A stretch of 11,176 nucleotides of DNA, from positions 1-11,176 of the forward strand of contig JBDLKA010000112.1 in assembly GCA_039714075.1 (NCBI GenBank), in the 5' to 3' direction. The position numbers were made by a program, and so were the translations under genes. This DNA comes from Candidatus Krumholzibacteriota bacterium (lineage in GTDB: Bacteria; Krumholzibacteriota; Krumholzibacteriia; LZORAL124-64-63). Positions 1 through 11,176 of this stretch are shown piece by piece (positions within the stretch are counted from its first letter, which is position 1; the number at the start of each line of letters is the position of its first letter). Under the pieces are notes generated by a model. It saw only the letters and a list, made by a program, of their open reading frames with translations. It did not search any database and was not told the origin of the DNA.

Positions 1-100
1 TTCGCCGCCGTAGCCATAGCTACGGCAAGAATTCGCAACGCCGAGCTCGGTTTGGCAAGGCGTGCATGACGCCGGGAGGAGTTTTTCAACAGCCTGCTAG
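1..100. mobile_element. Right half of a putative palindromic MITE / IS-derived repeat, truncated by the window start
   Basis: Ends in GAGTTTTTCAACAGCCTGCTAG (79-100), which I recognise as resembling the terminal inverted repeat (rev. comp. CTAGCAGGCTGTTGAAAAA) of IS1182/IS5-type non-autonomous elements. Perfect 8-bp hairpin GCCGTAGC-cata-GCTACGGC at 7-26; TTC (1-3) can extend the pairing with GAA (29-31). No transposase visible. Confidence 0.55.
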
Positions 101-112
101 ATCAGCCCCATG

Positions 113-149
113 TGAAAACGCCCCCCGGGAAATTCCCGGGGGGCGTTTC
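113..149 (-). terminator. Intrinsic terminator downstream of the first CBM20 gene
   Basis: Perfect 16-bp inverted repeat AAACGCCCCCCGGGAA-A-TTCCCGGGGGGCGTTT (116-148), about 38 nt past the stop at 187. Short T run on the minus strand. Confidence 0.8.
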
Positions 150-186
150 GCGACCGCCGGAGCGGCCGTGAGCTGATTAAGGACAA

Positions 187-1338
187 CTACCGGTACATAC
201 CCTTGATGGTACCCCAGGCAGCCTCTTCGACCGCAACCGGAGCACACACGCCGGGACCGTCTTCCCACACGTGGGTCACGGTGGTCTCGGGAGCCAGGGT
301 GTTGTCCAGGACGATGACCTTGTTGGCGCCGCCTTCCCAGGTGTTGCAGTCGTCCTTCTTGAACTTGTACTCGATGGTCAGGGGGATGGGCCTGCCGGCC
401 TCGAACACGACGCAGGTCTGGTAGAGGCCCGCCCCGATAAGATCGGCCGGGATGCCGGCGCCCCAGTTGTCCAGTTCGGGGATGCCGCCGACGGTGCAGA
501 CGCCGCCGGTATTATCCACGCCGTCCAGGCAGACCTGGAAGCAGATAACCTTGTCTTCCTCGAGAGTGTTGCCCAGGCCACAGGTGATGGGCGCGAATTC
601 CCAGCTGTCGGGCGCCAGTTCCACCAGGGTGGTGCCGTCCGTGGGCAGGGTCACCAGCCGGTTGGCGGTGCCTTCCCAGGTCGCGCAGGCGTCCTTCTTG
701 TACTTGTATTCGAAGCTGGGGTTGCCGCCGGCGGCGAAGACCACATCGACGGTGAACAGTTCGGGATCACCGGGAGATCCGATCATGTTCACGCCGGTGC
801 CCCAGCTACCGATCTCCGCGGCCGAACCGATCACACAGGGAACGGGCGTCGTGGCCGTGCCGCTCATGCACAGAGTGAAACGCACGATGATGTCGTTGGG
901 CAGCACGTCGATGACGTTGTAGCGGAACGGAGGAACATTGCCGGCCTGGTCCGCGGCCACCTCGAAGTCGGTACCGTCGGTGGCGTCGCTGAAAATGACC
1001 GTCACATCCACCCAGGCGGCGCCCACCAGGGCAGCCTGGGGTACCTGGGCCGTGTATTCGTCGTTGGCGCCCACGTCTCCCAGGTAGGTCATCGGAGCGT
1101 TGGCCTGGGCCGCGATGTCAGTGGTGTAGTAGAGGACGGCCGAGATGTCGGCACCCTGTCCCCCGGGATCCGTGATCCCGTTCTTGTAAACCTGGGCATA
1201 CACATCCACCGGTCCGGTAGGCGTGACGTTCTGTCCATGGTTCGGCCAGACATTGCCCGCCCAGTCGATGAGCGCGAAGGCGTTGCCGGCTACGCCCAGA
1301 AGCATGACGCAGACGGTCAGCGTGAGCAGTTTCTTCAT
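187..1338 (-). CDS. Secreted non-catalytic starch-binding protein (amylopullulanase-type accessory module + 2x CBM20 + C-terminal WGTIKGMYR tail), 383 aa
   Basis: Start moved from 1683 to ATG 1338: SD GGGAGGG upstream, Sec signal MKKLLTLTVCVMLLGVAGNAFA, and the same start as the paralogue. CBM20 signatures twice: VIGS-x-EIGSW...FEYKY...TWEG-x-NR and VGG-x-ELDNW...IEYKF...TWEG-x-NK. No GH catalytic motifs. Confidence 0.85.
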   Translation of the reverse strand: MKKLLTLTVCVMLLGVAGNAFALIDWAGNVWPNHGQNVTPTGPVDVYAQVYKNGITDPGGQGADISAVLYYTTDIAAQANAPMTYLGDVGANDEYTAQVPQAALVGAAWVDVTVIFSDATDGTDFEVAADQAGNVPPFRYNVIDVLPNDIIVRFTLCMSGTATTPVPCVIGSAAEIGSWGTGVNMIGSPGDPELFTVDVVFAAGGNPSFEYKYKKDACATWEGTANRLVTLPTDGTTLVELAPDSWEFAPITCGLGNTLEEDKVICFQVCLDGVDNTGGVCTVGGIPELDNWGAGIPADLIGAGLYQTCVVFEAGRPIPLTIEYKFKKDDCNTWEGGANKVIVLDNTLAPETTVTHVWEDGPGVCAPVAVEEAAWGTIKGMYR

Positions 1339-1487
1339 GATACCCTCCCCAGGGGGTGATGGCCCGCTAACCAGGCCGCTTGCAGATGCAGGCATATCTG
1401 GAAGCATCCAGGCATGCCGGGCGGCCCGTATCGTTGAAAACCCTGAAAAGGGAGCGATTTGAGCCGAAAATCCAATTGTCGAACGCA

Positions 1488-1535
1488 ATTTTACCATAAA
1501 AACGGGATTTTTGGTGTACTTTTTGGATTTTTGAT
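1488..1535 (-). promoter_or_regulatory. Putative extended -10 promoter with upstream A-tracts for the 187-1338 gene
   Basis: Minus strand TGgTAAAAT at 1496-1488, preceded by AT-rich sequence with several A5 tracts (CAAAAATCCAAAAAGTACACCAAAAAT) in a GC-rich genome. Confidence 0.45.
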
Positions 1536-1570
1536 GAAATACCGCCCTCCAGACGACGCTGGAGGGCGGT
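1534..1570 (-). terminator. Stem-loop after the second CBM20 gene (weak terminator or mRNA-stabilising hairpin)
   Basis: Perfect 12-bp inverted repeat ACCGCCCTCCAG-acgacg-CTGGAGGGCGGT (1541-1570), 27 nt after the stop at 1598, followed on the minus strand by only ATTTCAT. Confidence 0.65.
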
Positions 1571-1597
1571 GATCGGAAGAAGGCCCGTAACCGAAAT

Positions 1598-2728
1598 CTA
1601 CCTGTACATACCCTTGAGGGTGCCCCAGGCGGCTTCTTCAACCGTAACGGGATCACAGGCGCCCGGACCGTCGTCCCAGGCATGGGTCAGGGTCTGGGTC
1701 GATGGCGACGAGTTGTCGATGGTCAGCAACCTGTTGGGAACACCTTCCCAGGTCGCGCAATCATCCTTCTTGAACTTGTACTCGATGTTGATGGGTATCG
1801 GCGAACCGGCGGGCAAAATGATGCAGGCCTGGTACAGGTCCGCGGCGATTTCGACCGCCGGGGTACCGTAACCCCAGTTGTCCAGTTCGGGAATGTTTCC
1901 CACGGCGCAGACGCCGCCGCTGGTGCCGACCCCGGCCAGACAGACCTGGAAGCAGACTTCCTTGTCCTCGGCCAGGACGTCGCCCAGACCGCAGCCCAGC
2001 GGCTGGTTGTTCCAGCTGTCCTCGGGCGCCGGGATGGGATAATAGGTCGTACCGTCGGTCGGCAGGGTCACGACCCGGTTGGGTACGCTTTCCCAGGTGG
2101 TACAGCCGTCCTTCTGGTACTTGTACTCGAAGGTGGGATTGCTGCCGGCCGGAATGATCACCGTGACACCGTACAAATCGCCGCTGCCGCCGTTGTCCAT
2201 GACCACTCCCGTGGTCCAGCTGCCCAGGGCCGGATCCGACCCGATGACGCAGACATCGCCGCTGGTGACCTCGCCACTCAGGCAAAGACGGAAGCCGACT
2301 TCCAGGTCGTTGGGCAGGACGTCGGTCACGTAGTACCGGACCGGGTTCACGCCGTAGGAAGTGGCGTCGGTCGCGTCGGTGAAGGTGACCGAGACATCCA
2401 CCCAGGCCGCGCCCACCAGGGCCGTCTGGGGTACCTGGGCGGTGTATTCGTCGTTGTTGCCGATGTCCGTGTTGTAGGTCATCGGCACGCTGACCAGGGA
2501 GCCGATGTCGGTCACGTAGGCCAGGACACCGGAAATATCGGCGCCTTGCCCGGGGCCGTCGGTGACGCCGGCCTTGTAGACCTGGGCGTAGACATCCACC
2601 GGTCCCGTGGGAATGACGTTGGCGCCGTCCGCCGGCCAGACGTTGCCGGCCCAGTCGATGACCGCGAACGCGCTTCCGGCGGCGGTCAGAACCAAAGTAC
2701 AAAGAGCGAGCGTGAGCAGTTTCTTCAT
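1598..2728 (-). CDS. Secreted non-catalytic starch-binding protein, paralogue of 187-1338 (accessory module + 2x CBM20 + WGTLKGMYR tail), 376 aa
   Basis: Start moved from 2821 to ATG 2728: SD GGGAG at 2739-2735 and signal peptide MKKLLTLALCTLVLTAAGSAFA. CBM20 motifs VIGS-x-ALGSW...FEYKY...TWE-x-PNR and VGN-x-ELDNW...IEYKF...TWEG-x-PNR. Colinear with the 187-1338 protein over its full length. Confidence 0.85.
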   Translation of the reverse strand: MKKLLTLALCTLVLTAAGSAFAVIDWAGNVWPADGANVIPTGPVDVYAQVYKAGVTDGPGQGADISGVLAYVTDIGSLVSVPMTYNTDIGNNDEYTAQVPQTALVGAAWVDVSVTFTDATDATSYGVNPVRYYVTDVLPNDLEVGFRLCLSGEVTSGDVCVIGSDPALGSWTTGVVMDNGGSGDLYGVTVIIPAGSNPTFEYKYQKDGCTTWESVPNRVVTLPTDGTTYYPIPAPEDSWNNQPLGCGLGDVLAEDKEVCFQVCLAGVGTSGGVCAVGNIPELDNWGYGTPAVEIAADLYQACIILPAGSPIPINIEYKFKKDDCATWEGVPNRLLTIDNSSPSTQTLTHAWDDGPGACDPVTVEEAAWGTLKGMYR

Positions 2729-2741
2729 GATGATCTCCCAC

Positions 2742-2775
2742 AAAAAAAGCCCGGGTGGAGATAGTCCACCCGGGC
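2742..2775 (-). terminator. Canonical intrinsic terminator between the GH13 gene and the second CBM20 gene
   Basis: 11-bp perfect stem GCCCGGGTGGA / TCCACCCGGGC (2749-2775) with a 5-nt loop, followed on the minus strand by T7 (2748-2742). Confidence 0.8.
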
Positions 2776-2842
2776 ACGCATCAGGGTTGATTACTACCAG
2801 TGGCATGATAGCACAAATCATCCCGTTTTTGTCTTATTTCGT

Positions 2843-5800
2843 CTAATTCAACAAAATCGCCCCGCTCATTCCGGGCAGGGTGATTTCCACGTCGCCGCCC
2901 CGCAGATCGATCTTTTCACCGGTGGCGAAGCTGCCGCCGGCAGCCCGGGGAAAGGCATCCGGGCCCACCTGGACCTCGAAGACCATCTCTGCGCCCGCCG
3001 CGGTCAGGTTCTGCAGGGATTCACTCGAAAGAGTCAGCGTCACCGGCGAGGGGCCCGCATTGAAAGCGCTCACAGCCAGCTTGCCGTCCAGTTCCCGTGC
3101 AAAGACATAACCCTTGCCCTGGGTGACCAGGGTGGTGAAACTGCCGCGGCTGAGCACCGGCGTATCTCGCCGCAGCCTCGTGATCTGGCCGTAGTAATCC
3201 CGCAGTTCCTTTTTCCGGGTGTCGCCCTCGTAGCGCCAGTCCATGGGCCGGCGGCAATCGGGATCCTTGCCCCCGGTCATGCCCACCTCGTCCCCGTACC
3301 AGATGTGCGGCATGCCCACGTAGGTCATGCTGAACATGGCGCCCAGCATCAGGCGGCGCACGTCGCCGGCGCTGGTCAGATAGCGGATGGTGTCGTGGCT
3401 GTCCATCAGGTTCATCATTACCGCCACGCTCTGGGGCGGATACTGGAAGCGTCCCGGGCTGAGGCGGGCGTCGAACGCGGCGGCATCGATATTGCCCTTG
3501 CCGAAGAAGTCCATGACCGGGTCGCGGAAGAATTTGTAGTTCATGGTCGAGTCGAAGCAGTTGGGATTGATCCAGCGCCCCGCGTTGCCCCACAGTTCGC
3601 CCACCAGCCAGACGTCTTCCTTGAGGGAGTCGCAGCGCTCGCGGAACAGCTTCCAGAACCAGAACGGCACCTCGTTGGGCACGTCCAGGCGGAAGCCGTC
3701 GATGTCGAATTCGCCCAGCCAGACGTCGGCCGTCTTCAGGCAGTAGTTGACCACGTCCATGTTCGGCGTGGCGTCTTCGATGTTGTCGATGTTGTTCTCG
3801 TCGGCGTTGCTGCGCACCAGGTCGAAGTTCAGGTTGGGATGCAGCCCGAAGCCCCACCAGCAGTCGTAGTAGTCGCTGGCGTTGAAATCGCGGGAGGACG
3901 GCAGGGGCCATTTGTGGAACTCGTACCAGTTGTAGTACTGGCTGCTGGGACCGTTGTCCACCGCGTCGCGGAAGGCGAAATGCCAGTTGCCCGTGTGGTT
4001 GAAGGCCATGTCCACCACCACGCGGATGCCGTGATCATGGCAGGCCTTCACAAAAGCCTTGAACTCCTCGCGATCACCGAAGTGGGGATCGACCTCGTGG
4101 TAGTCCACCGGATCGTACTTGTGGTTGCTCATGCCGGTGTTCAGGGGATTGAAGTAGATCACCGTGATGCCCAGGTCGTTCAGGTAATCCAGCTTCTGCT
4201 GGATGCCGGCCACATCGCCGCCGTAGAACGAGTAGTAGTCGGGCTTGCCGTCGGTGCGGTAGGGGCTGCGGACCAGACCCTTGACGTCGTACCAGTCCTC
4301 GATCAGATGGAAGTACTCCCCGTTGGTCTTGCCGCTTTCGGGCAGCTTGTTGGCTCCGACATACCAGGGCTCACTGAAATCGGGATCGTTGTCGGGATCG
4401 CCGTTGGCGAACCGTTCGGGGAAGATCTGGTAGATGATGCCTTCCTTGGCCCAGTCGGGCGTGAAGAAGGGCGGGAAATCCGCCGCGCGATAGACGAACG
4501 GCGCCGAGCCCTTGTCCGCCGTCATCCCCTTTGCGCCCAAGTACTCCGTGGTCTCCGCGTCACGGTAGGCGACGAAGTAGGACAAATCATCCGCGGCATC
4601 GCCCAGGGTCACGGTGGTGCGGTAGTACTGGAAGGAGGCGTCCTTTTCGACGGCATCCATCGCCACCGAGGTTTCCGCGCCGCCGCCGGCCTGGTAGATC
4701 AGGGTCACTTCTTCGACATCATTCAGATGGGCCTTGGCCGTCAGTGATATCTCGGTCGGGCTCAAGGGGTTGCAGGTCGAGTAGTCGAACACCGGCTCCA
4801 GGTCGTCGCTGTAGATCTTGCCGTCCCCCAGTTCGATTTCGATGGTGGCGAACGTGGCGTCCACCTTCAGGATCGAGTTCTGGCCGCCGAAGCCGTCGTC
4901 GGTGCTTTCGGGGTTGTTGGGATCCTGCTGCCAGTTGCCGTCGACGACGAACTTGTACTGGTAGGTTCCCTGGGCCAACAGCAGGGTGACGGTGTAGGTG
5001 CCGTCGCTGTCGGCGTCGGTCATGCGGGTCTTGGAATCGTTCCAGTCGTTGAAGGTGCCGGCCAGGAACACGTTGGCGACGCCCGAGATGACGGGCGTGT
5101 AGCGGAATTCCACCGAACGAAGTTCACCATCACCCGCGGGCGCCGCCGCTGCGGCGCCGGCCGCCGCCGCCCCACCCCCTGCCGTGGCCGCGTCCACCTT
5201 GTCCTTGCCCGCGGCCACATGGACGACGGAATTCTGACCGCCGAAGCCGTCGTCGGTCACGTTGGCGTTGGCGGGATCCTGGGTCCAGGTGCCGTCGGCG
5301 ACGAACTTGTAGGCGTAATCGCCCGGCGCCAGCTCGAGGGTCTTTGTCCAGACGCCGTCGGCATTGTCCATGAGGTCGGCGGAATCGCTCCAGCCGTTGA
5401 AATCTCCGGCCAGGTGGACCTGGGTGGCGCCCGGATCCTCGTACCGGAAGGTGACCTGGGCCTTGCCGCCGGTTGCCGGAGCTGCGGGAGCCGGGGTCGC
5501 CGCCGGGGCCGCGACTGCTGCGCCTGCTGCCGAGCCCGCAGCGGCCATTTCGTCCAAGTCAGCAGGCACTGTTACAACGGAATTATTTCCTCCGAACCCG
5601 TCCTCGGCAGTGTTCGCGTTGGCCGGATCCGCGGTCCAGGAACCATCGGCCACGAACTTGTACTGGTAGGTTCCCGGATCCAGATCCAGGATCAGAGTCC
5701 AGACCCCGTCCGCATTGATCATGGGGTTGGCGGAATCGCTCCAGCCGTTGAATTCACCAGCCAGATAAACGGCCCCAGCTCCCGGAGCTTCGTGCTGAAA

Positions 5801-5884
5801 AGTTACCTTGGCGGCCTGGGCGGGCAATCCGGCCACAAACAACATCAGCATCGTGGCAAAGAATACGGTAGCTGACTTTTTCAT
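2843..5884 (-). CDS. Secreted multimodular GH13 alpha-amylase-family enzyme (neopullulanase/cyclomaltodextrinase/amylopullulanase-like) with 3x CBM48/AMPK-beta-like modules, 1013 aa
   Basis: SD GAGG and Sec signal ending AQA. Three repeats of V-x-F...V-x-LAG-x-FN-x-W...G-x-Y-x-YKFV-x-DG-x-W-x-x-DP-x-N...DGFGG-x-NS with Ala/Pro linkers. GH13 regions: PDWAKEGIIYQIFPERFANGD, FYGGD, SNHKYD, DMAFNH (I), HPNLN (V), GFRLDVPNE (II, Asp nucleophile), GELW (III), NLMDSHD (IV), YGDEVGM-x-GGKDPDCRRPM. Confidence 0.93.
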   Translation of the reverse strand: MKKSATVFFATMLMLFVAGLPAQAAKVTFQHEAPGAGAVYLAGEFNGWSDSANPMINADGVWTLILDLDPGTYQYKFVADGSWTADPANANTAEDGFGGNNSVVTVPADLDEMAAAGSAAGAAVAAPAATPAPAAPATGGKAQVTFRYEDPGATQVHLAGDFNGWSDSADLMDNADGVWTKTLELAPGDYAYKFVADGTWTQDPANANVTDDGFGGQNSVVHVAAGKDKVDAATAGGGAAAAGAAAAAPAGDGELRSVEFRYTPVISGVANVFLAGTFNDWNDSKTRMTDADSDGTYTVTLLLAQGTYQYKFVVDGNWQQDPNNPESTDDGFGGQNSILKVDATFATIEIELGDGKIYSDDLEPVFDYSTCNPLSPTEISLTAKAHLNDVEEVTLIYQAGGGAETSVAMDAVEKDASFQYYRTTVTLGDAADDLSYFVAYRDAETTEYLGAKGMTADKGSAPFVYRAADFPPFFTPDWAKEGIIYQIFPERFANGDPDNDPDFSEPWYVGANKLPESGKTNGEYFHLIEDWYDVKGLVRSPYRTDGKPDYYSFYGGDVAGIQQKLDYLNDLGITVIYFNPLNTGMSNHKYDPVDYHEVDPHFGDREEFKAFVKACHDHGIRVVVDMAFNHTGNWHFAFRDAVDNGPSSQYYNWYEFHKWPLPSSRDFNASDYYDCWWGFGLHPNLNFDLVRSNADENNIDNIEDATPNMDVVNYCLKTADVWLGEFDIDGFRLDVPNEVPFWFWKLFRERCDSLKEDVWLVGELWGNAGRWINPNCFDSTMNYKFFRDPVMDFFGKGNIDAAAFDARLSPGRFQYPPQSVAVMMNLMDSHDTIRYLTSAGDVRRLMLGAMFSMTYVGMPHIWYGDEVGMTGGKDPDCRRPMDWRYEGDTRKKELRDYYGQITRLRRDTPVLSRGSFTTLVTQGKGYVFARELDGKLAVSAFNAGPSPVTLTLSSESLQNLTAAGAEMVFEVQVGPDAFPRAAGGSFATGEKIDLRGGDVEITLPGMSGAILLN
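4860..5812 (-). repeat. Intragenic triplication of the CBM48-like module
   Basis: Shared DNA such as CGGAATCGCTCCAGCCGTTGAA near 5380 and 5731, and CCGCCGAAGCCGTCGTCGGT near 4884 and 5238. Units lie at about 5565-5810, 5215-5460 and 4860-5120. Confidence 0.85.
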
Positions 5885-6119
5885 TAAAGAACCTCACTTG
5901 CGCCAGGCAGGTTTATTCCCGGCCGGTCAGGACATCCCGGATCACCCATTTATTTTTGGAACCCAGTACACTAACAAAGCTCAGGTGACATTAAAAGGGG
6001 GTTAATTTGAGGAAAATTGCCCCAATTTCCGAAAACCCACCAAATGTGTTAATATTATAGAAGTCATACCATTCAAAGACGTTCCGATTATGAGCAACCG
6101 CCGTCCCCTGGAGTTATTC
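5885..6119. promoter_or_regulatory. AT-rich divergent promoter region between the two GH13 genes
   Basis: Divergent gene starts and a drop in GC. TGtTAATAT extended -10-like element at about 6047-6055 (+). Inverted repeat AAATTG-ccc-CAATTT at 6014-6028. Confidence 0.55.
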
Positions 6120-8018
6120 ATGGACCGCATCCGACCCGCTTTTTCCCGCTCTTTTCTTCTGTGGATCCTGTTTACCCTGTGCCTGTCACTGGGACTGCTG
6201 GCCGTGGGCGGCTGTTCCGAGCAGAGCGCCCTGCTGGATCCTGCCGAGCGGGCCGGAGTATCGGACGGCAAAGCCCATACGGACACCTTCACGCTGCTTG
6301 CCTACGACCTGGATTCCGTTCACCTGGCCGGCTCGTTCAACGGCTGGGTCGACAACGATCCCGCCTGGGAACTGACCCTGCAGCCGGACGGCTACTCCTG
6401 GCGCCTGATCGCCCAGGTTCCCGACGGCATGATCACCTACAAGTTCGTCCTGAGGATCGGCGCCCAGATGGAATGGCTGACCGATCCCGCGGCGGTCGAG
6501 GTCACTCCGGACGGCTTTCACAGCAGTCCCGCCTACTGGAATTCCCAGCGCGGCCGCCAGATCGTGACCCCGGACCCACTGCCCGCGCCCATCGACCGGA
6601 CCAGACTGGTGATCTACGAAGTCAACCTCAACGACTTCAGCGCCACGGGCACCTTCGCCGGCGCGACGGCCAACCTGACCGCCCTGGCTGATCTGGCCGA
6701 CCTGGGCGTCAACGCCATCGAACTGATGCCGGTGACCGCGCCCTCGTACAACGGCTGGGGGTACGATCCGGTCCTGCAGTACGCGCCCAACCCGTTCTTC
6801 GGCTGGCCGACCACCTTCGCCGGCCTGGTGGACGCCGCCCACGACCTCGGCATGGCCGTCATCCTGGACTCGGTGATCAACCACATGTCCGGCAGCGCGC
6901 CGCTGCGGCAGCTGGACGATTTCACCGGCACCAACCACTTCACAACCACCGAGGCCAATCCCTGGGGCCTGGTCGAACTCAACTGGACCGACCCCGCCCT
7001 TAAGGAGCATATCCTGGGCTCCCTGTGCCATTGGGTCGATACTTACAAGGTGGACGGTTTCCGTTTCGATTACATCGGCGGCGAGCCCTACTCGACCTGG
7101 GTTTGGGTAAAAGACCAGCTGAGGGCCAAGTATCCCGATCTTCTTTTGATCGCCGAGGATTTCAACTATCCCGCCAACTCGATCACCTACGGCTTCGACG
7201 CCCAGTGGGGCGGCAACCACACCGACGGCTGGGGCGGCGGCGGCAACAACTTCAACCAGGTCATGATCACGGCCCTGACCCAGAACGGTTTCGCCTGGCG
7301 CGGGGAACTTGTGCCCTCGGTGGGCGCCTGGGGTATTGCCTACAACAACATGTGGGCCGTGGCCAACGTGATTTCCGGCAACAGCAACTACGCCGGCGCG
7401 GCCCCTGGCGACGGGTTCAGCGACGTTAAATTCCTCGAGAGCCACGACGAGAACCGGGTCGCCTGGTCGGTGGACAACATCGGGTCGGTCGATGCGCAGA
7501 CCATCGGCGGGATACGGAAGGCCCATCTGGGAGCGGTCGTCTCCCTGACCAGCGTCGGCATTCCCATGATCTACAACGGGCAGGAGATCGGCAGCGACGA
7601 ATACCGTCCGCAGGGGACTTCGACCTACAAGATCAACTGGAACGGCGGCGACGCCGGGGTGCGCCGCGCCTACAAGGCCCTGATCAACTTCCGCTTGAAC
7701 CATCCGGCCCTGAACACGGAAAACATCTTCTTCCATTGGCGGCCGGGAAATATCGATCAGGTGGAATACACCATGGTCTACTGGCGGGGATCGACCAATG
7801 TCGACAACCAGGCCGAAGTCGTGGTGGCCTGCAATTTCGATCACCTGGACCACACCCTGGACGTGCCGTTCCCCGCGACGGGGATCTGGGTCAAATACGA
7901 CGCGTTGGCCGGCAACATGGAGACGGTTTCCGTTCCCGGCCCGACCCGGACCATGATCATTCCGGCCTCGAGCGCCTTGATGTGGTTCAAGGAAGACGGG
8001 GTTACCGGAGTGCCCTGA
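6120..8018 (+). CDS. GH13 alpha-amylase-family lipoprotein with N-terminal CBM48-like domain (TreZ/branching-enzyme-like clade), 632 aa
   Basis: ATG 6120 preferred over 6090 because of SD GGAG at 6110-6113. Basic N-region, hydrophobic stretch, lipobox-like AVGG-C. CBM48-like VHLAGSFNGW...YKFV...DP. GH13 motifs LVIYE, LGVNAIELMPV, WGYDP, VILDSVINH, DGFRFD, IAED, FLESHDE, GIPMIYNGQE. Confidence 0.9.
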   Translation: MDRIRPAFSRSFLLWILFTLCLSLGLLAVGGCSEQSALLDPAERAGVSDGKAHTDTFTLLAYDLDSVHLAGSFNGWVDNDPAWELTLQPDGYSWRLIAQVPDGMITYKFVLRIGAQMEWLTDPAAVEVTPDGFHSSPAYWNSQRGRQIVTPDPLPAPIDRTRLVIYEVNLNDFSATGTFAGATANLTALADLADLGVNAIELMPVTAPSYNGWGYDPVLQYAPNPFFGWPTTFAGLVDAAHDLGMAVILDSVINHMSGSAPLRQLDDFTGTNHFTTTEANPWGLVELNWTDPALKEHILGSLCHWVDTYKVDGFRFDYIGGEPYSTWVWVKDQLRAKYPDLLLIAEDFNYPANSITYGFDAQWGGNHTDGWGGGGNNFNQVMITALTQNGFAWRGELVPSVGAWGIAYNNMWAVANVISGNSNYAGAAPGDGFSDVKFLESHDENRVAWSVDNIGSVDAQTIGGIRKAHLGAVVSLTSVGIPMIYNGQEIGSDEYRPQGTSTYKINWNGGDAGVRRAYKALINFRLNHPALNTENIFFHWRPGNIDQVEYTMVYWRGSTNVDNQAEVVVACNFDHLDHTLDVPFPATGIWVKYDALAGNMETVSVPGPTRTMIIPASSALMWFKEDGVTGVP

Positions 8019-8039
8019 TCACCCGGTTCGTGACTATAT

Positions 8040-9443
8040 TCAGCGCACGTATCCCAGGGAGCGCAGGCGTTTGCGTTCCTCTTCGCTCATCGGCTGGAGA
8101 TCCTTGAACTCGCGTCCCCAGGTCTCGACCTTGCCCTTTTCCCATTCCAGCAGCAGGGGCTGCATCTGTTGGACCTTGCCGTGGTCGGGATTGAAGAGGT
8201 CGCGCTTTTCCAGGGGATCGGCATCGCGGTCGAACAACATCCACCGGTCCTCGTCCAGGTCATGGATCAGTTTCCAGTTCTCCAGGCTGACCGCCGCCAG
8301 GAAGGCTTCTTTTTCGGCTGCTGGCGTGTCCTTTTCATCGTCGGGAGCCAGAAAACTGACCTCGGAAAACAGGGGTCTTTTCCACTTCCCGCTCGCGCCG
8401 TCCAGCAATTCCTTCAGGGATCTTCCGTCCCAGGAAGCATCCTGCGGGGGAGTGCGGGAAAGATCCATCAGGGTGGGCATGATGTCGTTCAGGGAAACCG
8501 GCTCGTCCACGACCCGGGGCTGCAGGCGTCCCGGCAGGCTGAAGACCATGGGGACGTGCAGCAGCGTGTCGTAGAGAAAATGGGTGTGGCCGATCCAGTC
8601 GTGTTCCATGAACTCCTCGCCGTGATCGGCGGTCAAAATCACCAGGGTGTTTTCTTTCAGGCCGAGGGTTTCCAGCTGCGCCAAAAGCTTGCCGATGAAT
8701 TTGTCGGTGTAGGAAATCTCCTCCCGGTAAAGCCCGCGCAAAAAGTCCACGTCCGCATCAACCATCTTGTGGCGGTTGTACCGGAGGCTGACGATGTCCC
8801 GGCTCCATTCATGGACCTGTCCCTGGTATCCGCTGGTCTGATCGAATTCCTCGTGATGCATATATTCACTGTGCGGATCGAAATAGTGCACGAACAGGAA
8901 AAACCGCTCGTCCTTCAACCGGCGCATTTCCATGATGGCATTCCTGGTGACTTCCTGGGAAGTCACCGCCCTGTGCCCGCCTACCGCATTGTCGTTGAAC
9001 CGCTCGAAACCCTGGCCAAAGCCCTGTTTGGTATTGATCAGGAAATGGGATATCACGCCTGAAGTCCTGAAACCCCGTTCGCCCAGGGCGCGGGCCAGCG
9101 TGAAACTGCTGTCCGGAAGGGTGTCCATCAGGTGCAGCACCTTGTTCCGGGAGGGAGTCTGCCCGGTAAACAGGGAAGCGACCGCCGGCTGGGTCCAGGG
9201 CGCCGGGGAATAGGCCCGGTTGAATTTGACCCCTTCCCGGGCCAGGGCGTCCATGTTCGGCGAGGTATCCAGACCCTCGCTCCAGGCGCCGACATGGCCG
9301 GCCCCCATGGTATCGACGACGATCAACAGAACGTTGACGTCTTCCAGGTCGAACGACCCCTCCTCCTGCCCTCCCCCGCAGCCGGACAAAAAAAGAGCGG
9401 CCAAAACCAGGTGCAGGATCAGAAAGTTGGGGGATTTTTTCAT
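8040..9443 (-). CDS. Sulfatase-like hydrolase/transferase lipoprotein (alkaline phosphatase superfamily), 467 aa
   Basis: Lipobox LSG-C. Motifs NVLLIVVDT, SPNMDALAREGVKF, SPAPWTQPAVASLFTG, FFLFVHYFDPH, ENTLVILTADHGEEF, LHVPMV, VSLNDIMPT, and C-terminal LRSLGY. Confidence 0.9.
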   Translation of the reverse strand: MKKSPNFLILHLVLAALFLSGCGGGQEEGSFDLEDVNVLLIVVDTMGAGHVGAWSEGLDTSPNMDALAREGVKFNRAYSPAPWTQPAVASLFTGQTPSRNKVLHLMDTLPDSSFTLARALGERGFRTSGVISHFLINTKQGFGQGFERFNDNAVGGHRAVTSQEVTRNAIMEMRRLKDERFFLFVHYFDPHSEYMHHEEFDQTSGYQGQVHEWSRDIVSLRYNRHKMVDADVDFLRGLYREEISYTDKFIGKLLAQLETLGLKENTLVILTADHGEEFMEHDWIGHTHFLYDTLLHVPMVFSLPGRLQPRVVDEPVSLNDIMPTLMDLSRTPPQDASWDGRSLKELLDGASGKWKRPLFSEVSFLAPDDEKDTPAAEKEAFLAAVSLENWKLIHDLDEDRWMLFDRDADPLEKRDLFNPDHGKVQQMQPLLLEWEKGKVETWGREFKDLQPMSEEERKRLRSLGYVR

Positions 9444-9590
9444 CTTCTTACCTTTTTGTTCGGCCCTGGGTCAGGTTTGCCGGTAACCGGAAATCCTTGG
9501 AAGTCGTTCGTGCCCTATGATAACCTTGCCCGGCGTTATGGGGAGGGAAATTTCCCCGTTACTTCGGGATTCGGCGAGTGGAGGCGCGCC

Positions 9591-10691
<1,101 letters not shown>

Positions 10692-10701
10692 CAGAGGCCG
10701 C

Positions 10702-11176
10702 ATGCGCTACACCACCGACATCGTCGTTATCGACCTCGAGGCCACCTGCCCCACCGAGGACCAGGGCAACAACACCGTCGAGCGCAGCAGCATCATCGAG
10801 ATCGGGGCGGTGCGGCTGGATCGGCGCAGCCTGGAAATCAAAGAGGAATTCAGCGAGCTGGTGCGGCCCGAAGACTATCCCATCGTGCCGTTCATTACCG
10901 ACATCACCGGCATTGCGCCGGATATGGTTGCGGGCAAGGACACCTTCGCCGATGTCGGCCGCCGTTTCATGGATTGGTACGGGCCGCGGAACAAGGCCAT
11001 CATCGCCGCTTTCGGGGCCTACTACGACATTCCGTTGTTGAGGAAGGAATGCGCCAGGTACGGGTTGGACTACCGCAGCCACATTGCCGGGGGCGCGTTC
11101 GATCTGCGTGCCGTGGCCACCGTCTGGTTGGCCGCCAACAACCATCGCACCAGCGGGCTGACCTTGAATTCGATCC
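10702..11176 (+). CDS. DEDDh 3'-5' exonuclease (ERI-1/KapD/DnaQ-like), partial at the 3' end
   Basis: Translated by hand because it is absent from the ORF track. SD AGAGG at 10693-10697, ATG 10702: MRYTTDIVVIDLEATCP...IIEIGAVRLD...FSELVRP...FITDITGI...F...FMDW...AFGAYYDIPLLRKEC...FDLR. ExoI DxE and ExoII YD are present and the frame is open to the window end. Confidence 0.88.
   Translation, partial: MRYTTDIVVIDLEATCPTEDQGNNTVERSSIIEIGAVRLDRRSLEIKEEFSELVRPEDYPIVPFITDITGIAPDMVAGKDTFADVGRRFMDWYGPRNKAIIAAFGAYYDIPLLRKECARYGLDYRSHIAGGAFDLRAVATVWLAANNHRTSGLTLNSI

Follow-up and report, generated by a model that had tools for sequence, protein, structure and literature searches.

Tandem non-catalytic double-CBM20 proteins of Krumholzibacteriota as probable exported alpha-glucan binders

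Introduction

In Bacteroides and Ruminococcus, competition for starch depends centrally on non-catalytic glycan-binding proteins of the cell surface; outside gut bacteria such proteins have, to our knowledge, hardly been studied. Among starch-binding modules, CBM20 platforms bind polymer helices, not short sugars. In glucoamylase, we take W543, K578, W590, E591 and N595 to be CBM20 binding site 1 and Y527, Y556 and W563 to be the aromatic residues of binding site 2, the latter site being linked to starch granule disruption.

Several non-catalytic starch binders have been described. SusE and SusF of Bacteroides thetaiotaomicron are reported as non-catalytic paralogues encoded side by side, close to an amylase, in a starch locus; tandem starch-binding beta-sandwich modules, two in SusE and three in SusF, come after an N-terminal Ig-like domain (PMC9112005, PMC4850273). 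Sas20 and Sas6 of the Ruminococcus bromii amylosome are described as non-catalytic starch binders that act at the cell surface together with GH13 enzymes (PMC9112005). Cbm20A of Saccharophagus degradans is described as a secreted 71 kDa protein with one CBM20 and no obvious catalytic domain (PMC3124978).

Here we analyze two neighboring genes, A and B, in a window of 11,176 nt (contig JBDLKA010000112.1) from a Candidatus Krumholzibacteriota bacterium. Among the papers found on Krumholzibacteriota and starch, titles and abstract starts point to none on this family. Like SusE/SusF as portrayed in the cited accounts, A and B are non-catalytic paralogous neighbors in a predicted starch locus beside an amylase, with an Ig-like domain preceding tandem starch-binding modules. 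Unlike SusE/SusF, their modules are CBM20 rather than X25, with no sequence relationship, and they have no lipobox and carry a C-terminal tail in place of an N-terminal lipid anchor. The Pfam SusF_SusE profile (PF16411) matches neither protein at E<=0.1 (a sub-threshold match falls on the neighboring GH13). None of the seven window proteins matches SusC or SusD in Pfam; in place of the SusC/SusD pair of the Sus locus, the partners in relatives are CBM48-bearing barrels. A preliminary description of this DNA had proposed functional analogues of SusE/SusF built from different parts, and the parallel layout together with the unmatched profile agrees with this proposal, binding being predicted. 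A and B also resemble Sas20/Sas6, to the extent that these are described in the source, as non-catalytic predicted starch binders alongside GH13 enzymes. They differ from the Sas proteins, which there rely on dockerin-cohesin docking and on X25 and related modules, in having no dockerin (Pfam). Cbm20A is likened to A and B by description only, as a secreted CBM20 protein without obvious catalytic domain from a marine bacterium; A and B have two CBM20s, an N-module and a tail, and for Cbm20A neither of the latter two is reported.

Results

A and B are intact colinear paralogues retained from an old duplication

Both genes lie on the minus strand. Gene A (187..1338, 383 aa) starts with MKKLL at 1338 and stops at 187-189, and gene B (1598..2728, 376 aa) starts with MKKLL at 2728 and stops at 1598-1600. 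Each encodes a signal peptide, an N-module, CBM20-1, CBM20-2 and a C-terminal tail, and the N-module loop is shortened in B. The proteins align colinearly over their full length (BLASTP, 239/385 identical residues or 62%, E 2e-169). The preliminary description had thus been right to see two intact full-length paralogues (about 60% identical by eye), and Pfam, the structural model and the sequence bear out its account of a signal peptide, one accessory module and two CBM20s per protein. The AlphaFold2 model of A has a mean pLDDT of 88.9, and 10 Cys are invariant in the family alignment. The main differences between the paralogues are the absence from B of 8 residues of a conserved DQxGNxPP loop of the N-module and divergence in CBM20-1 (56% identity, omega about 0.5). 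A dN/dS comparison had been suggested as a check, and omega is 0.24-0.37 for the A/B, A/orthologue and B/orthologue pairs.

The A-B junction is tiled by overlapping Logan contigs, which are short unitigs, from two runs of one study. On metagenome contigs, the order GH13, B-type, A-type recurs in L041 and L055, L059 has B then A and is cut inside B, and L042 has GH13 followed by B-type and ends 94 nt past B. The tandem arrangement is therefore not a one-off assembly artifact. Since A and B form sister clades and three diverged contigs from metagenomes show B followed by A, we conclude that the gene duplicated long ago and that neither copy was lost.

Both CBM20 modules carry an invariant site 1 and a degenerate site 2

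Against Pfam CBM_20 (PF00686, cut-off 23.3 bits), the whole proteins score 39.6 bits (A) and 61.3 bits (B, with two stretches), both above the cut-off. Scanned as single modules, A CBM20-1 (577..897, minus strand, residues 148-254; 29.2 bits), B CBM20-1 (1985..2311, minus strand, residues 140-248; 42.1 bits) and B CBM20-2 (1670..1984, minus strand, residues 249-353; 26.0 bits) pass, and A CBM20-2 (259..576, minus strand, residues 255-360; 17.1 bits) alone does not. This last module is an internal repeat of A CBM20-1 (39% identity across 88 residues, E 3e-18) and matches the CBM20 of CGTase by phmmer (E 0.0023). A CBM20-1 superposes on the CBM20 of glucoamylase (2vn4; Z 12.3, rmsd 2.2, 97 aligned residues, 30% identity) and of STBD1 (8x8k; Z 11.8). 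The superposition covered module 1, and fold support for A CBM20-2 comes from the secondary structure of the model and the sequence repeat.

The residues of predicted site 1 are invariant in all 54 aligned relatives, both in CBM20-1 (W179, K212, W221, E222 and N226 of A) and in CBM20-2 (W292, K325, W334, E335 and N339 of A). Those of CBM20-1 align with the five site-1 residues of glucoamylase (1ac0), so that the module matches the glucoamylase CBM20 (1ac0, 2vn4) in both fold and site 1; those of CBM20-2 were aligned to the CBM20 of CGTase. Site 1 is identical in A and B and thus lends no support to the hint in the preliminary description that the copies differ in ligand preference.

Unlike the glucoamylase CBM20, A and B have lost two of the three site-2 aromatics: in CBM20-1 the Y527 position is Thr and the Y556 position is deleted, and an aromatic is kept only at the W563 position (F195 in A, Tyr in B; Y306 in module 2). 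Site 2 is not needed for CBM20 membership; it bears on the claim of raw-starch disruption, and since it is not conserved, disruption of the kind seen in glucoamylase is doubtful for A and B. Of the earlier proposal of starch capture or disruption, capture thus stands as a prediction from the invariant site 1 (54/54), and disruption is made doubtful by the degenerate site 2.

The proteins lack a catalytic domain and share a widespread uncatalogued N-module

Neither Pfam nor NCBIfam finds a catalytic family in A or B at E<=0.1 and the N-module is Ig-like, which bears out the earlier reading that there is no hydrolase domain. No glycoside hydrolase domain was seen in the six partial matches found among longer relatives (a weak search) or in any of 36 sampled N-module proteins. 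AA13 LPMOs have a catalytic domain about 230 aa long that bears a mature N-terminal His (histidine brace). The predicted mature N-terminus here is L/V-I-D-W-A-G and the family alignment contains no invariant His; an LPMO identity of the 126-aa, Ig-like N-module was ruled out accordingly.

The N-modules of A (892..1269, minus strand, residues 24-149, 126 aa) and B (2312..2659, minus strand, residues 24-139, by alignment with A) match no Pfam or NCBIfam model. That of A is modelled as an Ig-like beta-sandwich with a pLDDT of 95.8. Its best VIA-align matches are N-domains of alpha-glucan enzymes (GlgE, Z 10.7; lmo2446, Z 10.5; Amy703, Z 10.2), about 1 Z unit over generic FN3/Ig folds (Z about 9.8), and comparison with the LmCAFE N-domain gives Z 11.1 and rmsd 2.2. 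Foldseek against the PDB returns no match at E<=0.001 for the N-module alone; for the whole A model the list is dominated by CGTase and multi-Ig chains. The N-module plus CBM20-1 of A aligns with the Ig-like domain D and CBM20 domain E of CGTase over about 170 residues (Z about 11.3), the rmsd of about 12 being due to a different domain orientation. Unlike glucoamylase and CGTase, A and B lack catalytic domains A-C, have a duplicated CBM20 and carry extra invariant cysteines. ESM Atlas leads for the N-module (unnamed Myxococcota clusters, 0.95 and 0.94, and a weak CBM_21, 0.77) were not relied on.

A profile search retrieves 923 representative proteins at E<=0.001, and by this measure the N-module is a widespread uncatalogued beta-sandwich domain family. 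It is paired with the starch modules CBM48 or X25 in 6 of the 36 sampled proteins and is common in long, repetitive, adhesin-like T9SS cargo with Big_5, PKD, TIG and LTD domains.

The family gene is linked to GH13 and CBM48 genes

The family, already populated and automatically named 'CBM20 domain-containing protein', is present in 57 of 151 sampled Krumholzibacteriota genomes, usually in single copy. It usually has two GH13 amylase genes on one side and, on the other, clustered genes for outer-membrane barrels that carry CBM48. In the window, the gene directly upstream of B (2843..5884, minus strand) encodes a 1013-aa GH13 enzyme with three N-terminal CBM48/AMPK1_CBM modules (Pfam Alpha-amylase 2.7e-56; AMPK1_CBM with three stretches); this type adjoins the family gene in 6/20 genome loci and 8/27 metagenome loci. 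A second GH13 (6090..8018, plus strand, 642 aa) is TreZ/pullulanase-like, and a MalK-like ATPase gene is also found beside A/B. L021, L028, L033 and L034 share this gene order, and L022 and L031 have part of it. On the other side, relatives encode a small CBM48 protein, a CBM48-bearing barrel and a Glucodextran_C surface protein; in this genome these three are encoded at the end of another contig (C22). The barrels of relatives match no Pfam barrel family, and some carry CBM48. No CBM20 is found elsewhere in this 92%-complete genome.

Linkage of the family gene to GH13 and CBM48 genes recurs in several genera and in metagenomes. In at least 9 of 20 genome loci the family gene does not adjoin GH13 genes; in L025 and L027 it neighbors an M24 peptidase, and the L032 locus contains solute-binding proteins.

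A predicted signal peptide is combined with a short C-terminal tail

A and B look like exported proteins. By a crude heuristic applied to the sequence, both N-termini, MKKLLTLTVCVMLLGVAGNAFA before LIDWAG in A and MKKLLTLALCTLVLTAAGSAFA before VIDWAG in B, resemble SPase I signal peptides; that of A (1273..1338, minus strand, residues 1-22) ends in an AFA cleavage motif followed by L, and the model contains a predicted helix at residues 2-17. The cleavage motif is AxA-type, no lipobox Cys is conserved in the family (nor is the h-region Cys of A and B), and neither protein has a transmembrane segment.

After CBM20-2 only about 20 residues are left. These form the tails of A (190..252, minus strand, residues 363-383, GVCAPVAVEEAAWGTIKGMYR then stop) and B (1601..1663, minus strand, residues 356-376, GACDPVTVEEAAWGTLKGMYR then stop), with the shared pattern C-x-P-V-x-V-E-x-x-x-W-G-x-[IL]-K-x-x-Y-R-stop. 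Across the ORFs of the genome, 49 of 51 occurrences of the tail motif are C-terminal (within 3 residues of the stop), compared with none in reversed and shuffled controls, and a crude rule finds an N-terminus resembling a signal peptide in 41 of the 49 tail-bearing ORFs. As a class (W-G-x-[ILV]-K-x-x-[YF]-R-stop), the tail is strictly C-terminal in this one genome and sits on signal-peptide proteins of unrelated families. Among the family members listed, 88/120 carry it by the strict pattern. Between A and B its omega is 0.12. Confidence in the model is low for the tail (pLDDT 55-63), which contains no transmembrane helix and has no match to Pfam or NCBIfam models.

In the distant relatives P0181 and P0158, a T9SS CTD (FlgD_ig or Por_Secre_tail) follows the same N-module and CBM core and occupies the position of the tail. 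A T9SS type-A CTD (PF18962, PF13860, TIGR04183; 70-80 residues) is not found in A or B, and the genome encodes SprA, 148 FlgD_ig matches and 4 C25 peptidases. A and B thus resemble type-A CTD cargo (Por_Secre_tail PF18962 / FlgD_ig) in combining a signal peptide with a putative C-terminal address, and differ from it in that the tail has about 20 residues and is not a 70-80-residue folded domain. The tail looks like an undescribed sorting tag and appears to stand in for the type IX secretion domain; among the matches listed for the phylum together with type IX or sorting signals, titles and abstract starts contain no description of it.

Each gene has its own conserved promoter-like element

Upstream of B, an extended -10-like element, TGTGCTATCAT (2805..2815, minus strand), recurs as TGTGGTATCAT or TGTGTTATAAT in L041, L042 and L055; upstream of A, a second one, TGGTAAAAT (1488..1496, minus strand), is conserved in G106, L041, L055 and L059. 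Both were read from the letters and rest on conservation across contigs, not on the consensus sigma-70 scan, which called no promoter in positions 1-3100 and only one of three hairpins terminator-like (2749..2775). That hairpin is GC-rich with a U-run and lies 13 nt upstream of the B ATG (minus strand; -24.7 kcal/mol, z -4.8); its stem is kept in 4/4 contigs, both partners of one pair being altered, and the hairpin would either terminate the GH13 transcript or form in the 5' leader of B. Terminator-like hairpins also follow B (1541..1570, minus strand; -25.3 kcal/mol, z -3.95) and A (115..149, minus strand; -33.2 kcal/mol, z -5.2), and homologues of the former with changed stem bases are found after the GH13 in G106 and in L041, L055 and L059. 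An interpretation of B as lacking a promoter, which came from a poor three-way alignment, was dropped, as four homologous GH13-B intergenic regions share a TGTGnTATCAT-like element. Because each gene has its own conserved promoter-like element, separate regulation of A and B is possible. A search for RNA runs containing positions 150-2900 listed none.

Discussion

We consider A and B to be, with somewhat better than even confidence, exported non-catalytic binders of alpha-glucan (starch, glycogen or algal storage glucan) belonging to a Krumholzibacteriota starch-utilization locus. As they combine two starch-binding modules with no enzyme domain, their most likely role is to trap starch-like sugars for the amylases of the adjoining genes. 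The stand-alone starch capture put forward in the preliminary description gains computational support from the export signal, the lack of a catalytic fold, the site-1 residues conserved in 54/54 relatives and the two GH13 neighbors. The C-terminal tail, the conserved locus and the already populated family did not figure in that description. We infer for the pair that it binds glucan, that it lies at the cell surface and that its tail serves in sorting. More specifically, the signal peptide would be cleaved and a disulfide-rich chain of three beta-sandwiches would be exposed outside the cytoplasm. Each CBM20 would bind an alpha-1,4-glucan helix via site 1, a Trp/Trp platform with Lys, Glu and Asn, and two such sites per chain could provide avidity, the N-terminal Ig-like module acting perhaps as a spacer or as an additional contact surface. 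The tail of about 20 residues would direct A and B across or onto the outer membrane, in the place where T9SS domains sit in distant relatives, and the polymer would be held at the cell surface for use by the neighboring secreted GH13s and by the outer-membrane barrels with CBM48.

Where the proteins act is the point on which the other explanations differ. The CBM48-carrying outer-membrane barrels paired with A/B-type genes in the locus suggest capture at the cell, and site 2, tied to granule disruption in glucoamylase, is degenerate; both observations speak against A and B being freely released helpers that bind or loosen starch and act with secreted GH13s off-cell, the tail being a removed export signal, and we regard this as unlikely. 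It would fit the SPase I type signal peptide with no lipobox or transmembrane segment, and T9SS cargo of other bacteria is described as released as well as anchored (PMC10202324). For a marine free-living cell, shedding a non-catalytic binder would presumably bring no private benefit. Less probable again is a periplasmic location, in which A and B would bind alpha-glucan or maltodextrin, feeding an ABC transporter or buffering, with the tail as a periplasmic interaction or retention motif. A Sec signal peptide by itself takes proteins to the periplasm, the locus has a MalK-like ATPase gene, and the ten invariant Cys suit any oxidizing compartment; against this, relatives that share the core have at their C-terminus a T9SS CTD, a domain type that takes proteins across the outer membrane, the preference of CBM20 platforms for polymer helices fits poorly with short sugars, and solute-binding proteins are already present in the locus of relatives (L032). 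Finally, that A and B are adhesins or matrix proteins, using CBM20-like folds for cell-cell or particle attachment to something other than alpha-glucan in an incidental GH13 neighborhood, is very improbable, for despite the frequency of the N-module in adhesin-like T9SS cargo with Big_5, PKD, TIG and LTD domains and the missing adjacent GH13 genes in about half of genome loci, none of the five site-1 residues varies in either module over 54 sequences, the GH13 and CBM48 linkage recurs in several genera and metagenomes, and 6/36 sampled N-module proteins pair the module with CBM48 or X25.

Beyond surface capture by exported binders, we raise a more speculative possibility, to which we give little credence: the tail could be a new sorting or docking signal that couples A and B to the outer-membrane barrels of the locus or to a PorU-like paralogue, forming with the CBM48 barrels and GH13s a starch 'utilisome' that fulfills the tasks of SusC/D/E/F/G using entirely different parts. 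In this scheme A and B would serve as non-equivalent subunits, set apart by the N-module loop that contacts the partner.

If A and B act as proposed, their family would be a third independent build of surface starch capture, in an uncultured marine phylum, made of an Ig-like module, two CBM20s and a tail, in a conserved locus that lacks SusC/D. The pair could also serve as a simple, soluble model for testing two parts that are not catalogued, the N-module domain family and the short tail. Should the tail be a real sorting signal, it would give a predicted destination for many exported proteins of Krumholzibacteriota and neighboring phyla.

A tandem pair of predicted secreted CBM20 proteins

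Genes A (187-1338, minus strand, an ORF of 383 aa) and B (1598-2728, minus strand, 376 aa) encode proteins that are 62% identical end to end (239/385, E 2e-169, BLASTP). Both start with MKKLL, continue into a hydrophobic stretch and reach an A-F-A cleavage motif; signal peptides were called by eye and with a crude rule. CBM_20 was matched by Pfam in A and in B, no catalytic Pfam domain was found in either, and no NCBIfam model matched at E<=0.1. On these results, the preliminary description was correct in proposing a tandem pair of intact, non-catalytic CBM20 proteins with about 60% identity. The full set of site-1 residues (see below) is common to both copies, and divergence is greatest in the first CBM20 (56% identity) and in the N-terminal module (N-module), where an 8-residue deletion in B takes out an otherwise nearly invariant D-Q-x-G-N loop.

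Two Logan contigs join A to B at window positions 1086/2558 and 1231/2634, skipping ~1.4 kb. There is one such contig per run, at a depth of ~5 and with short sides of 36 and 46 nt. Either strain variants that carry a single recombinant copy or artefacts of the graph that arise between the paralogues could explain them.

The CBM20 modules retain site 1 and have lost site 2

A was modelled with AlphaFold2 from 54 relatives; the model is confident (mean pLDDT 88.9) and has three domains rich in beta structure, plus a terminal helix predicted with less certainty. Superposition on solved CBM20s covers module 1 of A, with residues 148-254 matching Hypocrea glucoamylase (2vn4; Z 12.3, rmsd 2.2 over 97 residues, 30% identity) and the CBM20 of human STBD1 (Z 11.8). 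Module 2 of A rests on repeat similarity: residues 255-360 are an internal repeat of module 1 (39% identity, E 3e-18), and module 2 scanned alone scores 17.1 bits in A, under the Pfam cut-off, and 26.0 bits in B, over it. Profile alignment of the family to the starch-binding domain of Aspergillus glucoamylase (1ac0; E 2.3e-11) places W179, K212, W221, E222 and N226 on W543, K578, W590, E591 and N595, the residues of starch-binding site 1. The equivalent residues of module 2 (W292, K325, W334, E335 and N339) align to the CGTase site, and all ten site-1 positions are unchanged in 54/54 sequences. The modules are genuine CBM20s. Site 2 is degenerate in the alignment to 1ac0, with Thr at the Y527 position, Y556 in a deletion and an aromatic kept only at the W563 position (F195 in A, Tyr in B); judged from these residues, its loss argues against a glucoamylase-like granule-disrupting role. 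The same 54 sequences share ten invariant cysteines, which fits an extracytoplasmic, disulfide-stabilised protein.

A whole-genome scan of the host genome (G000) found CBM20 in A and B only, and its GH13 enzymes and barrels use CBM48-type modules. In this genome, CBM48 is the module of the enzymes, and CBM20 is confined to the two non-catalytic proteins.

The N-module belongs to a large uncatalogued extracellular family

The N-module occupies residues 24-149 of A (892-1269, minus strand), with its counterpart in B at 2312-2659 (minus strand). No Pfam model matched these residues of A, and Foldseek gave no match at E<=0.001. Modelled alone, the A module folds as a beta-sandwich (pLDDT 95.8). 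VIA-align ranks the N-domains of alpha-glucan enzymes on top (GlgE, Z 10.7; lmo2446/cycloalternan-forming enzyme, Z 10.5; alkaline amylase Amy703, Z 10.2), with generic FN3 and Ig domains no more than one Z unit behind, and a second structure comparison matched the LmCAFE N-domain (Z 11.1, rmsd 2.2). On the predicted structure, the N-module is best described as a non-catalytic Ig-like domain. An LPMO-type histidine brace is excluded, because no His is invariant in the 54-sequence alignment. The module also carries conserved N-D-E-Y and D-x-x-D motifs, which might bind metal.

A profile built from 28 N-modules was searched against 1.84 billion representatives. It matched 923 proteins at E<=0.001, of which 359 reach E<=1e-10, and a single protein of 4592 aa holds as many as 28 copies. 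Among the 150 of 923 matches listed (P0127-P0275 among them), 36 were scanned with Pfam: a T9SS C-terminal domain (Por_Secre_tail, FlgD_ig or both) closes 19/36, starch modules (CBM20, CBM48/AMPK1_CBM or X25) occur in 6/36 and a glycoside hydrolase domain in 0/36. These matches and partner domains place the N-module in a large uncatalogued extracellular domain family, for which neither Pfam nor NCBIfam has a model.

A C-terminal tail shared by many putatively exported proteins

Both proteins terminate in C-x-P-V-x-V-E-E-A-A-W-G-T-[IL]-K-G-M-Y-R-stop (tails at 190-252 in A and 1601-1663 in B, minus strand). No other segment is as constrained between the two paralogues (omega 0.12), and no Pfam or NCBIfam model matched the tail. 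By strict pattern the tail is present in 88 of 120 listed homologues, the rest being mostly near variants or truncated. We scanned the six frames of G000 (23,745 segments running from stop to stop, each 80 aa or longer) for the core motif W-[GS]-x-[IVLM]-K-x-x-[YFW] and obtained 51 matches, 49 of them within 3 residues of the stop; reversed and shuffled proteomes gave 2 matches each, 0 of them C-terminal. The 49 tail-bearing ORFs lie on many contigs and are mostly ~200-aa proteins with a signal peptide (a signal-peptide-like N-terminus in 41/49 by a crude rule), ending in W-[GS]-x-[IVLM]-K-x-x-[YF]-R-stop, often after P-V-x-x-E.

Two distant relatives with the same N-module and CBM core, P0181 (32% identity over residues 2-227) and P0158 (34% over 1-260), have a T9SS CTD at the tail position. 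G000 itself encodes the T9SS translocon SprA (472 bits), four C25 peptidases (PorU-like paralogues) and 148 matches to FlgD_ig-type T9SS C-terminal domains, 139 of them over the cut-off. These are spread over many contigs, C3, C19, C101 and C2 among them, so proteins with the tail occur alongside classic CTD cargo in this genome. The tail looks like an uncatalogued tag for sorting or anchoring, and no published description of it was found among the titles and abstract openings retrieved.

Locus context and transcription signals

Upstream of B lies a 1013-aa GH13 with three CBM48-type modules (Pfam), and beyond it a second GH13, a sulfatase (8040-9443), an ABC ATPase of the MalK/UgpC type and an exonuclease resembling RNase T. 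The sulfatase between the second GH13 and the MalK-like gene is also found in G106, a genome of the same genus, and is not at that position in loci L028 and L033, a pattern that suggests insertion into the starch locus in one lineage. A GH13 orthologue adjoins the family gene in 6/20 genome loci (L021, L022, L028, L031, L033 and L034) and 8/27 metagenome loci. On the other side, relatives encode a small protein with CBM48, one of 821-882 aa that has two CBM48 modules and ends in Phe, another of ~546 aa, a TraF_2-like one of 298 aa and a Glucodextran_C protein of 1127 aa. Orthologues of this surface-protein/barrel cluster are at the end of G000 contig C22 (34380-42823), which breaks off 63 nt into the small CBM48 gene, and the window contig begins just downstream of A (1-186). 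We infer from these two ends that the contigs are probably adjacent, with a gap of probably a few hundred bases.

A strong hairpin lies after each of three genes, GH13 (2749-2775), B (1541-1570) and A (115-149). The first, in the B leader, is followed by a U-run and lies 13 nt before the B ATG; it looks like a terminator or attenuator. Comparison of the spacers (window 2729-2842 and 1339-1597) revealed extended -10-like elements, TGTGnTATCAT before B and TGTGGTAAAAT-like before A. An element like TGTGnTATCAT recurs in four GH13-B spacers together with the hairpin, in which one pair is fully compensated. Homology also links the spacer between B and A to the one between GH13 and A in G106, and it extends to the hairpin and the TGGTAAAAT element. 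Five A leaders share a second small hairpin beside the ribosome-binding site. The -10-like elements and the leader hairpins by the ribosome-binding sites are kept across diverged contigs (L041, L042, L055, L059 and L021). Given this conservation, each paralogue appears to have its own promoter-like element and structured leader, as candidate signals.

Distribution and duplication

A word-indexed search returned 314 relatives of ~381 aa, and those named among the 120 listed are 'CBM20 domain-containing protein' from Krumholzibacteriota or Latescibacteria MAGs. The family is matched in 57/151 sampled genomes of the phylum, mostly in one copy, and among these 151 genomes tandem full-length pairs are present in G000 and G121 only. 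Among the sampled genomes, other families of the class have shorter forms with a single CBM20; in L037-L040 (G135, G007, G064 and G065) the frames are ~280-370 aa, with an N-module, one CBM20 and the tail region.

We built a quick maximum-likelihood tree of 90 rows: A, B, 10 genome-locus proteins and 78 homologues drawn from the 120 listed (P0001-P0060 in full, then every third), leaving out rows shorter than 360 aa and P0031, which is A. The A clade (21 rows, SH-aLRT 100) and the B clade (16 rows, 99) are sisters (SH-aLRT 81). The pair of G121, from another genus (contig C251, L035:7798-8943 and 9136-10287; 79% identical, omega 0.27), is an independent duplication (SH-aLRT 100). Two metagenome contigs, L041 and L055, repeat the order GH13, B-type, A-type; L059 carries B then A and is cut inside B, L042 carries GH13 then B-type before the contig ends, and G106 has an A-type copy only. 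Pairwise NG86 omega, which is rough at dS 0.6-0.95, is 0.37 between A and B. It is 0.29 when A is compared with G106, 0.32 with the A-type copy of L041, and 0.24-0.31 when B is compared with three B-type orthologues; all compared pairs are free of stops. Both copies look to be under purifying selection.

Proposed role and relation to known systems

The reading we favour, with reasonable though far from full confidence, is that A and B are exported to capture alpha-glucan, are placed by their tail and serve the adjacent GH13s and CBM48-bearing barrels. Polymer would be bound through the two site-1 platforms, and the tail would hold the proteins at the outer membrane or pass them through it. That they are instead freely released helpers is a distinctly weaker prospect; that they are periplasmic binders is improbable, and a role as adhesins unrelated to alpha-glucan is very improbable indeed. 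For the favoured capture role, the marine origin, seen in matches to the window in marine metagenomes, suggests algal or cyanobacterial storage glucans as ligands.

Functionally, SusE and SusF would be the closest analogues. In the portions available of two papers, these are described as non-catalytic proteins with an Ig-like domain and two or three starch-binding modules, and as paralogous neighbours in a starch locus (PMC9112005, PMC4850273). A and B differ from them in every feature tested: the profile match, the lipobox and SusC/D are all absent. A secreted CBM20-only protein of Saccharophagus degradans was noted in 2011, without follow-up in the text available (PMC3124978). With these precedents, the kind of protein is already known. 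What is new is the build, namely an uncatalogued N-module, a duplicated CBM20, a short C-terminal tail and a locus free of SusC/D, and the parts most worth pursuit are the tail and the N-module family.
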